The translations under genes were made by a program, and so were the position numbers. Below are positions 1 to 64,000 of a stretch of 64,000 nt of DNA, one piece after another (within the stretch, counting starts at the first letter, position 1; the number at the start of each line of letters is the position of its first letter). The notes under the pieces were generated by a model. That model searched no databases. It saw only the letters and a program-made list of their open reading frames with translations, and was not told the origin of the DNA. The DNA comes from Spirochaetia bacterium (GTDB lineage: Bacteria > Spirochaetota > Leptospiria > Turneriellales > JAOUFE01), in the NCBI GenBank assembly GCA_029857955.1, contig JAOUFY010000001.1:95929-159928 (forward strand), read 5' to 3'.

Positions 1-1790
1 AATGATAAAATAATATTTAAAGAATGTCCAAACAAAAATACAAACGATGCAAAAAGAATATGCATGACGGAATCAGGGCCTGCATGCAATATCATAAAAC
101 CAATGTTGTTAAAAGCGTTGCCAAGAAGGCCGCCAGCCAGACCAAGAGCAAACAATCTCAGGTAAGATAAAATGTCCCCTATTATACCCGAGGCAAAGCC
201 GTAAAATTCCCATAGAGCAAGTGGCGGCCTCACCCAGATTTTTTTATTGGGGTTATTAAAAAACAGCAATAAAATGGTTCCTGCAAATAACAAATAATAA
301 GACCATTCAAAGGGAACTTTTATTACAGAGCCGCCAATGAGTAAATTGCCTATTTTCATATCCGCAAAACCCATGATGTTTTTATGGGCAGATAAAACAA
401 GCAGACCGGAAATCTGTAAAATATAAGAAAAAGGCATGATTGAATAAATAAATCCTGATTTTTTCCATCGGTTGATCATTTGCAATATCATTCCAAAAAT
501 AACCTGTGTAAATCCGACCAACAAAGAAAATGTCATGGCAGGAAAAATCATTTTACCCTGATCTTTATAAGAAGCAAGAAAATCTCCGGAAGAGTCTCTT
601 GCAATTAACGCATCTTCAAGTTCGGGAGTCTGATAAATTGAAAATCCAAAAAATGTATTTAACCAGTATCCGGCAATTAAAGTAAATGCTCCCAGTATTA
701 TACCTAGTCTGAAAATGGGTTTTAAACTTTCATTGATTTTAAAATAACCGATTGATAAAACCAGCAAGATGACCATGGCGTAACCGACATCGGCGATACA
801 CAGTCCAAAAAAAAGCATAAAAAAAGGAGCAAACAACGGTGTTGGATCCATTTCAAAATATGAGGGCAAAGAAAAAATTCGAGTGATGACTTCAAATGGT
901 TTGATTAAAAAATTATTTTTAAGTTTTACCGGAGGTCCTTCATTAACCTCCGGTTCAGATATCTGATGCCAGAGTGTAAATGGTTTTAAAAGTTCCTCTA
1001 CGGCGTCTTCATTTTCAGCTGAAAACCAGGCCTGTATTTGTGTTAATTTTCCGGGCTCGTCATCATTGCAATTTAAAGTCGCCTGAATGAATTGTATGGA
1101 ATTAGCAAGTTCAACTGAAAATTTTTGCAGCGCATCGATATAATGAACAAATTGTAAAATCTTTATTTCTAGCTCATCTTTAACTTTTCTTTTTTCGTTA
1201 ATTTTTTGGATGATGTCGCCTAATGATTCCGATGGTAAAAATATTTCACCATCATGTTTTTTCGAGGCATCTCTGGAAAACACAACAAAATAAACTGACT
1301 TTTTTTCACGGTGAACAATTTCATACGTTAGATCGCTTGTATCAAAGGCATCAAAACCTTTCGTCGACATAATGTAAAAATGCGCATATACGCCTTTTTG
1401 GTTTAGCTGTTCTATCGAATTTAAATTAAAATGACCCCATGGAAGTAATTTCTTTTTATCGAGTTCAAGCTTTTCAATTTCACGGTTATAATTCGTAAAC
1501 TCTTCACGAAGTCGATCGAGCTCTGATAATATATGAAGAGTTTTTGAAAAATTTTCTGAAGAAGGTTTTAATTTAGAGATTATTTTTTTGTGTTTTTTCT
1601 TTTCAAGTTTAAGTTCCTGAATTGTACGTTGCACTTTATTTAAGAGCTCAATTTTCTCTTCAAGAGATTTATCAACTTTTTCCTGATCTTTTATAATTTG
1701 AAATATACCGGACTTCTGAGCTTGTTTTAAAAAAGTTTCCTTTTCACGGGATAGTAAAATTATGGAAACTTTTTTCATTGGAATGACCAT
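1..1790 (-). CDS. atpI: V/A-type ATPase subunit I (a subunit); C-terminal end cut by the window edge
   Basis: The minus-strand ORF runs off the window start. Its ATG at 1790 overlaps the stop of the preceding gene by 1 nt (TAATG). My translation gives a multi-TM protein containing LSYLRLFALGLAGGLLGNAF, the conserved Arg helix of subunit I/a. Confidence 0.8.
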   Translation of the reverse strand, partial: MVIPMKKVSIILLSREKETFLKQAQKSGIFQIIKDQEKVDKSLEEKIELLNKVQRTIQELKLEKKKHKKIISKLKPSSENFSKTLHILSELDRLREEFTNYNREIEKLELDKKKLLPWGHFNLNSIEQLNQKGVYAHFYIMSTKGFDAFDTSDLTYEIVHREKKSVYFVVFSRDASKKHDGEIFLPSESLGDIIQKINEKRKVKDELEIKILQFVHYIDALQKFSVELANSIQFIQATLNCNDDEPGKLTQIQAWFSAENEDAVEELLKPFTLWHQISEPEVNEGPPVKLKNNFLIKPFEVITRIFSLPSYFEMDPTPLFAPFFMLFFGLCIADVGYAMVILLVLSIGYFKINESLKPIFRLGIILGAFTLIAGYWLNTFFGFSIYQTPELEDALIARDSSGDFLASYKDQGKMIFPAMTFSLLVGFTQVIFGMILQMINRWKKSGFIYSIMPFSYILQISGLLVLSAHKNIMGFADMKIGNLLIGGSVIKVPFEWSYYLLFAGTILLLFFNNPNKKIWVRPPLALWEFYGFASGIIGDILSYLRLFALGLAGGLLGNAFNNIGFMILHAGPDSVMHILFASFVFLFGHSLNIILS

Positions 1791-2374
1791 TATGCCACCC
1801 GCCTTTTTTTCATGATCTTTTGACCTGCTCTTGAAAGGTTTTCTTCATCTTCCAGAAATCTTTTAATTTGCAGCATCGCGCGATTGTACGCAGGAATTTG
1901 AATTTTTTCATAAAGGTTTACTTTCTGAGTTGTTTTTTTACTGGCTCTGATTAGTTTTTCAAGATTTTGATTTTCAATATTGATTTGAATTTCTTTACTT
2001 AAATAATCTTTTAAAACCTTCACTCCTTCTAAAAACCACTTTGGTTTTTGAAATACACTGAACCATTCTACATCAAAATTAACATCGCGAAACTTTTTAA
2101 CTCGAACGCCGGCTATACTGACAGATTCCGTATTTATTGATTTTATTTTAATTATATCCGGAAATTCAGAAAATAATTTAATATTATCAAGAATTGGTTT
2201 TTTTAATATAATCAGTTCTGCATTAAGGTCGGCAATTTTTCTTTTTAAAACACTGACTTCACCACGGAGGGCGCCTTCTTTTGCGCGTAAAATAGGTAAA
2301 GCCCGCATTCTTACCTTTACGTCATTTTGAAACTTTTGAAAACTTACTTTATTAAATTGAAATTTTAATTCCAT
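1790..2374 (-). CDS. atpD: V/A-type ATPase subunit D (divergent)
   Basis: 194 aa. The C-terminal KKTTQKVNLYEKIQIPAY...IKRFLEDEENLSRAGQKIMKKR matches the RRVNALE..IP...L.E.ERE pattern of V-type D subunits. It is translationally coupled to subunit I. Confidence 0.7.
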   Translation of the reverse strand: MELKFQFNKVSFQKFQNDVKVRMRALPILRAKEGALRGEVSVLKRKIADLNAELIILKKPILDNIKLFSEFPDIIKIKSINTESVSIAGVRVKKFRDVNFDVEWFSVFQKPKWFLEGVKVLKDYLSKEIQINIENQNLEKLIRASKKTTQKVNLYEKIQIPAYNRAMLQIKRFLEDEENLSRAGQKIMKKRRVA

Positions 2375-2422
2375 AGATTAAATGAATTGTACGTATTTTA
2401 ACATAATTTCATTGTATCGATA

Positions 2423-2983
2423 TTAATATCCGCCGCCGGGTTCTTTTAAAAAATCTGAATATTCATAGATAAATTTTTTAACTTTTGGATCGATAACCGC
2501 CATACAATATGGATTTGCCATTCGGTTCATATTGTAGTAATTTTGATGATAAGGTTCAGCCGTATAAAACTCTGATAATGGTTCTATTGTGGTTACAATG
2601 GGTTCCTTGAAAATTCCGGATTTTTCAAGAATTTCTAGTGATTGTTCTGCAATTTTTTTTTGATCTTCGTTAAGATAAAATATAACCGATCGATACTGTG
2701 TTCCAATGTCGGCGCCCTGACGATTTATTGTAGTAGGGTTATGTATGTGCCAGAATATCTCAAGAATATTTTCAAAGGAAATGATCGAAGGATCATATTC
2801 AATTTTTACAATTTCTACATGATCGCTTGTACCAGAACAAACTTCTTCATATGTCGGGTTTTTGGTCTTACCTCCGGCATATCCAGATATCACGTTCGAT
2901 ACGCCGGAGACTCTTCTGTATATTGCGTCAAGACACCAGAAGCAACCTCCGCCCAGCACAGCGTATTCCATTGGTTTATCCAT
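2423..2983 (-). CDS. msrA: peptide methionine (S)-sulfoxide reductase
   Basis: GGGCFWC active-site motif near the N-terminus and typical MsrA length (186 aa). Confidence 0.9.
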   Translation of the reverse strand: MDKPMEYAVLGGGCFWCLDAIYRRVSGVSNVISGYAGGKTKNPTYEEVCSGTSDHVEIVKIEYDPSIISFENILEIFWHIHNPTTINRQGADIGTQYRSVIFYLNEDQKKIAEQSLEILEKSGIFKEPIVTTIEPLSEFYTAEPYHQNYYNMNRMANPYCMAVIDPKVKKFIYEYSDFLKEPGGGY

Positions 2984-3037
2984 TATTCATTATTATATTT
3001 TAAATTACCCTGTAAAGGCATTGAAATAAATTCGTTG

Positions 3038-4639
3038 TTAATTTAAATCCTGACGTACATGCGACAAGCTGGTTTTTACTACGGTTTTTTGCAGTTTTTC
3101 AAATGTGTTATGACCTGGAATAACAAAATGTTTATGTATAAAATCCGCTTCTGTCATAAAATACATTAAAATTTCGATTACCCATGGAAAAAGCAGTATA
3201 TCTTTTTTAATTGCTTTTCGAAGACATTTCCAGAATAGCCGGCGCATGTTTTTATCAGAATTAAAAATATAAAACTTTACAGTACGGTACATTGCTCCCA
3301 GGAAATATATCCTGAAATGCCTTGGGTCCATTGCATTTTTCAAATATGAGTATTTATGTATAGATTTAAGATCTACCTGATCGATCAAAGCTGCAAAACG
3401 AATATAAAAGTTTTCAGGTTCATAAAGTCTTCGATAAAGAGCTGCATAACCACTTTGAAGAGCTTCTTTTGTCATTAATTTGGGAATAAAATTTGCCTCC
3501 AGATTGGTATCTCCAGATTCAAGGTCAGCCAGTAAACGACCTTCTGCTTCGAGACGATCCCATAGTTTTGTTCCCCTCATGGCGGTTAACATACTGATCA
3601 ACGGTATAGCTACACCGGCCTGGGTTAAAAAATCATATTGCAAATCAAAAATATCAGACGAATCCGCATCGAATCCAACGATCATTCCGAGGGAAAGAAA
3701 AATTCCCCTTGACTGAATGGTTCGAATGGCCTGCACCAAATCAAGATCAGCATTATGACTTTTATTGGTGCTTAAAAGACTTTCTTTACTTGGAGTTTCT
3801 ACGCCAATAAAAAACCCATAAAAATTTGCATCTACAAATAAATCAATGAGTTCGGGATCTTTAACCACGTTTAACGTAAGCTGGGTAAAAAAACGAATTG
3901 GTTTTTTTATAGAACGATTAAACTTGATAATTTCTTTTAAAAGTGATTTAGCATATACACGATTTCCGATAAAATTATCGTCAGCAAAGAATATTTCTGC
4001 CTTACCCCTGCTGATCAAGTCTTTTAGTTCGGCAATTACATTTTCTACCGGCTTAAAACGAGGTTTGCGGCCAAACAGTGAAACAACATCGCAAAACTCG
4101 CAATCATAGGGACAGCCCCTAGAGGTTTGAATGGGAGCTGAAGAATAATCATCGAGGTTTTTAATTGCGCCCCATCGCGGTACCGGACTAATGGAAAGAT
4201 CGGTAATTTGACCGCCTTCATAGAATTTTTTATACGAATTTCTGCTCCATTCCTCTAAAAATACCGGCCAGACTTTTTCTGCTTCGCCAACAACCACAAC
4301 ATCAAATAATTCCCTGGCTTCTTCAATATGTCCTGAAACAAAAGGACCTCCGCCGACGGTCATGATTCCCATTTCTTTACATTGACTTACAATTTCACGA
4401 ATTCTCGGCAAATGCATGGTAAAACCTGTTATGGCAACCAAATCAATTGAGGTATCAAGTTTTAACTCCTCAACATATTCGTCCAGCAACTCTACTTCAT
4501 ATTGTGGAGGAGTAAGCGCTGCTAGAGTTACCAGACCAAGCGGTGCATGTATTGCTTTCTTTTTGGTAAGCGGTTTCATCGCGCTCATTTGCCAGAAAGT
4601 ATCATGACTCTTTGGCTGTATCATTAGTATTTTTGTCAT
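3038..4639 (-). CDS. B12-binding-domain radical SAM protein (long C-terminal extension)
   Basis: N-terminal Rossmann-like B12-binding region (ITGFT...VGGGPFVSGH) followed by RGCPYDCEFC (CxxxCxxC). 533 aa. Confidence 0.8.
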   Translation of the reverse strand: MTKILMIQPKSHDTFWQMSAMKPLTKKKAIHAPLGLVTLAALTPPQYEVELLDEYVEELKLDTSIDLVAITGFTMHLPRIREIVSQCKEMGIMTVGGGPFVSGHIEEARELFDVVVVGEAEKVWPVFLEEWSRNSYKKFYEGGQITDLSISPVPRWGAIKNLDDYSSAPIQTSRGCPYDCEFCDVVSLFGRKPRFKPVENVIAELKDLISRGKAEIFFADDNFIGNRVYAKSLLKEIIKFNRSIKKPIRFFTQLTLNVVKDPELIDLFVDANFYGFFIGVETPSKESLLSTNKSHNADLDLVQAIRTIQSRGIFLSLGMIVGFDADSSDIFDLQYDFLTQAGVAIPLISMLTAMRGTKLWDRLEAEGRLLADLESGDTNLEANFIPKLMTKEALQSGYAALYRRLYEPENFYIRFAALIDQVDLKSIHKYSYLKNAMDPRHFRIYFLGAMYRTVKFYIFNSDKNMRRLFWKCLRKAIKKDILLFPWVIEILMYFMTEADFIHKHFVIPGHNTFEKLQKTVVKTSLSHVRQDLN

Positions 4640-4843
4640 TTGTGATTCCGTATTTTGAATTTAGAATTGTATCAATTGAAATACTGTACAAATTTGTTTA
4701 ATATTTCAAATTTTCTATTTATATATCAAAAAATAACTGCATATACATACGGACAATTCTTTTTTTAAATAGAATATCTTGCCTCGGGTAACTTCTCAAG
4801 CAGGGTCAATGTTACAGGCATGGAAAGATAAAACGGTAAAAGA

Positions 4844-6910
4844 TCAATTTTTATTTTTAACCATAAATTGCCCATTATTTATAGTAAGCAATATAATTTT
4901 GTTTTTTTCTATTTTAATTTTGCTTTTATAATGTAGCGTATTTTCTGCCGACTTTATTTCATCTTCCCGAAGCGGTTTAAATTCAACATCAATAAAATGA
5001 TCGCCTGTTGCAAGATTTAATTCTTCATAAACCAGCATCGGACGATCATGTCGAAATCCTCCCGGTTTATAAGGTAAAATGGTTTCATTATCATCAATTT
5101 TTATTTTCAACAGATATGAAAGATAGTAAATCTGACAGGCATTTTTTTTTCTCATATGCACTGGAATACTTTTAATTTCAGCGGCCGTATACTCATGACA
5201 TTTTTCAACATATTCACCCTGCATTTTCCAGGAAAGTTTCAACATACCCTGATCATGTTCTTGATCTATAGATAATCTACTAATGGCAGTTATTCCTGTA
5301 ATCAGCAAAAGACCAACCATCATCGCAATAAATGTTTTAATTGGTCTTGATGAGAAAAAGCTTTGAAACACATTTGAATTTTTTAAAATGAATTTATTTT
5401 TAATGGCGTCTGAAAGTTGTGAAAAATCATTTACTCTAATGATGTTATCACGGTCATCAGCTTCCATTAAACGTGGAGCCCGATTGCCGTCAATTCGTTG
5501 ATGTAACCATTCCGGTCCTTTGCGAAACGTACAATTTGAATCAAGACAGCCAAGTACAATGGTTTTTTCATAATGGCGGGCAACGTGATGTAAATGGGTT
5601 GAGTGAATTACGCCGGTACAGGAAACCATAAACACATCGCTGTCGGGTATATGCAGAGATAAACTTATATTATCATTGTGAGAACATGCAAAAATAAAAT
5701 ATTTTTTTAATGCTTCTTTAGAACTCTCTTCCAGTTCCCTGATTAAATGGAGCAAATCACGGGAAGTTCGATCCGTTGGACCAATGGCAAACGTTGAACA
5801 CGAAGCAGCGCATAAACCGCAACTGACACATTTAATCGCATTAACCACCGGAATCATCGAAGACTCCGCTTTAGCGATCAATTCTTTTTGTTTCATAAAT
5901 ACAGATTCTGTCATATCAATGGCGTCAAACGGACAGTCATAGTAACATTGTTTGCATCCGTGACAAAGCTCCAGATCGACCATAGAAACATAATCTTCTT
6001 TTCGAATTTTTACGGAAGGTTTAAAATACCAGGGTATCGCCAATAAAAGTACGTTAAAACCCAGCAGTAAAAATAAAAAACCTGCAGGTTTTAGAGAAAC
6101 TGGAAAATATAGAAAAAATGAAAAGAATGCATCAACAGGAAAATGAAGTGATGTTGAAAATAAATCAGCCTTCTGTAGCAAGGGAGCCGGGATCATCACA
6201 GACGCGGCAATAAACAATCCGATATAAAATACCGTGGTCTTCCAGTTAAAAAAATACTTTGGCAGGGAAATTCTCGATGTATGAAGCCAGATTCCAAAAA
6301 TCATAATCAAGGGTACCGCCAGATGTATAAAGACAACAAAAAAGAAAAAACTATCGCCGGGTAATTTTTCTCCGCTGAAGGTTCTTAAAAGCGATTCGGG
6401 CATCACGGGAATAATATCCATGATTTTTAAGCCTGTAATTCCGATGATTTTTGCATGTTCATCCCAAACAAGTACGTAACCGGTATAGGCAGAAAAAAAC
6501 AAAAGTCCGGTCATTACAACGCCACTGATCCAGCTTAAAATTCGCGGCCCCCAGCTTCTACCCTGTGCCAGCATTTTAAGCATATGGATTAATATCGCAA
6601 CAACAGCCGCATCAGAAGCGTAACGGTGCAACGCCCTTACCCAGCGTATAAAAACACTATTATCCTGCATAGCCACGATTGACTCATAGGGCGAAGCCAG
6701 GCGGTAAAAAAAAATCAAATATAAACCGCTGACCATGACAACAGAGAAAAACAAAACTGCCAGAGTTCCCGCATTGGCTACAGGATTATACTTTGACTCG
6801 GTTATTTTTTCTAACATCAGCCGCAGCCATTTGTAGACAAAGCGGAATATATAAATCTCTTTCGGGAATTTATTTGGACTATAAAGCTGTTCTGACAATT
6901 TTTCTTTCAT
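4844..6910 (-). CDS. multidomain redox protein: di-heme cytochrome b-like membrane domain, 2x[4Fe-4S] ferredoxin motifs, MvhD/FlpD-like Cys domain, TM helix and an unknown C-terminal domain
   Basis: H95-x13-H109 and H196-x13-H210 lie in predicted TM helices. Two cluster motifs: CHGCKQCYYDCP and CVSCGLCAASC. The segment FIFACSHN..VSCTGV..VLGCLDSNC resembles hydrogenase iron-sulfur (MvhD) domains. Confidence 0.6.
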   Translation of the reverse strand: MKEKLSEQLYSPNKFPKEIYIFRFVYKWLRLMLEKITESKYNPVANAGTLAVLFFSVVMVSGLYLIFFYRLASPYESIVAMQDNSVFIRWVRALHRYASDAAVVAILIHMLKMLAQGRSWGPRILSWISGVVMTGLLFFSAYTGYVLVWDEHAKIIGITGLKIMDIIPVMPESLLRTFSGEKLPGDSFFFFVVFIHLAVPLIMIFGIWLHTSRISLPKYFFNWKTTVFYIGLFIAASVMIPAPLLQKADLFSTSLHFPVDAFFSFFLYFPVSLKPAGFLFLLLGFNVLLLAIPWYFKPSVKIRKEDYVSMVDLELCHGCKQCYYDCPFDAIDMTESVFMKQKELIAKAESSMIPVVNAIKCVSCGLCAASCSTFAIGPTDRTSRDLLHLIRELEESSKEALKKYFIFACSHNDNISLSLHIPDSDVFMVSCTGVIHSTHLHHVARHYEKTIVLGCLDSNCTFRKGPEWLHQRIDGNRAPRLMEADDRDNIIRVNDFSQLSDAIKNKFILKNSNVFQSFFSSRPIKTFIAMMVGLLLITGITAISRLSIDQEHDQGMLKLSWKMQGEYVEKCHEYTAAEIKSIPVHMRKKNACQIYYLSYLLKIKIDDNETILPYKPGGFRHDRPMLVYEELNLATGDHFIDVEFKPLREDEIKSAENTLHYKSKIKIEKNKIILLTINNGQFMVKNKN

Positions 6911-6961
6911 AATTATATTCTCATTTAATTTGCAGCAACCAGCCCCGACCGTGGCTGACTT

Positions 6962-7858
6962 TTATTGTATTTTTTCCAGTGCATCCACAATTCGCATTAC
7001 CCCGGGATTTATCAACGTATAATGTATTTTTTTCTTACTGCTGATCATATAAACAATTCCCTCATGAATGATGTCGCCTGTTTTTTCATTTTTGGAACGT
7101 TCTACTTCGAATTTATTTAAAGCATCAATGGTTTGATCTGGATCGCTTGACGTTAGAACATGGGCGTTGGCAGGTAAATTCCATTTGGTAATCATTTGCT
7201 TTAGCTGACCGGGTTTATCCCTCCATGGATCCAGCGTAATTATATAAATCGAAACATTTGAATTTTTATGTCTAAGCGCAAATATTTTTTCAGCCTTGAC
7301 TATGTTTTCAATCAGCAAAGGACATATTGTCTCGCAATGAAAATAAGCAAAAGTTACAATAGCTGGAACGAAAATATCATTTTCGGTCATGGCTATGTTT
7401 TTTTCTCCAATAAGTTTAAAATGCGGTAAAGATTTTTTACTTACCGGATAATTTTCAGGTAAAGGATCGGCGTTAAATTCATAGGTAATATTTTCTACCC
7501 GCCTTGCGGCTTCTACTTTTTTAACAACAGAATAAAAAAGCCACGTAAAAATAAAAATATAAATACCAACAATGAAAAGTTGAAATTTGTTTGTAAAAGA
7601 ATTTCGTATAGATTGAATTACAACTGGTGGAGACCAGATGATTATAATAGCCAACAGCATACTTAAAGGACTTCCGATTAAATTCAGCCATCCGTAGGTT
7701 TCGGGAAGTCCTGAGGAGGTTTTACCAAAACAAATGAATTTAGCTGATATTAGCCAGTCCGGCGGTTTCTGTGGCATCGGAGCAAAGGCTAGCCCCCATA
7801 GCAAAGCTATGGAGGCAAGCCAGATCATAAGAGCAATCGATACTGACTTGCTCTTCAA
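6962..7858 (-). CDS. senC: SCO1/SenC-family copper chaperone with an N-terminal multi-TM extension
   Basis: Thioredoxin-like C-terminal half with the CETICP (CxxxCP) motif and a downstream conserved His (DIIHEG). It starts 2 nt after subunit I ends. Confidence 0.75.
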   Translation of the reverse strand: MKSKSVSIALMIWLASIALLWGLAFAPMPQKPPDWLISAKFICFGKTSSGLPETYGWLNLIGSPLSMLLAIIIIWSPPVVIQSIRNSFTNKFQLFIVGIYIFIFTWLFYSVVKKVEAARRVENITYEFNADPLPENYPVSKKSLPHFKLIGEKNIAMTENDIFVPAIVTFAYFHCETICPLLIENIVKAEKIFALRHKNSNVSIYIITLDPWRDKPGQLKQMITKWNLPANAHVLTSSDPDQTIDALNKFEVERSKNEKTGDIIHEGIVYMISSKKKIHYTLINPGVMRIVDALEKIQ

Positions 7859-7860
7859 CG

Positions 7861-9579
7861 TTATCCTACTTTCCAGGTAGAAGACAGAATTTTCCAGTTT
7901 ACAAAGAAGTACAATATAAAGGCTACCAGAAATATGAAAACAAGAATCATTGTTCCTTTTGCTCCTTCTTTATGAACTGCGGCAACATTGGCTCCCTGAT
8001 GTACTTGAGCCGATAGCTTAAGGACACCCTGTGGTATGCCGCTTTCGCCGTTTTTAATCGAATCAGCTGTCATTTCTTTACCGAAAAATACAGTCGCAAC
8101 CGCTATCGTGATGAACATAACGGCTCCAAATGCAGCCAAAAGTCCTCCAATACCCATCAATGCTTGAAACAAATTGACAATGTCAGGAAATTGAACGGGG
8201 AAAGGCGAACCTGCAAAGGAAGAATCCCAGTGACGTCTGGGAATACCATACATACCCTGCAAAATCATACCCACTGCCATTACAGAAATACCTGCTCCAA
8301 AAAAATAAGGCTGAACTTTTGCCATACCCCAAAATGCCACACGTTTTCTAAAAATTAACGGCAACACGTAATACGTTACCGCCATAAAAGCCAAAGCTGT
8401 TCCGCCTACAACAGTGACATGAAAATGGCCTGGAATTCTCATGGTATTGTGCGCTATGATATTGATTTGCTCGGTACCCAGAGTAACCCCGGTGATACCT
8501 CCCATAAATCCAAAAATTACCAGCGAAAGCATCATACCTGAAAATCCAGGATCGCTCCATGGAGCTTTACTCAACCACTCAAAGCGTGTATTTACAAAAC
8601 CTTTAAGACGTTGACCAATTTCAATACCGGCAGGAACCGTAAAACCATGGATCATACTGGCCAGTACCGCAAGGTACATTGCATAGGATGTGTTCCAGAT
8701 TTTCCATGCGCTGCCCATTCCCGGGTCGACCAGAAGATGGTGAGCCGACGCCATTGAGATAAATAGTATGTACAGAACAAACGCAACACGACTGATTTTC
8801 TCATTAAGTACCACCCCGCCAACGGTTAATCCGGCCAGCAAATACCATATAGAAACCATCGCCGCAACGTTGATTTGTTGAGATGAATGACCAAGAGCCC
8901 AGAAAATCAATCGATAGATTTCAGGATCCATTTTCATCAAGTTCAGAGACCACAATAACGTTGGTATATAAATCAACGCTCCATGGATTAACGTGATGAT
9001 CGCGATAATTGTTGCTGTTAACGCGCCAAAAGTCACCAACGGTATAGAACCTGGATAGGTTTTATCTTTTTTAGCGGCCACAAGCGTGGCCATAAACAAC
9101 ATACACACAATCAATGCCCCGACGGCAAACAAAATAATCCCGACATAATACAAAGGATCGGCCATCAGCGGCGGATACGAAGTAAACAGTACATCGGCTT
9201 TGCCGGAATAAACCATAACGTTGACAAGAATTGCGCCTAGCATCATTAAACCAAAACTAACCCATCCAAGTTTTGGCGCAGGAAGTCGCGAATTTAACAA
9301 AACCGGACCTGCAAAATACAATACTGCCATTTCAAAAAATATGATGAAAAAAATCAGCATATTTAATCCATGCGAAGTTAACAGGCGATAATACCATTCC
9401 GCATTCAGTAAATGAACAGCCTGCCAGCGTGTAAGAACAATTCCAAACGCAGCGATCACACCCAAGAGCATAAATACTACGGCAACTACAGCATTAGCCT
9501 TAATCAGGTTTTCTGCATTTTTATCCACTTTTAATCCCGTTACGGGACACTTTCTAAACAAGTCAGCTATTGCGTTCAT
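7861..9579 (-). CDS. heme-copper oxidoreductase subunit I, B-family (ba3)-like, lacking the cross-link Tyr
   Basis: 572 aa with TSH70G, TSYPPL, GH231SSQQ, AH280H281 and GH385FH387. Spacing between H231 and H280 is the same as in ba3 CbaA. Position H+4 is Gln instead of Tyr. Confidence 0.85.
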   Translation of the reverse strand: MNAIADLFRKCPVTGLKVDKNAENLIKANAVVAVVFMLLGVIAAFGIVLTRWQAVHLLNAEWYYRLLTSHGLNMLIFFIIFFEMAVLYFAGPVLLNSRLPAPKLGWVSFGLMMLGAILVNVMVYSGKADVLFTSYPPLMADPLYYVGIILFAVGALIVCMLFMATLVAAKKDKTYPGSIPLVTFGALTATIIAIITLIHGALIYIPTLLWSLNLMKMDPEIYRLIFWALGHSSQQINVAAMVSIWYLLAGLTVGGVVLNEKISRVAFVLYILFISMASAHHLLVDPGMGSAWKIWNTSYAMYLAVLASMIHGFTVPAGIEIGQRLKGFVNTRFEWLSKAPWSDPGFSGMMLSLVIFGFMGGITGVTLGTEQINIIAHNTMRIPGHFHVTVVGGTALAFMAVTYYVLPLIFRKRVAFWGMAKVQPYFFGAGISVMAVGMILQGMYGIPRRHWDSSFAGSPFPVQFPDIVNLFQALMGIGGLLAAFGAVMFITIAVATVFFGKEMTADSIKNGESGIPQGVLKLSAQVHQGANVAAVHKEGAKGTMILVFIFLVAFILYFFVNWKILSSTWKVG

Positions 9580-10127
9580 AACGATTCCCCCACAATGATT
9601 TTACCGACCATATTGTGATGGCCGATACCGCAAAATTCGTTACAAATGATGTTGAAATCACCTGCAATCGAAGGCGTAATTTTTAATCCATAATCATAAC
9701 CCGGAATAACCTGAAAGTTTAGTTTCGCAGGGTACAGACTAAACCCATGATTTACATCTACCGAAGAAAGATGAAGCGTATATTCAACTCCCTTCTTTAG
9801 TTTAATAACGGGGGTCCATTCCCACATATGCCCCAGCAGATAAACGTCGCTTCCTGCCGGAGGCTCGACTACGGGAATACCATTTTCGGTACCCACCTGA
9901 TAATCTTTTATAAAACGATCTACCCTGGCCTGATAATCTGCTTCGATAACTCTGGTACGAATACCCGACGGATTTTGTCCGCCTTTGATATGCCAAAACG
10001 GCATCATGCCAAATAAAACAAGGCACCAGATAAAAGCAATGGTGATCCATCTTTTTTCCTGGGAAGCCGCCGGTTTCCACCATATTCCTTCAGGGGAAAC
10101 AATCCCCGAATGCATTTCCATATCCAT
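9576..10127 (-). CDS. heme-copper oxidoreductase subunit II (CuA cupredoxin)
   Basis: One N-terminal TM helix. CuA ligands NHGF...CNEFCGIGHHNM (H, C-x3-C-x3-H-x2-M). 4-nt overlap with subunit I. Confidence 0.85.
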   Translation of the reverse strand: MDMEMHSGIVSPEGIWWKPAASQEKRWITIAFIWCLVLFGMMPFWHIKGGQNPSGIRTRVIEADYQARVDRFIKDYQVGTENGIPVVEPPAGSDVYLLGHMWEWTPVIKLKKGVEYTLHLSSVDVNHGFSLYPAKLNFQVIPGYDYGLKITPSIAGDFNIICNEFCGIGHHNMVGKIIVGESL

Positions 10128-10293
10128 TATTCTCTCCTTTTTTTTAATTCTAAATTCTTAACTAATATTGAAAGTGTTTTGATAAAAAAGATTTCCTGCT
10201 AACCTTAAAATACAGAAAATAATATAACCATATTTTAAAGCACTCTATGGTTTAAATTGACTTTTTTCTTTTTTAGTGATCTTTGTGTACCCT

Positions 10294-10442
10294 GGTACTA
10301 TGTCTGTTTAATTTATACATGTTCAAACTTAAATTGGCTCCGCATTAATTTTAAAAATGGCGAAGCGCACATACTTGTTAAGTAGCGTTTCCGCTTGAAT
10401 TTGCTTTGCGCAAGCGGAACAAATCAAAAAGACACGGTACTA
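10294..10442. mobile_element. MITE-like intergenic repeat, family A, copy 1
   Basis: About 136-nt core with imperfect terminal inverted repeats (TGTCTGTTTAATTT / AAATCAAAAAGACA). It is flanked by the direct repeat GGTACTA (10294..10300 and 10436..10442). A second copy lies at 39990..40209. Confidence 0.6.
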
Positions 10443-10465
10443 GAGAGAAATCGTTTCATAATACT

Positions 10466-10630
10466 TTAAGGTAACGTACCTTTCGGTAAACTCAACACTT
10501 CATATAGTCCCCAGATCGTATAAAACACAAACATAACTCCCAGTCCAGCAAACAGCAACAAGAAAGGACTGTCGAGTAGTCGTTGACCCAATGGTATACT
10601 TTTGTCTTTATTTTTTTCTAAATCACCCAT
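10466..10630 (-). CDS. unannotated 54-aa single-TM protein, candidate oxidase subunit IIa
   Basis: Hand translation: MGDLEKNKDKSIPLGQRLLDSPFLLLFAGLGVMFVFYTIWGLYEVLSLPKGTLP. AAGGAG lies 5 nt before the ATG. It sits upstream of subunit II on the same strand, as cbaD does in Thermus. It is below the ORF-track length cut-off. Confidence 0.5.
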   Translation of the reverse strand: MGDLEKNKDKSIPLGQRLLDSPFLLLFAGLGVMFVFYTIWGLYEVLSLPKGTLP

Positions 10631-11214
10631 ATTCTCTCCTTGAAATTTATTTAAACTCTTTGTGAAAACTCATAGATAATGTGTGATTACACGAAATTGC
10701 TCAAGAAATTTTTCATAACCCACACTACACAAGTTACAAATCAAAAATTCTTTAATATTTTGAAGTTATAATGAAAAATATAAATTGACCATAACAAATG
10801 AATATTTTATATAAAAAGTAAGCGTTTACCTACTTTTTTATAAATGCAGATTGATACTATTGTTTCTATAAAACAAATATGCCATGTAAATTATTGCTAC
10901 TGCAGTGATTTACATCGGAAGTAATGTTGCCCATATTCCTATTGTTACCCATAATAAAAGAGTTATCCTGTGTTTAGCTCTGTCTTTCAGCACACAGCAC
11001 ATGATGTGTTGCCAGCACAGGTATTACAACAAAAAATTAATCGAGGTCTTGTTAAACCAGTTATACGGAAAAGCAAAGTTAGATACCTGTTCTCAAATTA
11101 GTTTAAATTCTAAAAATTATCTTTTTTAATTTTATTAAATTACTGTATTGACAGTACCACTACATTTTTATTTTTAGTCCTAAGTCTAGTTTCTAAAAAA
11201 AGTTGGTTTTATCT

Positions 11215-11577
11215 ATGATAACGACAAATACAAAAATTACAATTTATTACAATCCTAAATGCAGAAAAAGCAGGGAAGCTCTTCAAATTATCCGAGAAAA
11301 GGGTATTGATCCAGAAATCATTTACTACCTGGATGAACCTCCCAGTACCAAAGAACTTGCTGAAGTATTGAGAAAAATGGGTAAAAGACCGCGAGATATT
11401 TTTAGAAAATCAGAACCACTGTACAAAGATCTTGGACTTAAAAACAAGGATCTTTCGGATGATGTATTGCTAGAACATTTAAACAAACATCCGATTTTAA
11501 TTGAACGTCCAATCGTGGTAAAAGGACAACGTGCTGTTCTAGGACGCCCCCCTGAAGACATCAAGAAAATTCTTTAG
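11215..11577 (+). CDS. arsC: arsenate reductase, glutaredoxin-type ArsC family
   Basis: ITIYYNPKCRKSR catalytic-Cys motif and HPILIERPIV, with close overall resemblance to R773-type ArsC. The ATG at 11215 is preferred over the TTG at 11203. Confidence 0.8.
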   Translation: MITTNTKITIYYNPKCRKSREALQIIREKGIDPEIIYYLDEPPSTKELAEVLRKMGKRPRDIFRKSEPLYKDLGLKNKDLSDDVLLEHLNKHPILIERPIVVKGQRAVLGRPPEDIKKIL

Positions 11578-11607
11578 ACAGGTCATCTTAAAAAGAAATA
11601 TTGCCTC

Positions 11608-12294
11608 GTGTCTATCGAGTCTGTAAATAATTTTCATGAAAAATATAAAATCGTGGTAACTTCGGGACCTACCCGAGAGTTTATCGACACGATTCGTTTT
11701 TTGTCGAACCCCTCAACCGGTAGAATGGGGTATTATATCGCCAAAGCAGGCGTAAATCTTGGTTTTAACGTTACCTACATCCATGGTCCTGTTCCAGCGC
11801 GTTTTTCCAATGTTGACGATGCGGAAAACATATCCGTAATTTCCACCGTTGATATGTTAAACGAGGTTATTAATAGAATCGAACCATTTACAATACTCAT
11901 CATGGCCGCTGCGCCTGCTGATTACAGACCCGAAAAAAAATTTGACCATAAATTAAAAAAGAAAGAAAATCCTGAAATTAAATTTATTCCAAACCCTGAT
12001 ATTTTACAGACCGTACATGAGTTGATTGAAAAAAATAAAACACCTGATGTTCTCTTGATTGGATTTGCCGCCGAAATACAAAATGCACTTGAATATGCCA
12101 CTTCAAAACTGGAAAGAAAGCATCTTGACATGATTTTTTTAAATGACCTGAGTAAATCTGACAGCGGTTTTGGCGTCGATACTAATGAACTTACAGTAAT
12201 TCATAAAGATAAATCGTATGAGAAATGGTCAACCGAAAGTAAAGAAAAACTGGGTTACCGTATCATTAATGAAATCGAAAAATGCTGGGGATAA
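11608..12294 (+). CDS. coaB: phosphopantothenate-cysteine ligase (stand-alone CoaB domain)
   Basis: VTSGPTREFIDTIRFLSNPSTGRMG matches the CoaB signature. 228 aa with no CoaC flavoprotein domain. GTG start. Confidence 0.75.
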   Translation: MSIESVNNFHEKYKIVVTSGPTREFIDTIRFLSNPSTGRMGYYIAKAGVNLGFNVTYIHGPVPARFSNVDDAENISVISTVDMLNEVINRIEPFTILIMAAAPADYRPEKKFDHKLKKKENPEIKFIPNPDILQTVHELIEKNKTPDVLLIGFAAEIQNALEYATSKLERKHLDMIFLNDLSKSDSGFGVDTNELTVIHKDKSYEKWSTESKEKLGYRIINEIEKCWG

Positions 12295-13013
12295 CCTGTG
12301 CCTTATACGACGAGGCGTTTGAATTGATCAAGATTTCAAAAAGACAAAAAAATAATTCTATATCTTATTATTCAGGCACACATAAAGGAATACCTTTTTC
12401 ACTATTTTTAACAAAACCAGGTTTACGTAAAAATACAAACCAATTTATGAAATGGTTAAAGATCAACCACATAACTGAACTTCTTCAAACCGGTTTCTGC
12501 GGAGCACTTTCAAACCTGTATCGGCCTGGCGATGTATGCCAGATTAAACATGTTTTAAGTATAAATAAAATTACAGAATATAATCAACCTTCTGCTCAAT
12601 ACCATTTTACAAATGATGATCATTACATTAAAGATGATAAATCACATAGTCTGCTTACGGTTAACTATCCGGTTTTAACCATAGACGAACGTGACAGCAT
12701 TAACGACAAATATACTGCAGATTTTATCGATATGGAAGCATGGCATATTTGTAATTTACTAAATGACAATTTTCCTGAGGTGAAAAGCAAAATCATTAAG
12801 ATAGTCGGCGATGTTCCGGGAGAAGAACCTCTGATGAGAAATGAAATTCAAATGCGAACTTTTTTTACGGAGCATAGCTTTAAAAATCGAGTTAAAATTT
12901 CTTTAAAAACAGGTATCTCTTTTTTTGAGCTTTACTATAGAAAACGGATGTTACAAAAAACCTTAAAAACCGCAGTTTTAAATTACATGGAAACCAAAAT
13001 AAGAAATAATTAA
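12282..13013 (+). CDS. nucleoside phosphorylase-superfamily protein (MTA/SAH nucleosidase- or futalosine hydrolase-like)
   Basis: Weak motif resemblance (TGFCGAL, DFIDMEAWHI, KIVGDV). It overlaps coaB by 13 nt and thiD by 1 nt, so it is probably co-transcribed. Confidence 0.4.
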   Translation: MLGITCALYDEAFELIKISKRQKNNSISYYSGTHKGIPFSLFLTKPGLRKNTNQFMKWLKINHITELLQTGFCGALSNLYRPGDVCQIKHVLSINKITEYNQPSAQYHFTNDDHYIKDDKSHSLLTVNYPVLTIDERDSINDKYTADFIDMEAWHICNLLNDNFPEVKSKIIKIVGDVPGEEPLMRNEIQMRTFFTEHSFKNRVKISLKTGISFFELYYRKRMLQKTLKTAVLNYMETKIRNN

Positions 13014-13846
13014 TGGAACATCTTCAAGATACAAATTTTATACCCGTCATGACGATTGCAGGGTTTGATAATTCAGGCGGCGCCGGTATTGCTGCCGACT
13101 TAAAAACTTTTATGGCTTTTTCATGCTATGGATTATCTGCTGTTGCTGCCATCACTGCGCAAAACAATGTAAGCTTTTCAACTTACGAACCTGTTAGCTC
13201 ATCTCTTTTATATGAGCAAATTAAAATGTCTGTCAGACAATCCACTCCCCTGTCAACTAAAACCGGAATGTTGGCAACACCTGAAAACATTGAAGCGGTT
13301 TGTAACGCGATCAAGGAATTTAATTTAAAAAATATTTTTGTCGACCCCGTTTTAAAATCATCAACAGGCAGCAAATTGATCTCAGAAAATTATCTTATAA
13401 CTCTTAAAAATAAATTAATCCCCCTTGCTTTTGCGGTAACACCTAACAAAATTGAAGCAGAACATTTATCTGGAATTAAAATCGAGTCCTATGAAGACGT
13501 ACAAAAATCAGCAAAAATAATTTTTGAAATGGGTTCTCAAAACGTTATCATTAAAGGCGGGCATATGGATTTTGATCAAAATGAAAGTATTGATATGCTC
13601 TATAACGGAAAAACTTTTGTAAACTTTTCAAATAAAAAACTTGCTTCCGCCTCGTTTCACGGAACCGGGTGTACATTTTCTGCTGCTTTATGTTCCTGTC
13701 TGGCAAGAGATTTTAACATAGAAAACGCAATTAAATATTCAAAAAGATATACTTTGCAGACGATGGTTGAGCAATTAACCAACACTCCCAAAAGTATTTT
13801 AAATCATAATGTTCAAATCAATGCCACAGAGTTATCAACTCCATGA
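13013..13846 (+). CDS. thiD: hydroxymethylpyrimidine/phosphomethylpyrimidine kinase
   Basis: IAGFDNSGGAGIAADLKTF N-terminal motif and GTGCTFSAA near the C-terminus. Confidence 0.85.
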   Translation: MEHLQDTNFIPVMTIAGFDNSGGAGIAADLKTFMAFSCYGLSAVAAITAQNNVSFSTYEPVSSSLLYEQIKMSVRQSTPLSTKTGMLATPENIEAVCNAIKEFNLKNIFVDPVLKSSTGSKLISENYLITLKNKLIPLAFAVTPNKIEAEHLSGIKIESYEDVQKSAKIIFEMGSQNVIIKGGHMDFDQNESIDMLYNGKTFVNFSNKKLASASFHGTGCTFSAALCSCLARDFNIENAIKYSKRYTLQTMVEQLTNTPKSILNHNVQINATELSTP

Positions 13847-13854
13847 CCTAATCA

Positions 13855-14013
13855 TTACTTACTGATTTTTTTCTCGACAAACTTTACGTATTTTCTGATT
13901 TTTGGATCAAATTTATTAACTTCAACTTTTTCAGAGTGAAGTTTCTTGTTTTTTGTTGTTGTGTAAAAATAACCAGTACCAGCAGTAGATTCAAGTTTTA
14001 TAATTTCGCGCAT
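13855..14013 (-). CDS. rpmG: 50S ribosomal protein L33 (not in the ORF track)
   Basis: Hand translation [52 protein letters not shown] closely matches the L33 consensus ([16 protein letters not shown]...KFDP). 52 aa, the Cys-less form. Confidence 0.9.
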
Positions 14014-14166
14014 ATATCCAGAAAATATCTTAAAAACAAAGTGTCGAGCAAATTATATGCAAATTATCGCCTCCAAAGCGTGAACGCTTATATTTACGAA
14101 TGTAAATTTATCATCGTAATTATTGTACATTGGTTTAAGGTAATTGTTTTGTGCGTCGTTACAAGT

Positions 14167-14199
14167 AAAAAACCAAGACCTCTATGCCTTCGGGTCTTG
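14167..14199 (-). terminator. intrinsic-terminator-like hairpin plus U-run on the minus strand, upstream of rpmG
   Basis: On the minus strand, CAAGACC-12 nt loop-GGTCTTG is followed by G and six T (plus-strand A-run 14167..14172). No annotated minus-strand gene lies upstream of it. Confidence 0.5.
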
Positions 14200-14317
14200 A
14201 GGTTATTTTAAAGCTTCTTTTCAAGAAGCTACCCAGACGAAGCCGCTCCTAAAAAAAATTCTGCTTCAATTTATAATAAATCATTTACGAGGTTACTTTA
14301 ATAATAAAGTCACCCCA

Positions 14318-15250
14318 ATGAATCTTCCTCAGGGCAAAGTCAATAGTGAGCCTGTTTTAATTTACATCCTCTCAAACGCAAGAAGCCTTTACTCTACTCG
14401 ACGATTTTTTGAAGAAGGCATTAAGCGTGGTTATAAAGTAAAAGTATATCCCCCCCTTGCCCTTACATTGTTCATTGAAAAAAGCGGCTGCAAGGTTTAT
14501 TTTCAAAAACAAATTCTTCCAAAACCTGATATCATCATACCCCGAGTCGGTCAAAAAAAAGTCGGTTATACCATGGCTGTCATAAAACAGTTTGAAATGC
14601 TCGATGTAATATCTCTTAATGCCATTCAAGCCATCTCAAGAGCTCGTGATAAACTTAGATCTCTGCAATTACTTGCTCAAAGCAACATTCCTGTTCCGAG
14701 AACTTTTTTTATCGACAACATCAATGAAATTGACATTGCCATTGAGTCAGTAGGCGGCGCTCCGGTTATAATCAAACTATTGGAAGGTACCCAGGGTATG
14801 GGGGTTATACTGGCAGAATCTGTGCGTTCCGCACGATCTATACTGGAAAGTCTGATCAATCAGGGACAACATGTTTTAATCCAGGAGTTTATCAGCGAAT
14901 CTACCGGACGAGACCTGAGAGTGATAGTTTTAAACAACAAAGTCATTGCCTCAATGCAAAGAACATCCATTGGAGATGAGTTTCGCTCGAATGTTCATCG
15001 GGGAGGCTCTCACAGCAACGTTAAGTTATCGATTGAAAGCGAAAAACTGGCGAGACTGGCGACAAGAGTTTTAGGATTAAATTTTGCCGGAGTTGATTTA
15101 ATTGAATCTAAAAGAGGCCCCTTGATTTTAGAAGTAAATCCATCGCCAGGAATCGAAGGTATCGAGTCATCTTCGGGAATCAACGTTGCCGAGCACTGCA
15201 TCATCTATCTTGAAAAAGAGCTTCGTTTAAAGAAAATCTCTAAAAAATAA
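14318..15250 (+). CDS. rimK: RimK-family ATP-grasp ligase (ribosomal protein S6 glutamate ligase-like)
   Basis: ATP-grasp pattern: PVIIKLLEGTQGMGV, DLRVIVLNNKV, AGVDLIES..GPLILEVNPSPG. Confidence 0.85.
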   Translation: MNLPQGKVNSEPVLIYILSNARSLYSTRRFFEEGIKRGYKVKVYPPLALTLFIEKSGCKVYFQKQILPKPDIIIPRVGQKKVGYTMAVIKQFEMLDVISLNAIQAISRARDKLRSLQLLAQSNIPVPRTFFIDNINEIDIAIESVGGAPVIIKLLEGTQGMGVILAESVRSARSILESLINQGQHVLIQEFISESTGRDLRVIVLNNKVIASMQRTSIGDEFRSNVHRGGSHSNVKLSIESEKLARLATRVLGLNFAGVDLIESKRGPLILEVNPSPGIEGIESSSGINVAEHCIIYLEKELRLKKISKK

Positions 15251-15299
15251 AGTGTGATTTATGTTTCAAAATTCAATAAAAATCAATAATTGGCTTTAA

Positions 15300-18200
15300 T
15301 TAAAGATTTTGATATGAAAAGGACTCGCCCGATGGCGTATGATATAGCGTTAAAACAACATGCGAATCAGGAAATACATTTTCAATGGCGCTTTTATAAA
15401 GCATCATGGGAATCTCATAAGTTTCAAGAAGATGTTTTGAAAAATCAGAAAATGACATATGTTCTGGTTTTACATTGGTTTTATAGTCGATGATATGAAT
15501 GGAATTCTCTGCGTCTTTTAAAATCAAATCTATATAACCTACTGCGATTTGTTTCTGATTTTTATAACTTTCATCGATAAATGAAAAATTTTTATCATTT
15601 AAAAACAATTGTGAAAATGGAATTTCTTTACCGATGATTTGAGATGACAAAACCAGATTAAAAAGTGTACTTTTTTTATAAGTCCCCATCAATTCAGTTG
15701 CATACTTCTCTATACTTTTTTGTGCCTGAAAATTAAAAGCATGCGTATAAAAAAGAACCTGTAAAACTTCTTCATGAATTTCAGGATTTTTTAAATTTAT
15801 CAATTCAAACACACTGTGAGCAATCACACCTCTGGTAAGAGCATCTTCAAGAATATTCTGTTGATTATAAAAATCTCCAATTTGAATTTCATCCATATTT
15901 TCTTGATCGCTATTTATTAAACTTTCTTCAAAATGGATTTCAGAAGATTTTTCATTACTTTTATCATAACGAATTCCTTTTTGAGCAGCTAATTTTTTCA
16001 TAATCGATGTGCCGCTTACAAAAGAATACGAAGCTGATGGGTTGTTTTCAAATCGAGGAATTGCGGGAGATGCTTTTGAAATGACCAATTCGCTATATTC
16101 ATCTTCATTATTTTCATCTTTAACGCTAGTACAATGATACCTTTGATAGTAAATAGAATCCATTGCGCTATCATATTCAACTGGCAACCACTCCTCATGT
16201 TGATCTTTGGTTTCATTATTGACTTGAAACTTTTCAGATAACGCTTCATTAAAATATTTTAACAGACAATCGCCATCTTTTAAATTCCCGTGAATGGGCA
16301 AATACAAACGTTCTTTTGCGCGAGTCATGGCAACATAGGCGAGTCTTACCATTTCTTCCTTTTTTTTTCGCTTTAAAGTAGTTTCAATTTTGTTGCCATT
16401 TACTGAACATGATGAAAGATCGCCTTTATATTGAAATACGACATTTAATTGTTTAAATTGAGAATCATCAGAATTAACTGCCGGATCAATTGAAGACTCC
16501 AGAACCAATTCTTCTGATCTATTATTTTTAATCGAAGCTAAATCCGGCATAAATACAACATCAAATTCAAGACCTTTGCTTTTATGATAACTCATGATTT
16601 GCACCGAATTTTGATGGCTATAGGCTTCAACACTTTCATCAACCTCGGGAATATTTTCCAGTTTTTCAATTTCTTCTATAAAATGACTAAACTTCTCGTT
16701 AAAAGTTAAAAATGATATATTTTCCGTTGATACTGCAATTTCCAGAAAACGATCTATACTTTCTTTAATAATTTCACTATTGTACAATAAATTCGTAAAA
16801 GGTAAAAAATTTGAATGATCTAATAAATAAAATATCATATCCGGCAGAGACTGGTTGCGCGATAAAAGTATGCATGTATTAAACAATTCAACAATTTTTT
16901 CTACTTTTAATAAAAGTTCGGAATTCATATTTTTTTCGTGTACAATTTCATTTTGAATGGCTCTTCGGATGTAATCTGAATTAATAACGTTTTCAACCTC
17001 TATATCAGTAAAACCGACTACCGGACACCGTAAAAAACCTGTAAGAGAAATGTTGTCGCTGGTATTGTATAAATATTTACAAAAAAATATTAAATATCGT
17101 TTTGTAAAATTTTCTCCATAATATCGACGTCCTATAAGACTGAAGGGGATATTTTTTTCTTTTAATTGTGCAACATAGGGTTCAAGATTGTCTTTCATGC
17201 TTAAAAATAAAATACAAACTGACAACTTCTTATCTAAAGCAAAAAGTGTTTCAATTTCAGAAGCAAGCCATGTTGCCTCTAACTTACGTTTTACTTTAAT
17301 TTGCTTCGAGTCATTTTCATCTGAACTTTTAAAGTAATTTATATAAACCCCGGGATCGGGCAATCGTGAGTTTTGCGTACCCGGTATAATCGATTCATAG
17401 TTTTCAATATCCATTGAGGTATTGTTTGTCATCGGTGTAAATACCCTGTTAATAAATTTGATAATACGCGGATGACTTCGCATGTTTACAGTTAAATGCC
17501 CGATATAACCTGAATCATGAAAATGAAATTTTTCTTTTTCATGATGAAAAGTTTCTAGATCGGCGCCGCGAAAACTATAAATGGATTGCTTGGCATCCCC
17601 GACTCTGATTAATTTTAAGGATTGTTTTTCTGATGATAATTCTTTACTTTTATTTGCATAGATCGTATCAGCCATTTTAATAAAAATGGAAGTCTGTAAA
17701 GGATCGGTGTCCTGATATTCATCAACAAAAATATAATGATACTGTTTCTGAACCTGCATTAAAATATTTTTATTATTGAGCAATTTATTTGTATAAAAAA
17801 TAATATCATTATAGCTTAAAACACTTTTTTGTCTTTTAAACTCCATAAAATAATTATGAAAGTCCGATAACCCTTTAAAAAACAAATATCGGTGATATTC
17901 ATTTTTTAACGTGTTATTTGTAATGCCTGAATACTGTGGCAATACTGTGCTTTTGAAATGCTGGCGCACTTCTTCATTTACAGAATGATCTTCATTAAAC
18001 GGATATTTCGAAAATAAAATCAAATATTCTTTTAAAATTTTCTGAATATTTTCATGAGGTGATGAATCCAGAATGTATTTTTTCTTGCCTCGATAACTTT
18101 CAGGATATATATCAAGATTATAAAGTTTAATTCGCTGCAATGGATTGTCTTCATGCCGTAAAACACGATTTAAAGTATCGAGTTTACCTCCGAGTGAATC

Positions 18201-18905
18201 GATATTTGCAGAAGCTTCTTCAGAGTAATTATAGCAGGAAAGGTATTCATTAAATCGCATTACGTGCTCATTAAATACTGATTCTTGAAGTCTCCTGAGA
18301 TCATCTTTATTTTTAACAGGAAAGTCCTGGAGACTTAGATTTTCAAGAAGATGGGTTTTTTCAATGATGGATTTAACGTCGGTAAATAAAGAGCCTAGAG
18401 AATTATAACTTCCTGAAAGGATGAGATCTTTCCAGATATTGCCTGGAACTGTATTTTCATTTATTGTTTTAGAAATATAAGATGAAAAAGCATCATGCAA
18501 CATAACCTCGCTTTCTTCTTTTGAAGCGATGGAAAACAATGGATCAATATTTTCATGATAACCGTATTTATGTAAAAGACGAACACAAAAACTGTGAATG
18601 GTTCCAATGGAACTTTCGTGAATTAAACTTAAAGCTTTCTGCAAAGTTTCCGCAACTTCTTTTGATTTTACCTGATCTACTCTCTGGAAAAGCTTTTCTT
18701 CAATTTTCCATTTTAGTTCGGCGGCGGCCTTATTGGTGTATGTAATGGCGGCTACATGTTTAATGCTTTGAAGTTTACCGGATTCAAGAAGCCATAGAAG
18801 TTTGTCCGCAATGATGGTGCTTTTCCCTGTTCCTGCTCCGGCAACGATAAAAATATGACCGTCATATGCAATTACTTCATCACGATTTTTTTGATCAGCC
18901 AGCAT
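15300..18905 (-). CDS. UvrD/PcrA-type helicase fused to a C-terminal PD-(D/E)XK nuclease (AddA/RecB-like)
   Basis: Walker A AGAGTGKS, FVDEYQDTDP, VGDAKQSIYSFRGA, and the C-terminal GYIDLIL...IIDYKT nuclease motif. 1201 aa. Confidence 0.75.
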   Translation of the reverse strand: MLADQKNRDEVIAYDGHIFIVAGAGTGKSTIIADKLLWLLESGKLQSIKHVAAITYTNKAAAELKWKIEEKLFQRVDQVKSKEVAETLQKALSLIHESSIGTIHSFCVRLLHKYGYHENIDPLFSIASKEESEVMLHDAFSSYISKTINENTVPGNIWKDLILSGSYNSLGSLFTDVKSIIEKTHLLENLSLQDFPVKNKDDLRRLQESVFNEHVMRFNEYLSCYNYSEEASANIDSLGGKLDTLNRVLRHEDNPLQRIKLYNLDIYPESYRGKKKYILDSSPHENIQKILKEYLILFSKYPFNEDHSVNEEVRQHFKSTVLPQYSGITNNTLKNEYHRYLFFKGLSDFHNYFMEFKRQKSVLSYNDIIFYTNKLLNNKNILMQVQKQYHYIFVDEYQDTDPLQTSIFIKMADTIYANKSKELSSEKQSLKLIRVGDAKQSIYSFRGADLETFHHEKEKFHFHDSGYIGHLTVNMRSHPRIIKFINRVFTPMTNNTSMDIENYESIIPGTQNSRLPDPGVYINYFKSSDENDSKQIKVKRKLEATWLASEIETLFALDKKLSVCILFLSMKDNLEPYVAQLKEKNIPFSLIGRRYYGENFTKRYLIFFCKYLYNTSDNISLTGFLRCPVVGFTDIEVENVINSDYIRRAIQNEIVHEKNMNSELLLKVEKIVELFNTCILLSRNQSLPDMIFYLLDHSNFLPFTNLLYNSEIIKESIDRFLEIAVSTENISFLTFNEKFSHFIEEIEKLENIPEVDESVEAYSHQNSVQIMSYHKSKGLEFDVVFMPDLASIKNNRSEELVLESSIDPAVNSDDSQFKQLNVVFQYKGDLSSCSVNGNKIETTLKRKKKEEMVRLAYVAMTRAKERLYLPIHGNLKDGDCLLKYFNEALSEKFQVNNETKDQHEEWLPVEYDSAMDSIYYQRYHCTSVKDENNEDEYSELVISKASPAIPRFENNPSASYSFVSGTSIMKKLAAQKGIRYDKSNEKSSEIHFEESLINSDQENMDEIQIGDFYNQQNILEDALTRGVIAHSVFELINLKNPEIHEEVLQVLFYTHAFNFQAQKSIEKYATELMGTYKKSTLFNLVLSSQIIGKEIPFSQLFLNDKNFSFIDESYKNQKQIAVGYIDLILKDAENSIHIIDYKTNVKPEHMSFSDFSKHLLETYEIPMMLYKSAIENVFPDSHVVLTLYHTPSGESFSYQNL

Positions 18906-19055
18906 TTAAAAAATTCCGTTGAGCCAATTTATAAATCTCGTTGAGGTTTACACTAAATTATTTAACAATGCTTTTAATCCCGAAAAACCATACCGCAAAC
19001 GCGCAGTCACATTTTTTCATTAGAACCAATTCGCTACGCCGACTATTTTTTTTGG

Positions 19056-19145
19056 GGAGTTGTCTAATATGCCGTTATTCTTCAGGCCCGCATAAATGAA
19101 CTGAAAACGCCAAATCTACAAAATCTTTGCTTATTAGACAACCCC
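19056..19145. repeat. palindromic MITE/REP-like element, family C, copy 1
   Basis: 14-nt terminal inverted repeats GGAGTTGTCTAATA / TATTAGACAACCCC (13 of 14 match). The GGGTTGTCTAA core is shared with the element at 57007..57146. Confidence 0.55.
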
Positions 19146-19162
19146 TCTATGTACCGAAGGCG

Positions 19163-20098
19163 TCATTTTGACTTGCTGTCTTTACCTTTTCCAAGTACAG
19201 ACTGCATTGCCTTTAAAAGACTGTCAAGCTCAACCAGGTTTGCCTTAAGTAGAAAAATTATTTTATCAAATTCTTTTTTATTGCCAAGATTGTTGTTTGA
19301 AAATTGTTTCATATCTTCAGAGACAACTTCTAAATTAACCATGATTTTTTCAATCTTACCGCTAATAACCTTGGGATCGTTTAAAATCGCTCCAATGCTG
19401 TTGTCGTTTGATTTAAGTTTTTCTGATACACTTTTTACGTTTTCAGTAATGGCATTTGTATTGGCGAGTGTTCGAAATATTTCGTCGCTTAACCTCGTTT
19501 TCTGTGTACCGCGAAGTCCGGCAACAAGAGAATTTGCATTTTCCACCGTTTTAGAAATATTTAATAATGTTGCCTCAAGAACTGGTTTTAAATTATGTAC
19601 ATCATCAAGAATTAGTTTTATTTTATCGGTTAACTCATCCGTTGATTTTGATGCAATGGCGTTTTTTACAAGAAGCTCCTGTCCCTCCGGCATGTCTGAT
19701 GAATACATCAATGTCTTGGGTTTAAGGAGTTTTGATTCTTTTTCGTTTGACGAAATTAATATTAATGACGAGGCTCCAAATAAGCTGCTTTGAACGCGAA
19801 GAACAGAATCGGTTTTTAAAAGATAGCCATACTTTTTATAAAAATAAATATCTGCTCTTATCTGGGAATCCCTGGTGAGCGTCATTGATTTAATTTTTCC
19901 AACGTTAAAGCCTCTGTATTTTATGGAGGTACCTCCTGTAAAACCATGAGTATCATTAAAGAGGGTGTACTGCGGCTGCTTAAATGCTATCAAGTCGCTT
20001 CCCTGTATGATTAAAACGCTTAAAACAAGTACAAAAAATACTCCCGTTAGCAGAAAAAATGCAACTGATTTTTGACGGTCATTAAAAGTAAACGGCAT
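19163..20098 (-). CDS. mlaD: MCE/MlaD-family substrate-binding protein
   Basis: N-terminal TM helix, an MCE-like beta domain (GTSIKYRGFNVGKIKSM) and a long helical tail. Last gene of the permease-ATPase-MCE triplet. Confidence 0.7.
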   Translation of the reverse strand: MPFTFNDRQKSVAFFLLTGVFFVLVLSVLIIQGSDLIAFKQPQYTLFNDTHGFTGGTSIKYRGFNVGKIKSMTLTRDSQIRADIYFYKKYGYLLKTDSVLRVQSSLFGASSLILISSNEKESKLLKPKTLMYSSDMPEGQELLVKNAIASKSTDELTDKIKLILDDVHNLKPVLEATLLNISKTVENANSLVAGLRGTQKTRLSDEIFRTLANTNAITENVKSVSEKLKSNDNSIGAILNDPKVISGKIEKIMVNLEVVSEDMKQFSNNNLGNKKEFDKIIFLLKANLVELDSLLKAMQSVLGKGKDSKSK

Positions 20099-20099
20099 A

Positions 20100-20831
20100 T
20101 TATCCTTCTTGAGAAATCAAAGACTTGATTACATGGTCCTTTGATTTACGTATTTTTTCCGGCGCTTCGCTATGAATAAGTCTTCCGTTGTGCAAAACGC
20201 CGACATGATCTGCAACGGAAAGTCCAAACTCCCAATCGTTTGAAACAAGTATAATGGTTTTACCCTGACTTTTTTTTTCTTTAATTATTTTTTTAACTTT
20301 ATTTCTTTCAATTTGATCAAGATTTGAAATGGGTTCATCCCAGAATATTGTCTTGCAATCTTCAAGCAATGCTCTTATAATACCAAATAACATTCGCTGA
20401 CCTGTACTTAAATAGTATGGCCTGTCGTATAACTTCCCCTGTTCTATCTCAAATAATTTCATATATGGGTTTATTTTTTCAATGATTTCATTTTTCGTTA
20501 ACTTGGTATGATAATTATAATACAGTGAAAGATTTTCAAGAATGGTCATATTGCTGATCAAGGCTGAATTTTGAAATACAAAAGAATTTTCTTTATGGTA
20601 TTCAAGCATTTTCTTTTGGCCGTAATTATAAATATTTTCTCCATTTACAATGACCTCCCCTTCAATTTCCATAAAAAGTCCATTAATAACTTTTAAAAAA
20701 GAAGATTTGCCGCTGCCTGCAGTTCCCATTAGATAATACAAACTTCCAGATTCAATGGTCTCACTGATATTGGATAGCACATGATGACCATTTAACGTCA
20801 GCGATATATTTTTTAATTCTATTTCATGCAT
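20100..20831 (-). CDS. mlaF: ABC transporter ATP-binding protein (MlaF-like)
   Basis: Walker A GTAGSGKSS, signature LSTGQ and Walker B IFWDEP. Confidence 0.75.
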   Translation of the reverse strand: MHEIELKNISLTLNGHHVLSNISETIESGSLYYLMGTAGSGKSSFLKVINGLFMEIEGEVIVNGENIYNYGQKKMLEYHKENSFVFQNSALISNMTILENLSLYYNYHTKLTKNEIIEKINPYMKLFEIEQGKLYDRPYYLSTGQRMLFGIIRALLEDCKTIFWDEPISNLDQIERNKVKKIIKEKKSQGKTIILVSNDWEFGLSVADHVGVLHNGRLIHSEAPEKIRKSKDHVIKSLISQEG

Positions 20832-20838
20832 ATTTTCA

Positions 20839-21633
20839 TTACAATGAAAAACTCAATGTCATTATTATATCGATGATAAACAAAACAAAAATTGAACTAA
20901 CCACCGATTTTGTAGTCACCTGCGGAATCTGGGTACTTGAAAATGCCTGAAACCCGTAATAAATGGAAATTGTCGAAATAAAAACTCCAAAAACAGCGCT
21001 TTTAAGAACAGCTCCGACTACATCAACAAATGTAATTTCTCTGGTTATGTAAGTCTGAAAATCAGCAAAAGTAATTCCTGCATAAAGATTACCAATAAAA
21101 AATCCGCCAAGAAGCCCCATGGCAATAAAATAAATGGTAAGCACCATAAGGGAAATGCAAGCGCCGGCTATTCGAGGAAAAACAATAAAGTACAATGTAT
21201 CTATACCCAGCATTTCAAGAGCGCTGATTTCTTCATTAACCATCATCGTGGCAATTTCTGCAGCAATCGCCGAACCGGATCTTGCAATCACGACGAAACC
21301 GGCCAACAAGGGTCCAAGCTCACGAACTATAACGCTGTCAAGTATAACTGCAATTAAATCCAGCGCACCCAACTGAGAAAGCCGCTCAAAGAGCTGAATC
21401 ACGGTAATGGCGCCAATTAAAAAAGCAACAGAACTTATGATTTTTATAGCTAAATTACCTGTAAAAAATATTTGGTCTGTTAAAATTTTATTTACTATTT
21501 TTTTACCTCGAATTATTGTAAGATATGCCAGAGAAGAAAATACAATGAGAGCAAAAATTCCACCGATGTATTTCCAGAGACGATATGGTTTGCTAATATA
21601 ACGAATCAAATGTGATAAAAGTGTTTTTTTCAT
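20839..21633 (-). CDS. mlaE: ABC transporter permease (MlaE family)
   Basis: RELGPLLAGFVVIARSGSAIAAEIATMMVNEEISALEMLGID matches the MlaE core. Confidence 0.8.
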   Translation of the reverse strand: MKKTLLSHLIRYISKPYRLWKYIGGIFALIVFSSLAYLTIIRGKKIVNKILTDQIFFTGNLAIKIISSVAFLIGAITVIQLFERLSQLGALDLIAVILDSVIVRELGPLLAGFVVIARSGSAIAAEIATMMVNEEISALEMLGIDTLYFIVFPRIAGACISLMVLTIYFIAMGLLGGFFIGNLYAGITFADFQTYITREITFVDVVGAVLKSAVFGVFISTISIYYGFQAFSSTQIPQVTTKSVVSSIFVLFIIDIIMTLSFSL

Positions 21634-21950
21634 AATTCCATTTTCTATATAATAATAGCAAGTATTGATATTGTCGGTAAACTAAAGCAGTTTTTTAGCT
21701 ATTTTAGATATAACAAAATAAATTATTTATCAAACCGGATGATTGTATAATAATTGTAAAACACAATATTATATTTATAATATACCCTATTTAATATCAT
21801 AATATCGCATAATTTAACCTGATCTATTCTAATTTAACGTAGTAAGCTCTCAGTGGTTTCACCTTAGGGGCTTTGATCTCCGATGATGAGGTAGAAAAAT
21901 ATATACTCAAAATACATCGACAAAGGTCGGTGTATGCATATTTCTTGCAG

Positions 21951-22007
21951 GCTCAGCCGGAGTGAAACGGCTGATGCTGACATCAGTCTTTTCACTCCGG
22001 TATGAGC
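21951..22007 (+). promoter_or_regulatory. long imperfect hairpin in the putative flaB 5' leader
   Basis: CCGGAGTGAAA (21957..21967) pairs with TTTCACTCCGG (21990..22000). An outer GCTCA/TGAGC pairing and an apical CTGATG-CTGA-CATCAG stem extend it. It lies 46 nt upstream of the flaB ATG. Confidence 0.4.
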
Positions 22008-22052
22008 GCTCATCTAATTGTTGAATGAGAAACTCCCGGAGGGGAGGGAAAT

Positions 22053-22898
22053 ATGCAAGTAAACCACAATACACCGGCAATATTTGCTCAAAGGCAAATC
22101 AAGATGTCAGAAGCTCGTCTGACAAAGTCCATTGAAAAACTTTCCAGCGGTGAGCGAATCAATCACTCTGGCGATGACGCTACTGGTCTTGCTGTTTCAG
22201 AAAAAATGCGAACTCAAATTCGCGGTCTGAAACAAGCTGAAAGCAATGCGATGCTTGGTTTATCTTTTTTACAGGTAGCTGAAGGAGGTCTGGGACAGGT
22301 AAATGACATTATGCAGAGAATTAGAGAGCTTTCCATTCAAGCTGCAAACGGAATTTACTCTCCTCAAGACAGAGTACAGATCGATGTTGAAGTTTCTCAG
22401 TTAATTGATGAGGTTGATAGAATATCAACTACTGCCGAATTTAACCGAATGAAATTACTCGATGGTAGTTTGTCTAAATCAGGAAAGGCCAGCATGTTTT
22501 TCCATGTTGGACCAAACCAGAACCAGAGAATTCGTGCGTACATTTCTACCATGAATTCTAAAGCCTTCAATCTCATCGAAGGCGGACGTAAAAAAGGAGT
22601 ATCTACAGTAGGTAAGGCCAACAGCATGCTTGGTATTGTAGATAGTGCGATTGATAATTTGAATCGACAAAGAGCGGATCTTGGCGCCTATTACAACAGA
22701 ATTGAAATAACGGCTCAATCTCTGCGTACTGGATACGAAAACATGGTCGTTGCTGAAAGTCGAATCAGAGATACAGATATTGCAGAAGAACTGGTGGAAT
22801 ACACAAAGGAGCAAGTGCTTTTGCAGAGTGGTACGGCGATGCTGGCACAGGCAAATCAAAATTCAAAAATTGTTTTGCAATTGCTCAAGGAACTTTAA
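22053..22898 (+). CDS. flaB: spirochaetal core flagellin FlaB
   Basis: N- and C-terminal flagellin domains (GLAVSEKMRTQIRGL; GPNQNQR; ADLGAYYNRIE; SRIRDTDIAEE; QSGTAMLAQAN). The 281-aa length is typical of FlaB. Confidence 0.9.
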   Translation: MQVNHNTPAIFAQRQIKMSEARLTKSIEKLSSGERINHSGDDATGLAVSEKMRTQIRGLKQAESNAMLGLSFLQVAEGGLGQVNDIMQRIRELSIQAANGIYSPQDRVQIDVEVSQLIDEVDRISTTAEFNRMKLLDGSLSKSGKASMFFHVGPNQNQRIRAYISTMNSKAFNLIEGGRKKGVSTVGKANSMLGIVDSAIDNLNRQRADLGAYYNRIEITAQSLRTGYENMVVAESRIRDTDIAEELVEYTKEQVLLQSGTAMLAQANQNSKIVLQLLKEL

Positions 22899-22955
22899 AA
22901 ACATTCTTGTTTTTAAATATATTGGACAGAAAACTGCCCAAATTCCTGAATTTAT

Positions 22956-23000
22956 TGACGCCCTTCATAAATAATATATTTTGTTTGGGCGTCATTTTTT
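22956..23000 (+). terminator. flaB intrinsic terminator
   Basis: TGACGCCC (22956..22963) pairs with GGGCGTCA (22987..22994), followed by six T (22995..23000). The loop can pair further (AAATA/TATTT). Confidence 0.7.
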
Positions 23001-23050
23001 CATATAATTGATAGAGCTTGACACCTCTCCATTAAAAAATATCCAGACCA

Positions 23051-25816
23051 GTGCTATCAAAGATCAAATTTCTCACAAAAAAAATATTTTTATCAGCATT
23101 TGCAGGAATTGCTATCATTTCGTTTATCTGGTATCAAGGCAAAATATATTCACAAAGCGAACGATATTATGGACAAAAGGTTACGCGTATTGACTTTAAA
23201 GGTAATGACAATATTAAAAGCTCCGAATTAATGAATCTCATCCAGTTACGACCTGGCATGATATTAAATAGAGAAATGATGAATAATGACCTTAAGGCAG
23301 TTTTGCAGCATGGTTCTATTGCATATGCCAAAATTGAAGGCGCGGAATATAAAGACGGCGTATCCATTACCTTTTTAATTGAAGAACGGCCAATACTAAC
23401 CAAGGTAAGCATTAAAGGTCTAAAAGAATTAAGTGAAGCTACTTTAGTTGACGGACTTCCCCTGAAAGTAGATAAAGTTTATACCGAATCATTACTTAAA
23501 AAATCCATTGATCTTATCATTTCACAGGCTAAAGACAAGGGTTTATTTAATGTTGCCGTACGATATGAAAAATTAACTGATGGGAAAAAGAAAAATTCTG
23601 TTATCATTATTTTTACCGTCGACGAGGGTGAAGAAATAAAAGTCGGTAAAATTAATATCATTGGTATTAAAAATGTTGATGTTCAAAGCGTATATTCAGT
23701 ACTAAAACTTGAAGAAGACGGAATATTTACCAAGGGTGAATTTAAAGAGCATGTTTTTGAAAAAGATAAAGAATTGATCATTGATTTTTTAAATCAGCAT
23801 GGCTATCTTGATGCTCGCATTGTTGAGACCAAAAAAGATATTCGATGGGTAGACCCTGTTAAAAAAGATAAACGTGTAATTATAATTACCTACCAGATTG
23901 ACGAAGGCGAAATTTATTATTTTAATGGTTATGACGTTCAATGGGATAATGATTATTTGAATCCTGAAACCCAAAAAGCAATTTTTACCAAAAAAGAAGT
24001 CGATAAATTTTTTGAATTAAGCGACTTCTACATTGGTTCAGCCTTTGATCAGAGTAAATTTGTACGAGATCGTGGAGTTATTAACTTTATGTACAATGAG
24101 AAGGGTTATATTTATGCAAGAAGCATTCCCGAAAGAACGACCATTCGACTAAACCCTCAAGAAATCGATAAATTAGCTTTATCACCTAACCAGGTTAAGT
24201 TTGAAAAAGATGGAATAGACTATTATAATATAAAAAAATTAAGAAAAATTTATGAGAATGAACCAGCCAAAAGAAATATGCAGTTTATTCACACTAAATT
24301 TTTAATTCAAGAAGGTATTAAAGGTTATATAGAAAGTATAATCATTAAAGGCAATGAAAAAACTCTTGATCGAGTTATTCGTCGTGAAATTCTTGTTAAA
24401 GAGGGCGATTTATTCAATGCAAAGCTGGTTCAACGATCCCGTGAGAAAATCAATAATCTGGGATATTTTAAAGAAGTAAATCTTGATGCAAGACCTGGCA
24501 GCAAAGAAGGTTTAATGGGACTGGTAATCAGTGTTGAAGAGCAGCTTACCGGGTCTATGAGCGTAGGCGGAGGATACGGAACTGTTACAGGTTTTTCTAT
24601 CAACATGTCGCTTTCTGAAAAAAATTTAAATGGTACTGGCCAACAAATTTCAAGCTCGCTTGAATTTGGTTTAAAGAGATCATCTGTCAGTCTTTCGTGG
24701 ACAGAGCCGTGGATTTTTAATAAACCATGGGGGTTAACTTTAGGTACCCAGTTTTCTCATGCGCAGATTGATACCAATTCGATCACTCCTCTTAGCGGAC
24801 AGGCTGCCGTTGTAAATGCAAATGCAAACAGAAGTTCAACAATAAACTCAAACCTGAGTACTTCAGAGACTGCACATTATGACCATGATTCCATTGGAGT
24901 GATTGCGCAAATTGGTCATCGACTTGCGTTAAACTGGTCACATTATCATGGATTTAACCCCTCTGTTTCTAACATATCGAATCCCTCCAGCAAGGTTGAT
25001 GATCTTGTATTTTTAGAATCAAGACTTGGGTGGCAATTTCAAAATAAATTTATAAACGGAATCATTTTTGATAACCGTGACGATGTATTCAACACAACCC
25101 AGGGACTCACTGCACGAGCAAATGTTGATTTTGTTGGCGGCGCCTTGGGCGGTTCCGATCATTATAATCGATATGGCGCTCAAGCAACCTTTTTCTGGTG
25201 GCCAACAGATTTTACTCTTTTTAATTTAATTCGTGCCGGTGAATTACGCAGATGGAGATTTGTATTTGAACATCATTTATCTGGTTTATTTACTCAACAG
25301 ACCAATCCAGTATACGGCAAACAGGATATATTTGAAAATCCTTATATTGAGTCTTTTGATCGTTTGTTTCTCGGAGGTCTTGAGGGAGTTCGCGGATATG
25401 GAGCATATGATCCCAATTTTCCAATATATTGGAATACTAACGGCGGCGGAAGTCATCGTTTACTATTTGATTCTGAATTAAGAGTACCCATTGAGCCAAG
25501 CATAATTTGGATGGTTTTATTTTTTGATATGGGAGCTCTTTTTAATGAGCAAAATCAATATTATACCGATGCAACTACCCCGCAAGCCCAAATTGATGCC
25601 ATAAAAAGTACAGGTTTAACTTTTAATAATTTAACTGACCCAAGTTATTACCGATATAGCTGGGGTTTCGGTTTTCGCTTGCAAATACCAGTCATGCCTA
25701 TACGTTTGTACCTTGCCCAACGACTTTTTTGGGATAAAAATAAAAAATGGTTTATCAATGACCCAAATCAAAAACAGCTGGAAGTTGTTTTTGCCATTGG
25801 TGATTATAGATTTTAA
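23051..25816 (+). CDS. bamA: outer membrane protein assembly factor BamA
   Basis: 921 aa with a signal-like N-terminus, repeated POTRA-like modules (IEGNEKT..VIRREI), a C-terminal beta-barrel and a terminal aromatic residue (..GDYRF). GTG start. Confidence 0.85.
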   Translation: MLSKIKFLTKKIFLSAFAGIAIISFIWYQGKIYSQSERYYGQKVTRIDFKGNDNIKSSELMNLIQLRPGMILNREMMNNDLKAVLQHGSIAYAKIEGAEYKDGVSITFLIEERPILTKVSIKGLKELSEATLVDGLPLKVDKVYTESLLKKSIDLIISQAKDKGLFNVAVRYEKLTDGKKKNSVIIIFTVDEGEEIKVGKINIIGIKNVDVQSVYSVLKLEEDGIFTKGEFKEHVFEKDKELIIDFLNQHGYLDARIVETKKDIRWVDPVKKDKRVIIITYQIDEGEIYYFNGYDVQWDNDYLNPETQKAIFTKKEVDKFFELSDFYIGSAFDQSKFVRDRGVINFMYNEKGYIYARSIPERTTIRLNPQEIDKLALSPNQVKFEKDGIDYYNIKKLRKIYENEPAKRNMQFIHTKFLIQEGIKGYIESIIIKGNEKTLDRVIRREILVKEGDLFNAKLVQRSREKINNLGYFKEVNLDARPGSKEGLMGLVISVEEQLTGSMSVGGGYGTVTGFSINMSLSEKNLNGTGQQISSSLEFGLKRSSVSLSWTEPWIFNKPWGLTLGTQFSHAQIDTNSITPLSGQAAVVNANANRSSTINSNLSTSETAHYDHDSIGVIAQIGHRLALNWSHYHGFNPSVSNISNPSSKVDDLVFLESRLGWQFQNKFINGIIFDNRDDVFNTTQGLTARANVDFVGGALGGSDHYNRYGAQATFFWWPTDFTLFNLIRAGELRRWRFVFEHHLSGLFTQQTNPVYGKQDIFENPYIESFDRLFLGGLEGVRGYGAYDPNFPIYWNTNGGGSHRLLFDSELRVPIEPSIIWMVLFFDMGALFNEQNQYYTDATTPQAQIDAIKSTGLTFNNLTDPSYYRYSWGFGFRLQIPVMPIRLYLAQRLFWDKNKKWFINDPNQKQLEVVFAIGDYRF

Positions 25817-25849
25817 TTATAGATAAGGGCGACAACAATTGGTGTAATT

Positions 25850-27091
25850 ATGGAAGCAAAAAAAATTACTCTTTCATGTGAAGTCTGTGATGTCGTAAAA
25901 TCAGAAAATGTTTTATTGCATATCACAGGACAGGATTACCCTGGAATACTGGCACGTCTTACCAATATACTTCAAAACTGGAAAATCTCTTTTATTGATG
26001 TTCAGCAAACAACAAGTCTCGGGCAACTGAGTCTCTCGCTGCTGGTAAACATACCCGAACATGTTGGATTAAATGTTTTAAAAGAAATCAGTTATGAAAC
26101 CAGAAATATGAAGTTAAGTCTGGATTATCATATTCTGCAGGATAATCCTGAAATCAATAGAAATACCGGTAAAAGCTTTGCCCTGACCGTATTATCTCCC
26201 AGAATTTCCATGTCTGCCTTTAATTCCATTGCACAGACTCTGGGAAATCATGGAATTAATATTGAAAGAATGAACCGATTAGCACAGGGAAACCTTGAAG
26301 CCATCGAGTTTATTTTAGCAGTCGATAATACCTATTCTGACTTTAATAAATTAAAACGATTACTTTTTAAAGTTGCCTTTGAAAACAATTTTGATCTCGC
26401 AGTTCAACCTGAAAACTTGTTTAGAAGATCAAAGCGACTGATTGTAATGGACATGGACTCAACGTTAATACAACAGGAAGTAATAGACGAAATTGCCGCC
26501 GAATGCGGAAAAAAAGAAGAAGTGTCTAAAATTACTCTGGAAGCCATGCAGGGTAAACTGGATTTTTGTGAATCGTTAATAAAACGGGTAAAATTACTAG
26601 AGGGTTTACCTGAAACTGTATTATCTACAGTCTTAAAAAGAATTGAACTTACACCAGGCGCAGATATGTTGATCAGTATCTTGAAAAAAATGGGATTTAA
26701 AATTGCTGTAATTTCAGGCGGTTTTACATACTTTACAGATTATTTTAAAGAAAAGCTTGGTCTTGATTACAGCTTTGCAAATAAACTTGAAATCATTGAT
26801 GGAAAATTAACCGGAAAAGTACTTGGTGAAATTATCGATCGGGCAGGAAAAGCAACTATTTTGCGAAAACTTGCCAGTGAAGATAAAATACTGATGGACC
26901 AGACCGTTGCCATTGGTGATGGAGCAAATGACCTTGATATGCTTGAAGCTGCCGGTCTTGGCATTGCGTTTAACGCCAAACCAACTGTAAGAGATAAAGC
27001 CGGAGCTTTTATTTCACAGCCAAGTCTTGATTCCGTTTTATACCTGCTGGGAGTTTCACAAAAAGAACTATCTCAAATGCAGGCAAAATAA
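25850..27091 (+). CDS. serB: phosphoserine phosphatase with N-terminal ACT-like domains
   Basis: HAD motif I VMDMDSTLIQQEVIDE and motif IV GDGANDLDML. The roughly 190-aa N-terminal regulatory region resembles SerB2-type enzymes. Confidence 0.85.
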   Translation: MEAKKITLSCEVCDVVKSENVLLHITGQDYPGILARLTNILQNWKISFIDVQQTTSLGQLSLSLLVNIPEHVGLNVLKEISYETRNMKLSLDYHILQDNPEINRNTGKSFALTVLSPRISMSAFNSIAQTLGNHGINIERMNRLAQGNLEAIEFILAVDNTYSDFNKLKRLLFKVAFENNFDLAVQPENLFRRSKRLIVMDMDSTLIQQEVIDEIAAECGKKEEVSKITLEAMQGKLDFCESLIKRVKLLEGLPETVLSTVLKRIELTPGADMLISILKKMGFKIAVISGGFTYFTDYFKEKLGLDYSFANKLEIIDGKLTGKVLGEIIDRAGKATILRKLASEDKILMDQTVAIGDGANDLDMLEAAGLGIAFNAKPTVRDKAGAFISQPSLDSVLYLLGVSQKELSQMQAK

Positions 27092-27148
27092 TTACACAGC
27101 CGGTTTACTTTAACCCAAGTGTAAGTTAATAAAAGTCGATAATAATAT

Positions 27149-27745
27149 ATGAGAAAAGCGTCTATTGAAAGAAATACAAAAGAAACACGTATAAATTTAA
27201 ATATAAATATTGACGGAACAGGAAAATTTAACGGAAAAAGCCCTATTCCTTTTTTTGATCATATGCTGGATCATTTTTCAAAATACAGCATGATTGATCT
27301 TGATTTTAAAATTGACGGCGATACGGAAATTGACGGTCACCATACTGTTGAAGACTGCGGCATTGTATTAGGCGATGCCATTAAAAAGGCAGTTGTCGAT
27401 AAAAGAGGTATCTATCGTTTTGGTTCGGTTACAATACCCATGGATGATTGCCTTGTCACTGTTTCGGTTGATTTTTCAGGAAGACCATATTTTTCATATA
27501 AAGGAGTATCATTAAATTCAATGCAAGGCTTTGGTAATTTATATGACTCTGAATTGACACTTGAATTTTTACAGAAATTATCCATTCATGCTGCTATAAA
27601 TTTACATGTGGTGCTGCATTATGGCGAAAATCGACACCATATCCATGAAGCCATCTATAAAGCGACCGGCTTGGCATTTCGAAAAGCTCTTGAAATCGAT
27701 ACTCGACGTGGAAATGAAATACCCTCAACCAAAGGCGGTATATGA
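27149..27745 (+). CDS. hisB: imidazoleglycerol-phosphate dehydratase
   Basis: RNTKETRI..., DGHHTVEDCGI and ENRHHIHEA motifs. Confidence 0.9.
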   Translation: MRKASIERNTKETRINLNINIDGTGKFNGKSPIPFFDHMLDHFSKYSMIDLDFKIDGDTEIDGHHTVEDCGIVLGDAIKKAVVDKRGIYRFGSVTIPMDDCLVTVSVDFSGRPYFSYKGVSLNSMQGFGNLYDSELTLEFLQKLSIHAAINLHVVLHYGENRHHIHEAIYKATGLAFRKALEIDTRRGNEIPSTKGGI

Positions 27746-28362
27746 AGTCTGATCCAAAAATTGTTGAACTTGATTTTGGAATGGGTAATATTCGATCATT
27801 ACAAAAAGCTTTTGAATTTCTAGGTAAACAAGTAAACGTAATTCAGCAGCCTGATCAAATTAAAAATGCTGATGCGGTGTTAATTCCCGGCGATGGGGCA
27901 TTTGGTCAGGCAATGGAAAATATTAAAAAAACTGGATTTTATGATGCTATCATTGATTTTGTAAATTCAGGTAAACCCGTACTTGGTATTTGTATAGGTT
28001 TTCAGATACTGTTTCATTTATCTGATGAATTTAATTACACGGGAAATGGTTTAAGCTTATTTGAGGGTAATATTGAAAAATTTAAGTCAAAGGAAATTGT
28101 CATTCCGCATATGGGATGGAATCAAGTTTCATGGGAAAAAAAAACAAAGTTTAATAAAGATGTTCCCGATGAAAGTTATTTTTATTTTGTTCATAGCTAT
28201 CGTTTTGGGGAAATTCATAAATACGCCACAGGTGTAACCGAATACGACGGAAAATTTACCTCGGTAGTAGAAAAAGACAATATTTATGGCGTCCAATTTC
28301 ATCCGGAAAAGTCATATCGTATGGGTTTAAAACTTCTGGAAAATTTTATAGGTTTAATTTAA
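27742..28362 (+). CDS. hisH: imidazole glycerol phosphate synthase, glutaminase subunit
   Basis: GICIGFQ nucleophile elbow and GVQFHPEKS. 4-nt overlap with hisB. Confidence 0.9.
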   Translation: MKSDPKIVELDFGMGNIRSLQKAFEFLGKQVNVIQQPDQIKNADAVLIPGDGAFGQAMENIKKTGFYDAIIDFVNSGKPVLGICIGFQILFHLSDEFNYTGNGLSLFEGNIEKFKSKEIVIPHMGWNQVSWEKKTKFNKDVPDESYFYFVHSYRFGEIHKYATGVTEYDGKFTSVVEKDNIYGVQFHPEKSYRMGLKLLENFIGLI

Positions 28363-29093
28363 TGAATTTAATACCTGCCCTTGATATTATTGAAAATTGC
28401 GTAGTACGTCTTACCCAGGGAGATTATAATCAAAAAAAAATTTACTCTGATAACCCTGTTGCTGTTGCGCGTAAATTTAAAGATTCCGGCGTAAAAAGAC
28501 TTCATCTCGTTGATCTCGACGGAGCGCGTGAAGGAAAACCAGTTCATACAACTTTATTTGGCGAAATTAAAAAACAAACTCAATGTATCATTGAAGCCGG
28601 CGGGGGGATTCGCAGCCTTGAAGATTTTGAGCAATATTTTCAATGCGGATTAAATGTTAATGAAGATTTTATCATGATCGGTTCACTGCCCCTTAAAGAG
28701 CCGGATGAATTTAAAAAAATCAGGAATAAATACTTGCGTAATATTTTACTGACCGTAGATGTATGGGAACGAAATGTTAAAATTTCCGGTTGGAAGGTTG
28801 ACACAAATATTCATATAATGGATTATTTAAAAGATATGGAGAAACTTGGAATAAAAAATATCCTGGTTACTCAAATAAAAAGAGATGGAATGTTAACAGG
28901 CCCAGACATTGATCTCTATAAAGAAATCAGCAAACAATTCCCTTCGTTTAAAACAATTGTTTCTGGCGGAATTTCTAATATTAATGAAGCTTCTGATTTA
29001 AATTTAATTCCTGGAATTAATGGGTTTATTGTTGGACGGGCTTTTTACGAAAATAAAATCTCATTAAATGACATACAAAAATATCATTCTTAG
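28362..29093 (+). CDS. hisA: ProFAR isomerase
   Basis: IPALDI N-terminus, HLVDLDGA, GGGIRS and SGGIS motifs. 1-nt overlap with hisH. Confidence 0.9.
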   Translation: MNLIPALDIIENCVVRLTQGDYNQKKIYSDNPVAVARKFKDSGVKRLHLVDLDGAREGKPVHTTLFGEIKKQTQCIIEAGGGIRSLEDFEQYFQCGLNVNEDFIMIGSLPLKEPDEFKKIRNKYLRNILLTVDVWERNVKISGWKVDTNIHIMDYLKDMEKLGIKNILVTQIKRDGMLTGPDIDLYKEISKQFPSFKTIVSGGISNINEASDLNLIPGINGFIVGRAFYENKISLNDIQKYHS

Positions 29094-29132
29094 AGAGCAT
29101 CCCAAAACCCATCCATGTATTTTGAGACGCAC
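29092..29132. repeat. short intergenic repeat, family B, half-element
   Basis: AGAGAGCATCCCAAAACCCATCCATGTATTTTGAGACGCAC matches the reverse complement of 42090..42128. Hand alignment gives 4 mismatches plus a 2-nt indel. It overlaps the hisA stop codon. Confidence 0.4.
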
Positions 29133-29160
29133 TCATAGTCATAAAAAAACTTATGTATGA

Positions 29161-30021
29161 CTAAAATTCCTTTTTATAAATGGTTCCTTCAGGAAAACGA
29201 CAAACAACTAGTTTTTCCGGCATTATATTAAGTACTTCGCTATAACCTAGAAATAAATATCCCCCATGATTTAAGGAATTATAAAATTTTTGCATGATCT
29301 CGTATTGTGTTTGTTTATCAAAGTAAATCAGTACGTTTCGGCAAAAGAGTACATCCACATCCAGGATGTAATCGTCTGACATAATATTTTGATATTGAAA
29401 ATTTACTTTTTCTTTTAAGAGCGGTTTAACGCTTAAAACTTTTTTGGCATATGGAAGCGTACTGTTCTCTGGCGATATTTGATTAAAATAAGTATGGATT
29501 TGGTATTCAGTCAATTGATTTATTCGTCTGTCTGCATATTCTGCATTACGTGCAAATTCTAAAACCCGCTTTGAAACATCTGTACCGATGATTGAAATTT
29601 TTAATTCAGGATGATCCTTTTCATACTCAAGAGATACCATGGAAAGGTCATACGCCTCTTCGCCTGTAGATGTTCCACAAGACCATATTTTTATTTGATT
29701 ACCATGTTTTAAAGAAAATTCAGGCAAAACATAGTCAGCCAAGATTTTATAATGATTATTTCCGCGTTGAAAGTAAGTTTCATTTATGGTTATGGCCTCA
29801 AATAGATTGTATTTTTCAATTGAGCTTTGAGAATTATTAATTAAATAATTCCAGTATTCGTCATAGCCAGTTAAATGAAGGGTTTTAATTCGTTTTCGTA
29901 ATCTGCTGCCAAGAAATACTTTTTTATCTTCTTTAATAACTATACCACAATTATCATAAATATAGTTTCGAAAATTTAAAAAAGTATGATCGTCAAAATC
30001 TTTTAAATCAGCTTTTGACAC
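29161..30021 (-). CDS. cheR: chemotaxis protein methyltransferase
   Basis: CheR N-terminal helical domain followed by the SAM-binding IWSCGTSTGEEAYDL and FCRNVLIYFD. Confidence 0.85.
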   Translation of the reverse strand: MSKADLKDFDDHTFLNFRNYIYDNCGIVIKEDKKVFLGSRLRKRIKTLHLTGYDEYWNYLINNSQSSIEKYNLFEAITINETYFQRGNNHYKILADYVLPEFSLKHGNQIKIWSCGTSTGEEAYDLSMVSLEYEKDHPELKISIIGTDVSKRVLEFARNAEYADRRINQLTEYQIHTYFNQISPENSTLPYAKKVLSVKPLLKEKVNFQYQNIMSDDYILDVDVLFCRNVLIYFDKQTQYEIMQKFYNSLNHGGYLFLGYSEVLNIMPEKLVVCRFPEGTIYKKEF

Positions 30022-30043
30022 GGAGATTGGTTATCTCCTTTTT

Positions 30044-30457
30044 TTATGGAGTAGTGGCTGGTTTTAAAGGTTCAACCGGTTTTTGTACCGCTTCATTACC
30101 CGGCTTGGCTTCTGCTCCGGGCAGGTTTGCTGAATTTGGTGACAATTCATTTGGTTTTACAGATGTATCATCTTCTAACAAAGGTTTTTCTGTAAAATTT
30201 CCCTGTATTTTTTGAATACTGTTTTCTCCGCTTTTTATAAAAGCAAGACCTAATCCTGTTAACATAAATAAGGCAACAAGAATGGCGGTCATTTTTGTTA
30301 ATACATCTGCAGAACCAGCTCCAAAGGCACTCTGACTGGCGCTACCCCCCATGAGTCCGATTCCAGACGATCTACCCGATTGCATTAAAATAAGTAGAAT
30401 TAATAAAAGACTAACTATAACAAAAAATACGTTTAAAATGGTACCCAATATCTGCAT
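30044..30457 (-). CDS. secG: preprotein translocase subunit SecG with a Pro/Ala-rich C-terminal tail
   Basis: LLILLILMQSGRSSGIGLMGG...FGAGS motif and two TM helices. Confidence 0.8.
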   Translation of the reverse strand: MQILGTILNVFFVIVSLLLILLILMQSGRSSGIGLMGGSASQSAFGAGSADVLTKMTAILVALFMLTGLGLAFIKSGENSIQKIQGNFTEKPLLEDDTSVKPNELSPNSANLPGAEAKPGNEAVQKPVEPLKPATTP

Positions 30458-30732
30458 ATAGTCAAAAAATAAATATTTAACAGAATGTCATTTAAAAAAA
30501 TGTTTGAATTTGCACATTCATTAATATTATATTTAGAACAGTTAGATATGCTTTAATAGCCTCTAAAAATAAATTTTTTAACTATTAAAATTGCAATTAG
30601 ATAAATCATGCTTGAAATGATACATTTTTATGTTAAATATCCGATACTAAAGTAAAAGAATATCGATGAATCAATTAAATAATGATGTTCCTCTGATTAT
30701 ATTCATCAATTCTTGTATTTTAAACTATATTT

Positions 30733-31053
30733 ATGAAAAGTGAAAGAAAATTTTTTTTGATTTTAGTCATTATTTTGATCATTCCAGCTATTATATTTTT
30801 ATTAAAACCAGAAATTAATTTACAAAATAAATTTATTAAATTCAGCTGGCAGGAGGGGTTTCAGGATCTACAAATCGCTATAAAAAAGAAAGATACAAAA
30901 ATGCTAACCAATAAAGTATATGGTAATTTTAATAATATATTTCAAAATGCTGTTCTTAATCAAAAAGTTGATGCTATATATTTAAATTATCTAATAAACA
31001 CCCGATATAAAGCAAAAAAGTTCCTTGATAAATGTAAAACGTTTATCTCATAA
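30733..31053 (+). CDS. hypothetical small membrane-anchored protein
   Basis: ORF with an N-terminal TM helix (FFLILVIILIIPAIIFLL). No recognisable motif. Confidence 0.3.
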   Translation: MKSERKFFLILVIILIIPAIIFLLKPEINLQNKFIKFSWQEGFQDLQIAIKKKDTKMLTNKVYGNFNNIFQNAVLNQKVDAIYLNYLINTRYKAKKFLDKCKTFIS

Positions 31054-31064
31054 TAAAAGATAAC

Positions 31065-32249
31065 TTGTCGATATTTAATAAGATGAAACAGGCGGGTATT
31101 CTTTTAATATTTCCTTTATTGCTGATTCTAAACTTACAAATTTTTAGTGAAAGCAGTAATTTTATTAAAATTGGCGAGATTAACAGAATTGATGCTGCCA
31201 GCAGGGCAGTAGAAGTTATTTTATTTGATGCAAGATTTATAGAACTAGTGAAAAAAAATGATAAACTTCTTGTAATGGACACCGACTTAAACATGGCAGG
31301 AACCATTAAGATCACTTCAATTGAAACAATAAATAACAATTATATAATTCACTGTGAATCGCTTACATCCAATAAAAATTTTTATGCTGGTGAATTTATT
31401 GCCATAAAAATTAATAAAACAAATCAGTCTATGAGTAAAGATGAAAGTAACAAAGAAAAAATGCCTGATAAAGAATATAAAAACCAGAAAGATTCAAGTC
31501 AAATGGTTCTAATCCCTGAAGGCGCATTTATATTCGGCTCTGATATTCCAGGAACAGATCATTACACTACTCCAATTGAAAATGAATTAACAGAAATCCA
31601 AGCGGAATCAGGAAACAAAAGAGCCCGCTACCTAAATTTAAATTCCTATTATATTGATAAATATGAAATTACAGTCGAGCAGTTTAAAAAATTTTTAATT
31701 GAAAGCGGAACCCAACCCCCACCCTCATGGGATGAAAATGTTGACCCCGGTCTACCTGTATCTAATTTAAGTTATTATCAAGCTGAGAACTATTGTCATT
31801 GGGCTGGCAAGCGGTTACCAACGGAATTAGAATGGGAAAAAGCAACAAGAGGATCGGGGATATTATCAACCTTTACTAAAAATGATGTTGTTTATTATCG
31901 GGAAAAAATAAATATTTACCCGAGCGGTCTCGAATTTGATAAGAACTCATGTATAACGCGAGAAACAACCAATGCACTTGAAAATGTTTATCATTTAACA
32001 GATAAAAACTACTATGGAATCTACGGCACATGCGGAAATGCAGCTGAGTGGACTTCCAGCTGGTTATTGCCTTATAAAGGAAATTCAATTAAAAACATTA
32101 ATTATGGAAGAAAATATAAAGTTATACGCGGAGGTGCATATAATTTACCTTCAAAATGGACAAAAGGCTATGAACGCATGATCGGCGGTATTCCATCTTT
32201 AAAAGAAGATTTTAGAGCCGGCGTTAGATGTGTTCGTGATATCAGATAA
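31065..32249 (+). CDS. FGE-sulfatase (SUMF1/EgtB/PvdO) domain protein with an N-terminal unknown domain
   Basis: C-terminal half carries YYIDKYEIT, WAGKRLPTELEWEKA, RGGAY and FRAGVRCV, typical of the formylglycine-generating-enzyme fold. The true start may be the internal MKQAG. Confidence 0.75.
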   Translation: MSIFNKMKQAGILLIFPLLLILNLQIFSESSNFIKIGEINRIDAASRAVEVILFDARFIELVKKNDKLLVMDTDLNMAGTIKITSIETINNNYIIHCESLTSNKNFYAGEFIAIKINKTNQSMSKDESNKEKMPDKEYKNQKDSSQMVLIPEGAFIFGSDIPGTDHYTTPIENELTEIQAESGNKRARYLNLNSYYIDKYEITVEQFKKFLIESGTQPPPSWDENVDPGLPVSNLSYYQAENYCHWAGKRLPTELEWEKATRGSGILSTFTKNDVVYYREKINIYPSGLEFDKNSCITRETTNALENVYHLTDKNYYGIYGTCGNAAEWTSSWLLPYKGNSIKNINYGRKYKVIRGGAYNLPSKWTKGYERMIGGIPSLKEDFRAGVRCVRDIR

Positions 32250-33435
32250 TTTTATGTTTTCTCAAATATTTAAAGATATATGGAACAATAAAATCAGTAA
32301 ATATTTTTTACTGTTTATGATCACTCTTACATTAATCGGCTTGTCTCTTAGCTTTAAAATGCCCATTTATAATTTTTTTTTCCGGCTATTTGTCGGGGAA
32401 GTTTTTTTTGATCCCTACACCTTCAAGACAGGTGAATATACTTTTAATGAAAATCAAAAAAAATCTGAAAAATTATTTAGAAAAGGGTATAAAAAACTCG
32501 TAAAAATCGCATCCAATCTCTACAAAATTGAATATTCGGAGCCAATATTATCTGATAAATTTGACCATGAAAAATCATGGGAAGCGCTATCTTCCGAAGA
32601 TTCAATCAACATTGTATCCATGTTATTTCACGATTTGGAATTATTTTGTGTCCCGTTTGACGACAGTGAAAACGATCCAGATTTACACGAGAATGAAAAC
32701 CTTAAAAAAAGATACAATGTTAAACGAGAGTCTTCACTTGATAGCCTGCAATACGCCATTAAAGACGATGAGTTTGCCAAATATGCAAATGAGTTATTAA
32801 GCATTGATCAAAATTATTTTTACCTTGCATTGCAAAAAAAACCAGATTCAATGCCGGCGTTAAAAATGCGAGAAAAAATACTACGTTCTGTCTGCAAGCC
32901 CCAGAAAATTTCAGTTGAAATGACCAGAGCCCTGGAATACCGCGAGTATATAACTGAAAAAAAAACATATTTAAATTACAAGGGAGGTAACCCTGATTTT
33001 ATTGCAGATGAAACTTACAATAGCCTTAGAAAAGATAAATTTTATGGCAAACTGTTAAAAGAACAATTTCAAAACACTTATTTTATAACCCAGAACATTA
33101 ATGATCGTTTACAACAGAGTTATAATTACTATATTTTAAAACATGATGATTTCTATCTTGAAAATTATGTCCAAAGCGCACTTGAATATTCAAGAAATTC
33201 CGGATTTCAAAAAACCGGAAAAATTTATGAAAAACTTCTGACATTGTTAGACAGTAAAACAAATAACAACAAAACCCTTCTCTACGCTCTAGCTGAAGTC
33301 AGTTTTCGACTTCATAAATTTGACGATACAAAAAAATACCTTGATCAACTTTCCCAGACATCAAAACTTGCTGGTTATGATTTTTATAAAGTTAAACGCT
33401 TGTATTTTTTACTTGAATTGAACAATGAAGGGTAG
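32230..33435 (+). CDS. hypothetical protein (N-terminal TM helix, helical repeat-like body)
   Basis: 401-aa ORF overlapping the FGE gene end by 20 nt. No recognisable catalytic motif. Confidence 0.4.
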   Translation: MFVISDNFMFSQIFKDIWNNKISKYFLLFMITLTLIGLSLSFKMPIYNFFFRLFVGEVFFDPYTFKTGEYTFNENQKKSEKLFRKGYKKLVKIASNLYKIEYSEPILSDKFDHEKSWEALSSEDSINIVSMLFHDLELFCVPFDDSENDPDLHENENLKKRYNVKRESSLDSLQYAIKDDEFAKYANELLSIDQNYFYLALQKKPDSMPALKMREKILRSVCKPQKISVEMTRALEYREYITEKKTYLNYKGGNPDFIADETYNSLRKDKFYGKLLKEQFQNTYFITQNINDRLQQSYNYYILKHDDFYLENYVQSALEYSRNSGFQKTGKIYEKLLTLLDSKTNNNKTLLYALAEVSFRLHKFDDTKKYLDQLSQTSKLAGYDFYKVKRLYFLLELNNEG

Positions 33436-33445
33436 CTTTTAAAAA

Positions 33446-34117
33446 TTAATTAAATTTGACTTTAAATTCTGAAAGCATTTTTTTATAATCAATATTTTTT
33501 TCAATTTTATATCTTTCATATAAAGATTTAACAAATTCTTGTTTTAATAAACCGCGTTTTTCCTGAATCATGTTTTGCTTAGTAAACAGCAAGCCCTCTT
33601 CAATCGGTACTGTCTTATAATTCTCATTTTTTTCTCGTTCAGCAAGCCATCTGCTTTCAACATCCTCATCTTTGACATCTACCTTTATTTTTGAAATGAT
33701 ATTATTTAAATAAAGTTGAGTTATTGTAAAATCATGTAAAAACTTTTCAATTTGAATTGTATCTTTTTTTTCAAAATAATGGTTTTCTGCGGCATGTTTC
33801 TTCAAAAGCATGATTGTCATATAATTTTCGCCGAAAATACCCGGATTCATTTGCTCAGCCATGGCCCTGGATCTGGGATCTGCTATATTTTCTGCTTTAT
33901 TGATATATTCCAGCAATGCATCCGTAGAAGTGCCCATTTGTAAAGACATAAGCTGCAAATACGACTTGTAGTCATTAGAAAACTCATCTAACGTATACTC
34001 TTGCTTATCAATCTTCCATAACCAATCGCCTGCCTTTGAATACAATGGAAAAACAAACACTGCAAGAACAGGAATGATTAGATACTTTTTTTTAGATGAC
34101 TTTTTATTTAAAATCAT
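33446..34117 (-). CDS. hypothetical secreted protein, possibly SurA N-terminal-domain-like chaperone
   Basis: Signal peptide and a helical body. There is only loose resemblance to SurA_N-type domains and no PPIase motif. Confidence 0.35.
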   Translation of the reverse strand: MILNKKSSKKKYLIIPVLAVFVFPLYSKAGDWLWKIDKQEYTLDEFSNDYKSYLQLMSLQMGTSTDALLEYINKAENIADPRSRAMAEQMNPGIFGENYMTIMLLKKHAAENHYFEKKDTIQIEKFLHDFTITQLYLNNIISKIKVDVKDEDVESRWLAEREKNENYKTVPIEEGLLFTKQNMIQEKRGLLKQEFVKSLYERYKIEKNIDYKKMLSEFKVKFN

Positions 34118-34124
34118 ATTATTT

Positions 34125-34532
34125 CTATTCCTGATCTTCCAGTTTTTTTTGCATTTGATAAATTCGAAACGTTAGAATAAATATAAGCAAAAGGAGAATG
34201 GTCACCGCCAGAAATACATAAAAAAACCTGTCAGCAGCTGTTTTATCTGCCTTCCTTTTATAGTATTCTTCAATTAACCAAAATTTGCGAGATTCTTTTA
34301 TATTTTGAACATTCTGCATTTTATCTGACGACATATACTGATTTGTAAAATTTTCCAGCATCTCGAAAGAAAAACCGGATAATATATTCCTTGCTTCTTT
34401 GGTTTCTGCGTTATAAAAAAGTTCAAATGATTTTTCGTCTTCTGATTTTCCTGTGTCTTGAGAATATAGCGTTGAGACTTTAAACATTAAAATGATGGTT
34501 GCCGCCATCCGTATTTTTTTATTTACTTTCAT
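34125..34532 (-). CDS. hypothetical protein with signal peptide and a C-terminal TM helix (CcmD-like tail?)
   Basis: 135 aa. It starts 8 nt after the ccmC stop. The C-terminal FFYVFLAVTILLLLIFILTFRIYQMQKK resembles the single-TM layout of CcmD. Confidence 0.4.
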   Translation of the reverse strand: MKVNKKIRMAATIILMFKVSTLYSQDTGKSEDEKSFELFYNAETKEARNILSGFSFEMLENFTNQYMSSDKMQNVQNIKESRKFWLIEEYYKRKADKTAADRFFYVFLAVTILLLLIFILTFRIYQMQKKLEDQE

Positions 34533-34540
34533 AATTTCAA

Positions 34541-35245
34541 TTATCCTTTTGCCTCTAATATTCTTCTTTCTTGTTCTAAAAACCTGTAATATAAATAACT
34601 TAATAATAACGACAGCAATTGAAACGCAGCCAAAGATACCAGCAATGTAATCAACATTTGTTCCGAAATACTGCCAACAGGTTTAGGGTGAGACGGCGGA
34701 TTCCATATTCGTATGGCCATGTATACAAGAGGGACATTAAAAAAAGCAACAATTCCCAGAATTGCTGAAAACCTTGCCCTTTTCTGAGGATCAGCGACTC
34801 CCATGCGCAAAAGCATATAACCGGCATACGCCATCCATAAAATAAAATAAGTCACCAGTCTCTGGTCAGTCCAGTTCCAATACCCGCCCCAGATTGGTTT
34901 TGCCCACAGTGGCCCTGTAATTAAAACCCCTGTTGTAAATACCCAGCCTACGGTTGCATATGCTGAAGCCAGGCTGTCATTTTTTAAATTACGTCTGGCA
35001 AGATAAATGATACTGTATAAAAATGACAGGGCAAAACACACGCCTGATACCCATGCTGTAGGTACATGATAGTAAAAAATCCTTTGAGCGATTCCCTGTC
35101 TTGTATCGGATGGTACCCAGAAAAAAGTCATCCAGGCCGCCAAGAACCACAAGATCATTGTAACCCCAATCCAGTATGGCATAATACGTGCCAAAGTCGA
35201 TGTATTTTTGCTTTTCACTTGGTTGCCATTTTTTCTTTTTACCAT
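34541..35245 (-). CDS. ccmC: heme exporter protein C (cytochrome c maturation system I)
   Basis: WWD-type tryptophan-rich motif PIWGGYWNWTDQRL with flanking conserved His residues. Six predicted TM helices. Confidence 0.8.
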   Translation of the reverse strand: MVKRKNGNQVKSKNTSTLARIMPYWIGVTMILWFLAAWMTFFWVPSDTRQGIAQRIFYYHVPTAWVSGVCFALSFLYSIIYLARRNLKNDSLASAYATVGWVFTTGVLITGPLWAKPIWGGYWNWTDQRLVTYFILWMAYAGYMLLRMGVADPQKRARFSAILGIVAFFNVPLVYMAIRIWNPPSHPKPVGSISEQMLITLLVSLAAFQLLSLLLSYLYYRFLEQERRILEAKG

Positions 35246-35374
35246 GTTGTGGCAAGAATTTCCTTTTTACAACGATAATTTGGTTTTGCCGTAATTATCA
35301 ATTCATGCTGCGTGTGCCAATATTTCCGCCGACTAAAAACCGACATTGTTTAAAAGAAAAGAACGAAAAATATA

Positions 35375-36139
35375 ATGAAAAAAACAAACCAACAAACTAA
35401 AAAAGAAGTAAAACCCAAAAAAAGAGAAAATGTTTTCATCAACATTTTATTTAACATCATCATACCGTCTCTCATTTTAATGAAACTAAGCAAGCCTCAA
35501 TGGCTGGGGCCGGTTTACAGCTTAATGCTGGCTATTTGCTTTCCGGTTAGTTATGGAATCTATGATTTGGTTAAATCAAGAAAATGGAATTTTTTTTCTA
35601 TCGTTGGTATTTTTAACGTTAGTTTAACCGGCGGTTTTTCTCTCATGCAATTAAACGGATTCTGGTTTGCCGTCAAAGGTGCTGCTGAACCTCTTATTTT
35701 TGCCCTGGCAACTTTATTTTCATTAAAAACCCGTTATCCTTTGGTAAAAACAATTCTTTTAAATCCAGGCGTTATGCACGTCGAACTGATTAATGAAAGA
35801 ATTAAAACTGCTAAAGCTGAAAAGGGATTTGGTCAACTTCTTGTAAAATGCACCTATATGGTTGCCGGTTCTTTTTTACTGAGTATGGTCACCCACTTTG
35901 TTCTAGCCATCAGTATTTTAAAAAGCGCCCCCGGCACGCCGGAATTTAATGCCGAGCTTGGCTATATGACGTCCCTTGGCTTTCCTGTTAATGCGCTCCC
36001 CGCCATGATTGTTCTTGGCGGCGCCCTGTGGTATTTATTTTCAGGAATTAAAAAACTTACCGGACTTGATTTTAACGAAATCATCATCGACCATCAAAAC
36101 GAACCAGCCGAAATTAAATCAAATGAGAAAAGTATTTAA
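35375..36139 (+). CDS. conserved inner-membrane protein (septation-protein-A/VC0807-like)
   Basis: Lys-rich N-terminus then NILFNIIIPSLILMKLS and several TM helices. The family assignment is from memory only. Confidence 0.5.
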   Translation: MKKTNQQTKKEVKPKKRENVFINILFNIIIPSLILMKLSKPQWLGPVYSLMLAICFPVSYGIYDLVKSRKWNFFSIVGIFNVSLTGGFSLMQLNGFWFAVKGAAEPLIFALATLFSLKTRYPLVKTILLNPGVMHVELINERIKTAKAEKGFGQLLVKCTYMVAGSFLLSMVTHFVLAISILKSAPGTPEFNAELGYMTSLGFPVNALPAMIVLGGALWYLFSGIKKLTGLDFNEIIIDHQNEPAEIKSNEKSI

Positions 36140-36150
36140 ATATAATTAAC

Positions 36151-37131
36151 ATGAACGAAAATAACAAATCTGAAAACTTTAAACTGGACATTCATACCAA
36201 TCATGTTAAAAGCGTACTCGATATTCTAGGCTCGAAAAAATTCAGCTACTCTGCTGAAATCATTCCTCCCAGAAACGGGACTGATTTTCTGGAAGTTTTT
36301 TCGCACATTGAAGAACTAGAAAAATCACAATTTGATTTTATTTCGGTAACTCACGGCGCTGGGGGATCTCTGCGAGGAGGAACCTTGCCGATCGCCTATC
36401 ATTCCCAGAATGCCTACAACCTTACTTCCATAGCTCATCTTACCTGCAGGGGAATGACGGCTGAAGAGCTTGAAAACCTTTTAATTGACCATCATTATTT
36501 TGGCATCCATAATATTCTTGCGTTAAGAGGAGATCCGCCTGACGGTTTAAATGAAACGTTTCAACCTGCCGCAGGTGGATTTTCGTATGCCTATGATCTG
36601 GTTCGTTTAATTAAAAATGTAAATGCCGGTAAATATCTTAAAAGGAGCGGATTTGATTCTTCTGAAAAAGAATACCGCGAAGGTATAAAAACGAGATTTT
36701 GCATTGGAGTTGCCTGCTACCCTGAAGATAAAAACGGAAAAGATATTGAATATTTAAAGATAAAAAAAGAAACCGGAGCAGATTTTTCAATTTCGCAGAT
36801 TGTTTTTGATTTTGAAATTTTTTCTCGCTTTCATGATAAATGTAGCCGGTTATGGAAAGATACTTTTCCGATCATTCCCGGCATAAGAGTTCCTACCTCG
36901 TATAAACAATTGAAAAGAATGAAAGACAAGTTTGGTATAAACGTACCTGATCAACTTTTAAATGATATGGAAAAAGCCGCCAAGTCGGAAGTCTTAATGC
37001 AAGAAGTCGGAGTAAACTGGGCAACCGATTTTGTCGCTAAAATCAAATCTCTCGGAGTTAAAGGAATACACTTCTTTATAATGGGAAATCCCCAACATGC
37101 AATTTTAGTTAAACATAATGATAGAATTTGA
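36151..37131 (+). CDS. metF: 5,10-methylenetetrahydrofolate reductase
   Basis: FSYSAEIIPPRNG, ISVTHGAGGS, HLTCRG and ILALRGDPP motifs. Confidence 0.85.
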   Translation: MNENNKSENFKLDIHTNHVKSVLDILGSKKFSYSAEIIPPRNGTDFLEVFSHIEELEKSQFDFISVTHGAGGSLRGGTLPIAYHSQNAYNLTSIAHLTCRGMTAEELENLLIDHHYFGIHNILALRGDPPDGLNETFQPAAGGFSYAYDLVRLIKNVNAGKYLKRSGFDSSEKEYREGIKTRFCIGVACYPEDKNGKDIEYLKIKKETGADFSISQIVFDFEIFSRFHDKCSRLWKDTFPIIPGIRVPTSYKQLKRMKDKFGINVPDQLLNDMEKAAKSEVLMQEVGVNWATDFVAKIKSLGVKGIHFFIMGNPQHAILVKHNDRI

Positions 37132-37930
37132 AGATATAAAAACAATTAAAAACGCTATTTTAAAAGCAGGAAAAATAATTTTACATTATCAGAACAAGAA
37201 AAATTACCAGGTCAATTATAAAAATCCTGGCGATCCCGTGACGACAGCCGATGACGAAGCAAATGAAATCATTATAGAGGCAATAGAAAAAATATTTCCA
37301 AATGATGTTATTGTTTCTGAAGAAGCGTATAACGATAAAACCAAAGCCGTCGTTGATCAAAAGCGAAAAAATTCAAAACGAGTCTGGATCATCGACCCTC
37401 TCGATGGAACAAAAGATTTTATAAAGGGTCTGCCCTATTTTGCAGTATCCGTCGGCTTTCTTTTAGACGATAAACCTGAACTGGGGTTTATATACAATCC
37501 CTCAAAGAAGTTTTTTTTACACGGAGGAAATAATTACGGAATATTTTATAATGATCTACTCCATAACCAGAGAGACAGGAAAATTGAAAAACTGGAAGAT
37601 TTAAAAATATGTATTTCAACTAGCGAAGTTAAACAAAACTTGTTTACAGAGCTTATGAAATCCATACCTGAAGACAACATTGAATTTATAGGCTCTGTTG
37701 CCTATAAAATGGGACTTATCGCCTATGGTGAATTTGACCTTATTCTTTCTAAAAGAGAAAAATCAGACTGGGATATTGCCGGCGGTATCGCTTTGCTTCA
37801 AAATTTAAATTTTGAAATATTAGATCAGCACTTTAATCCGGTAGTTTTAAACAAGGAAAGTGTTCTAACTGACGGGCTGATTGTAGGCAGCAAATCCGCA
37901 GTTGATCTATATCGAAATTTTATCGGTTGA
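37118..37930 (+). CDS. inositol monophosphatase-family phosphatase
   Basis: VSEE metal-binding motif and WIIDPLDGTKDF (DPxDGT). 14-nt overlap with metF. Confidence 0.8.
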   Translation: MIEFEDIKTIKNAILKAGKIILHYQNKKNYQVNYKNPGDPVTTADDEANEIIIEAIEKIFPNDVIVSEEAYNDKTKAVVDQKRKNSKRVWIIDPLDGTKDFIKGLPYFAVSVGFLLDDKPELGFIYNPSKKFFLHGGNNYGIFYNDLLHNQRDRKIEKLEDLKICISTSEVKQNLFTELMKSIPEDNIEFIGSVAYKMGLIAYGEFDLILSKREKSDWDIAGGIALLQNLNFEILDQHFNPVVLNKESVLTDGLIVGSKSAVDLYRNFIG

Positions 37931-38845
37931 TTTTGATGGCTGTGTTTTCCACCGGTTATGCGCCCAGAAATAATCGGAAGGATGCTCGATGATAGCCTTT
38001 TCAAGCATACTTACCCAAGATTGAGTAAATTGCCTGTCCCATTCATCCGGATCTTTTACAGGATCAGCCAGCGGCTTTTGTAACTTTTCAAATCTGGTGT
38101 TTAACTTTTCCTTTTCATGATAGGAGTATGCAAAAAAAGCATCGCAACCGGTCATACGCGCAATGACAGCAGGTCCTTGAAAAGTAGACGCCGGGCGATT
38201 TAAAAAATTAATAAATCTGCCGTTTCCCCCTGCATCTTGATCTGCAAGAAAACACAGTACATTTTTATTTTTTATTAAACGAATGTATTGAAAAAATCCC
38301 TTGTCGGTAAAAACAGATAAAACTCCTCCAGCTCTTCGAAGTTTTTCAAAAAATACATTTGACCAGGGATTGGACTGTCGCTTGGCAAGGGCATAAATAC
38401 GTCCGGGCATCCAGCTTGAAAACAAAGCACCATGCCATTCCCAATTACCCATATGACCTAAAATAGCAATACACCCATTCTGGCTATCCTCAATTGTTTT
38501 TTCTTTAGAAGGAAAAAATGAAATTTTTAAATTTAAATTTTGATGAATTAATTTAGGCAAATCAATGTATTCAGCTACAAAACGCCCCATGTTTTTTATA
38601 TTTTTATCGGCAATATCGTTTACCCACTCTTCGCTCTTGTCGGGAAAAGCAAATTGAATATTGCTTTTTATCAGTTTTTTTCTTTTTTTAATCATCGCTG
38701 CCACAAGAACTAAAATATTTTCCGAAACTTTAATGCGAAACCACAACGGCATAAGTTGTAACAGTAAAATAATAAAACGAAATACAATAAATTGTATATA
38801 TTTTGAAATTTTATTTTTCATACTCATCTCAATAACCCAGATCAC
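37907..38845 (-). CDS. lipid A biosynthesis (Kdo)2-lipid IVA acyltransferase family protein (LpxL/HtrB-like)
   Basis: N-terminal TM helix and ILGHMGNWEW (HX4 acyltransferase motif region). Length and layout are typical of LpxL-family enzymes. Confidence 0.75.
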   Translation of the reverse strand: MIWVIEMSMKNKISKYIQFIVFRFIILLLQLMPLWFRIKVSENILVLVAAMIKKRKKLIKSNIQFAFPDKSEEWVNDIADKNIKNMGRFVAEYIDLPKLIHQNLNLKISFFPSKEKTIEDSQNGCIAILGHMGNWEWHGALFSSWMPGRIYALAKRQSNPWSNVFFEKLRRAGGVLSVFTDKGFFQYIRLIKNKNVLCFLADQDAGGNGRFINFLNRPASTFQGPAVIARMTGCDAFFAYSYHEKEKLNTRFEKLQKPLADPVKDPDEWDRQFTQSWVSMLEKAIIEHPSDYFWAHNRWKTQPSKSTDKISI

Positions 38846-38865
38846 CCCAGGACTTACTTAAAAGT

Positions 38866-39867
38866 TTATTCATTTTCAAACTTAACTTGTCTTGACATGA
38901 GTGTTGGAATAATCTCTGATGGTTTTCTTTTTTCATATATAACTCGATAAACAGCTTCCGTAATCGGCATCATAACATTTTTAGATTTAGACAATTCATA
39001 AGCGCTGCGCGTCGTTGTGACCCCTTCAGCAACCATCCTCATATTATTTAAAATTTCATCAATATGATACCCCTGGCCGATTTTTATTCCTACTGATCTG
39101 TTTCGGGAGAGTTCACCTGTACAGGTTAAAACAAGATCCCCCAGACCGGCAAGCCCCATAAAGGTCATTGGATCGCCACCCATGATCTTACCCAGACGAG
39201 CCATTTCAGCAAGCCCCCTTGTGATGATGGCTGCTCGCGAATTATTACCCATATTCATCCCATCGCTAATACCAACAGCAATAGCAATTACATTTTTTAA
39301 GGCGCCGCCCAACTGCACTCCTGTGACATCAATGGTTCCATAAGTTCTTACAAAATCCGAAAAAAAGACGGACTGCAATTCTGTTACTCCATCAATGTTA
39401 TAACCGGCAATGGTGATGGCTGTAGGTCTTTTTTCGGCAATCTCGCGCGCAAAAGACGGCCCTGATAAAAAAAATATTCTGTCGCGAAAAGAATCACCCA
39501 GGGTTTCTAACAAAACATCGCTGAGCAATTCATTTGTATCACATTCTATACCTTTCGAAGCAACAAGAATACGGGCATTTTCAGGAGTAAATTTTTTTGC
39601 TTTTAGCCATACCTCTCTGGTTACCTGGGTAGGTATAACGGATATAACATTATCTGCCTTTAACAAAACCTCTTCTAAATCTTGAGAAGCCCTGAGTTTC
39701 TCAGGCAATTTGATTCCGGGAAGGTAGTAAGAATTCATATGATCTGATAAAATATCGTTAACAACATCTTTTGAATGACTCCAAATAAAAACCTCATCAG
39801 AGTTTTGAGCAGCAACTACAGCCAAAGCTGTTCCAAAAGATCCCGCTCCAAGTATGGCTGTTTTCAT
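38866..39867 (-). CDS. gpsA: NAD(P)H-dependent glycerol-3-phosphate dehydrogenase
   Basis: ILGAGSFGTALA dinucleotide fold, GPSFAREI, GALKNVIAIA and SRNRSVG motifs. Confidence 0.9.
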   Translation of the reverse strand: MKTAILGAGSFGTALAVVAAQNSDEVFIWSHSKDVVNDILSDHMNSYYLPGIKLPEKLRASQDLEEVLLKADNVISVIPTQVTREVWLKAKKFTPENARILVASKGIECDTNELLSDVLLETLGDSFRDRIFFLSGPSFAREIAEKRPTAITIAGYNIDGVTELQSVFFSDFVRTYGTIDVTGVQLGGALKNVIAIAVGISDGMNMGNNSRAAIITRGLAEMARLGKIMGGDPMTFMGLAGLGDLVLTCTGELSRNRSVGIKIGQGYHIDEILNNMRMVAEGVTTTRSAYELSKSKNVMMPITEAVYRVIYEKRKPSEIIPTLMSRQVKFENE

Positions 39868-39989
39868 TGAAGTTACTTTTAAAATGATTTTACTAGCGTA
39901 AAGAATTATTATAATTGAAAGCGGCTACTTTTGTAGAAAGATGACGTTTTGGGGGTAAGTGCCAAAACGGCCACACTTTACCAAACTTT

Positions 39990-40209
39990 AGTATTATGTC
40001 TGTTTAATTTATACATGTTCAAACTTGAAGTGGCTCCGCATTAATTTTAAATATTGTGAAGCACACAAACTTGTTAAGTATTTATCGATGGTTTGTGTCG
40101 TATATTGGTGCTTTTTTTGACATTAATCACGCTAAAGAGACTTGTCAAGTAGCGTTTCCGTTTGAATTTGTTTTGCGCAGGCTGAACAAATCAAAAAGAC
40201 ACGGCACTA
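39990..40209. mobile_element. MITE-like intergenic repeat, family A, copy 2 (with a 71-nt internal insertion/duplication)
   Basis: It aligns to 10300..10435 with about 11 mismatches over 136 nt (hand alignment). An extra 71 nt (40081..40151) is bounded by the direct repeats ACTTGTTAAGTA / ACTTGTCAAGTA. Confidence 0.55.
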
Positions 40210-40242
40210 ACTTCTGCCTTATAATTGAGTTTTATAAATCTC

Positions 40243-41970
40243 TTAAAATTGGATTCTCATTCCTGCAGAAACACCATAAAAAGTATCTTTTTTCTCGTTA
40301 TAAATACCATGATTAAAATACCGATACGCTTCAGCAGGTATAAACATATCCAAAGAAAAATACAATTGCAAAACACTGTTAAAAGTAAAAAAAACGGATA
40401 CCATGTTATCGTTTCCTATGTTCCTGTTTTTAAAATCCGGAAAAGTATTGTTTTTTTTAAATATACTATGCGAGTCATTGTAAAATGAAGAATCATAAAT
40501 TAGCCAGCTTTGGATCTCAACATTTATCGTTTTGGAAAGAAATACAGAATATCCAAAATTAAATGTTAATACGCCACTGGTATGGTAGAAACCATATGAC
40601 TGGTGATTTACGACTCCATCATTAAGAGATACTGCATAGGGACGAAATCCCCATATATTATTGATGAGAAAACCGCCAAAATCGTGATTTCCAGAGGCGA
40701 CAAAACCATAGGATCTTTTATTCCCGTAGCTGTCAAATGAAGGACCGTCTGAATAAAGTATATTTATACGGGTAAAATGATGTATATTTTTAAACGGTGG
40801 AAGTTGCAAAAAAATATCGGCACGAAAAAAATATCCATTGATTTTTATATCCTCGTTATTTCCAAAGATATCGGGTAATTTTCGATCAATTCCATCGCTT
40901 CGACAGACTTCAAAAAAAGCAGCAAATTTTGCAAAATTAAAATACATGCCTAAACCATTATGAAACAAATAATCGTTATCAGTAAAACTTCCGCTTTTAT
41001 TTGATCGATCTGCGCCTGAAGCCACTGGCCCATAACGGGTAAACAAAGTATTTATATAAAAATGCCATTTAACAACGTTTAACTTTTTAAGTATGTCAGG
41101 AGATTCATAAAAAATCCCCGATCTAAAACTTAAGATGTCGCCGTTGTAGTTTCCAATGATATCGGTATTATTTGTTTGCAAATGTTTGTATCGTGATGGA
41201 GGTTCAATCCAGTTTTCATAAAGATTCAATACATCAGCCAATAAAAATTTAAATTTACCAATATCATCATTTTCAGCCATCATAAGTAATCCATTAATTT
41301 TCAGGGGATAAATATAATCACTGAATAAATCGTTGCTTAAATAATCATATTTCAGAAACTGCTCACCCAGCGAAAGGCTTAAATTCATTTTTTGTAAATT
41401 TATAAAATGTATTCTTACAAAAGACAGGCTCGTTAAAAATACGGGATTATTTTCTGTTATACTTTGCTGTGAACTTTGCTGATAATTTACATTTTTATCT
41501 TTTGAACCCAAATATGAATTGTTATAAATTACAATGACCGTTTCAAGCCAGTTTTGGTAATTTACTTTAAATACAAAGTTTAGTATATTATTTAAGATCA
41601 ATTGTTTATCTGCAAAAGTTGATTTTGAATTCAAATCTGGATCCTTGATAAAGACTCCTTCTGTATTAAATATCATCCCCGCCGAACCGGAAAATTTATT
41701 TTTTTCAAACTGAATAAAACCTTTACTGTTTAAACTTTGGTATAAATTATATGTTTCATAAAAATAATTTGAACGTAAAAAAGGATCTACATTTTGATTA
41801 TCTTCAATATTATTCATATCGATGTTTTCATTTTTTTCATTTGACTGATTTATATTTTCAGGAGTAGGTTTATCAGACAACCTGTTATTTGTTTTTACTG
41901 ACTCGGCAAATTCTGATGAACCTGCCATAATTACAACAAATACATATGCAATGATTCTACTCGCCTTCAT
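40243..41970 (-). CDS. putative outer-membrane beta-barrel protein, family unknown
   Basis: Signal peptide (MKASRIIAYVFVVIMAGSS), Asn/Tyr/Phe/Gly-rich alternating strands and C-terminal ...GMRIQF with a terminal Phe, as in OMPs. Confidence 0.5.
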   Translation of the reverse strand: MKASRIIAYVFVVIMAGSSEFAESVKTNNRLSDKPTPENINQSNEKNENIDMNNIEDNQNVDPFLRSNYFYETYNLYQSLNSKGFIQFEKNKFSGSAGMIFNTEGVFIKDPDLNSKSTFADKQLILNNILNFVFKVNYQNWLETVIVIYNNSYLGSKDKNVNYQQSSQQSITENNPVFLTSLSFVRIHFINLQKMNLSLSLGEQFLKYDYLSNDLFSDYIYPLKINGLLMMAENDDIGKFKFLLADVLNLYENWIEPPSRYKHLQTNNTDIIGNYNGDILSFRSGIFYESPDILKKLNVVKWHFYINTLFTRYGPVASGADRSNKSGSFTDNDYLFHNGLGMYFNFAKFAAFFEVCRSDGIDRKLPDIFGNNEDIKINGYFFRADIFLQLPPFKNIHHFTRINILYSDGPSFDSYGNKRSYGFVASGNHDFGGFLINNIWGFRPYAVSLNDGVVNHQSYGFYHTSGVLTFNFGYSVFLSKTINVEIQSWLIYDSSFYNDSHSIFKKNNTFPDFKNRNIGNDNMVSVFFTFNSVLQLYFSLDMFIPAEAYRYFNHGIYNEKKDTFYGVSAGMRIQF

Positions 41971-42045
41971 TTAACATATATATTTCAAATATGTTATTTT
42001 TTTTCACTAATTTAAATAAAAAACGAAAACTTCTATAAAATATTA

Positions 42046-42128
42046 AGAGCGCATCCCAAAACTTGGGCACTCTTCCGGTACAGGGATGTGTGCATCTCAA
42101 AATCCATGAATAGGTTTTGGGGCTCTCT
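42046..42128. repeat. palindromic intergenic repeat, family B, full element
   Basis: AGAGCGCATCCCAAAAC (42046..42062) is an inverted match to GTTTTGGGGCTCTCT (42114..42128). The right half repeats 29092..29132 in inverted orientation. Confidence 0.45.
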
Positions 42129-42263
42129 AATTTAAAATTTGTGTAACAAAATCAAAACGAAAGAATTGATCTATAACTTTCAACATTGCCCTCTTTTTGT
42201 TGTCATGATGGCTAATTTTATATTATATTGTAATACCTAACAAATAAATTTAAAGGACGTACA

Positions 42264-43067
42264 ATGACCAATGAGACTCTGCTTCTTGATATTGAAAATT
42301 TGCATGCACAATATGTAAATCCCCACAACCAGAATGAAAAAATAAATATTTTAAATGGAATAAACCTGAAAATTTATAAAGGTAAAAAACATGCCATCAT
42401 GGGACCAAATGGCTCTGGAAAAAGTACACTGTCTTCTGTAATCATGGGACATCCTCACTACCAGATCACTCAGGGTGATATTCGTTATTATAATCAACAA
42501 ACCTCTAAAATGGAAAGTATCACGGGTCTTTTACCGCATGAAAGAGCTAAAAAAGGTATTTTTATGAGTTTTCAAAATCCCGTATCTGTTCCGGGGCTTC
42601 CCGTAACCCAGTTTTTACGAGCGAGTTTGCAAAATATCCGCGGAAAAGATATTACGGTTAAAGATTTTCGAAAAGAACTAAAAAGCAATATGGAAGCTTT
42701 ACAGATGAACCCTGACTTAATGAAACGATATTTAAACGAAGGTTTTTCAGGCGGAGAAAAAAAGAGAATGGAAATTTTACAATTATCGTTACTGCAGCCT
42801 CGCATTGCTATTTTAGATGAGATCGATTCCGGACTTGACATCGATGCATTGCGCCAGGTTTCTGAAGGAATCAACCGTCTTGTTGATAATGAACGAGCTT
42901 TTATTTTAATTACGCACTACAAAAGACTTCTCGACTACATTGCGCCAGACAGCGTTCACATCATTGCCGAAGGAAAAATCATAAAAGAAGGCGGTCCTGA
43001 ACTTGTTGATATTCTTGAAAGTACAGGATATGAAGAAATTGTCAAAGAAGCAAAACTTGCAAGTTAA
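42264..43067 (+). CDS. sufC: Fe-S cluster assembly ATPase
   Basis: GPNGSGKSTL, FSGGEKKR and ILDEIDSGLD motifs. First gene of the sufCBD set. Confidence 0.9.
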   Translation: MTNETLLLDIENLHAQYVNPHNQNEKINILNGINLKIYKGKKHAIMGPNGSGKSTLSSVIMGHPHYQITQGDIRYYNQQTSKMESITGLLPHERAKKGIFMSFQNPVSVPGLPVTQFLRASLQNIRGKDITVKDFRKELKSNMEALQMNPDLMKRYLNEGFSGGEKKRMEILQLSLLQPRIAILDEIDSGLDIDALRQVSEGINRLVDNERAFILITHYKRLLDYIAPDSVHIIAEGKIIKEGGPELVDILESTGYEEIVKEAKLAS

Positions 43068-43076
43068 AAGGTAAAT

Positions 43077-44516
43077 ATGAACGATCTTGAAAGTACTAAA
43101 GCCAAAAGCAAAGATAAAGCCAGCTTTGAAAAAGAAGACTATAAATATGGTTTTCATGACGCAGAACAGTTTATCTTTAAAGCCGAGCGTGGATTAACCG
43201 AAGAAATCGTACGTAACATTTCTAAAATTAAAAATGAACCGCAATGGATGACTGATTTTCGTGTTGAATCATATCGAATTTTTTTAGAAAAACCAATGCC
43301 CAATTGGGGAGACGTAAAGGGGCTAAACTCAATAGATTTCGAGAGTATTTATTACTACCTGAAACCAACCGGAGGACAAGAAAGAAGCTGGGACGACGTT
43401 CCTGAAGATATAAAAAATACCTTTGAAAAACTGGGTATTCCCGAAGCTGAACAAAAATTTCTTGGCGGCGTAACTGCTCAGTATGAATCCGAAGTTGTAT
43501 ATCATTCCATTAGAGAAGATCTTGAAAAACTCGGAGTGATCTTTACGGACATGGACACTGCTCTTCGCGAGCATTCCGACATTGTGAAAAAATATTTTTC
43601 TACAATCATTCCTCCTTCAGATAACAAATTTGCTGCGTTAAACAGCGCCGTCTGGTCGGGAGGTTCTTTTATTTATGTACCTCCCGATACCGACGTAGCG
43701 ATTCCTTTACAGGCATATTTTAGAATCAATGCTAAAAACATGGGACAATTTGAGCGAACCCTCATCATTACCGATAAAAATTCAAAGGTTCATTATATAG
43801 AAGGCTGTACAGCCCCGACCTACTCTACCGACTCACTTCATTCGGCCGTGGTTGAATTGATCGCCATGGAAGGATCTACCATTCGATACAGTACCATACA
43901 AAACTGGTCTAACAACGTTTATAATCTGGTTACCAAAAGAGCTGTTGCCTATGAAAATGCGCGCGTGGAATGGGTTGACGGTAATATCGGCAGTAAAGTA
44001 ACGATGAAATATCCCGCTGTATACTTAAAAGGCCGCGGCGCCCACGGCGAAGTTTTATCGATTGCCTATGCAGGAAAAGGCCAGCACCAGGATGCCGGCG
44101 CTAAAATTGTTCATGCGGCTCCCGATACCACCAGTTCCATTTTGTCAAAGTCGCTTACAAAAGACGGCGGTCAAAGTACTTACCGAGGATTAATTAAAGT
44201 GTATAAAGATTCCATCAATTCAAAATCAAGCGTAAAATGCGACGCCTTAATGCTCGACAATAAATCCACTTCGCTTACGCTACCATATATGGAAATCGAA
44301 GAAGAACGCGGCGTTCGGGTTCAGCACGAAGCCACAGTTTCAAAAGTTGACGATGACATGCTTTTTTTTATGACCAGCCGGGGAATCTCAGAAGACGATG
44401 CAAAAGGTATGGTGATCAATGGTTTTATCGAACCGTTTACGCGTGAACTACCGATGGAATACGCTGTCGAGTTAAACCGGTTGATACAACTTGAAATGCA
44501 GGGAGCAATAGGCTAA
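43077..44516 (+). CDS. sufB: Fe-S cluster assembly scaffold protein
   Basis: 479 aa with [17 protein letters not shown] and HEATVSK motifs typical of SufB. Confidence 0.9.
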
Positions 44517-44518
44517 TT

Positions 44519-45742
44519 ATGGCAAAAATCACCATTCAGAAAAAAATAAAAACAAATCCATTTGAAGAACTTTCAAAGCTGTTAAATACTCCTGAATTAG
44601 AATCGGTTTATCCGCATCGTCAAATGGAACCTTGGCGACGTTTCGACCCGGCAAAATTATTACCAGCGTTTGCAGAAAACCTTCAAAATGGAATCACAAT
44701 GTCTTCGGTGAAAATCGCAGAATCCAGTGAATCCGGCCGACCTGCACTGAATTCTGCCGCAAAATGGAAAAGCGTTGATGAAATATTTTTACAGAAGGCC
44801 CGTAACAATTTAAAGCTGTTTAAAAAAACCGAAGCTACCGAATTTTTTGAAAACTTTATTTCAAAATCAGTAAGCGATGAACACCTGCATATCTTAAAAT
44901 TGTCAAAAAATGAAACCTGTGAGCAAATTCCTGTAATAGAAATATCTCCTGTCGACGAGAATAAATTGCATGTAAATATCATCTACATTTACTGTGAAGA
45001 ATTTTCAAATGCGACGATCAATATCATTAAAAAACCAGGCAGCTTTGACTTAACCATACTCTATATTTTTCAAGAAAAAAAATCCCGGTTGCAATTGCGT
45101 CATTTAGATGAAAACAACAGACCATCGCAGGGAGTTAACTTTTTAAAATATCACCAGGAAGATGGTTCCATTAGTAAATCAGGAATTTACAACCTTTGTA
45201 ACAGCCAAAGTAAAAAGGTATTTGTTGAAAGCAACCTTCGAGAGAATTCATCTGCTGAATTTATGGGAATTTTTTTAGGAAGGTATTCAAACGTTGATCA
45301 TGATTTTTTAGTCAACCATTTAGAATCGTTTTCAAAATCAAATTTACTTTTTAAAATGAGTGTGATGGATGATTCTTATGGAGTATTCTGGGGCAATGCC
45401 GACATCGTTGCAGGTACCAGAGGATGCGAGGCCTACCAGCAAAATAAAAACCTGATTTTAGGAAATCATTCAAGAGTTGACGCCATCCCGAGGCTTGGAA
45501 TTCATACTGAAAATGTCATTGCTGCCCACGGCAGCGCTACCGGAGAAATTTCTGAAGAAGAAGTTTTTTACATGATGAGTCGCGGTTTAAGTTACGCTGA
45601 AGCAAGAAAACTGCTTTTGCGCGGTTTTTTTGAAGACGTTCTGCGTAAATCATTTGAACATGACGTAGATGAGGCTGATGCATTTCTCGAAAGAATCTGG
45701 AAAAATATTCAGAATATTTTAGGTGTTGAAATTTCGGTGTAA
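44519..45742 (+). CDS. sufD: Fe-S cluster assembly protein
   Basis: SufB/D-family C-terminal beta-helix (AAHGSATGEISEEEVFYMMSRG). Its position follows sufB. Confidence 0.8.
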   Translation: MAKITIQKKIKTNPFEELSKLLNTPELESVYPHRQMEPWRRFDPAKLLPAFAENLQNGITMSSVKIAESSESGRPALNSAAKWKSVDEIFLQKARNNLKLFKKTEATEFFENFISKSVSDEHLHILKLSKNETCEQIPVIEISPVDENKLHVNIIYIYCEEFSNATINIIKKPGSFDLTILYIFQEKKSRLQLRHLDENNRPSQGVNFLKYHQEDGSISKSGIYNLCNSQSKKVFVESNLRENSSAEFMGIFLGRYSNVDHDFLVNHLESFSKSNLLFKMSVMDDSYGVFWGNADIVAGTRGCEAYQQNKNLILGNHSRVDAIPRLGIHTENVIAAHGSATGEISEEEVFYMMSRGLSYAEARKLLLRGFFEDVLRKSFEHDVDEADAFLERIWKNIQNILGVEISV

Positions 45743-45746
45743 AAAA

Positions 45747-46106
45747 ATGACAAAACAAAAAGTGACATGGACTGAAATTGCAAATGTATCGGAATTTTCC
45801 GGTTTTAATACAGGAGACGTTGTCCCCATTGAAGTTGAACAAGATACAGGAATAAAACACAGCATCATCCTGGTAAAATGTTCAGATAAAGAGTGGTTTG
45901 CTCTCGATAATCTCTGCACCCATGATAACGGACCCCTTGACGACGGAGAAGTACATCTTAAGTCATGCGCCATCGAATGTAAACGACATGGAGCACAATT
46001 CAACATAAAAAACGGTCAAGTGGTTAGAATGCCCGCGATACATCCGGTCGACACATACCCTTTAAAAATTGAAAATCAAATTTTATACATACAACTGCAA
46101 AATTAA
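45747..46106 (+). CDS. Rieske [2Fe-2S] ferredoxin-like protein
   Basis: CTHDNGPL (CxH) and CKRHGAQF (CxxH) motifs. The ATG at 45747 is preferred over the GTG at 45723, which overlaps sufD. Confidence 0.8.
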   Translation: MTKQKVTWTEIANVSEFSGFNTGDVVPIEVEQDTGIKHSIILVKCSDKEWFALDNLCTHDNGPLDDGEVHLKSCAIECKRHGAQFNIKNGQVVRMPAIHPVDTYPLKIENQILYIQLQN

Positions 46107-46258
46107 ATTTTTTTAATTAACTTTCATATTTATATAACTGATTTTGCCGATATTGCGATTAGTTCTCAAAATAAATCCTTTCATTATGTTACGATGAATC
46201 TATCACAATAAAAAACGTTTTACACATTGAATTGGCAATAAAAAGCTAAGTCAAATCT

Positions 46259-47101
46259 ATGATTACAAAACATTCTTTAATACTTGTTATTTTATCTTCA
46301 TCTCTGCTTATTTTCCTGGGCTGTGCTAGTATGATTAAAAAAACATTTATACGTCCGAAGATAACTTATGAAGCCATGAAAATTGACAAACTGGAATTAA
46401 CGGGAGCGACAATTCGGTTGTACGTAGGAATTGAAAATAAAAACAACATTAACATGGAACTCTCGAGCATTAAAAACGTAGTTTCGCTTGAGGGGAATAA
46501 TGTCCTTGAGAATATAATCAATGATAAAGTATTTATAAAAGCGAAAGACAAAACAATTGTAGAATTTCCTGTAGATCTATCTTTTTTAGGGCTAAAAGAC
46601 AATCTTAAAAGTATCTGGAAAAAGCAAAAAATTGAATACCATGTTGAAACTACAATGATGCTCCATTCGATCATTGGAGATATTCCGATAAAAATTAAAT
46701 ATGATGATGTAATCAATTTACCCCCAATACCGGATTTAAAAATTGAAGATGTCAAAGTGGATAAAATGGGTTTTGCCGAAATGAAAATGGTTTTTTTCGT
46801 TCGGGTTGTTAACAACAAAAAAATACAGCTTAAAGTAAAAGATTTAACCTATGATGTAAATTTTAATGAGTTTGAAATCGCCAAAGGCACGATGGATACC
46901 GTTAAAACCGTAATAGACAGCAATGATTTGTTACTTGAAATACCAGTAAATGTGCAGTTTTTAAGCTTTAAACGCAGCATCACCGATATGATGAAAAAAG
47001 GCGAAATCAATTACGACATTCATATTTATTTAAATATAAATTCAACCTATGGAGATTACATTCTTCCGATGGATAAAAAAGGTACCGCAAAATTATATTA
47101 A
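46259..47101 (+). CDS. lipoprotein with two LEA_2/WHy-like (LEA14-type) domains
   Basis: Lipobox-like LIFLGC. Two repeated roughly 120-aa beta-rich modules resemble water-stress/hypersensitive-response domains. The assignment is tentative. Confidence 0.55.
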   Translation: MITKHSLILVILSSSLLIFLGCASMIKKTFIRPKITYEAMKIDKLELTGATIRLYVGIENKNNINMELSSIKNVVSLEGNNVLENIINDKVFIKAKDKTIVEFPVDLSFLGLKDNLKSIWKKQKIEYHVETTMMLHSIIGDIPIKIKYDDVINLPPIPDLKIEDVKVDKMGFAEMKMVFFVRVVNNKKIQLKVKDLTYDVNFNEFEIAKGTMDTVKTVIDSNDLLLEIPVNVQFLSFKRSITDMMKKGEINYDIHIYLNINSTYGDYILPMDKKGTAKLY

Positions 47102-47174
47102 TTTTATAAAAATGAAAAAGAATTTTGTTCTGTTATGGAGGATACTATTTTAATTTTTATATAGTCTCATTATA

Positions 47175-49397
47175 CTACGAAAGACTTAAAACAACCTCAT
47201 TATTTTTTATATCCATAAGAGCTCTACCGCCTTTTGAAAGTTTTCCAAACAAAATTTCTTCGACCACCTTGCTCTTGATTTCTTTTTCTATTAAACTTTC
47301 GAGAGGTCGAGCGCCGTTTGCCGAGTTAAAACCTTTTTCTAACAAATAATCTTTAGCTGCATCTGTAATTTCAAATATAATTTTTTTCTTACTTAAGTGC
47401 TGGTTTAACTGATTTAAGTATTTTTCAACAATTTTCATGGCAAGGTTTTTATTTAAATGTTGAAAAACAATAACTTCGTCAATGCGGTTTAAAAATTCAG
47501 GAGAAAATATCCGTTTAATTTCTCTCATGGCATCGCCAAATTCCTGAGCATTTTCGGTAAATCCAATTTTCATTGTACTCATATCTCGAGAACCTGCGTT
47601 AGACGTCATAATCACGATATTGTTTCTAAAATCTGCATTTTTACCGGTATTGTCGGTAACCACTGCCCTGTCAAAAACCTGAAGCAGAACATTGTAAATA
47701 TCTTCATGAGCTTTTTCAATTTCATCGAGCAAAATCACAGCATTTGGTTTTCGTCGAACAGCGTCGGTAAGCAAGGCTCCCTGATCAAAACCAACGTATC
47801 CCGGCGGAGATCCCAGCAGTCGTGAAATCGTATGTTTTTCGGAATACTCGCTCATGTCAAAACGAATGAGCTCCTGATTTAACTCATCGGCTAAAGCTCG
47901 ACACAATTCAGTTTTACCAACACCGGTCGGGCCTACAAAAAGAAACGAGCCAACAACCTTGTCGGGACGATTTAAGCCCGCATAATGTTTTTTAATTACA
48001 GTTACAAGACTCTCGACAGCCTTGTCCTGTCCAAAAACCCTGGCTTTTAATTTTTCTGAAAGATGCGATAATAAATCCAAATCAGACGTACCGAGTTTAC
48101 TTACGGTTATACCCGTCATTTTAGAAAGAGTTTGAATGATATTATTTCTGGAAATTGTTTTTTGCTGCGGAGAATATACACTCACAGAAGCTCCAGATTC
48201 ATCCATTAAATCAATGGCTTTATCTGGCAGGTATCGGTCTCGCAAATACATCGAGGACAATTCAACACATGCTTTAATCGCATCATTAGAATAAGCAACG
48301 CTATGAAAATCTTCATATCGTTGTTTTAACCCCATGAGGATTTTAGTTGCATCTTCTTCATTTGGCTCTGGTACATCTATTTTTTGCAACCTTCTTGAAA
48401 GCGCACGGTCTTTTTCAATAAAGCGACGGTACTCTTCAAATGTCGTAGCTCCAATACATCGAAGTTCACCCGTTGTCAACAAAGGCTTTAAAATATTGGA
48501 TGCATCAAGACTTCCTCCGCCGACAGCGCCTGCCCCAACCAGGGTGTGAATTTCATCAATAAACAAAATGGCATTTTTCTTATTTTTTACTTCAGACAGC
48601 AATGACTTAATTCTTTTTTCAAAATCGCCGCGGTATTTTGTACCGGCAATCAATAAACCCATATCAAGCGAATAAATATGATATCCTTTTAAACGGTCAG
48701 GAACATTATTTTCGGCAATTCTCATGGCAAGTCCTTGAACGATTGCTGTTTTACCAACGCCTGCGTCGCCGACAAAAACCGGATTATTTTTTTGCCGGCG
48801 AGATAATATTTCAATGGTTCTGGAAATTTCATTTTCTCTTCCGATAACAATATCATATTTATTTTGACGCGCCATTTCAGTCATTTCAAAAGCATATTTT
48901 TCAAGAAAACTCGATTGCTCCTGAGGACTATTTTGAGCATTTTGTTCTTTTTCGTTATTTCTTGAATGAAATTCATCTTCCATTAGTCCTGAAATAAATT
49001 CTAAAATTGCCAGCCTTTCTACCCCGTATTTTCTTAAATAATAACTTGCTTCGTTTTCTTCTTCATCAAACAAGGCAACAATAACATCACCAATTTCTAC
49101 CTCAGATTTTTCTGAATTTTGAACGTGCATTATGGCTCTTTGTAATATGCGTTGAAATGCAATCGTCTGAAGCGGTGTTTCATCATCATTTAAACGTTTC
49201 TCAAGAGTATTTAAATAAGTATTTAAATCTTCAAGAACAGCATCTACATCGCCGCCTGAATTTTCAACAATGGTTTTACCTTCGCTGCTTTCAAGAATGG
49301 CAAAAAGTAAATGCTCTGCAGTGATAAATGCATGATCACGGATTTGTGCTTCATGGTATGTATCGTTTAAAACTTTTTCCAGATTTTTATGCAGCAT
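47175..49397 (-). CDS. clpA: ATP-dependent Clp protease ATP-binding subunit
   Basis: Two AAA+ modules ([18 protein letters not shown]), a Clp_N domain, and 740 aa with no long middle coiled coil. It follows clpS. Confidence 0.9.
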
Positions 49398-49495
49398 ACT
49401 ATTTTTTTCCAGTCTTTTTTATTACCATATAAATTAATATGAAAATAATCCCTTTATGTTTAATCGGCAATTAGAAGTCTTCATATTTTTTAAAT

Positions 49496-49831
49496 TCACG
49501 ATTCCCTTTCCATCGTACAGCGCAGCGGAAATCCATTTTCACGTGCCTTGCTGTGAACAAGTTGAACGCGGGTTTCGGCAATTTCTTTTGTGTATATCCC
49601 CGCAATGCCGTTTCCCTTGCGATGCACATCATACATAATTGATATCGCTTCGTCACTTGACTTTCCAAAAACAACTCTCAAAATCATCACAACAAACTCC
49701 ATCGAAGTGTAGTCGTCGTTGTGAAGTATGACAACATAACGAGAGGGTTCTTTAAGTTCGATTTCTACATCAACTTCTGAATCTGTATGTATTTCAAATG
49801 ACGGGACAATCATTTCTGTTAATTTGCTCAC
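49496..49831 (-). CDS. clpS: ATP-dependent Clp protease adaptor
   Basis: YVVILHNDDYTSMEFVVMILRVVF core motif of ClpS. Confidence 0.9.
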   Translation of the reverse strand: MSKLTEMIVPSFEIHTDSEVDVEIELKEPSRYVVILHNDDYTSMEFVVMILRVVFGKSSDEAISIMYDVHRKGNGIAGIYTKEIAETRVQLVHSKARENGFPLRCTMERES

Positions 49832-50214
49832 TCATCAGGAAAAAATGAAGCAGAATTTTTTGGACCTTCCCAGACTTTCACCTGAGTGATTCTGGCATCA
49901 TCTCGCACATAACCTTTAATATAGTTGAAAACATGTTCAGCAATGTTCTCTGCAGTTGGACTCATTTCAGTAAAAGGCGCTCTGGTATTTAAACATATAT
50001 GATCAAGTTCAATCATTAGTTTATCAAATTCGACTCTGACTTCGAGAAAATCCACGCTAATACCGTTTCGAAGCTTATTACTTCCTATAAAAAGTTCAAC
50101 CTGATAAGTATGCCCATGTACCGGTTCATTTTTACCTGGTCCAAAATAATCGTATAAAAAATGAGCGCTCTCAAACATTCCATCAATTCGTATTTCGTAT
50201 TTAAATTTTGGCAT
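49828..50214 (-). CDS. queD: 6-carboxy-5,6,7,8-tetrahydropterin synthase (PTPS family)
   Basis: FESAHFL and HGHTY Zn/catalytic motifs. The ATG at 50214 is preferred over the TTG at 50235. 4-nt overlap with clpS. Confidence 0.8.
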   Translation of the reverse strand: MPKFKYEIRIDGMFESAHFLYDYFGPGKNEPVHGHTYQVELFIGSNKLRNGISVDFLEVRVEFDKLMIELDHICLNTRAPFTEMSPTAENIAEHVFNYIKGYVRDDARITQVKVWEGPKNSASFFPDE

Positions 50215-50246
50215 ATTGTTTTTTTGATAATGCAACCCGCTTAATT

Positions 50247-52082
50247 TTAAATTGTTTCTTCATCCTGTTGTTTTAATAAACCTTCCATTTTAACCGGAGC
50301 TGAAATACCAAGAAGTTCAAGCCCTTCTTTAATAACCTGACGGGTTATTTGAATAATTTTTAAAAGAAATTCGGCTTCATTCGGACTGGTTTCAAGAAGT
50401 GGTAAAATTCGATTTTCTTTTTCATGATAAAATCTTGTAAATACTGAGGTCATATTATAAAGATACTCGCTTAAAATTTGAACTTCAAAGTTAATTGATA
50501 TTTGTTCTACAATTTCCGGAAATCGCCATAACATCAGTAAAAGTTCCTCACGAAATGACGATTTTATTTGTTCTGAGGTTAAATTAGAAATCTTGATATC
50601 CGCATCAATGTCTTTCTTCGCTTCGCGAAAAATTGAACAAATACGGGCATGAGCGTATTGAATGTAGTATACAGGGTTTTTACTTGAATGATTCATGGCA
50701 AGGTCAAGATCAAAATCAAGATGAGAACTTTGTGATCTCATAAGAAAAAAATATCGAACCACATCAGCAGGAATTTTTTCCAGCAAATCCGTCATGGTAT
50801 GAAATTTACCCAGGCGTTTACTCATGACAACTGGTTTGCCGTCTTCAATCATATTCACCTGTTGAACAATCATAACTTCAAAAGCTTCCTTTTTTTTCTC
50901 TTTATCGCTTTCAGGAAACCCCATCGCCTTCATTGCACCCTTTAATCTGGCAATGTAACCATGATGATCAGGCCCCCAGATATCATAAATATGGGTAAAC
51001 CCACGATCAATTTTAGATTTATGATAGGCAATGTCAGCCAGCAAATACGTGGGTCGGCCATCGCTGCGAACAATGACTCTATCTTTTTCATCGCCATAAT
51101 CTGTACTTTTAAAAAGGGTGGCGTCATCTTGCTCATATACTTTTTGAGCTTTTTTCAAAACCTTTAAAGCTTTATCAACCTCACCGCCATCATGGAGATT
51201 TTTTTCTGAGAAAAAATTGTCAAAATACACTCCAAAGGCATTTAGATCTTTTTCATGTGAAGCTCTTAATATTTCAACAGCCTCTGTACCAAACGATTCA
51301 CCAAGTTTCTCTTTCCACTGAGAATCATCATTTTTAACAATATCAAGCGTTTTAACGGTTTTATCTAAAAGCTTTACATCAGTTTCGCTATTTAAACTGA
51401 TTTTTTTCAAGATTTCTTCAAGAACATCTTTAATATATTCGCCCTGATAACCCTCTTCCGGCAAACTTGCCTCATGCCCTTTTTTTTGTAGATAACGCGC
51501 AACCAGAGATAAACCAAGCAATTTCACCTGATTTCCATAATCGTTTACATAGTACTCTCGATAAATGTTGTAACCGCAAATTTTAATTATACGACAAATC
51601 GCATCGCCTACCGCCGCAGCCCTGGCTGAAACAATATTTAAAGGACCCGTGGGGTTAGCAGAAACAAATTCAAAAATTATTTTTTTTTCATGATCTTTTG
51701 TTTTAACAAGATTATAAATTGACTTCGAATCTTGGTTAAATTTTTGAATCATCTCTATATGTACTTTAGTTGAAATGAAAATATTTATAAATCCAGGGTT
51801 TGCTATTTCAATTTTTTCAAAATATTCAGAAATTTCAGGAACTTCTTTAATTTTTTCTACAATTTCATTGGCTATATCATTTGGACTTCGTTTAAAAATT
51901 TTCGCACATTCCATAGCCACTGGAGTTGAATAATGCCCCTTATTCGGCCCAGGCGGATACTCCACTCTGACATTATAATCAACAGGAAAACTTTCATTGA
52001 GAATAATTTCTCTTGACAACGCGATATTTTTTATCACATCAGTGAGTAAGGTAGAAAGAAATCGTTTTATTGTAGAAGACAT
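50247..52082 (-). CDS. argS: arginine--tRNA ligase
   Basis: FVSANPTGPLNIVSAR (HIGH-region equivalent), a MSKR-like VMSKRLG and the C-terminal anticodon-binding domain. The start is set at the internal ATG (MSSTIKRF...), because the upstream 50 codons overlap the divergent gene and look non-coding. Confidence 0.9.
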   Translation of the reverse strand: MSSTIKRFLSTLLTDVIKNIALSREIILNESFPVDYNVRVEYPPGPNKGHYSTPVAMECAKIFKRSPNDIANEIVEKIKEVPEISEYFEKIEIANPGFINIFISTKVHIEMIQKFNQDSKSIYNLVKTKDHEKKIIFEFVSANPTGPLNIVSARAAAVGDAICRIIKICGYNIYREYYVNDYGNQVKLLGLSLVARYLQKKGHEASLPEEGYQGEYIKDVLEEILKKISLNSETDVKLLDKTVKTLDIVKNDDSQWKEKLGESFGTEAVEILRASHEKDLNAFGVYFDNFFSEKNLHDGGEVDKALKVLKKAQKVYEQDDATLFKSTDYGDEKDRVIVRSDGRPTYLLADIAYHKSKIDRGFTHIYDIWGPDHHGYIARLKGAMKAMGFPESDKEKKKEAFEVMIVQQVNMIEDGKPVVMSKRLGKFHTMTDLLEKIPADVVRYFFLMRSQSSHLDFDLDLAMNHSSKNPVYYIQYAHARICSIFREAKKDIDADIKISNLTSEQIKSSFREELLLMLWRFPEIVEQISINFEVQILSEYLYNMTSVFTRFYHEKENRILPLLETSPNEAEFLLKIIQITRQVIKEGLELLGISAPVKMEGLLKQQDEETI

Positions 52083-52164
52083 CAGGCCAAACAGGTTTTT
52101 AAAAAATAACACCCTGTCAACCTGAATCCGCAGTATCCGGTCTCTTGCACTTTTAAAAATAAAT

Positions 52165-53130
52165 ATGACAAGAAAATATGTTCCTATCGACAGTGTTGAC
52201 GACATTGATTTAAACAAAGTTTCGATCGGCAATATTAATGACCGTTACATCGACAAAAAAGGAAATCGATTTGCAACCCGATTTAATTTACGTACCAAAA
52301 AAATTCAAATCATCCGTATAGCATTAGGCGAAGATGAAGCCCGCAAGGCGCGCGGTAAAGTTGTTCCTGGCCTGGTTAGAAAAAAAATTCCAACTTCTGA
52401 TAAAAAATTACACTCAACAGATTTATCACATGAAGATATCAGTGCACCCAGTCTATCTGAAATTGACGATGTTATGGTTTCAGATCAGGCTTCAGATCAG
52501 GTTTCCAGTTTCAAACCTCAATCTTCCGGTAAAAAAGCTCCTGAAAAACGCCAAATTCCTGACTGGATTCAAGAAATGGGCATTCAGCCTGCAGAAAGTG
52601 TAAGCCCTGGAGATATGCTTGCTGTACTTGATGAAAATTACAAGCTTCTAGCTGAGCGTTTATTTGGTATCATCAACAATGTAAAAAATTCAGGAGTCAT
52701 GAGTGATACAGCCGAAATTGACGATGCCATTGATTTTACCAATATTTTTGATCATGACATTCACCCAAAAATGGAAGAAGCCAAAAAATATAAAAATGAA
52801 TTGCAAAAATACGCAGAACGTCCTGATCACTATTACACGATGATTGAAAGAGCATATCGTATATATCTAAACGACTTACCAGAAAACGAAATTTTTGAAT
52901 TCTTTAAGGCCTATTTTATCGGCAGTCTCTGTATAGAAGTTCTTGGAAAAACACTCCACTTTATCAATACGGTGGTTCAAAAAACAAGCCACGTAAATAT
53001 AGACGATCTTGATGCAGATAAACGTCAGTTTCTAAAATATGCATATGCAACCTGCGATTTTTTAAAGACATATGTTAAAGAAGAAACTGCTAAATTTCTA
53101 AAATGGATGATTGACGAAAAGATATTTTAA
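52165..53130 (+). CDS. hypothetical protein (acidic, low-complexity centre and helical C-terminal half)
   Basis: 321-aa ORF divergent from argS. No recognisable motif. Confidence 0.4.
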   Translation: MTRKYVPIDSVDDIDLNKVSIGNINDRYIDKKGNRFATRFNLRTKKIQIIRIALGEDEARKARGKVVPGLVRKKIPTSDKKLHSTDLSHEDISAPSLSEIDDVMVSDQASDQVSSFKPQSSGKKAPEKRQIPDWIQEMGIQPAESVSPGDMLAVLDENYKLLAERLFGIINNVKNSGVMSDTAEIDDAIDFTNIFDHDIHPKMEEAKKYKNELQKYAERPDHYYTMIERAYRIYLNDLPENEIFEFFKAYFIGSLCIEVLGKTLHFINTVVQKTSHVNIDDLDADKRQFLKYAYATCDFLKTYVKEETAKFLKWMIDEKIF

Positions 53131-53136
53131 ACTTCA

Positions 53137-54354
53137 TTAATTTTTAGAAGCAGATTCACGTTTTTTCGCCATAGCCGCTTTTTTACGATGAAATTCAACC
53201 TGTTTTTCAAGCTCAACAAGATTCATACATACAATTTTTCCGCCATCGAGTCTCATGGATTTATCTTCCATAAGCATCATGATATAACCCTCGCCTTTGG
53301 TTTGATCAAATCCGAGCATTTTAATCAATTCCTGACTCGTGATATCAAAAACATGCTGCGATTTAGGGGTTATGGGGATTTTTTTCTGATACACCAAAGT
53401 TAACAGCATATCATATATTCTTCCAATTGGATCATCAATTAAAAGGTTGGCTAACTGACGATTTGAAGTCCAGATTCGTTCGCTAAGAATTGTAATTAAC
53501 TTAACAGCCAATTGCGGCTGCGCCGCTACCATGGTTTCAAAGTTGGCCTTGTTAATCGCCAACGTATTTACTGTACCATTTGCTGTAGCCGATGCAGAAC
53601 GTGGTTTGTTCTCAAGCAAGGCCATCTCTCCAAAAATATCGCCGGGCTGTAAAACAGCTAGCAACACTTCGTTTTGATCAACAATTTTTGTAATTTTAAC
53701 CCTGCCCTGTTGAATGATGTACAATTCTGCTCCGGGTTCGTGTTCAACGAAAATCATTTCTCTATCTTGAAAGAGACGCGTTAAGTTTGTTCTATTCTCA
53801 GGCGGCGGTGTAAATGGAGCGTTCATTGACTGAAGCATCATTTTAGTTTGTGCCGCGTTTTTTCCGTTTGGAAAATGCTGTAAATAACGTTGAAAAGCAT
53901 AGGCCCCATGTTTCATCTCATTTTTTGAATGATAATATTCTCCAACTTTATACATCAACTCTGGATTTTCTTCGGATATATTATGAAAAGATAACTTAGT
54001 AATGGCTTTATCAATACTTCTTAATTTCATGGAAAAATATCGTATGATTTTCATCGCCACCGGCGGGCTTTTTTGAATCATAGAACCAAATTGGTCTCTG
54101 CCTACGGCTATTAACGATGCAGGGGTCAATGTCTGCACAGTTTCAATATGCGGATGCGCGCTCATTGCTGCAACAACGCCAAAAAAATCACCGGGACCAA
54201 GATTTTGATTTGAATCTTCGCCGGGAATCGGCATATCTACAGATAAACGTACTTTACCCTGTCTTACGATATAAAAACTGTCAGCTTCTTTTTTTCCTTC
54301 AACTATAACGAAGGCGTTCGGTTGAAAATTTGCAATTTTAAAAGCAGAACTCAT
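53137..54354 (-). CDS. protein with two cyclic-nucleotide-binding domains
   Basis: Two cNMP-binding beta-barrel signatures (GDFFGVVAAMS...; GDIFGEMALLENKPRSASA). Confidence 0.8.
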   Translation of the reverse strand: MSSAFKIANFQPNAFVIVEGKKEADSFYIVRQGKVRLSVDMPIPGEDSNQNLGPGDFFGVVAAMSAHPHIETVQTLTPASLIAVGRDQFGSMIQKSPPVAMKIIRYFSMKLRSIDKAITKLSFHNISEENPELMYKVGEYYHSKNEMKHGAYAFQRYLQHFPNGKNAAQTKMMLQSMNAPFTPPPENRTNLTRLFQDREMIFVEHEPGAELYIIQQGRVKITKIVDQNEVLLAVLQPGDIFGEMALLENKPRSASATANGTVNTLAINKANFETMVAAQPQLAVKLITILSERIWTSNRQLANLLIDDPIGRIYDMLLTLVYQKKIPITPKSQHVFDITSQELIKMLGFDQTKGEGYIMMLMEDKSMRLDGGKIVCMNLVELEKQVEFHRKKAAMAKKRESASKN

Positions 54355-54550
54355 ACTTTATTTAAGAAGCCCCTTCACTTGTATTTTACTCTTCGATCTT
54401 GACTATAGAATCAACAATTTCATCTACCACGTCAACTATAATATCTACAACCATTTATGCGTGTTTAGTAATCAACGTTAAGCGAAGATACTAATTTACA
54501 CAGCTATCCATTTTCGCTTGACATACATTCCTCTTCTGTCAATGTAATCT

Positions 54551-54997
54551 ATGAATCGCGGGTTTAACGAAAATGAAATCTCTGATTTCCTTGTACATAT
54601 CATCGGGCAAAATACCAAATTCAATCAGCAAAAAATACTTGAATCAGTTTATCTTTTACAAATAGATAAACAACTAAAAAAAATAATTCCAACAACGTTG
54701 TGCGATCATGTTCATCCTTACAAATACTCATCAGGAAAGTTATATTTATCAACCGATCATGGTATTTATGCCCAGCAATTACAACTTTATTCAGATAAAA
54801 TTCTGGAAGATTTACGAAAAATTGTAAGTCCTGATATTAAAAAAATCAATATTCAAGTAAGTCATATTTATTATCAGAAACATAAAACTGACGACATTAT
54901 GTCGCAAGATGAAAAATTGACCATTAAATCAAAGCAAAGTCATCAAAATTCTGATCTAATTGATCAATTGATTACTGCAATAAAAAAATTGACATAA
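54551..54997 (+). CDS. DUF721 / DciA-like protein
   Basis: Small protein immediately upstream of gyrB, the usual position of DUF721 genes. The segment ...YKYSSGKLYLSTDHGIYAQQLQ... resembles the DUF721 core. Confidence 0.6.
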   Translation: MNRGFNENEISDFLVHIIGQNTKFNQQKILESVYLLQIDKQLKKIIPTTLCDHVHPYKYSSGKLYLSTDHGIYAQQLQLYSDKILEDLRKIVSPDIKKINIQVSHIYYQKHKTDDIMSQDEKLTIKSKQSHQNSDLIDQLITAIKKLT

Positions 54998-55005
54998 TTA
55001 CCTAA

Positions 55006-56955
<1,950 letters not shown>

Positions 56956-57006
56956 CCACAGACAATTTTTATAAACTCTTGATTACAGGGGCGTAGCACG
57001 CCCCTC

Positions 57007-57146
57007 GGGGTTGTCTAAAAAGTCAAAATTTGAACCGCAAAGACGCAAGGAACTCAAAGGAATTAGAGAAAATGATAAGAAAAATCCCTTTATTTCTTTA
57101 CTTTGCGCCCTTCGCGCCTTTGCGGTGAGACTTTTTAGACAACCCC
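57007..57146. repeat. palindromic MITE/REP-like element, family C, copy 2
   Basis: Perfect 18-nt terminal inverted repeats GGGGTTGTCTAAAAAGTC (57007..57024) and GACTTTTTAGACAACCCC (57129..57146). An internal imperfect palindrome is also present (ACCGCAAAGACGCAAGG / CCTTCGCGCCTTTGCGGT). Confidence 0.6.
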
Positions 57147-57289
57147 AACCCCACGCAAAATTTTCCTGATACCGTATTTCGTTTTTTAATAATACAAACA
57201 AAAGATTATTAAACTCATGTTACAGGAATTTTATCTTAAAAAACCAATAATAAATAGTCAATATTTGAAAACTTTTATAAATTAATCGA

Positions 57290-57829
57290 ATGAAAATTGA
57301 AAAAGAAAAATATGTAAATATCGACTACATTTTAAAAAATGATAGGGGCGAAATCATCGACTCCACAGAAGGCGGAGATTCCATGAGTTATATTCACGGA
57401 ATTGGCGCTCTCATCATCGGCCTTGAAAATGAACTTGAAGGCAAAACCAGCGGTTCTGAAGTATCAGTTATTATACCTCCTGAAAGCGCATACGGTCTTC
57501 GAAATGAAGATTTAATTGAAGAAGTACCGCTATCTGATCTTCAAGGTATCGACCTTAAAGTAGGAATGCAATTACAAGCTCAGACTCCTCATGGCGTACA
57601 AATATTTACTATTTCTCAGATCAATAGCGATCATGCTGTCATGGATGGAAACCATCCATTAGCAGGAGAAAATCTTCACTTTCATGTCAAGATTAACGAA
57701 GTTCGAGATGCAACAGCAGAAGAACTTGAAGGCACTAAACATTCCTGCTGCGGCGGACATGACCACGAGCATGAACACGAACACCATGATCACAGCGGCG
57801 GCTGCCAAAGCGGCGCTTGTAGTTGCTGA
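57290..57829 (+). CDS. slyD: FKBP-type peptidyl-prolyl isomerase SlyD with a His/Cys-rich metal-binding tail
   Basis: FKBP fold with an inserted-flap layout (HPLAGENLHFHVKINEV). The tail is HSCCGGHDHEHEHEHHDHSGGCQSGACSC. Confidence 0.85.
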   Translation: MKIEKEKYVNIDYILKNDRGEIIDSTEGGDSMSYIHGIGALIIGLENELEGKTSGSEVSVIIPPESAYGLRNEDLIEEVPLSDLQGIDLKVGMQLQAQTPHGVQIFTISQINSDHAVMDGNHPLAGENLHFHVKINEVRDATAEELEGTKHSCCGGHDHEHEHEHHDHSGGCQSGACSC

Positions 57830-57852
57830 TATCTTCTTTTTACTTATTAACG

Positions 57853-57906
57853 AAAGACATCAAAAAACAATTAATTTAGCTTTAAATTTATGTATTTGAT
57901 GTCTTT
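57853..57906. terminator. 12-bp inverted repeat between the convergent slyD and LamG genes (possible bidirectional terminator)
   Basis: AAAGACATCAAA (57853..57864) pairs with TTTGATGTCTTT (57895..57906). The loop is 30 nt and the U-runs are weak. Confidence 0.4.
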
Positions 57907-57945
57907 ATAAATGAACATAAAGCAGTTATTACTAATAGCATGTAA

Positions 57946-59688
57946 TTATCGAAGCCTGACAATAACGTATGGCGAAGGTTTTGATTCATGATCAGAATTG
58001 GCCATTTTTTCTGTCCATAAATTATCGCATGTGGTTACCCAAAAATAATATGGAATATTTTTCTGAAGCAATGGATATTGAAATAACAATTCCGGATATT
58101 GCTTAAAATACGAATAGTTAGATCTGATAATATCATTGGATATTGTTATTTTTATACGATTTTGATATCGCTGATCATCTGTAATCCATTTATCTGTGTC
58201 TGTAATAGGTATGCCCTGAATTTGACCTGATTCTGTAGTGGAAAAACTTTTATATTTAATTGCGCCTAGGGGCTGATAAGGCTTCAACCCATAGTAAACA
58301 TGATATCTTCCTCCCTCAACAACATCCATCTCCAGACTTCTGGCAAATTCAAATGTAACCTCTGAATCGCCGGTATCAAGAACTGAAATTTCACCAGGAG
58401 CCATTGGCGCCATGTTGGCGGAATACTGTAAATTTACTTTATACACAACTGGAGTTATCTCGCCTGTCGCATTAGCATACAATTCGGCTTTCCATTGAAA
58501 ATACTTACCCCGAACGCCAGAAAGAAATTCCGATGTCATAAGTATATAAGGTAAATCAATTTCATCCAAATCTGCACTAAATGGTATGTCAGAATAACGA
58601 TAATAAAATTTTACATCGGTACCTTCGGGTTTATATATATCATACTTCAATCGTTCAACTTTACTTTGGGATGACGGTAAATCAATACGATTGCTTACTG
58701 CAATTCCCTGACGTTGAAAATATCGATCACCATTTTTTTCAACACCGTTAAATCTTCCAGAAATTATTTCCGGGTTTAAAATATGATTACTAAAAATCAT
58801 ATCATCAAGAGCGCCTAGAAAGTTTCTGCCAATGATAAGCGGCGATCTGTCCCACTTATGAAACCTTGGAACAAGAATATCTCCATTTTGAGAAAAATTC
58901 GAAGTTAAATAAATTTTTTCCTGCTCAACCCCGTTTAAATACAACGTAAGACTTCCGTCATTTTGCCTGTAAATTAACATTGCCGAATAAAACTGGTTTG
59001 ATTGAAAAGTATCTCTCGTAGCTATGCGCATACCGGCTACTGGATTATCATGATGCCAGAAAAAATTATAAAATTCAAAAAATAATTTACCGCCTTCCCA
59101 TCCACAAACAATTCCCTGTTTTCTTCCTTCAAACAGGCCAACTTTTTGAAAAATATCCATGCGCTTCTTTAATTGATAGGGGCGTATTCTAAAATAAATG
59201 GTAAAATCACCTGTATTTTTTTCTTTATTGAGAAAAAGAAAATCTGCAGGGGTTACCCACATTTCATGTAAAGGTTGCTCAAAACTTGCAGCTTCGCCAA
59301 TAGAATCTTCAAACTCCTTAAGCTTGTATTCAGCTTTCAGAATTTCCCCTGATTTGATAAAATTGGAGCTTTTATCAAATGAAATTTGCAATGTATTTAA
59401 TGATTCATCAAACGAAACTGGATACGGCTGCCTTTTTAATCGAATATTTTGTTCACCGCTTGTTTTAGAAACAACTTCAACATCCGATAAGTATTTCAAT
59501 CCAAAAGGGTGGTTTTTTTCACCCCATAAAATATTTATTGAATAAAGGGGAGCAATTTTAAAAATAAAAAAGAAAAAAAGGATAAATACATTAACCCATC
59601 GTTTCAAGTTTCTCAACTCGCCTCTGATGTCTTCCACCCTCAAATTCTGTTGTAAAAAATGTTGAAATAATGGCAAAAGCTTTCTCAT
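57946..59688 (-). CDS. LamG/concanavalin-A-like domain protein (secreted)
   Basis: LYLNGVEQEKIYL...PLIIGRNFLGALDDMIFSN is a LamG-type signature. The annotated start overlaps rpiB by 98 nt. The TTG at 59607 (MKRWVNVFILFFFF, signal-like) is a more plausible start. Confidence 0.5.
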   Translation of the reverse strand: MRKLLPLFQHFLQQNLRVEDIRGELRNLKRWVNVFILFFFFIFKIAPLYSINILWGEKNHPFGLKYLSDVEVVSKTSGEQNIRLKRQPYPVSFDESLNTLQISFDKSSNFIKSGEILKAEYKLKEFEDSIGEAASFEQPLHEMWVTPADFLFLNKEKNTGDFTIYFRIRPYQLKKRMDIFQKVGLFEGRKQGIVCGWEGGKLFFEFYNFFWHHDNPVAGMRIATRDTFQSNQFYSAMLIYRQNDGSLTLYLNGVEQEKIYLTSNFSQNGDILVPRFHKWDRSPLIIGRNFLGALDDMIFSNHILNPEIISGRFNGVEKNGDRYFQRQGIAVSNRIDLPSSQSKVERLKYDIYKPEGTDVKFYYRYSDIPFSADLDEIDLPYILMTSEFLSGVRGKYFQWKAELYANATGEITPVVYKVNLQYSANMAPMAPGEISVLDTGDSEVTFEFARSLEMDVVEGGRYHVYYGLKPYQPLGAIKYKSFSTTESGQIQGIPITDTDKWITDDQRYQNRIKITISNDIIRSNYSYFKQYPELLFQYPLLQKNIPYYFWVTTCDNLWTEKMANSDHESKPSPYVIVRLR

Positions 59689-60019
59689 TATCTAATATTC
59701 GACCACCTATGGAAAGAATATTAGCATCATTATGTTTTCTCGCCATTTCAGCTGTAACTATATCATGGCACAAGGCCGCTCTAATGTGATTAAATCGATT
59801 CAAGGCAATGGATATTCCAATCCCTGTGCCGCAAATGGCAATTCCACGGGAGATTTCATTGCTTAAAATCCCTTTGGCAAGGTATTTTGCCATATCAGGA
59901 TAGTCTACAGATTCCTCTGAAAAACACCCGTAATCTTTCCAGTTTATATCAGGAAAATGTTTCTTAATTTCTTCTTTTAATGCAAATCCGCCATGATCTG
60001 ACACTATACCTGTTAACAT
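59591..60019 (-). CDS. rpiB: ribose-5-phosphate isomerase B
   Basis: DHGGFALKEEI, ICGTGIGISIALNR and the C-terminal GGRHQRRV motifs of the RpiB/LacAB family. Confidence 0.9.
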   Translation of the reverse strand: MLTGIVSDHGGFALKEEIKKHFPDINWKDYGCFSEESVDYPDMAKYLAKGILSNEISRGIAICGTGIGISIALNRFNHIRAALCHDIVTAEMARKHNDANILSIGGRILDNEKAFAIISTFFTTEFEGGRHQRRVEKLETMG

Positions 60020-60080
60020 TACTCATCGATCAACAATGAAACCCTTTGTCCAGCGGGAAAATAACCAATAAAATAATTTT

Positions 60081-60653
60081 TTATGTAATCAATGCTTGAT
60101 CTAAAAGATAGTCCCAGACTTCAATCAGACCAAAAGCCAGTAATTCAGAATCAACTAAATCAACTGCTTTATCCATTATCAATTGTTCATATATATCATC
60201 TAAACTTATAATTTCAGAATTTAATTCACTGCTTTCGCTTTCTTGAAAAAATTTCACAACGATATTTGCTATGTATGAAGCCGTTTCTTTTCTTTCCTGA
60301 ATTCTATCAAGAGTATCCGGCCAATAAAAAATACTTCGGTGTATAATCATTTCAATTTCATGAAAATGATTGGATACATTATCGCGTTCAAGACCCAATT
60401 CGTCTGCAATTTCGTCTGAGATCTCAAGTATATCATTTCTGCGGATTTTAAAATAATTTACCGACAAACCTGTATAATAACTTAATTTTTTAAAAATATC
60501 ATCCTCGCTGATATCCTTGTGATTTGATGTATTCATAACACGCCGAATTACTCTCGACATAACAGCTGGAGTAGGCAATGTATAATGACGTTTCTTTTTT
60601 TTAGATATTTTCATGTCTAAAGTAATAATACTGACTACAATATCATCTGTCAA
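60081..60653 (-). CDS. hypothetical protein
   Basis: 190-aa acidic helical ORF upstream of rpiB on the same strand. No recognisable motif. Confidence 0.4.
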   Translation of the reverse strand: MTDDIVVSIITLDMKISKKKKRHYTLPTPAVMSRVIRRVMNTSNHKDISEDDIFKKLSYYTGLSVNYFKIRRNDILEISDEIADELGLERDNVSNHFHEIEMIIHRSIFYWPDTLDRIQERKETASYIANIVVKFFQESESSELNSEIISLDDIYEQLIMDKAVDLVDSELLAFGLIEVWDYLLDQALIT

Positions 60654-60798
60654 GTAAAGAAATCTGATTTTTTATCCGCTAAATTTATTGATAACCTCAG
60701 ACAATTTCTGGCGCATTACTTACAAAAACTATAACAATTTTTATTCTAAAATTAAAAAATTATAGACATCCTGTAGTATCCCTGGTAATTAATCACTT

Positions 60799-61413
60799 AT
60801 GGCAACAAAAATTGTTAAAATTAATGAAAAAAATGAAGCAGAAGCTTTAAAAGTTCTTACAAGTTCCATCATTGATGACCCAAACAAGGTTTATTATTTC
60901 CCCGAAAAAGAAGATCGCGTAAAAAACTCCCCCTGGATGATTGAACGACTGTCAAAAGCTTTAAGTAAATTTGATGAAAAATACGCTCTGGTTGAAAATT
61001 CAAAAATCGTAGCTGTTGCTATGTGGATTCCGCCGGGTAAACACATAACCATGGGGCAACTATTAAGATATGGTATTCTTCAACTTCCATTTCGCATTGG
61101 ATTTAAAAAGTTTTTAAAAGTTATATCTTCATTAAACGTCGGCGAAAAAATTCAAAAAGAAGTTACACAGGGAAAAAATCACTGGCATTTGTTTTATATT
61201 GGCGTTGATCCAAACCATCAACGCAAGGGATTTGGATCAATGATTCTAAAACCCGGGCTTGAGGTAGCAGACAAACAAAAATTGCCGGTCTTTTTGCAAA
61301 ATTTTACCGTTGAAAATACTAATTTTTACCAAAAAAACGGATTCAAGGTAATGAAATTTTATAATTTTTCAGATGACATTTTAATGCGAAACATGCTGCG
61401 GGAACCCCAGTAA
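60799..61413 (+). CDS. GNAT-family N-acetyltransferase
   Basis: Acetyl-CoA-binding motif VDPNHQRKGFGSMIL (Q/RxxGxG) and a C-terminal FYQKNGF. Confidence 0.75.
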   Translation: MATKIVKINEKNEAEALKVLTSSIIDDPNKVYYFPEKEDRVKNSPWMIERLSKALSKFDEKYALVENSKIVAVAMWIPPGKHITMGQLLRYGILQLPFRIGFKKFLKVISSLNVGEKIQKEVTQGKNHWHLFYIGVDPNHQRKGFGSMILKPGLEVADKQKLPVFLQNFTVENTNFYQKNGFKVMKFYNFSDDILMRNMLREPQ

Positions 61414-61414
61414 A

Positions 61415-61445
61415 GATTCGTGTTTATTAAAAATAAACACGAATC
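61415..61445. terminator. perfect 14-bp hairpin between convergent genes
   Basis: GATTCGTGTTTATT (61415..61428), loop AAA, AATAAACACGAATC (61432..61445). It starts 2 nt after the GNAT stop and 13 nt from the radical SAM stop. The U-runs are poor on both strands. Confidence 0.5.
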
Positions 61446-61457
61446 AAAAAAACAAAA

Positions 61458-62786
61458 TTACAAATAAAATGGCTCCGGCAGGCCTAAAGAAGGTTGGAGT
61501 TTTAGTTCATTCCATTTTTTCTTGTGATGTTTAACTTCCATTTTTGTACCAAGATTACCGGCAAAATGTAAAAGCGGATGACTAAAATTACCTGGAAATC
61601 TTTTTAAAACATTGCCAAATCTTGAATATTCCTGCTTGGCCCAAATGTATCCTTCCAGCAATTGATCAGGGGTCATACCAATCGGTTTAAATACCACAGT
61701 ATCCCAATGATAGTCAATCCACTTGGTCGTTAAAACCCTGCCCTGTGCAAGCATATCGTCAAAAAACTTGGTACCAGGAAAAGGAGTCATGATATGAAAA
61801 CTCGCTGTACTTATTTTATTTCTATGCAAGAATTCCAGAGCTTCCGGAAACACAGCTTTTGTATCATCATCAAAACCAAATATAATGGAAGCATGAAAAT
61901 GAATACCGGCATCTTTAATTTTTTTAACCTGAGTCTCTAAATTTTCAAGACTGCTCATCGATTTATTAAATTTTTTCATCGTTGTAGGCGAAATCGACTC
62001 CAGGCCGAAATACAAGGCTTTACAGCCGCTTTTAGCGGCAAGCTCAAGTAAATCAGGATGACGCTGAATGGTTGAAATCGAACATTGTCCGCCCCAGCTA
62101 ATTTTTAAATCTCTTATTTCTTCAAAAAGTTTTTTAGCGTAAGAAGCTTTACCTAAAATATTGTCATCTAAAAAAACATAGTTCTTGCCCTTAGATTCAA
62201 TTAAATCTCTGACAACATGTTCAACCGGACGATGTCGAAGTTTACGACCATAAAACTCAGGAACTGAACAAAAATCACATGTAAATGGACAACCTCTGGT
62301 TGTCTCTGTAGGAATGGCATTAAAAGCGCTCTTTTTAGATTGTGATCTTGTAGGTAGGTGTACGTACTGATCAAGGGTCGGGCTGCCGCCTTTATAAAAT
62401 TTTTGAAGCTTACCATTTGCAAAATCATTTAATAAATTAACCCATACATTCTCAGCTTCTCCAACCACAACGCTGTCGCAGTTGAGTATGGCTTCATCAG
62501 GAAGAACAGTTGGATGAATCCCTCCCATTACTACCGTTTTACCCCTGCTTTTATATTCTCTTGCCAATTCATAACCCCTTGTAACAGTTGATGTCATACA
62601 GCTTATTCCCACCAAGTCACAAGTTTCATTTAAATCAGCTAATTCATATTCTTCTTCAACTATTTTTACATCATGTTCCTCCGGAGTTAAACCAGCAAGT
62701 ATATGTAATGCCAACTGTGGAATAGTGAGAGCATTTGGTGTTCTTTTTTCTTCCGCAACAACCGGTGATATTAAAAGGATTTTCAT
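61458..62786 (-). CDS. B12-binding-domain radical SAM protein
   Basis: N-terminal B12-binding-like domain (GISCMTS...VMGGIHPT) and RGCPFTCDFCSV (CxxxCxxC). 442 aa. Confidence 0.8.
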   Translation of the reverse strand: MKILLISPVVAEEKRTPNALTIPQLALHILAGLTPEEHDVKIVEEEYELADLNETCDLVGISCMTSTVTRGYELAREYKSRGKTVVMGGIHPTVLPDEAILNCDSVVVGEAENVWVNLLNDFANGKLQKFYKGGSPTLDQYVHLPTRSQSKKSAFNAIPTETTRGCPFTCDFCSVPEFYGRKLRHRPVEHVVRDLIESKGKNYVFLDDNILGKASYAKKLFEEIRDLKISWGGQCSISTIQRHPDLLELAAKSGCKALYFGLESISPTTMKKFNKSMSSLENLETQVKKIKDAGIHFHASIIFGFDDDTKAVFPEALEFLHRNKISTASFHIMTPFPGTKFFDDMLAQGRVLTTKWIDYHWDTVVFKPIGMTPDQLLEGYIWAKQEYSRFGNVLKRFPGNFSHPLLHFAGNLGTKMEVKHHKKKWNELKLQPSLGLPEPFYL

Positions 62787-63075
62787 ACTTTATTAGTTTT
62801 CAGTATAAACACACAGTCAAGTTTATTTTTTTACAATTTTAATTAAGCTCGCCCATAAAATCATTATATATTCATAATATTACTATAAGTTAATTTTATA
62901 ATAAAAAATACACAAATTTGAAACAGCGTTGTATAAATGATGAGAGAACCTTTACGTTTACCTTATGAATTTTACTCTATTTCTTATCTTCAGGCGTTAA
63001 CTGCAATATTGGTGATTTTTTATACAATTATAAACAATTTGGTTGACAAATGGTGTATAATGTCTACAATTTGAC

Positions 63076-63540
63076 ATGAGAAATTTAGCAAAAATTTTAA
63101 TTTACACTATACTTGCATCTGAAATACTTTTTGCAGGTACTGCCATAACTCCGGTTGGAAAATGGAAAACAATCGATGATAAAACCCATGAAATTTCTTC
63201 CATTGTTGAACTCTGGATTGACAACCATGGTCAATTACGCGGGAAAGTTGAGAAAGTGATAACAAAACCAGGCGAAGATCCAAACCCTGTTTGTGATAAA
63301 TGTACCGACGAAAATAAAAACAAACCTATCAACGGAATGGAAATCCTGTGGGGATTTAAACAAGAGAAGCAAAATGATCCAACAAAATGGGTTTCAGGCA
63401 AGATACTTGATCCAGATGAAGGTGAAATTTACAGTTGTGAACTTACCGTACTTGATGGCGGAAAGTCACTGAAAGTAAGAGGTTATATTGGCATCCCTCT
63501 GTTAGGACGCTCTCAAACCTGGCTTCGAACCGATCAATAG
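63076..63540 (+). CDS. DUF2147-family secreted protein
   Basis: Signal peptide. GKWKTIDD...ILDPDEGEIYSCEL...LKVRGYIG..LGRSQTW matches the DUF2147 pattern. Confidence 0.75.
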   Translation: MRNLAKILIYTILASEILFAGTAITPVGKWKTIDDKTHEISSIVELWIDNHGQLRGKVEKVITKPGEDPNPVCDKCTDENKNKPINGMEILWGFKQEKQNDPTKWVSGKILDPDEGEIYSCELTVLDGGKSLKVRGYIGIPLLGRSQTWLRTDQ

Positions 63541-63565
63541 AAATATTCTTTAGATTTATTTATAA

Positions 63566-63605
63566 CCCAACATTAAGGGTAAACTTATTATCCGTTAATG
63601 TTGGG
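63566..63605 (+). terminator. 11-bp hairpin downstream of the DUF2147 gene
   Basis: CCCAACATTAA (63566..63576) pairs with TTAATGTTGGG (63595..63605). The loop is 18 nt and the trailing T-run is weak. Confidence 0.4.
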
Positions 63606-63633
63606 CATCTTTAACGTGAGGATACCGCATACA

Positions 63634-64000
63634 ATGCAGCAAAATACTGAAAAATCGCACTTGATTAGTTGTTATCTCCCTGAACGAATTTTAAAAAATC
63701 TTTCTCAAACTAAAGACCATAAATTTAGCCGAACAGAATCGCTGACAGGCGGAGTTCTATTTTTTGATCTGGCCAGTTTTACGCCCTTAACAAAACTTTT
63801 AGCCCAGACAGGACCTCGCGGAGCTGAAAAACTGCAAGATATACTACTTGTATATTTCACCACGATGATTGATATCATTCATGAATTTGGCGGAAGTATC
63901 TATCAATTTGCTGGCGACTCTGCTTTAGCTGCTTTTGAAAAAGAAGAACATGAAGATGATTCCATGGCAGCTTCCCGTGTAGCATCCTGCGCATGGAAAA
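63634..64000 (+). CDS. class III adenylate/guanylate cyclase domain protein, N-terminal part (runs off the window)
   Basis: Hand translation MQQNTEKSHLISCYLPERI...GGVLFFDLASFTPLT...GGSIYQFAGDSALAAF matches the cyclase catalytic core (metal-binding Asp, F/AGD). The ORF is still open at 64000. Confidence 0.7.
   Translation, partial: MQQNTEKSHLISCYLPERILKNLSQTKDHKFSRTESLTGGVLFFDLASFTPLTKLLAQTGPRGAEKLQDILLVYFTTMIDIIHEFGGSIYQFAGDSALAAFEKEEHEDDSMAASRVASCAWK

Follow-up and report, generated by a model that had tools for sequence, protein, structure and literature searches.

The gene described here encodes, as judged from its sequence, an uncharacterised membrane protein built for carrying electrons across the membrane. 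This electron-carrying architecture, together with a location beside a Tyr-less heme-copper enzyme in many phyla, indicated that the fusion protein is probably the missing redox partner of that enzyme. In the function that we favour, the protein is a Rieske-less relative of the bc complexes that serves an eNOR-type NO reductase as its dedicated membrane subunit for electron transfer; we hold this assignment tentatively, at slightly less than an even chance. The ORF lies in a stretch of 64,000 nucleotides (the window) and starts 51 nt past the stop codon of senC on the same strand, as a first, sequence-only reading of this DNA had reported (Table 1). An identical protein from a Spirochaetia MAG (P0001) carries 'cytochrome b N-terminal domain-containing protein' as its sole annotation.

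Table 1. Positions in the window of the clustered genes and of the domains encoded by the fusion gene.
Feature	Position	Strand	Evidence or remark
54-aa single-TM ORF	10466..10630	minus	conserved; strong AAGGAGAGAAT RBS ahead
Subunit II, 183 aa	9576..10127	minus	complete CuA motif H...CNEFCGIGHHNM; domain and motif search
Heme-copper subunit I, 572 aa, Tyr-less	7861..9579	minus	Pfam COX1, E=2e-62
SCO1/SenC homologue, 298 aa, CxxxC	6962..7858	minus	PF02630, E=7e-17; directly upstream of the fusion gene
Fusion ORF, 688 aa	4844..6910	minus	cytochrome b, 2x[4Fe-4S], MvhD-like domain, TM helix, periplasmic domain
Cytochrome b core, residues 37-215, helices A-D	6266..6802	minus	PF00033, E=4e-12
Helices E and F with p-side ef loop, residues 216-300	6011..6265	minus	family profile alignment, column counts, Foldseek
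2x[4Fe-4S] ferredoxin domain, residues 301-395	5726..6010	minus	Fer4/Fer4_7, eight invariant Cys
MvhD/FlpD-like domain, residues 396-485, four Cys (C409, C431, C455, C460)	5456..5725	minus	HdrA2 alignment; PF02662 in homologues
Linker and seventh TM helix (residues 526-544)	5276..5455	minus	hydropathy 2.11; AF2 helix 522-544
Periplasmic beta-sandwich domain, residues 546-688	4847..5275	minus	AF2 pLDDT 91.6

Topology prediction and the AF2 model of the whole protein (pLDDT 87.9, pTM 0.86) gave seven TM helices, a cytoplasmic N-terminus and a periplasmic C-terminus with a conserved Cys pair; the Fe-S domains, whose side of the membrane the sequence-only reading had left to such a prediction, were placed in the cytoplasm. 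The Pfam search proposed with the same reading returned Cytochrome_B, Fer4 and Fer4_7 above cutoff in the 688-aa protein. Conservation was counted by column over 88 homologues, and the invariance of residues across phyla excluded a chance origin of the fusion motifs.

The N-terminal part of the protein matched the Pfam Cytochrome_B family (46.7 bits against a cutoff of 27.2, residues 37-211). The two H-x13-H pairs pointed out earlier, H95/H109 and H196/H210, fell within predicted helices B and D, where H95 and H196 pair as ligands of the p-side heme and H109 and H210 as ligands of the n-side heme. All four were invariant in the 88 homologues, and the median identity of the core to its homologues was 47.5%. 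A profile search of the PDB matched cytochrome b6 (E=9e-22) and other b6/bc1 chains, and Foldseek aligned bc1 cytochrome b over about 290-340 columns with a probability of 1.0. The His pairs are therefore located in a genuine bc-type cytochrome b fold. The cd loop is conserved as SAxTG[FY]V[LM]VWD and matches TGYSLPWDQ of b6. In the ef loop, the PEWY-like motif reads VDAF in the window protein and TDWF in the family consensus (variant xDW[FY]), and its Asp, D260, was kept in 87 of the 88 sequences. The family profile ADllaiPgrvatDWFY aligned with bovine ANPLNTPPHIKPEWYF and with PetD ADPFATPLEILPEWYF, which would set D260 opposite the Glu of PEWY; a small sub-profile found no PetD or bc1 match in the PDB at E<=0.001. 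These alignments showed that the bc-type cytochrome b of the fusion keeps both heme sites and a predicted Qo-type pocket on the periplasmic side.

Downstream of helix F, the protein continues into a cytoplasmic Fe-S cassette. Fer4 and Fer4_7 scored 35.1 bits (cutoff 21.1) and 31.7 bits (cutoff 27) over region 311-373, and the two CxxCxxCxxxC motifs recognised at first sight (C316/319/322/326 and C361/364/367/371) proved invariant at all eight Cys among the 88 homologues. The profile search of the PDB also matched the C-terminal ferredoxin domain of HdrA (5odc_A residues 566-649, E=3e-16). The resemblance of the next segment to MvhD/FlpD was borne out for the family, by the HdrA2 alignment and by PF02662 in homologues, and not for the window protein taken alone, which stayed below the Pfam threshold (14.8 bits against 22.3, E=0.03). 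PF02662 is recorded for many homologues and reached 38.4 bits in the one from locus L045, and residues 301-475 of the window protein aligned to 564-729 of the 777 positions of NCBIfam HdrA2, which comprise the ferredoxin and fused MvhD parts (E=2.8e-11). The best real PDB matches of a sub-profile of the segment were weak ones to three different MvhD chains (E 0.06-1.4). Two of its Cys, C431 and C455, were invariant, and C409 and C460 were conserved in at least 90% of sequences, and a [2Fe-2S] cluster is the presumed cofactor of the domain. Together with the two [4Fe-4S] sites, the MvhD-type site was shown by these matches to form a putative cytoplasmic chain, attached where bc complexes have their Qi site.

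A poorly conserved linker and seventh helix (median identity 13.9%) return the chain to the periplasm. The extra helix and the C-terminal domain of about 143 aa had been noted as lacking a recognisable motif, and the domain indeed gave no Pfam match, either in the window protein or in 50 of its members. Foldseek found no fold relative for it in the PDB, only generic beta-sandwich matches (best E=0.006, TM<=0.41). Rieske, cupredoxin, PCuAC and FixG_C identities were each rejected by Foldseek and Pfam for want of the characteristic motif or fold, the possible ligand residues being limited to C571, H585, M586 and C592. Conserved positions comprise C571, E578, H585-M586-R587, C592 and D622-R623-P624; of the candidate cofactor-binding residues, only C571, E578, M586 and C592 were invariant, H585 being absent in Defluviimonas. 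The domain forms 532 representative clusters and also occurs alone, with a TM anchor and a length of 165-200 aa. The fusion is split, in Alphaproteobacteria and other groups, into two translationally coupled genes with a 4-nt overlap, which shows that the periplasmic domain is a subunit-like part in its own right. The TM-anchored domain was shown to be placed like the head of the Rieske protein.

The fusion family comprises at least 577 loci in species genomes from many bacterial phyla. In 80 related loci, subunit I was seen in 72, and subunit I or SenC in 76; the four others end at contig edges, so that every informative locus was linked. Conversely, the fusion protein was present in all three loci picked from the subunit I side. 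Homologues are thus not scattered, and stand beside a Tyr-less CuA heme-copper enzyme in essentially every locus that could be judged. Locus L045 was rejected as an enzyme-free counter-example, since its contig end cuts the side where enzyme genes can lie (as in the layout of L082). With the bc-type fold confirmed and the linkage near-obligate, the earlier proposal of a dedicated module of the oxidoreductase is strongly supported by genomics.

Only four gene families and a small ORF were conserved around the fusion gene in the 80 loci. In the informative loci, the fusion stands with one gene set, made up of the 54-aa ORF, CuA subunit II, subunit I and SenC. By tblastn, 77 other loci proved to carry the 54-aa ORF ahead of subunit II, with 40-76% identity; it is probably a small subunit of the enzyme. 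The SenC homologue carries an N-terminal extension of about 130 aa resembling three TM helices, and its gene adjoins the fusion gene in 68 of the 80 loci. The cluster had been described as free of cytochrome c genes, and this held: the 64-kb window contained no ORF of at least 60 aa with CxxCH, and no cytochrome c was conserved across loci, CxxCH ORFs occurring in only 19 of the 80 and mostly in Nir genes. No ORF with a Rieske motif (CxH...CxxH) was found across the 80 loci, and clustering of all their ORFs gave no conserved cytoplasmic partner such as a flavoprotein or hydrogenase. NO-related neighbours included an Rrf2 regulator (about 35 loci), full NirS (7) and NirK-like genes (about 9). 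In Defluviimonas, a hemerythrin gene lies 3' of the cluster. The downstream B12-radical SAM and MsrA genes of the window were rejected as parts of the system because conservation was lacking, with one weak match each. Scanning for promoters and terminators yielded no signal that exceeded background.

The partner enzyme was assigned from its subunits. Subunit I aligned GHSSQQIN with GHPIVYFW of T. thermophilus ba3, placing Gln at the position of the cross-linked Tyr; GHxxQQIN was present in all 78 fusion-linked subunit I sequences, and the HH pair and the three His ligands were retained. The signature published for eNOR is a Gln in place of the active-site Tyr, the three His ligands being kept (Table A4, PMC8756737), and a CuA subunit II with a B-family-like K-channel is a further eNOR criterion (PMC11214002). 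The CuA motif was found in subunit II of 78 of 79 related loci, and alignment of subunit I to ba3 and 7deg showed the positions of ba3 S309 and T315 conserved, with His at T312. The partner is therefore probably an eNOR-type heme-copper enzyme reducing nitric oxide, on the strength of these signature residues. An sNOR, which has Asn for Tyr and shares the linkage to senC, was rejected: Gln occupies the aligned position, and an Asn follows two residues later. Haloarchaeal plasmid matches were discarded as eNOR references, being ordinary ba3 oxidases with GHPVVY. No ammonia-oxidiser protein, such as 'orf1' (NE0681) of norSY-senC-orf1, occurred among the matches listed for the fusion, and the locus tags of ammonia-oxidiser orf1 had no match in the literature searched; the fourth gene of similar clusters is described as encoding a six-TM protein of about 190 aa (PMC3475470).

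In the model that we favour, quinol would be oxidised at the Qo-like site. One electron would pass to the periplasmic side and on to CuA of subunit II, with the C-terminal domain serving as a docking or relay element toward CuA. The other would travel from heme bp through heme bn and the [4Fe-4S] pair to the [2Fe-2S] site, and then onward to, or in exchange with, a cytoplasmic carrier. If so, the cluster would be a self-contained quinol:NO oxidoreductase, independent of bc1 and cytochrome c. We counted in favour of this quinol-donor model the domain anatomy with its invariant ligands, the topology, the cd loop, the alignment of D260 with PEWY, the genomic linkage, the lack of Rieske-motif ORFs and scarcity of CxxCH ORFs, the NO context, the split form and the published co-expression of the related Ferrigenium proteins with eNOR under denitrifying conditions (bioRxiv 10.64898/2026.01.22.701106). 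Against it we counted the missing conserved cytoplasmic partner gene in the 80 loci, the SenC-like divergence of the fusion (30-38% identity, similar to SenC, versus 59-81% for subunits I and II) and the absence of the fusion beside related enzymes of Thermus and Thermomicrobium (45% identity), whose clusters also lack SenC. The periplasmic domain shows no evident redox cofactor, which leaves no apparent carrier for the high-potential exit from the Qo-like site. Many hosts, among them Rhodobacterales, Gemmatimonadota and Bdellovibrionota, should also own bc1 and cytochrome c, which likewise weighs against the model.

The main rival to an electron-transfer role is one in copper handling or assembly. 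By analogy with known assembly factors, the fusion could act with SenC as a periplasmic reductant for copper-centre assembly, converting Cu(II) to Cu(I) or keeping the Cys of SenC and CuA reduced. The immediate proximity of senC, the SenC-like evolutionary rate, at odds with that of the catalytic subunits, and the joint absence of fusion and SenC beside the Thermus and Thermomicrobium enzymes all speak for such a role, as does the periplasmic set of two Cys, a Met, a Glu and usually a His, which could plausibly bind copper and resembles the Cys2His site of Sco proteins. An analogue in layout would be CcoG (FixG/RdxB), the cupric reductase of cbb3 assembly. This membrane protein combines two cytoplasmic [4Fe-4S] clusters with a beta-sandwich domain, is encoded beside a heme-copper enzyme and works with SenC-type chaperones. 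The layouts may be likened to each other, but CcoG is not known to carry hemes, a quinol-site fold or an MvhD domain, and there is no detectable sequence kinship: membership of the CcoG/FixG family was rejected because neither the fusion nor 50 homologues of its C-terminal domain matched Fer4_5, Fer4_18 or FixG_C in Pfam. A complete bc-type quinol site and a five-cofactor wire would go far beyond the needs of this task, H585 is not universal, and many eNOR operons carry sco1 without cytochrome b genes (bioRxiv 10.64898/2026.01.22.701106). We regard a biogenesis factor as an unlikely explanation.

An outward wire has a similarly low probability. Here the MvhD site would be fed from the cytoplasm, either by ferredoxin or by NAD(P)H via a flavoprotein, separate or fused, and electrons would pass through the [4Fe-4S] clusters and both hemes b to the periplasmic face and on to CuA, the quinol pocket being secondary or vestigial; the design is akin to NADPH-oxidase or cytochrome b561-type transmembrane reductases. 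The order of cofactors, [2Fe-2S], 2x[4Fe-4S], heme bn and heme bp, does cross the membrane, and the window is without a cytochrome c gene. MvhD domains, moreover, normally bridge two proteins, as in Mvh-Hdr complexes. A Ferrigenium relative is reported with FAD- and NADH-binding domains on the same chain (bioRxiv 10.64898/2026.01.22.701106). Such a wire would nevertheless not explain why the Qo-type cd loop and D260 are so strongly conserved; a conserved gene for the cytoplasmic donor was absent from the 80 loci, and a periplasmic cofactor between heme bp and CuA would still be missing.

A bolder extension of the quinol-donor model, which we consider quite unlikely, is that the cluster encodes a Rieske-less bc-type complex performing quinol-based electron bifurcation. 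The very exergonic NO reduction at the CuA enzyme would pull the first electron of quinol, and the second, of low potential, would reduce a low-potential cytoplasmic carrier via both hemes b and the Hdr/Mvh-type cassette. Ferredoxin would be this carrier, with NAD(P)+ in its place in relatives that have fused FAD/NADH domains. The periplasmic domain would then be a new copper or docking relay, built on its Cys/Cys/Met/His/Glu set, that replaces the Rieske head. Least probable is an independent inward redox loop of NarI/HdrE type, co-regulated with the NO reductase and exchanging no electrons with it, in which both quinol electrons would reach a cytoplasmic acceptor, for instance for repair or detoxification under NO stress: its topology equals that of NarGHI, HdrDE and DsrMK-type modules, which have the quinol site outside and the Fe-S domains inside, and the Rrf2/NsrR-type regulators beside many clusters and the hemerythrin gene after that of Defluviimonas fit it, but it explains neither the conserved periplasmic domain nor the tracking of one narrow enzyme subclade in every locus, and no acceptor enzyme is encoded nearby in the 80 loci.

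By a published account, roughly half of the NO reductases in nature, counted by abundance, belong to the alternative heme-copper types such as eNOR and sNOR (PMC11214002). No physiological electron donor is known for these enzymes, and assays of eNOR have used ascorbate/TMPD only. If our quinol-donor model holds, the five-cofactor membrane partner would be a concrete and testable answer, and it would also show whether N2O formation by this route conserves energy. A Rieske-free bc-type cytochrome b wired to Hdr/Mvh-type Fe-S domains offers bioenergetics, besides, an uncommon natural experiment on the Qo site. Cultured Alphaproteobacteria carry the split form (Defluviimonas salinarum, Marivita sp. 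and Pararhizobium sp. IMCC3301 among them), which brings genetic and biochemical work within reach.

Among known systems, the best sequence and fold matches are to cytochrome b of bc1 and b6f (with PetD helices E and F), with which the fusion shares the four-helix core, two bis-His hemes with H-x13-H in helices B and D, the conserved cd loop, a candidate PEWY-like motif in the ef loop and helices E and F. Unlike these complexes, the fusion cluster is free of genes for a Rieske protein, cytochrome c1 or cytochrome f; the protein lacks helices G and H and the Qi-site His, and adds n-side Fe-S domains, an extra TM helix and the periplasmic domain. The position of b6 Cys35 is Arg46 in the fusion, so there is no heme cn site. 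The Fe-S part resembles the C-terminus of HdrA2 (564-729) in joining a ferredoxin domain and an MvhD-like four-Cys domain into one cassette, but here the cassette sits on a membrane cytochrome b rather than on a flavoprotein, an FAD domain is absent from the window protein, and the hosts are not methanogens. NarC/NarB, NarI-NarH, HdrE-HdrD, DsrMK and QmoC likewise serve one reductase each through a quinol-linked di-heme b anchor of its own that is connected to Fe-S clusters, and a combination of MvhD-like with Fe-S/cytochrome b parts is also seen in QmoB and QmoC. These modules differ in having cytochromes b of the NarI/HdrE type (NarC is the exception and retains a Rieske partner) and in delivering electrons to cytoplasmic or Tat-exported catalytic subunits instead of a CuA enzyme.

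The sequence-only reading had known of no characterised protein with this architecture. That statement still stands, and a 2026 preprint gives a similar speculative role to related genes in an eNOR operon (bioRxiv 10.64898/2026.01.22.701106). In this operon of Ferrigenium straubiae, cytochrome b/[Fe-S] proteins, called 'rather unusual' by the authors, accompany sco1; they were expressed with eNOR in the denitrifying proteome and a supercomplex with eNOR was proposed (bioRxiv 10.64898/2026.01.22.701106). FAD and NADH domains are present on one of the two proteins, the description resting on sequence and expression only (bioRxiv 10.64898/2026.01.22.701106). The likeness of these proteins to the fusion was judged by description only. 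Cytochrome b/[Fe-S] genes in one eNOR operon were thus already known, and the MvhD-like and periplasmic domains, the 688-aa fused form and the wide distribution, which are unreported there, are added by the present analysis.

The 688-aa fusion lies 51 nt downstream of senC on the same strand, as the sequence-only reading had placed it. The absence of cytochrome c from the cluster, also read from the sequence, was borne out: among ORFs of at least 60 aa in the 64-kb window, whose G+C content is 35%, none contains CxxCH. A protein identical to the fusion is recorded from a Spirochaetia MAG, its sole label being 'cytochrome b N-terminal domain-containing protein'. The SCO1/SenC homologue has a ~130-aa N-terminal extension with apparently three TM helices, where a single anchor is usual; its Sco domain (146-277) retains CxxxC (CETIC). 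Downstream, the radical SAM gene starts 204 nt past the fusion and is followed by MsrA and a V-type ATPase subunit. Neither the radical SAM gene nor MsrA is a conserved neighbour in related loci.

Genes and features of the enzyme cluster and its flanks in the window
Feature	Coordinates	Strand	Remark
54-aa single-TM ORF	10630..10466	-	first of co-directional row
Spacer, small ORF to subunit II	10128-10465		338 nt
Hairpin TTCCGCTTG...CAAGCGGAA	near 10385-10420		inside spacer
Subunit II	10127..9576	-	full CuA motif
Heme-copper subunit I	9579..7861	-
SCO1/SenC	7858..6962	-
Fusion, 688 aa	6910..4844	-	last gene of row
B12-binding radical SAM protein with DUF4070	3038-4639	-
MsrA	2423-2983
V-type ATPase subunit D	1790-2374

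The 54-aa ORF upstream of subunit II has a strong RBS and was found in 77 related loci at 40-76% identity, those of Thermus, Thermomicrobium and Defluviimonas among them. Like subunit IIa of ba3 oxidase, it probably serves as a small enzyme subunit, one that has escaped annotation. The spacer behind it is unusually long; in other loci with called genes the two genes nearly abut or overlap, except in one related locus (L082, ~50 nt). The small ORF and subunit II share the RBS AAGGAGAGAATA.

Pfam assigned residues 37-211 of the fusion to Cytochrome_B (46.7 bits against a cutoff of 27.2), and a family profile matched both bc1 cytochromes b and chains of cytochrome b6 (E=9e-22 for the latter). The two H-x13-H pairs do belong to a cytochrome b, as had been proposed, and none of their four histidines (H95, H109, H196, H210) varies among 88 homologues. 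In agreement with this, the AF2 model (pLDDT 87.9, pTM 0.86) matches bc1 cytochrome b over ~290-340 columns. The x13 spacing of both pairs is bc1-like, whereas helix D of b6 has x14. Helices E and F are present, and the p-side loop between them carries ADLLxxPGRxxTDWFY. Since the family profile aligns this loop with bovine ANPLNTPPHIKPEWYF and PetD ADPFATPLEILPEWYF, D260, kept in 87/88 homologues, appears to occupy the position of the PEWY glutamate. The cd loop of the family, SAxTG[FY]V[LM]VWD, corresponds to b6 TGYSLPWDQ. Unlike b6, the fusion has Arg46 at the heme-cn cysteine position and, unlike bc1, it lacks the Qi histidine.

Fer4/Fer4_7 was found at residues 311-373 (Pfam). Together with the four-Cys segment that comes after it, the ferredoxin domain aligns as a single unit to HdrA2 residues 564-729/777 (E=2.8e-11), a region (564-729) comprising the C-terminal ferredoxin of HdrA2 plus its fused MvhD. 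The suggested MvhD/FlpD likeness is supported at family level: FlpD is below threshold in the window protein (E=0.03), but above it in relatives (38.4 bits in homologous locus L045; PF02662 recorded for others). The best genuine PDB matches of the four-Cys sub-profile were three MvhD chains, with weak E-values of 0.06-1.4. Hydropathy and homology predicted seven TM helices with the N-terminus in, the Fe-S domains on the cytoplasmic side and the C-terminal domain on the periplasmic side.

The C-terminal domain, which follows a further TM helix and had been described as lacking a recognisable motif, has no Pfam family among 50 members. It is a confident beta-sandwich (AF2, pLDDT 91.6) with no fold relative in the PDB (best E=0.006, TM <=0.41). 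Its conserved residues are C571, E578, H585-M586-R587, C592 and D622-R623-P624, and only C571, E578, M586 and C592 are invariant among the most divergent members. Many homologues of this domain stand alone as 165-200-aa proteins anchored by an N-terminal TM helix, and their genes overlap by 4 nt with the 3' end of a gene for a cytochrome b/Fer4/FlpD protein of 513-557 aa. These split genes, frequent in Rhodobacterales and other Alphaproteobacteria, likewise adjoin the small ORF, COX1, SCO1 and subunit II. The periplasmic domain thus behaves as a separate TM-anchored subunit, a layout much like that of the Rieske protein. A plasmid of the cultured Defluviimonas sp. SAOS-178_SWC carries the split arrangement in the order small ORF, II, I (53% identical), heme o synthase, SCO, cytochrome b/Fe-S (526 aa), 172-aa protein, hemerythrin. 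Immediately after the split system comes the hemerythrin-family gene (12517-12921 of this locus, L085; NZ_CP156080.1); heme o synthase, here between subunit I and SCO, also adjoins the Thermomicrobium enzyme (L086).

Searches returned >1280 matches to the fused form, 4425 to a split form (E<=1e-10) and at least 577 loci of the fusion family in a one-genome-per-species collection; by itself, the C-terminal domain forms 532 clusters at 50% identity. Among the hosts are Bdellovibrionota, Gemmatimonadota, Methylomirabilota/Rokubacteria, Verrucomicrobiota, Eisenbacteria, Latescibacterota, Spirochaetia and Alphaproteobacteria. Tblastn with the window proteins detected subunit I in 72 of 80 fetched loci and SenC or subunit I in 76, the other four ending at contig edges. 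The gene order was either co-directional (II, I, senC, fusion) or, in Gemmatimonadota, divergent. Conversely, when subunit I homologues were the starting point, a fused or split protein adjoined 3/3 of them. ORF clustering revealed no further conserved neighbour except the 54-aa ORF; no Rieske-motif ORF was present in any of the 80 loci, and CxxCH ORFs, mostly nitrite reductases, occurred in only 19. Overall identity of the fusion is 30-38%; the cytochrome b core (47.5%) and the ferredoxin domain (44%) are better conserved. Across the same loci (L001-L080, against window 7861-10127), the identity of subunits I and II between Spirochaetia, Bdellovibrionota, Gemmatimonadota and Verrucomicrobiota is 59-81%, and that of SenC and the fusion only 26-40%. 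The subunit I/II identity across distant phyla suggests either very strong catalytic-subunit constraint or lateral transfer of the cluster.

The partner enzyme is B-family-related, with 7deg and T. thermophilus ba3 as top PDB matches. GH-x-x-Q-Q-I-N replaces the ba3 equivalent GHPIVYFW in 78/78 linked subunit I sequences, none with Tyr, so the co-occurrence with Tyr-less subunits I held; the CuA motif is kept in 78/79 subunits II. The Tyr position is Gln in eNOR and Asn in sNOR (PMC8756737 Table A4), and eNOR retains the B-type K-channel (PMC11214002); the positions of ba3 S309 and T315 are conserved here. The common eNOR operon order II, I, heme o synthase, sco1 (bioRxiv 10.64898/2026.01.22.701106) is that of Defluviimonas. 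From this Gln, the K-channel residues and the operon order, we assign the enzyme on sequence grounds to eNOR rather than sNOR. Gene neighbours related to NO support NO reductase function: an Rrf2 regulator in ~35 loci, full NirS in 7, a NirK-like gene in ~9 and Crp/Fnr in one. Cytochrome cd1 nitrite reductase, NirK-like, Rrf2 (NsrR-like) and Crp/Fnr genes adjoin many clusters (related loci L091, 3935-6097 and 11803-13534; L090, 14708-15725; in Gemmatimonadota e.g. L038, 9465-9842), and where fusion and enzyme operon diverge in Gemmatimonadota, the Rrf2 gene lies between them; the window has none of these. Thermus-plasmid and Thermomicrobium relatives (45% identity, GHGAQQVN) have neither SenC nor fusion. 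The Thermus thermophilus plasmid pTthSNM6-6b (L087) pairs its Tyr-less enzyme with the small ORF and subunit II, and the island also holds an Rrf2 regulator, a NirK-like multicopper oxidase, cytochrome P460 and a cytochrome c.

The sNOR and eNOR literature describes two subunits plus SenC and contains no biochemically characterised cytochrome b/[Fe-S] eNOR partner. A protein labelled 'cytochrome b6 / DMSOR_beta-like / FlpD' is listed, without discussion, among the nirS neighbours in one 2022 paper. The Ferrigenium straubiae eNOR operon has two cytochrome b/[Fe-S] genes, called unusual, whose products are in the proteome; one carries FAD/NADH domains, and a supercomplex coupling NO reduction to NAD+ reduction was proposed (bioRxiv 10.64898/2026.01.22.701106). 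New here are the finding that within a large eNOR-type subclade the association is the rule, the complete architecture with its MvhD-like and periplasmic domains, the fused and split forms, and clusters with neither a Rieske gene nor a conserved cytochrome c gene.

Collectively, the cofactor-binding anatomy, topology and enzyme linkage of the fusion are firmly established, and these parts of the proposed electron-entry module stand; what we infer beyond them is mechanism, including electron transfer to CuA. We favour, tentatively and at somewhat under even odds, a dedicated quinol-linked electron-transfer subunit. An outward wire fed by a cytoplasmic donor is unlikely; like every electron-donor model, it has to accommodate the lack of a conserved gene for a cytoplasmic partner, a periplasmic domain without obvious redox cofactor and a SenC-like rate of evolution. 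A copper or redox assembly factor associated with SenC, which we consider just as improbable, finds a parallel in CcoG, whose layout, though not its sequence, is similar. An unrelated inward redox loop is more doubtful still. What is conserved points to a device of the bc kind with three changes: a cytoplasmic Fe-S wire would stand in for the Qi site, a TM-anchored beta-sandwich for the Rieske protein, and direct transfer of electrons to CuA for cytochromes c1 and c.

Follow-up and report, generated by a model that had tools for sequence, protein, structure and literature searches.

A gene cluster in a Spirochaetia MAG encodes a heme-copper oxidoreductase in which glutamine replaces the tyrosine that oxidases cross-link to a His ligand, raising the question of whether the enzyme reduces O2 or NO. 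Judged from its sequence, the cluster, located in the 64-kb stretch of DNA analysed here (the window), probably encodes an NO reductase of the eNOR family, i.e. a B-family-derived heme-copper enzyme that would convert two NO to N2O. This assignment is based on published diagnostics and on the lineages reported to carry eNOR. Since the eNOR family has already been described, what is new is the host record, a Spirochaetia MAG, and not the kind of enzyme or its enzymology.

Gene cluster and cofactor ligands

The cluster consists of five ORFs, all intact and all on the minus strand, at the positions given in the preliminary description. The first gene (10466..10630, minus strand) has a good ribosome-binding site and encodes a membrane protein of 54 aa with one hydrophobic helix and no match in Pfam. 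It occupies the position that subunit IIa has in the ba3 oxidase of Thermus thermophilus, and among 80 related genome loci (the best 80 of a genome scan, all from MAGs) tblastn identified a homolog immediately 5' of the subunit II gene in 75. No convincing FNR or NsrR boxes were seen 5' of this ORF upon inspection by eye. It is followed by an unusually long spacer (10128..10465, 338 nt), for which the related loci, including the Spirochaetia locus L013, have a median of about 20 nt. The spacer contains a perfect inverted repeat of 10 bp and, at about 10296..10442, a dispersed repeat roughly 150 nt long, a second copy of which, about 92% identical, lies at 39992..40209; an Rfam scan of the spacer and the upstream region gave nothing meaningful.

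Subunit II (9576..10127, minus strand) has one membrane helix and a cupredoxin domain in which the CuA ligands are complete (H127 in NHGF, C162, C166, H170 and M173). PF00116 and TIGR02866 matched it weakly, but alignment to the ba3 CuA domain (E=4e-15) matched every ligand, confirming the full CuA set noted earlier. E24 (in QEKRW) may be the counterpart of ba3 E15, the subunit II Glu among the K-channel-like residues. Downstream are the catalytic subunit I, putatively of the eNOR type (7861..9579, minus strand, 572 aa), a Sco1/SenC copper chaperone (6962..7858, minus strand) and a partner protein of 688 aa (4844..6910, minus strand) with cytochrome b and Fe-S features. The chaperone begins with three membrane helices and carries C175-x3-C179 in a CETIC motif. 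It matches PF02630 (E=7e-17), and it comes after subunit I in 74 of the 80 related loci.

Subunit I matches PF00115 (E=1.9e-62), and its best relatives of solved structure, 7DEG and ba3, are both B-family oxidases. Since a single-sequence AlphaFold prediction reached a pLDDT of only 43, a model built with an alignment was used (pLDDT 89.7, pTM 0.91). The nearest solved folds were those of B- and A-family oxidases, the closest being T. thermophilus ba3 (PDB 1EHK, 3S8F; TM about 0.8), with which the window enzyme shares the His ligands, CuA, the TSYPPL-type motif and the gene order small ORF, II, I, but just 21–24% identity. As described previously, all six His ligands (H70, H231, H280, H281, H385 and H387) are retained, as is TSYPPL (starting at residue 133); the FWALGHSSQQ and AHH motifs start at residues 226 and 279, respectively.

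Glutamine at the cross-link position

HMMER comparison with PDB sequences reproduced the gapless alignment to ba3 across helices VI-VII that had been drawn earlier, placing fwalghssqqinvaam over fwwtghpivyfwllpay, and the 49-residue span from H231 to H280 is equal to that from H233 to H282 in ba3. Gln235 (codon CAA, 8875..8877, minus strand) thus falls on ba3 Tyr237, as had been proposed. Its equivalent is found in 119 of the 120 nearest database clusters and in at least 79 of the 80 genome loci; in a wider set, Gln was present in all 16 members of the clade, versus Tyr in all 19 outgroup sequences. Because of this conservation in clusters, loci and the wider clade, the substitution is due neither to chance nor to a sequencing error.

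Neither of the two tyrosines named earlier as possible substitutes takes over the cross-link position. Y246 corresponds to ba3 Y248, found already in normal oxidases, and Y270 is carried also by relatives that keep the cross-link Tyr, so both were ruled out. Where cbb3 enzymes have their Tyr, at a distance of six residues ahead of the HH pair, the window protein has Ile274, and Ile is found there in the clade. Another tyrosine, Tyr299, is confined to the Gln clade (16/16), with I, L or V in the relatives outside it, and co-varies with the Tyr to Gln change. Its distance from H231 is judged solely from helix periodicity, which would put it on the side of helix VIII that faces away from the K channel and the active site. 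Of the residues matching the ba3 K channel, Y246, S308 and T314 are retained. H311 stands in place of T312, and ba3 Y244 and S261 are not kept (V and N here). S308, the equivalent of ba3 S309, is nearly invariant among the relatives.

In a neighbour-joining tree, subunit I fell with 100% bootstrap support into an all-Gln clade, the nearest relatives outside which keep Tyr. The clade includes proteins of the haloarchaeon Natrarchaeobius, plasmid genes of Thermus thermophilus, and proteins of Thermomicrobium roseum and Defluviimonas. Outside the tree set, a search with the T. roseum protein gave a homolog with the same motif from an Ardenticatenales MAG; eNOR has been published for Ardenticatena maritima. 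This membership fits the reported lineages, eNOR being known from Halobacteria, Thermus and Chloroflexi and clustering with the Tyr-bearing K family; the first descriptions of eNOR concerned these lineages or neighbours of theirs. The Thermus homologs read HFK for HFH, a His/Lys low-spin variant, and His/Lys ligation of the low-spin heme has been reported for some eNORs (Murali et al., PNAS 2024, PMC11214002). The Thermus accessions recovered here differ from WP_015717644.1, cited in PMC8756737. Searches for a Rhodothermus eNOR gave no Rhodothermus sequence: the best 80 loci of the genome scan were all from MAGs, plasmid tblastn returned Thermus, Thermomicrobium and Defluviimonas, and a protein search that had the T. 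roseum homolog as query returned Chloroflexi and Ardenticatenales.

The family is large, with more than 8000 matching protein clusters and relatives in at least 563 species. A second Spirochaetia MAG has a copy 81% identical, and about a dozen phyla carry the same gene at 61–78% identity, making a spirochaete host less surprising than was initially thought.

Comparison with known enzymes and other readings

The residue at the cross-link position is diagnostic of the reductase family, being Gln in eNOR, Asn in sNOR and Glu in cNOR (PMC8756737, Table A4, Fig. 6). [quoted passage not shown] Hence the part of the preliminary description that considered an NO-reductase-like, B-derived lineage holds, while the part that considered the lineage uncharacterised does not. 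By published description, to which the comparison with the purified R. marinus enzyme refers, the eNOR family (Hemp & Gennis 2008; Murali et al. PNAS 2024) resembles the window enzyme in the Gln, the second metal bound by three His, the CuA-bearing subunit II, the K-channel-like residues including the S309 equivalent, the closeness to a Tyr-bearing oxidase group, the Halobacteria, Thermus and Chloroflexi relatives and the nir genes near relatives. The window cluster differs from these reports in its Spirochaetia MAG host and in lacking a gene for heme O or heme A synthase, eNOR being reported to use heme A-type cofactors (PMC11214002).

The cNOR/qNOR enzymes (e.g. Pseudomonas aeruginosa NorBC) likewise have the fourth residue near the second metal at the H+4 position, where the FeB-ligand Glu of cNOR, presumably Glu211 in the NorBC structure, stands in place of Gln. 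Unlike the window enzyme, they belong to a C-family branch, accept electrons from cytochrome c or quinol, and have neither CuA nor a cytoplasmic proton channel. [quoted passage not shown]

In favour of the eNOR reading, some relatives adjoin nirS, napA/napD occur in one metagenome contig type (L005/L006), the Thermus copies adjoin a NirK-like gene and cytochrome P460, and Rrf2 regulators are present in 22 of the 80 related loci. Counting against the eNOR reading, nirS lies within 10 kb in only 5/80 and a NirK-like gene in 9/80 of these loci, and nir, nos, nap and heme O/A synthase genes are all absent from the 64-kb window. Heme o/a synthase genes are frequent in eNOR operons, and the Defluviimonas, T. 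roseum and L005 relatives do have a heme O synthase.

Kinship to the sNOR of the norSY-senC type, known from ammonia oxidisers, had been suggested from the gene order, and the order itself was verified, senC coming after subunit I and a large redox ORF after senC. sNOR is also B-family-derived, CuA-bearing and Tyr-less, but published sNORs have Asn at the site, no S309 equivalent and a different channel Glu (PMC11214002, PMC8756737), whereas Gln235 and S308 are found here. In addition, senC/sco1 belongs to eNOR operons too, as in Ferrigenium, and one clade unites all the Gln-bearing relatives, so that an sNOR is very improbable. Geobacillus and Deinococcus plasmid genes, tried as sNOR references, turned out to be ordinary Tyr-bearing B-family oxidases. 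The function of sNOR is itself still disputed, and an oxidase role has been argued for it, although Tyr-less, from its expression at low O2. By the same token, the window enzyme might still reduce O2, or another oxidant, without the canonical Tyr, perhaps with Tyr299 or Tyr302 as a radical site, considering that the metal ligands, CuA and K-channel-like residues are all intact, that Tyr299 is present exactly in the clade without Tyr at 235, and that no nir gene was found in the 64-kb window. We consider this unlikely, as the purified eNOR did not reduce O2 with any of several donors, Tyr299 would, from helix periodicity, face away from the K channel and the active site, Ile274 occupies the cbb3-type position, and relatives are linked to nirS, NirK-like and Rrf2 genes.

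A decaying or non-catalytic oxidase relic, acquired horizontally by a fermentative spirochaete, would be in line with the G+C content of the cluster (0.43, versus about 0.34 in the flanks), the repeat element inserted within the operon and the lack of other respiratory nitrogen genes in the window. Decay is, however, hard to reconcile with five intact ORFs, retention of every cofactor ligand, and 72–78% identity of subunit I between phyla with hundreds of invariant positions, and this is the least credible of the alternatives. The eNOR reading is therefore preferred.

Proposed mechanism and electron supply

For an eNOR, NO reductase activity of the window enzyme would follow by analogy with the one purified member, and it is also suggested by the nir genes neighbouring the relatives. 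Electrons would enter at the CuA centre of subunit II, into which SenC/Sco would insert the copper, and move on first to the low-spin heme, held by H70 and H387, and then to the high-spin heme (ligand H385) beside a second metal on H231, H280 and H281. Gln235 would be one helical turn below H231, at the site of the redox-active cross-linked Tyr in oxidases. Two electrons would suffice for NO reduction, while in the absence of the Tyr there would be no fourth electron for splitting O2. Protons may be delivered from the cytoplasm via Y246, S308, T314 and H311 (for T312), in which case the reaction would be electrogenic; this uptake, like the identity of the second metal, is what we infer for the active site. 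The spirochaete could use the enzyme for respiration or to detoxify NO.

If the enzyme is mislabelled, one would take this Spirochaetia MAG, along with hundreds of other genomes, for aerobes, although they are more likely to consume NO and make the greenhouse gas N2O. Correct labelling alters how the role of such genomes in the nitrogen cycle is scored, and in estuaries eNOR has already emerged from recent surveys as the most abundant type of nor.

The 688-aa partner probably supplies or relays electrons, which is the least certain step of the mechanism. Pfam, NCBIfam and motif analyses identified the two H-x13-H pairs of a di-heme cytochrome b, CX2CX2CX3C motifs for two [4Fe-4S] clusters, a region with weak similarity to MvhD/FlpD and one further membrane helix. 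The partner gene is present in 67/80 related loci, and all three reverse look-ups landed immediately after SenC. The eNOR operon of Ferrigenium straubiae similarly encodes II, I and sco1 together with cytochrome b/Fe-S proteins, but it includes a heme o synthase gene (order II, I, heme o synthase, sco1) that the window cluster lacks, and one of its cytochrome b proteins has additional FAD and NADH domains (bioRxiv 10.64898/2026.01.22.701106). Its authors call these cytochrome b proteins unusual (bioRxiv 10.64898/2026.01.22.701106), as opposed to their frequency among the loci analysed here. On the Defluviimonas plasmid, the operon order is also II, I, Sco1 and then the cytochrome b/Fe-S protein.

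The conserved partner could reveal a new route of electron supply to these reductases. One tentative reading is that the reductases of this eNOR subclade have a dedicated membrane module for electron input. In this module, two [4Fe-4S] clusters and an MvhD-like domain would be fused to the di-heme cytochrome b, and a small predicted periplasmic domain with conserved Cys and His-Met-Arg motifs would complete it. Such an arrangement might form a self-contained NO reductase driven by quinol or a cytoplasmic reductant, independent of the bc1 complex and soluble cytochrome c, and could explain how the operon works once transferred to hosts like a spirochaete. The C-terminal domain of the partner is a separate gene in many genomes, with a homolog in 57 of the 80 related loci.

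Gene cluster and active site of subunit I

The cluster consists of five ORFs sharing one direction on the minus strand: a 54-aa single-helix ORF (10466..10630), subunit II (183 aa, 9576..10127), subunit I (572 aa, 7861..9579; Pfam COX1, E = 1.9e-62), a SenC/Sco protein (6962..7858; Pfam SCO1-SenC) and a 688-aa redox protein (4844..6910; Pfam Cytochrome_B and Fer4). Subunit I contains all the ligand histidines (H70, H231, H280, H281, H385 and H387) and a TSYPPL motif beginning at residue 133. These residues, and a Gln (Q235, codon CAA at 8875..8877), lie where the preliminary description had placed them. In an HMMER search of all PDB sequences, the helix VI–VII stretch aligned with Thermus ba3 oxidase without gaps and Q235 fell on the cross-link residue Y237; the ba3 numbering, reconstructed from the HMMER output, was checked with a MAFFT alignment, and both confirmed the proposed Gln at the Tyr position. 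The full CuA set claimed for subunit II was likewise found, with H127, C162, C166, H170 and M173 aligning to the ligand positions of the ba3 CuA domain.

In the search with subunit I, all 8000 scored clusters (of at least 8000 candidates) reached E <= 1e-10, and the best 120 of these, from Bdellovibrionota, Oligoflexia, Eisenbacteria and others, had 71–100% identity. Gln occupies site 235 in 119 of the 120 nearest clusters and in at least 79 of 80 genome loci (the best 80 of at least 563 species), and neither Q234 nor Q235 varied in a 32-sequence alignment. Site 235 was the only one in the alignment with Gln in all 16 members of the Gln-bearing clade and Tyr in all 19 other sequences. The preliminary description had named Y246, Y270 or a cbb3-type Tyr of helix VII as residues that might take over the role of the lost Tyr. 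By alignment none qualifies: Y246 equals ba3 Y248, Y270 is also present in Tyr-keeping relatives, and the cbb3-type position is occupied by Ile274. Subunit I is genuinely Tyr-less.

An AlphaFold model built on a 39-sequence alignment (pLDDT 89.7, pTM 0.91) contains a continuous helix (residues 219–253) holding both H231 and Q235, which are therefore predicted to share one helix face, like His233 and Tyr237 of ba3. The top solved matches by Foldseek were the Aquifex and Thermus B-family oxidases, and no eNOR structure was found among the PDB entries searched with HMMER and Foldseek.

Tyr299 is present in 16/16 Gln-clade sequences, with I, L or V in Tyr-keeping relatives, and Tyr302 shows the same clade-linked pattern more weakly (residues 299 and 302, about 8674..8685). 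Tyr299 arose as the cross-link Tyr was lost; helix periodicity suggests that it points away from the active site.

Family placement

A search of 50%-identity representatives returned a tight family, beyond which the next full-length relatives split into two groups: one with the QQ motif, comprising the database proteins P0121 (58% identity) and P0125 (39%, from the haloarchaeon Natrarchaeobius), and one with H-x-x-Q-Y, in which the Tyr is intact, comprising P0126 (Hodarchaeales), P0130 (Thermoproteota), P0128 and P0140. Cultured hosts identified by plasmid tblastn were Defluviimonas (53%), Thermomicrobium roseum (45%) and Thermus thermophilus (plasmids, 45–49%), the latter including the denitrifying isolate NAR1; all of these plasmid relatives carry the motif GH[GS][AS]QQ[IV]N, and the same Gln motif occurs in an Ardenticatenales homolog. 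A neighbour-joining tree (100 bootstraps) united all 16 Gln-bearing sequences in one clade with 100% support, with Tyr-keeping archaeal-type sequences just outside and ba3-type oxidases more distant, matching the grouping in a preprint of eNOR with a Tyr-bearing 'K' oxidase family.

The residue at the Tyr site is Y in oxidases, E in cNOR/qNOR, N in sNOR, Q in eNOR, D in gNOR and N in CuANOR; Gln marks eNOR in the published tree, and eNOR occurs in Halobacteria, Chloroflexi, Thermus and Proteobacteria (PMC8756737). In Ardenticatena maritima, from which eNOR has been published, eNOR and nirK share one operon. [quoted passage not shown] The window protein keeps the S309 equivalent, S308, together with Y246 and T314; the Thermus relatives match the His/Lys type with HFK, whereas the window protein has HFH. 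Purified R. marinus eNOR reduces NO at 0.68 per s and does not reduce O2 (PMC11214002).

From the gene order, an sNOR-like lineage had been proposed, with senC as a pointer. This was not borne out, since residue 235 is Gln rather than Asn and S308 is kept. In the Ferrigenium eNOR operon, II and I are followed by heme o synthase, sco1 and a scaffold protein, and the neighbouring cytochrome b/Fe-S proteins were called 'rather unusual' (bioRxiv 10.64898/2026.01.22.701106); the senC link is therefore normal for eNOR. Because the tree, the published residue diagnostics and the lineages of the relatives agree, the window enzyme is filed as a putative eNOR and not an sNOR, R. marinus eNOR and Nitrosomonas NorY being compared by published description only. 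On this placement the enzyme belongs to a described, partly characterised family, of which the window holds a further member in an uncommon host, and it is wrongly labelled as an oxidase in public records.

The G+C content is 0.38–0.43 over the operon (6001..10000) versus about 0.34 in the flanks, and subunit I is 72–78% identical to genes of unrelated phyla; both are consistent with horizontal acquisition.

Gene neighbourhood, partner protein and proposed electron path

When one genome per species was scanned, at least 563 species had a relative. The best 80 of these (61–81% identity) were all MAGs: besides a second Spirochaetia MAG, they represent Bdellovibrionota, Gemmatimonadota, Acidobacteriota, Methylomirabilota, Rokubacteria, Kiritimatiellia, Myxococcota and others. 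By tblastn census of these 80 loci, subunit I was accompanied by subunit II in 79, the small ORF in 75, SenC in 74, the cytochrome b/Fe-S protein in 67, a 180-aa protein corresponding to the C-terminus of the 688-aa ORF in 57, an Rrf2 regulator in 22, a NirK-like gene in 9, nirS in 5 and heme O synthase in 4. Individual look-ups showed nirS adjoining the cluster in the P0121 contigs, which also carry napA/napD, as well as in a Bdellovibrionaceae genome, a complete Bdellovibrionota chromosome and a genome of 5 Mb. The Thermus copies adjoin a NirK-like gene, cytochrome P460, Rrf2 and DUF542. Within the 64-kb window, neither nir, nos or nap genes nor a heme O/A synthase gene was found.

On the T. 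thermophilus plasmid loci L087, L088 and L096, the eNOR-type gene, with Lys for the second His of HFH, is clustered with a NirK-like gene containing an extra cupredoxin domain, cytochrome P460, radical SAM/SPASM, Rrf2, DUF542 and MsrA; in plasmid L097 it is truncated by a transposase.

In the 688-aa partner protein, two H-x13-H pairs are of the kind typical of di-heme cytochrome b. The protein also has two CX2CX2CX3C motifs, a weak FlpD/MvhD-like region with four more Cys, a membrane helix late in the sequence and, in its C-terminal domain, conserved Cys, HMR and DRP motifs. Its conservation is much lower than that of subunit I (33–36% versus 72–78% identity), and it directly followed SenC in all 3 reverse look-ups started from it. 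We infer an electron-input role. Such a membrane protein, combining cytochrome b, two [4Fe-4S] and an MvhD/FlpD-like region, accompanies the eNOR clade in the window and at loci L001, L003, L005, L089 and L093–L095. Its last 180 aa (C...C, HMR, DRP), without a Pfam match, are encoded by a gene of their own in many genomes and fused in others, including the window.

Electrons would pass from CuA through the low-spin heme to the site of the high-spin heme and second metal (Fe or Cu), where the likely chemistry would be reduction of two NO to N2O; protons may arrive from the cytoplasm via a K-type path. A cytochrome c assembly gene in the window (PF01578, 33446..35245, with two unannotated neighbours) suggests that c-type cytochromes, potential donors to CuA, are made by this organism.

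Distant relatives and flanking elements

Five distant heme-copper relatives (P0165, from a Dehalococcoidia MAG, P0178, P0196, P0239 and P0248) have Tyr where the HH pair has its first His, Tyr (Arg in one) where the high-spin heme has its proximal His, and the helix VI motif FH(V/I/N)(N/Y/M)HY; we know of no described family with this ligand set. P0244 (479 aa, Logan assembly) lacks an HH pair and reads H-I-L-Q-F in the active-site helix; it looks like a heme-copper homolog devoid of second-metal ligands.

Directly downstream of the cluster, 2423..2983 and 3038..4639 on the same strand encode a B12-binding radical SAM protein with DUF4070, and MsrA. None of the 80 related loci has the radical SAM gene; an MsrA is likewise found close to the Thermus copies, which may be coincidence.

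The small ORF and subunit II are separated by a spacer of 338 nt (10128..10465); the corresponding median among relatives is about 20 nt. The window spacer contains a repeat of about 150 nt, including a 10-bp perfect inverted repeat (GTTCCGCTTG / CAAGCGGAAC), with a second copy of about 92% identity 30 kb away (39992..40209) that has 71 extra bases internally. The repeat may reflect insertion of a small mobile or regulatory element into the operon.
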